Below, piece by piece: positions 1 through 10,229 of a stretch of 10,229 nt of DNA (position 1 is its first letter; each line of letters opens with the position of its first letter). Source of the DNA: Vitrella brassicaformis CCMP3155 (taxonomy: Eukaryota > Protista > Chromerida); assembly GCA_001179505.1 (NCBI GenBank), contig CDMY01000928.1:1-10229 (forward strand), given 5' to 3'. The position numbers and the translations under genes are program-made. The notes below the pieces were generated by a model, which worked only from the letters and a program-made list of their open reading frames with translations, did no database searches and was not told the origin of the DNA.

Positions 1-280
1 CTGGACTGCTTTGTTGCCCTTCTGGCCTCTCTTTCCTCTGCTGTCTGGCTGTTCTGTGCATCTGGGTTTGGGTGGATCGGTCGAGTGTGATGGGGCGGGC
101 GTGCACTACTAGGCAGCTATGTCACTTCATCTTCAGCCAGTGTGTGAGGGGGACACACACATCATCTCATCGACAGCATCTCATCGACACAGCATCTTTA
201 CTTGCCTGCACGTTCTGCGCCTGAGGCTGGACTGCTTTGTTGCCCTTCTGGCCTCTCTTTCCTCTGCTGTCTGGCTGTTC
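1..280. repeat. Exact 54-bp direct repeat, two copies (1-54 and 227-280), 172 nt apart; copy 1 may extend beyond the window start
   Basis: ctggactgctttgttgcccttctggcctctctttcctctgctgtctggctgttc occurs identically at 1-54 and 227-280. A small imperfect tandem (catctcatcgacag / catctcatcgacacag) lies between them at 163-192. Confidence 0.97.
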
Positions 281-359
281 CTGTCTGGGTGTTCTGTGCT
301 GTTGGCTGGCGACGTGTCTTGCTTTCCTTTTCAAGAACGAGCAGTGGCCGATTTTTCAT
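1..359 (-). CDS. Putative 5' end of a low-complexity repetitive protein, complement(join(<1..53,202..359)); runs off the left edge
   Basis: ATG at 359 gives MKNRPLLVLEKESKTRRQPTAQNTQTGTARQQRKERPEGQQSSPASGAERAG. A phase-2 donor AA|GTAAAG at 201 joins an acceptor gcacAG|A at 54 and continues in frame as K-TARQQRKERPEGQQSSP. No family recognised; the model rests only on splice and frame compatibility. Confidence 0.35.
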
Positions 360-446
360 CTGAGCGCTGGCCACGTTAGACGTACGGACGCATTGATTGG
401 ACACACCATCTGCCCTCAGGGGCCGGGGCCTAGGTGCCCGTTAACA

Positions 447-462
447 AACGAACGAACGAACG
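447..462 (+). repeat. (AACG)4 microsatellite in the spacer upstream of CCB3
   Basis: aacgaacgaacgaacg read directly. Confidence 0.9.
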
Positions 463-501
463 ACCAGAAACCCTGCACCCCAGTAAAAACCCTGTAGCTA
501 G

Positions 502-1306
502 ATGCAGATGAAGGGTGCATTCGTCGTGTTCAGCGCCATTATGGCCATTGTCTTGAGGCCAGCGCTCTGCTTCGGCCCTCCTGCGCTGCGATCTCCCTCA
601 AGACCGCCTCCCAGGCCGTCACCAAGACAACATCGCTCTGCTGCAGCAGTACCTCCATGGCCACCTGCCGGTGCCGAGTATGGAGTCAACGATCCGAAAA
701 GAAGGCCGACACCGCCAACGAGGCGAGAACGTGGAGATCTGTCAACAGCAAGCGTCATCCTGCCGGCCCTGGCAGTCTCCGGCGCAGCGCTGTGGTTGTG
801 TCCAGCGGTGGCTGATGCGGCGTCGTCCCTTGCTGACTCGTCTTCGGTGCTCTTGTCTGCCGTGCCTGCGTGGCTGAGGCCCACCAAGGTTGCCCTGGAC
901 GTGTTCCTGTTGGCCTTCACATTGCTGTTTTTCTTTCGACTGGTGATGTCATGGTACCCCAGCCTGAAGCTCAAAGAGCTGCCGTGGATAGCCGTCATCG
1001 TCGCCACTGAACCCGTCCTCAAACCAACACGAGAGGTGAGGAGGGTGGGTTTCTCACTGTCTGTCTGTCTGTCTGTGTGTTGTGTGTCAGTTGGTGCCTC
1101 CTGCGTTTGGTGTGGACATCAGCCCAGTGGTGTGGCTCGGCATCACCAGTCTGGCACGGTACGTACCATGCTGCCACACACACATGCAGCACATGACATG
1201 CCTCCCTGCCACCCATTGCTTCTACGTGTGTGTGTGTGTGTGTGTGTGCAGGGAGTTGTTGATTTCGTCGACTGGGCTGCTGACCATGATAGAGAACAAG
1301 GGGTGA
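502..1306 (+). CDS. CCB3: Plastid-targeted YGGT-family protein, CCB3-like (cytochrome b6 heme ci assembly factor); join(502..1035,1091..1158,1252..1306), 218 aa
   Basis: The spliced C-terminal half reads RLVMSWYPSLKLKELPWIAVIVATEPVLKPTRE|LVPPAFGVDISPVVWLGITSLAR|ELLISSTGLLTMIENKG*. This matches the CCB3-type YGGT pattern (SWYP...TEP.L..TR..PP..GVD..PVVW.G..S...E.L....GLL) as I recall it. Introns 1036-1090 (GTGAGG..tcag) and 1159-1251 (GTACGT..gcag). The N-terminus is a hydrophobic signal peptide followed by a Phe-initiated Pro/Ser/Arg-rich segment. Confidence 0.88.
1226..1248 (+). repeat. (GT)n microsatellite at the 3' end of CCB3 intron 2
   Basis: About 11 GT units immediately before the cag acceptor at 1249-1251. 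Confidence 0.92.
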
Positions 1307-1742
1307 CACATTAATTAGTCCGGTCTGATGGATGCCGGCCGATGTGGCTGGCTGCATGGAGCGATGCTCTACTTGCCGACTTGGATGTGGTTGGTGGATG
1401 TGTAGCGGAGAGATGTGAGCTGACTTGTGTTACCCCCGCAAGCTCGTCCCCTGTTCGGCGGCTTTTCATCGTCACTCTGGCTGCTCTGCACACGCCGATC
1501 TCTTCTTGCGAGAAAGAGAAAGGCGTGTGGGATAGCAGGTGCGACGATCAGAGGCCACTGAGGAGGGAGAGATGACAGGAGAGCGAGAGAGCGACTCCAG
1601 CTGCGTTTCCATGTCATGTTGAGTGAGTGATTCTCAAGAGCCTAACATAACATTGCAGACCTCATTTCAACAGATCATCTTCAAATTCCTGGCCTGAACT
1701 CCTGGCCGGCGGCGAGGACGCGCCAAAGGAGATAAGGGGGAA

Positions 1743-4017
1743 ATGGCAGTGTCCCTCAGGGCCCTGCGTGTGCTCATCAGCATCGCATCCGTGTGGACCT
1801 CCCTGTTCCTCTTGTACATCTGGCTGCCTCGCTCCAAACTATGGACAGATCTCACCCGGCGGATCTCTCTCGCCTTCATCCATTACAGAATCAACCAATA
1901 CGGCATGCTCGTCCACCCCACGGGGTACCTGAGCGACACTGTGGAGCCCCAAATGTTCTATGGCGTCAAAGTCAACAACCGCACGGCAGAGTTCTTTGAT
2001 TCCGTGCCTGCGCTTGCCCGTCTGACGCCTCAGACGTGGGGCAGCTGGATTGAGGTCCTGAAGACGACCCTTCCTCCCTTGAAGGTCATGTATCTCCCAC
2101 TGCTCAATGCCGGCCGTCACGGTGCCGACGACACGGGTGTGCAAGGGGCTATCGCTGAAATCCGAGAACGATGCCAGAGGTGGGTGCATTGCGTCTCTGC
2201 CGAGGTGGCTGGCTGGCCGCACAGGCGGACATGCCAGCCTTCCGGCCGCAGGGCCAGCTTTGGCGCACAAGTCGCTTGTATTGTGTGTCCCTGTGGCTTC
2301 GCTCCTCCATTGCTGTGCGCTGGCTTGTGTGCGCAGGAGCAAGGATTGGGTGTTTGGGCAGTTCTGCACTGAGCTGCTGCCCTCTCTCATCGCAGGGAGC
2401 GCCAGCCCGCATCTCACAGTCGTCATAAATGTGCACGAGGCCGATTTCATCCTGGTAGGTGCAGACACACACAGGGGCTCATCGTCAAGGAGCGGCGATG
2501 GCGCATTGTACCAATGGTTGTGTTCGTGTGTCGTGCAGGTCGAGCGGTATCAGAAGATGCTTCAGCCGGTGAACAGGAGGCGCCGGCGCGAGGACCACCT
2601 GCGCTTTGAGCTGGAGGACCTCTATGAGCAGTGGACCCCAGAGGTGCAGGAGGCTTTCTTGCACAGACCTCAGGATTTCTTCTTCACGCTTGCCTCAGGT
2701 GGAATGCAGACAACAGACGAAAGAAAGCCATGGACATTGTCTGCTGTCCTCTCTGTGCGCGCAGGTGGGGCATCGGTTGAGACGGCCACATGGTCCACAA
2801 CACAGAGCAGACACCTGACTCCGATGTCGCTGGGGCTGTTTGCCGTGGAGGGCACCAAGCTGCGGCTGCTGGCCAAGAACAACACCATCAACCACGTTGT
2901 CATTCCTGGGTACATCAAGCGCGATGAGCTGAGGTTCATCAGCAGACAGCGCAGGGCGGTTGAGAGGCGGAGGCACTCTGTCTCAAGGACCAACCATCGC
3001 ACCTACCTGATGGTCTGCTGAAGGGGAGGCCGCATGACGAAAGACACGCTCAAGCAGAGTGCCCCCTGTTCGTTAGGTCTACTGCGGTTCGTTCAAGCGG
3101 TCTGCAGAGCGAAGTTTCATAAGAAGCTTGAAGCTGGTGTCCACGCAGAGAGAGGCGCAGCAGCAGTGGCAGGGCAGTCAGCCCGACCTGAGGGGCTTCT
3201 ATGCTGACATTCGAAAGAAACACAAATTCAAAGACAAGGTAGGCCAGGGGATGCATATGTCTCTCTCTGTGACTGAGAGTGTTGCCTCGTTGTGCTGCCG
3301 CCAGGATGCGGGCGAGTGGATATTTGTGGCCAAGTCGTGTCGGCGGAAGGCCACGGCGAGAATGTATGCCGCCACCAAATACTGCCTTGCACCAGGTCGG
3401 ACAAACAGACAGACAGACAGACAGACACGACAATCTGCATCGAGACTCGCCCTATCTGATGGCTGGCCGTGTTGTGAGCTCTCGCAGCCGGGAATTATCC
3501 ATGTACCAGCCGAATATACAAAGTGAGGAGAAATGTGCTGCATGCGCATTCTGGACTGTTTGATCTGATCTCCCAGAGCGTCGCTGCTGGCTGCGTCCCG
3601 CTCCTGCTCAACGATGGCTACATCCCCCCATTCAGGCACCTGCTCCCGTGGCATCACGTCCTGCTGCGAATCCCATTGGCCTCACTGAGACATGGCGCCC
3701 TGAACAGGCTCAGAAGACCCCACACACCCGGCCCCCTTGCGAGATTTGCCTTGCGGCTGCGGCACTTCCTGTGGGGAAGCAGGTGGGCGCGTGCACAGGC
3801 CGTAATGCTGCTGGAGATGCTGGACCGGGTCAGGGAGGATGAGCGCGAGAAGCTGCCGACGAGACAGGCATGGCTGAGGTGTATGGCGCCTTACATGGGT
3901 GTGAGGAGGTGGGTGGAGTTGCTGGTGCTAGAGATGAGGATACTGAAGGCTCAGAGGCAGACAGGACGGCCGGTTGACGAGCTGTTGAGGGATAATGCCA
4001 GAAGGCTTGACGCGTGA
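1743..4017 (+). CDS. Exostosin-family (GT47) glycosyltransferase, type II membrane protein; join(1743..2179,2337..2454,2539..2698,2765..3012,3077..3238,3305..3395,3488..3522,3577..4017), 563 aa
   Basis: N-terminal signal-anchor (VLISIASVWTSLFLLYIWL), with an in-frame stop upstream at 1695-1697. The spliced product reconstitutes exostosin motifs: RTYLM|VYCGSF, KYCLAP|AGNYPCTSRIYK|SVAAGCVPLLLNDGYIPPFRHLLPW (compare FCL.P.G......R..EA...GC.PV.......PF). All 7 introns are GT-AG and phases are consistent (total 1692 nt). The middle introns, especially 2699-2764, are less certain. Confidence 0.85.
3405..3424 (+). repeat. (ACAG)5 microsatellite in GT47 intron 6
   Basis: acagacagacagacagacag read directly. 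Confidence 0.9.
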
Positions 4018-4423
4018 GGGAGGATGCCCATGGTGCCGTGATCCCATCTATCCATCCATCCATCCATCAGTGCACATTTCACCTCACGCGGCCGACACAT
4101 GATTGGGTCACATCACACACACGCACTGAGTCGTCACTCATCGCATCACATCCTTCCCTACAGCAAAAACACCACACACACACACTCCTCTGTGTGTCCA
4201 GATATGTCTGTCTGTCCTGATTGATCTGCCTGCCTGCCTGCCAGCATGTCATCCACCCCTTCCACATGAACACACGCCTCCGCCCACTGAGAAACGACAC
4301 ATACAGATTGCCACTCAACTAACGAATTGCAAACACCTAACTGACCAATTTAATTACTGTCCAGCCCCGCAGCGCACAGCACACAGCACACAGACGTCCA
4401 CACACAGACATACGGTCGGTCGT

Positions 4424-4657
4424 TTACGCGAGCCGCTTGTAGTCAATGGGTCTCGATTTGTATTGCCGCCAGAAGATCAGCAGCACCGACACGACACCGA
4501 TCATCATCACACCACCTGCACACCCACACACAGGCAGCGAGACATACATACCATTTGCGCCAACCGTGTGCTGTGATGTGATGTGTTGTGTTGTGTGTCT
4601 GACTCACCTCCGAGAACGGCAGGGAAGCCCAGCGGGATGTCATCCATTTTAGACCTC
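4424..4657 (-). other. Last two exons of the GH35 gene: transmembrane helix plus cytosolic tail with a YxxPhi motif (DYKRL)
   Basis: Exon 4657-4608, intron 4607-4516 (GTGAGT..gtgtgcag) and exon 4515-4424 translate as RSKMDDIPLGFPAVLGGGVMMIGVVSVLLIFWRQYKSRPIDYKRLA* (TAA at 4426-4424). Confidence 0.8.
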
Positions 4658-7600
4658 CTGTGTTGCCGCCGCCCCCCCTGATCACCCTCCTCCCGCACCA
4701 CCCCCCCGCCACTCACGTACTTGACGCGCTTCTCCCTTCTCCTACCCTCATAACTCACGGCCCGGCTGCCTCGCCGCTCGAAGCCCTCCCACCCTTTCCC
4801 TCCCTTGTCTGCTTGTCGGACGTTAGTGGCGTCGGCAGAGAGGTCATCAGCCTCTAGAGGGATGCCCACAAGCGCCTGCTCCTTGACGAGCTGCTGGTCC
4901 TCTCCCTCCCCAGCACCCCTCAAGGAGAGCTCCTGCTGGCCGGGTATCCACTCGCCGGCTTTGATCTTGCCTGCGGCGTCCTGCTCGATTGGCTCGCTGA
5001 TGAGGCGGACCTGGAATGAGCATGGGGGCTGCTCGCATGAGGGGCCGTCTGTGTCTAGGAGGATGAGCTCGTTGGTGTCGTCGATGTGCAGGAGGCTGCC
5101 CGGCACGTACAGCCGTTTTTGTGGACCAGCCTGACAGACAGAGATACACACAACACAGAAGCGATCGGTGTGGAAGTCGTTTTCCCCCTGTCCCCCCCCG
5201 CCGCCCGCACGTACCTCATTCCAGTATCTGCCAAGGCTGAATCCGTTGATAAAGGCCACGCCCTTGCTCCACCCATTCTCAGACATGTCCAGAAAAGTAT
5301 CCGGCAGCCTGCCCTTGACTCGTGGGTACTTTCCTGGCAGCGATACGCTGCCCTTGAACAGCGACAGAGGCCCCACCTTCCCCTGCCGGTCTTGGTGGCT
5401 GGGTTTGTGGTACTTGAGGGATGACGTGAGGAACTCGAGTGTGAGGGGGAGGGGCGAGGTGGCCCAGCTGCCGGCGCCGGTGAGGGGCTGCTGGTCAAGG
5501 TACACCGACCCAGTGATGCCTGCACGGCACAGAAGAGCGCATTTGTGTGATCAGTATGGCATCGACACACTCATGCTCCCTCCCTCCGTCCCACATTCAC
5601 TCACCTTTCAGGTCGGTGAGCATCGGGTTTGAGTCTTCCGATGTGACGAATCTCCAGTTGACGTAGTTGATGCGACCCAAGCTCTCGACCACAACCAAGA
5701 GCTCGGGCGGGGAGCTCACGCCCTGTTCGTTCATTCAAGATATACCCAGACCACACCCAGAAGCACGAGAAAGGAAATCGTTACGTGTGATGTCTGTCGT
5801 GTGTGCTGGTTTGGAATGCCCTCATCTGAGTAGTGAGGCGACCTCTGTGGTTGGTGTAGGGATGGTGACGTTGATTGCCACACTGTCCGGCCCGCCCCCA
5901 CACTGATCGCTCTTCTCCCAATGTGACGGCGCGCTCATCTGCCGACTGGCAATGCCCTGCACAATCCACACAGAACACAGACACCGCGTGTGAGTGTGCC
6001 CCTCTTCCTCCCTGCCTCCCTCCTGTGCACGCAGCGGACCTGCATAACGCCATCGACGTACACGTGTGCCCGATCGTGCAGCCCACACAGATGCAGGACG
6101 TACTCGGTCTTGTCCTTGACCAGCCCCTGTGTAATGGTGTGTCTGTAGGCCACCAAGGATACGGGCGGCGACGTCTGCGGCAGCCCCAGCTCCTCGATCG
6201 CCGCCTCGAGAGTCATCGGGGTGTCACCTTTCAAGGATCGGATCGACGATGCGTTCCTGCAGACGAGCAGGAAGGACACATGCGCACGGTCTGTGTGCGT
6301 TGGCTGTTGGCTGTGGAGTGGTTGGCTTACAGAGCGTCGGTTAGGTGAGCGGCTTGCTCGAACGTGACGGTGCCATACTCGCCCGACTTGCGCCAGACGG
6401 GCGTCACACGCTCATTGGGCACGAGGAACTCCTGCAGCAACAGCCACTTCTCGCGAGGCCGACCTGCCACGAAACACACACACGCACAAGATGGAGAGAA
6501 GAAACAGACGGGGGGCGGGGCCATACCGGCCTCGCTGATGGGGGCGTCGTAGTCGTATGAAGTGGTGGTGGGCTGGTACACGCCCTGCCGGATGTTGGCA
6601 CCGTTCCACGCGTCGAAGTTGGTGCCGCCGTGCATCATGTAGAAGCTGATCGACGCACCGTAGTCGTTCCACAGAGTCTTGACCATCTTCATCAGATCCT
6701 GCACACACACATCCATCCATTCGTTCATGCCAGAAAGACGTAGGGTGGGCAGCATCCGTGTGTGTGTGTAGGTCACCTTTGAGTCCACTCTGTGATGCTC
6801 CTCACCCCAGTGATCGAACCACCCCGCGTAGAGCTCGGAGTTGACGAAAGGACCTGTGGGCTGGAAGCGTCGCCACAGTTGATGCAGCTCCTCCACGTTG
6901 GTCTTGGACGGACCGAAGTCGACTGCACAAATGTGTCATGTCACACAGCAATTGGCAGACAGTCAACAATGAATGCATAAGATACATACGCTGCGGTTGA
7001 GGTGGTGTGGTGTGGTGTGTGTGAGCTCACTGGTGGTGAATGAGGTGGGTGTGGATCCGCACTTGAGCATCCGCTCATCCGGCCCGTCCGTCGTATACAG
7101 CACCACGTCATCGCCCAAATGAGACCTAGATCAGATAGATGCACACATACACACACAACACCAACACGCACAGCACAGACACCAACCACATCAATGCCAT
7201 GCCGATCAGATCAACGAAACCACACACTCAACTTAACCGCCCACCCACCTCAGCAAGTCCTCGAGCGTCTTGAGGTAGTCCTTATCACACTCGCTGTAGC
7301 TCCCATACTCATTCTCTATCTGGACCATCAGTATGGGCCCGCCGTTGACGTAAAGCAGCGGCTTTACTCGCGGCAGGAGCTCCTCGAACCACTCCCGCAC
7401 CTCGTCCATGTAGCGCTTGTCTGACGACCTGATGCGGATGTCGGGGACCGTGAGCAGCCGGCTCGGCAGGCCACCGTAGTCCCACTCAGCGCAGATGTAC
7501 GGGCCAGGCCGCAGCAGCACGAACAGGCCCTCCTCCCCAGCCGCCTCAATGAAGTGCACGAGATCTTTGTCGCCAGTAAAGTCATACTCGTGTCGGTTGC

Positions 7601-7991
7601 CGGCGGCCCTGACCTCGTGGAAGTTCCATGGCACATACACCTGACACAAACAAATCAACACATCAATAGAGTGATTGAGTGCATCAGAGAACATGTGTGT
7701 GACCGGGAGGGAGCATTGATTGCCAAAACACCAGCCAGTAGTGACACCGCACACTGAACTGAATCCATCAGTCAGTACCTGAATGGCGTTGAGTCCCCCG
7801 TCGTGTATGAGCCGCATGAGAGGCCGCCAGTGCGACCTGGGTATGCGGCTGTACAGCACCTCGCCCGCAGCGTACTGGAACGGTTCGCCATCCAGCAGGA
7901 ACACGTCACTCTCGTGATCTATCCTGAAGGACGGCTCCGAGGCAGCGACAGCAAGGACCAAAACAACGTACAACACCCTGCAGGCTGCCAT
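4424..7991 (-). CDS. GH35 beta-galactosidase (GLB1-like) with signal peptide and C-terminal TM anchor; complement(join(4424..4515,4608..4657,4721..5130,5215..5519,5605..5722,5843..5956,6040..6256,6331..6463,6527..6698,6777..6922,7031..7125,7249..7640,7779..7991)), 818 aa
   Basis: Signal peptide MAACRVLYVVLVLAVAA. GH35 motifs: GLNAIQ|VYVPWNFHE, LRPGPYICAEWDYGGLP, GGPILMVQIENEYGSY (acid/base Glu at 7308-7310), LYTTDG, NSELYAGWFDHWG (nucleophile Glu at 6834-6836), YMMHGGTNF, TSYDYDAPISEAG, VESLGRINY, KGVAFINGFSLGRYW, GPQKRLYVP. Twelve GT-AG introns with consistent phases (2457 nt). An alternative in-frame ATG lies at 8012. Confidence 0.93.
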
Positions 7992-8105
7992 CGTGCTGAG
8001 ATGCCGCTTCATCTCCCGCGAAAGCTGAGCGGGCTTAAGCTCGCAATGGGGGGTGGGGGCGCGCGGCTTCCCCAGTCTCCGCTTCTTGGGGTCGATCTCT
8101 GGACC

Positions 8106-8655
8106 ATGCCGGACAGAAGTGAAGTAAGCACACGCATCAAACCGGGCCTGTGTCATGGATGATGGCCCATGACATCGTGTGGGAACAATGTTTCTGCAGC
8201 ACACGAGCGCGTACCGGGCTTCCACGGTTTCTGAAGGGTCGAAGGTGCTGCTGTGCTGCTTCCGCGACCGGCGAAGCCAGCTGTGGAGCTTTTGCTGGCT
8301 GAGCTGCTTCCTGATCTCCATCGGCCTCATCGTCGTGGGGGTCGTGATCAAGCTGAACTACCTGTGGATCCTCGGCCTCGCCGCGACCATAACAATCGTT
8401 GTGGCGTGGGCGTTCCGGCAATGGGGTGCGAGCGAAACTTGGTGGGCGGGCCCTACTGCGCCCGGCACCAGCGGTGCCCCCCTGGATCAGGTGCTGGACC
8501 GCCATGTGCGCAAGGAGATGGAGACCAAGACCAAGCAGGAAATGAAGCTCGAGGACCGCCGGATGAGCATGTACGCCAAGTTCAAGGAGAAAGTCAGGTG
8601 GGAGCGCCAGGCCACTGCAAGGCAGTCAAAGTCGTCGAGGCCGTCGCGGGCCTGA
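8106..8655 (+). CDS. Small two-transmembrane protein of unknown function; join(8106..8123,8200..8655), 157 aa (3' end may be spliced further)
   Basis: accATGccg at 8106; donor GAA|GTAAGC at 8124 and acceptor tttctgcAG at 8199 (76-nt phase-0 intron). Two hydrophobic segments (LWSFCWLSCFLISIGLIVVGVVI; LNYLWILGLAATITIVVAWAF) are followed by a charged helical tail (RKEMETKTKQEMKLEDRRMSMYAKFKEK). Codons are GC3-rich like the neighbouring genes. Confidence 0.72.
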
Positions 8656-8723
8656 CGGATGGACGGAGGTGCAAAGGGGGACAGGAGGAATGTGTGTCGG
8701 GATGATTGGCAGACTGACAGACG

Positions 8724-8755
8724 GGGAGGGAGGGAGGGAGGGAGGGAGGGAGGGA
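8724..8755 (+). repeat. (GGGA)8 microsatellite
   Basis: Read directly, downstream of the 2-TM gene stop. Confidence 0.92.
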
Positions 8756-8928
8756 AGAGCGTGGTCATTTTGTGATTTGGCTCGAGACTCCTTGTCAGTG
8801 TTTTTTCGGAAGCACCCCCCCACGCACACATCGACAATCAATGGCCTTGTGTCTATACAGTACGATGCATACGTACGTGTTGGCCGCCGACAAGTTGCGG
8901 CCCGCGAGGAAGGGACCCTTCTGTCCTG

Positions 8929-8970
8929 CTCTCTCTCTCTCTCTCTCTGTCTGTCTGTCTGTCTGTCTGT
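8929..8970 (+). repeat. Compound (CT)10(GTCT)5 microsatellite
   Basis: Read directly. Confidence 0.9.
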
Positions 8971-9614
8971 TACGTCGTTTCCCGCAAGCAGTAGTGTGTG
9001 TGTCTCCTCTCCCCCTCTCTCCCCCCCACCCCGGCAGCGTGTGAAGAGTGTTTTGGCCTTTTTCGACTGGCTGGCTGACTGGCTGGCTGGCTGGCTGTGT
9101 GTTGTGGGTTTAGGTGTCTGTCGTGCTTACGGGAGGGAGGGAGGGAGACACCGACTTAAGGTGATCATTCATTCAATAGGTCTACTACAGGGTCGTTACA
9201 ATCAACCAACGAACGCACGCACGCACACCCTGGGGCATCGGTGTGTGAGGTGGGATGCCTTCATCGTCTCGGCATGTAGAGAGCCTTTCACCCGCCGGTC
9301 GGTCCCATTGTCTGTCGCACTCACACAGCTCACTCGACACGATGCGCCCGGTTTGTTGCTGCTTCATCGGCTGCTGGCCACGGGCAGCCACACACCACAG
9401 AGGAGGTGTGTGCCCGGGCGAAGCCAGTCGCTTCCTGTGCAGCAACACAACGGACGAATTTCACGGTGCCAGTGGCAGAAGTCAACACACACACACACAC
9501 ACTAACGACACACATCCTTGCAGACCTCCATTGGAGTATGAACAGCTAGCTGTCATCTATCCATCTTCATCCCTCCGTCCTCCACCATAAGCTATAAGCT
9601 CTCTCCATAGCCAT

Positions 9615-10229
9615 CTATGTCTTGGGCTTCTTCTGGAAGAACGACCTGAGGTCTGTCTGCCCGGCCGGCCTCTTGCCTCCCCCGCCACCCGACCCGCCCC
9701 TCCCGCCCATCCCTCCCCTCCCGCCTCGACTCGCACTGCCACGCCCACTCTGCTGCTGCTGCTGCTGCTGCTGCGTTGGCTGCCTCACGGGAGCCCCCGT
9801 ACCATTCGCATCGTCACCGGCCGTCAAGTCGATCGCACCACTGCTGCTGCCATTGTTCTTGTTGCCGTTGTTCGCTGCAGCTGGTGCTGGTGCTGGTGCT
9901 GCAGAGCTGCTTTGGTTGTTGGCCGCAGGGGTCGGTTTGGGTGCCGGTTGGAAGAAGCTCTGGATGCCCTTCCACCCTCTGTGTGGCTGCGACCTGGTGG
10001 TCTTGGTGTCCTTCATGTCGACGGCCACGCGCTGACCGAAGTCGATGTGGTGGCCGGCGGGTGTGTGGGGCGTGTTGTCGAGGCAGAGGGTGACGGCGAT
10101 GTGGTCGCTGAACTTGGGGGGCGTGTAGCACATGCCGGTGTGAGGGGGGAGGAACTGCGTGTCGTATACCGGCTGGGAGGCATCGATCAGCCCGCCCCCA
10201 TCCCATGAGGGCGGGAGTGAATCGGCCTG
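9615..10229 (-). CDS. 3' part of an EEP / exonuclease III-AP endonuclease family protein (APE2-like); 5'-partial
   Basis: The frame is open from the window end (QADSLPPSWDGGGLIDASQPVYDTQFLPPHTGMCYTPPKFSDHIAVTLCLD) to TAG at 9617-9615. SDH followed by hydrophobic strand residues (10109-10101) is the terminal catalytic motif of DNase I-like EEP enzymes. The tail ends in the PIP box QTDLRSFF. The rest of the catalytic domain is outside the window, so the subfamily is inferred. Confidence 0.65.
   Translation of the reverse strand, partial: QADSLPPSWDGGGLIDASQPVYDTQFLPPHTGMCYTPPKFSDHIAVTLCLDNTPHTPAGHHIDFGQRVAVDMKDTKTTRSQPHRGWKGIQSFFQPAPKPTPAANNQSSSAAPAPAPAAANNGNKNNGSSSGAIDLTAGDDANGTGAPVRQPTQQQQQQQQSGRGSASRGGRGGMGGRGGSGGGGGKRPAGQTDLRSFFQKKPKT
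9750..9773 (-). repeat. (CAG)8 coding polyglutamine tract in the nuclease tail
   Basis: (ctg)8 on the + strand; translates as PT-QQQQQQQQ-SG in the 9615 frame. Confidence 0.93.

Follow-up and report, generated by a model that had tools for sequence, protein, structure and literature searches.

The closest described counterpart of the locus reported here is the lysosomal β-galactosidase GLB1 (3thc, 7kdv), together with its relative GLB1L. GLB1 is soluble, ends with its second beta-sandwich and is sorted via mannose-6-phosphate receptors. Other hydrolases travel attached to the membrane. Lysosomal acid phosphatase (ACP2/LAP) is a type I precursor with a YXXO motif in its short cytosolic tail, and its luminal enzyme is released by later proteolysis. 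Type I acid phosphatases with YXXO are found from Leishmania to humans (as discussed in PMC3423367). In Giardia, the membrane form of cathepsin C is an integral membrane protein whose delivery depends on AP1 (PMC3423367), and plasmepsins I and II of Plasmodium are integral membrane proenzymes that are cleaved free in the food vacuole (PMC2171955). Two tyrosine signals of proteins other than hydrolases are also relevant. Mutating Y, R or L in the YQRL of TGN38 abolishes its localisation to the TGN (PMC2119736), and sorting of Lamp1, which carries YQTI near the C-terminus of a short tail, is lost when the spacing of the motif is shifted by one residue (PMC2199866).

The window we analyzed, a whole contig of 10,229 bp from Vitrella brassicaformis CCMP3155 (G+C ∼58%), contains on its minus strand one multi-exon eukaryotic GH35 gene. 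Its product resembles GLB1 and GLB1L in its GH35 fold (aa 17–682, 38–40% identity), catalytic motifs and predicted signal peptide, but differs from soluble GLB1 in continuing for another 157 residues, made up of a linker, a helix and a tail. A paralogue in the same organism, CEL94206.1, has the same domains (56% identity) without helix or tail. Like ACP2/LAP, the protein has the predicted layout of a type I hydrolase precursor with YXXO in a short cytosolic tail, although the two enzyme families are unrelated. Four residues of its DYKRL (D, Y, R and L) recur in the SDYQRL of TGN38, and, as in Lamp1, the tail is short and the motif stands close to the C-terminus; both are motif matches only, with no homology. 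The tyrosine, at position 10 of the tail, lies at a greater distance from the membrane than that of the 11-residue Lamp1 tail. Giardia cathepsin C and the plasmepsins are comparable as protist digestive hydrolases delivered membrane-bound, though they belong to other enzyme families, and the plasmepsins are type II proteins anchored via a propeptide whereas the Vitrella protein appears to be type I.

The gene model and its last splice junction

Contigs of four public runs, here called X1 to X4, were aligned to window positions 3900–8500. Those of X3 and X4 are colinear with the genome, as expected of DNA; X3, in which a single contig spans the entire stretch, is possibly the source assembly. 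For X1 and X2 the public record gives RNA as a guess only, and their contigs skip nine GT-AG introns as joints. Because such joints are seen in X1 and X2 and in neither X3 nor X4, we conclude that X1 and X2 behave as cDNA. This evidence for splicing consists of assembled contigs rather than raw reads, and is silent on the abundance of the spliced form. The resulting RNA-guided model (Table 1) runs from an ATG at 7991 to a TAA at 4426–4424. All 11 of its introns are GT-AG, nine of them read directly from spliced X1/X2 contigs and the other two (7778–7641 and 6526–6464) inferred from contig pieces and splice-site sequence.

Table 1. Coordinates of the features of the Vitrella GH35 gene and its predicted product within the 10,229-bp window
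Feature	Position	Strand	Basis or remark
GH35 coding region	4424..7991	(-)	12 exons, 2,520 nt, 839 aa
GH35 exons 1–4	7991-7779, 7640-7249, 7125-7031, 6922-6777	(-)	RNA-guided
GH35 exons 5–8	6698-6527, 6463-6331, 6256-6040, 5956-5843	(-)	RNA-guided
GH35 exons 9–12	5722-5605, 5519-5215, 5130-4608, 4515-4424	(-)	RNA-guided
Predicted signal peptide MAACRVLYVVLVLAVAAS, aa 1–18	7938..7991	(-)	hydropathy, alignment start
GH35 catalytic and two beta-sandwich domains, aa 19–682, introns between	4990..7937	(-)	Pfam, phmmer
Linker, 117 aa (aa 683–799), G/R/E/Q/D-rich, sharing an exon with the end of the GH35 fold	4639..4989	(-)	composition
RRREKR, aa 765–770, multibasic stretch in linker	4726..4743	(-)	translation
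Predicted membrane helix part 1, aa 800–809 and first base of codon 810	4608..4638	(-)	3' end of exon 11
Final intron (92 nt), GTGAGT...GTGTGCAG, holding a CA-rich low-complexity tract	4516..4607	(-)	X1/X2 joints
Predicted membrane helix part 2, rest of codon 810 and aa 811–825, GVMMIGVVSVLLIFW	4469..4515	(-)	hydropathy, AlphaFold
Predicted cytosolic tail RQYKSRPIDYKRLA, aa 826–839, 14 residues	4427..4468	(-)	translation
Stop codon TAA	4424..4426	(-)	sequence
3' untranslated region, minimum extent	4076..4423	(-)	contig cover, X1 4076-4512 and X2 4096-4512

When exon 2 alone was searched against 1.84 billion representative proteins, the best match (P0001 in our sample) was a protein of 839 aa that is letter-for-letter the same as the RNA-guided model. 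This is CEM37061.1 (UniProt A0A0G4H0J4), named 'Beta-galactosidase', from Vitrella brassicaformis CCMP3155. Full-length searches used this public record, and the remaining profile and protein searches used single exons. It follows from this identity that the spliced C-terminus is already part of the public annotation; the architecture is present in the public gene model, unremarked.

At the last junction, the minus strand reads ...atcccgctgggcttccctgccgttctcggag/GTGAGT...GTGTGCAG/gtggtgtgatgatg... or, more widely, ...CTCGGAG/GTGAGTCA...GTGTGCAG/GTGGTGTG..., with slashes at the splice sites. The contigs show this junction as a joint from 4512 to 4605 that skips 92 nt between CT and AC (cut +3), which corresponds to an intron at 4607–4516 and a 4608/4515 junction. 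The joint is found in contigs of both X1 (short side 64 nt) and X2 (32 nt), and is absent from the DNA contigs of X3 and X4. Joining 4608 to 4515 encodes IPLGFPAVLGGGVMMIGVVSVLLIFW-RQYKSR-PIDYKRLA-stop, so that the helix and tail depend on this splice, which the contigs show to be real. The 4608/4515 junction had been proposed from the genomic letters in the earlier note, along with the view that the list of open reading frames misses the terminal exon and reads through into the intron instead. Both hold: the spliced contigs come from X1 and X2 and not from the DNA-type runs, and the ORF at 4507–5505 ends inside the intron. The same note spoke of two small terminal exons, which is right for the last one (4515–4424) and wrong for the penultimate one, which spans 5130–4608 (523 nt) and encodes the last part of the GH35 fold, all of the linker and the helix up to its tenth residue.

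The length of this penultimate exon follows from two observations. An in-frame intron of 63 nt at 4720–4658 on the minus strand (GTACGT...CACAG) would remove 21 residues and start the exon at 4657; we rejected it, since the X1 contig bearing the 4608/4515 splice stays colinear with the genome as far as 4668, 11 nt beyond the 4658 acceptor, and the public 839-aa model retains the 21 residues. The 818-aa model put forward previously must accordingly be replaced by one of 839 aa, the length of both the public protein and the RNA-guided model. Helix and tail are in frame with or without the 63-nt intron. Donors at 4758 and 4716 were also tried with the 4658 acceptor and discarded, as both bring GAG GTC TAA into frame.

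Short tracts of low complexity, among them CAGG-type and CA-rich ones, are present at 4225–4242, 4566–4599, 6702–6720 and 7002–7019, within the 3' UTR and introns. They are common to many unrelated contigs of the four runs, and hence give rise to false joints, with sides of 18–21 nt, in the DNA runs. Three introns on the minus strand (7641–7778, 6464–6526 and 5131–5214; 138, 63 and 84 nt) are stop-free and multiples of three in length, so plain ORF tracks run through them and overstate exon length, as in the 372-aa ORF at 7233–8351. An in-frame ATG at 8012 (minus strand), 21 nt before the annotated start, would lengthen the protein by MKRHLST ahead of MAACRV. The N-terminus is signal-peptide-like with either start, and the X1 RNA contigs reach only to 7941. 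Upstream of the start codon, an X2 contig over 8200–8500 could represent 5' UTR or the end of an upstream gene.

A GLB1-like enzyme with a C-terminal extension

The GH35 catalytic profile (PF01301) matches exons 1–2 with an E value of 4e-59 (201 bits, cut-off 27) and exons 4–6 with 2e-24. Of the two beta-sandwich domains, the GLB1 galactose-binding domain (PF21467) is matched at 3.7e-16 and the first all-beta domain (PF21317) at 2e-4, below the gathering score when single exons are searched; both are present in the precomputed annotation of the full protein. The best solved structures are those of mouse and human lysosomal β-galactosidase (7kdv, 3thc): a phmmer search of the PDB aligned 3thc/3wf3 over aa 17–682 (E 3e-125) and 7kdv with E 2e-133. 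In these alignments, QIENEYGSY stands opposite the QVENEYGSY of GLB1 (motif NEY) and NSELYAGWFDHWG opposite NSEFYTGWLDHWG of 7kdv (motif NSE-Y-GW). From what is known of GLB1, we take the glutamate of NEY to be the acid/base and that of NSE-Y-GW to be the nucleophile. Judged by these matches, the protein is a GLB1-like, lysosomal-type GH35 β-galactosidase that keeps both catalytic glutamate motifs. Its N-terminus is a predicted signal peptide: the Kyte-Doolittle 19-mer value at aa 1 is 1.88, the alignment to mature GLB1 starts at aa 17–18, and A-A-S fits the –3/–1 rule by eye.

Beyond the fold, the linker is of low complexity (43% G) and its AlphaFold pLDDT is 25–40. The multibasic RRREKR within this probably disordered segment could be a candidate processing site. 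The helix that follows, IPLGFPAVLGGGVMMIGVVSVLLIFW (aa 800–825, 26 residues), coincides with the Kyte-Doolittle 19-residue maximum of the whole protein (2.49 at aa 806). When aa 600–839 were folded by AlphaFold from the single sequence, the sole confident element was a helix at aa 805–830 (pLDDT 86–91). The tail has five basic residues and places YKRL (4441–4430, minus strand) at aa 835–838, with nine residues between W825 and Y835 and one residue between the motif and the C-terminus; the helix boundary is certain to ±1–2 residues. RRQHRRSK, on the luminal side of the helix, equals the cytosolic flank in basicity, which counts against the sorting reading developed below. The succession of hydrophobic helix, RQYKSR and PIDYKRLA that had been read from the genomic letters is thus confirmed by the splice, by hydropathy and by the AlphaFold helix. 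Given a signal peptide and one stop-transfer helix, the predicted topology is type I, with the enzyme lumenal or extracellular and the tail cytosolic. The type I architecture as a whole (predicted signal peptide, GH35 domains, linker, helix, DYKRL tail) is supported by the sequence, the RNA-derived contigs and the public model, and on the sequence and structure predictions the protein is probably laid out as a type I membrane protein.

To what extent is this extension shared? A word search with aa 640–839 among 5.8 billion proteins (E ≤ 0.01) matched only the protein itself, leaving residues 683–839 (157 aa) with no relative in that collection. A word search with exon 11 alone, with fragments of 96–304 aa allowed, found no relative or transcript-derived fragment. 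In the ESM Atlas, the extension had no usable match by features, and its structure matches all had TM < 0.35. We also examined a sample of 267 GH35 proteins, composed of the best 150 of 5,437 matches and the best 120 of 8,000 word-search matches, and hence a set of nearest relatives that does not survey the whole family. One of the 267, the Vitrella protein (P0001), combines a C-terminal membrane helix with a basic tail behind it; none of the other 266 does. Two candidates for a further anchored GH35 protein were dismissed: P0112 has a weak hydrophobic stretch and an acidic tail, and P0157, from amphioxus, has a hydrophobic C-terminus without a tail.

The closest relative is the Vitrella paralogue CEL94206.1 (A0A0G4EEU5; P0005), a protein of 711 aa with 56% identity. 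It has a signal peptide and ends 6 aa past the last aligned position of the fold, without helix or tail. Next come animal GLB1 and GLB1L, with 37–40% identity over most of the length, and there was no alveolate orthologue among the best matches. As far as databases show, then, the extension appears to be confined to one species. In the literature searched, we found no paper that names the accession and none that joins family 35, β-galactosidase and a C-terminal transmembrane segment. The impression that the architecture is unusual for GH35 is therefore borne out at one in 267 sampled nearest relatives. As for its novelty, the GH35 case is without parallel in the sample, while the principle of a hydrolase with a tyrosine signal of its own is already familiar from membrane-bound acid phosphatases.

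Proposed sorting by the tail and alternative readings

The reading we favor, to which we would give somewhat less than an even chance, is that of a type I enzyme of lysosomal type addressed by an AP-read YKRL without the need of a luminal receptor. The β-galactosidase domain would face the lumen and the tail the cytosol, where the mu subunit of an AP adaptor complex would recognise YKRL. The enzyme would in this way pass from the TGN or cell surface into the endosomal/lysosome-like system with no luminal receptor involved, whereas the soluble paralogue CEL94206.1 would take the receptor route. Cleavage in the linker, for example at RRREKR, might later release the enzyme from its anchor, as in lysosomal acid phosphatase.

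AP-dependent sorting through YKRL, which the earlier note had put in place of receptor-mediated sorting, is plausible on several grounds. The motif fits YxxPhi and shares Y, R and L with the YQRL of TGN38; Vitrella encodes all adaptin subunits, AP1–5 (PMC4501334); and a soluble sister copy, CEL94206.1, is what one would expect if two copies had diverged in targeting. One caveat here is that random 14-mers carry a YxxPhi motif by chance at a rate of ∼11%, and shuffled versions of the tail at 23%. The narrower YxRL occurs in 0.3% of random 14-mers, a figure to be read with the template having been picked after the sequence was seen. Lysosomal tyrosine signals typically sit at a close spacing to the membrane, of which tail position 10 is the outer edge. 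Protein databases yielded no orthologue of the extension in which the Tyr and Phi positions could be compared. A further evolutionary scenario goes beyond the sorting reading, and we consider it tentative and on the whole unlikely. Here, a gene would have been duplicated in the Vitrella lineage and one GLB1-like copy would have gained a 157-residue extension with no detectable ancestor, switching from receptor-mediated to self-addressed, AP-dependent delivery to a lysosome-like compartment, with later release at the multibasic site. It would be a natural and datable case of a soluble lysosomal hydrolase turning into a membrane-bound precursor, and the first such case in GH35.

An anchored enzyme need not be a lysosomal one. 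The protein may instead stay at the plasma membrane and trim galactans of the wall or extracellular space, the motif serving endocytic recycling only or having no role. Many GH35 enzymes, including plant BGALs, act on cell walls, YxxPhi also serves internalisation at the plasma membrane, and the soluble paralogue would be available for the lysosomal role. The convergent neighbour with a GT47 exostosin-like piece could be added to these points, although proximity to a GT47 gene says little about function in a eukaryote. Against a surface role, the catalytic part is nearest to animal lysosomal GLB1/GLB1L (38–40% identity) and not to wall-type BGALs of plants, and we regard this reading as unlikely, if still deserving of serious attention. 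Less probable again is a young, lineage-specific extension with no selected sorting role, in which a duplicated gene would have been extended at its 3' end into low-complexity sequence and have acquired a further exon, helix and YKRL being by-products of composition and chance. Such an origin would explain why residues 683–839 have no relative in 5.8 billion proteins and why the paralogue stops directly after the fold, and it fits the low complexity of the 43% G linker and the 11–23% chance rate of YxxPhi. The helix-coding part of exon 12 is 76% G+T and the adjoining 3' UTR 64%; however, hydrophobic codons are T-rich in any case, so G+T composition is not diagnostic of de novo origin. It also has to be set against this origin that the extension is precisely spliced and expressed, that the frame stays open over 114 G-rich codons (P about 0.02 from shuffles) and that a stop-transfer helix with a basic flank and Y-x-R-L is more specific (0.3%) than YxxPhi alone.

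Two other readings concern the structure of the message and of the C-terminus itself. Neither X1 nor X2 has an RNA-type contig over 4669–4862, and for this reason we infer, from the open reading frame and the public model, that a single mRNA carries both the GH35 exons and the membrane-helix exon. The 3' contig (4076–4668) could belong to a separate or alternative transcript, with the GH35 message ending or splicing within 4669–4862. This would accord with an ATG at 4647, just before the helix, and with the k-mer depth of the 3' contig, which is two to three times that of the GH35 contig (43.6 versus 15.4 in X1; 19.7 versus 9.9 in X2); a higher 3' depth is, however, usual in poly(A)-primed libraries. 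The frame is continuous across the linker and the sole open one, with 0 stops compared to 4 and 7 in the other frames and an open frame in ∼2% of shuffles, and the public annotation joins the two parts. On one side of the gap, contigs begin at 4863 in X1 and 4869 in X2; on the other, the X1 contig stops at 4668 beside a G7 run. The DNA contigs of X4 also break at 4854–4878, where alone they overlap. This suggests that the breaks at 4854–4878 and 4668–4680 are technical rather than biological, and assembly seems to be difficult in the G-rich stretch that encodes the linker (43% G on the coding strand). A separate transcript thus strikes us as improbable. Slighter still is the chance that the hydrophobic stretch is a GPI-attachment signal. 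It does lie near the C-terminus of a secretory protein, but GPI signals end in the hydrophobic stretch itself, and here the helix is followed by a charged tail of 14 residues, five of them basic.

If the tail works as we propose under the sorting reading, Vitrella would have two routes for one activity, with a soluble copy and a self-addressed membrane copy. Chromerids are free-living relatives of apicomplexan parasites, whose endosomal system became invasion organelles, and the protein would provide a simple handle on endolysosomal sorting in chromerids. The short tail might also be usable as a candidate targeting tag that can be moved to other proteins. In practice the weight of the case is modest: acid phosphatases and plasmepsins already illustrate the principle, the gene model is public and the extension is, as far as databases show, limited to one species.

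Neighboring genes

Downstream of the GH35 gene, an ORF piece on the plus strand (3523–4017) gives a weak match, below the cut-off, to the C-terminal end of exostosin GT47 (PF03016, E 8.7e-05). The GT47-like gene is convergent with the GH35 gene, and their 3' ends lie within ∼60 nt of each other, the GH35 3' UTR extending at least to 4076; no X1 or X2 contig covers 3900–4053. At the other end of the window, a minus-strand frame (9630–10,229) is open at the contig end and encodes a C-terminus rich in Q and RGG that matches no Pfam family. Finally, a 270-aa ORF on the plus strand at 502–1314 matches the YGGT family (PF02325, E 1.1e-06, 29.4 bits, cut-off 27), whose members are membrane proteins characteristic of plastids and cyanobacteria, in keeping with a photosynthetic host.
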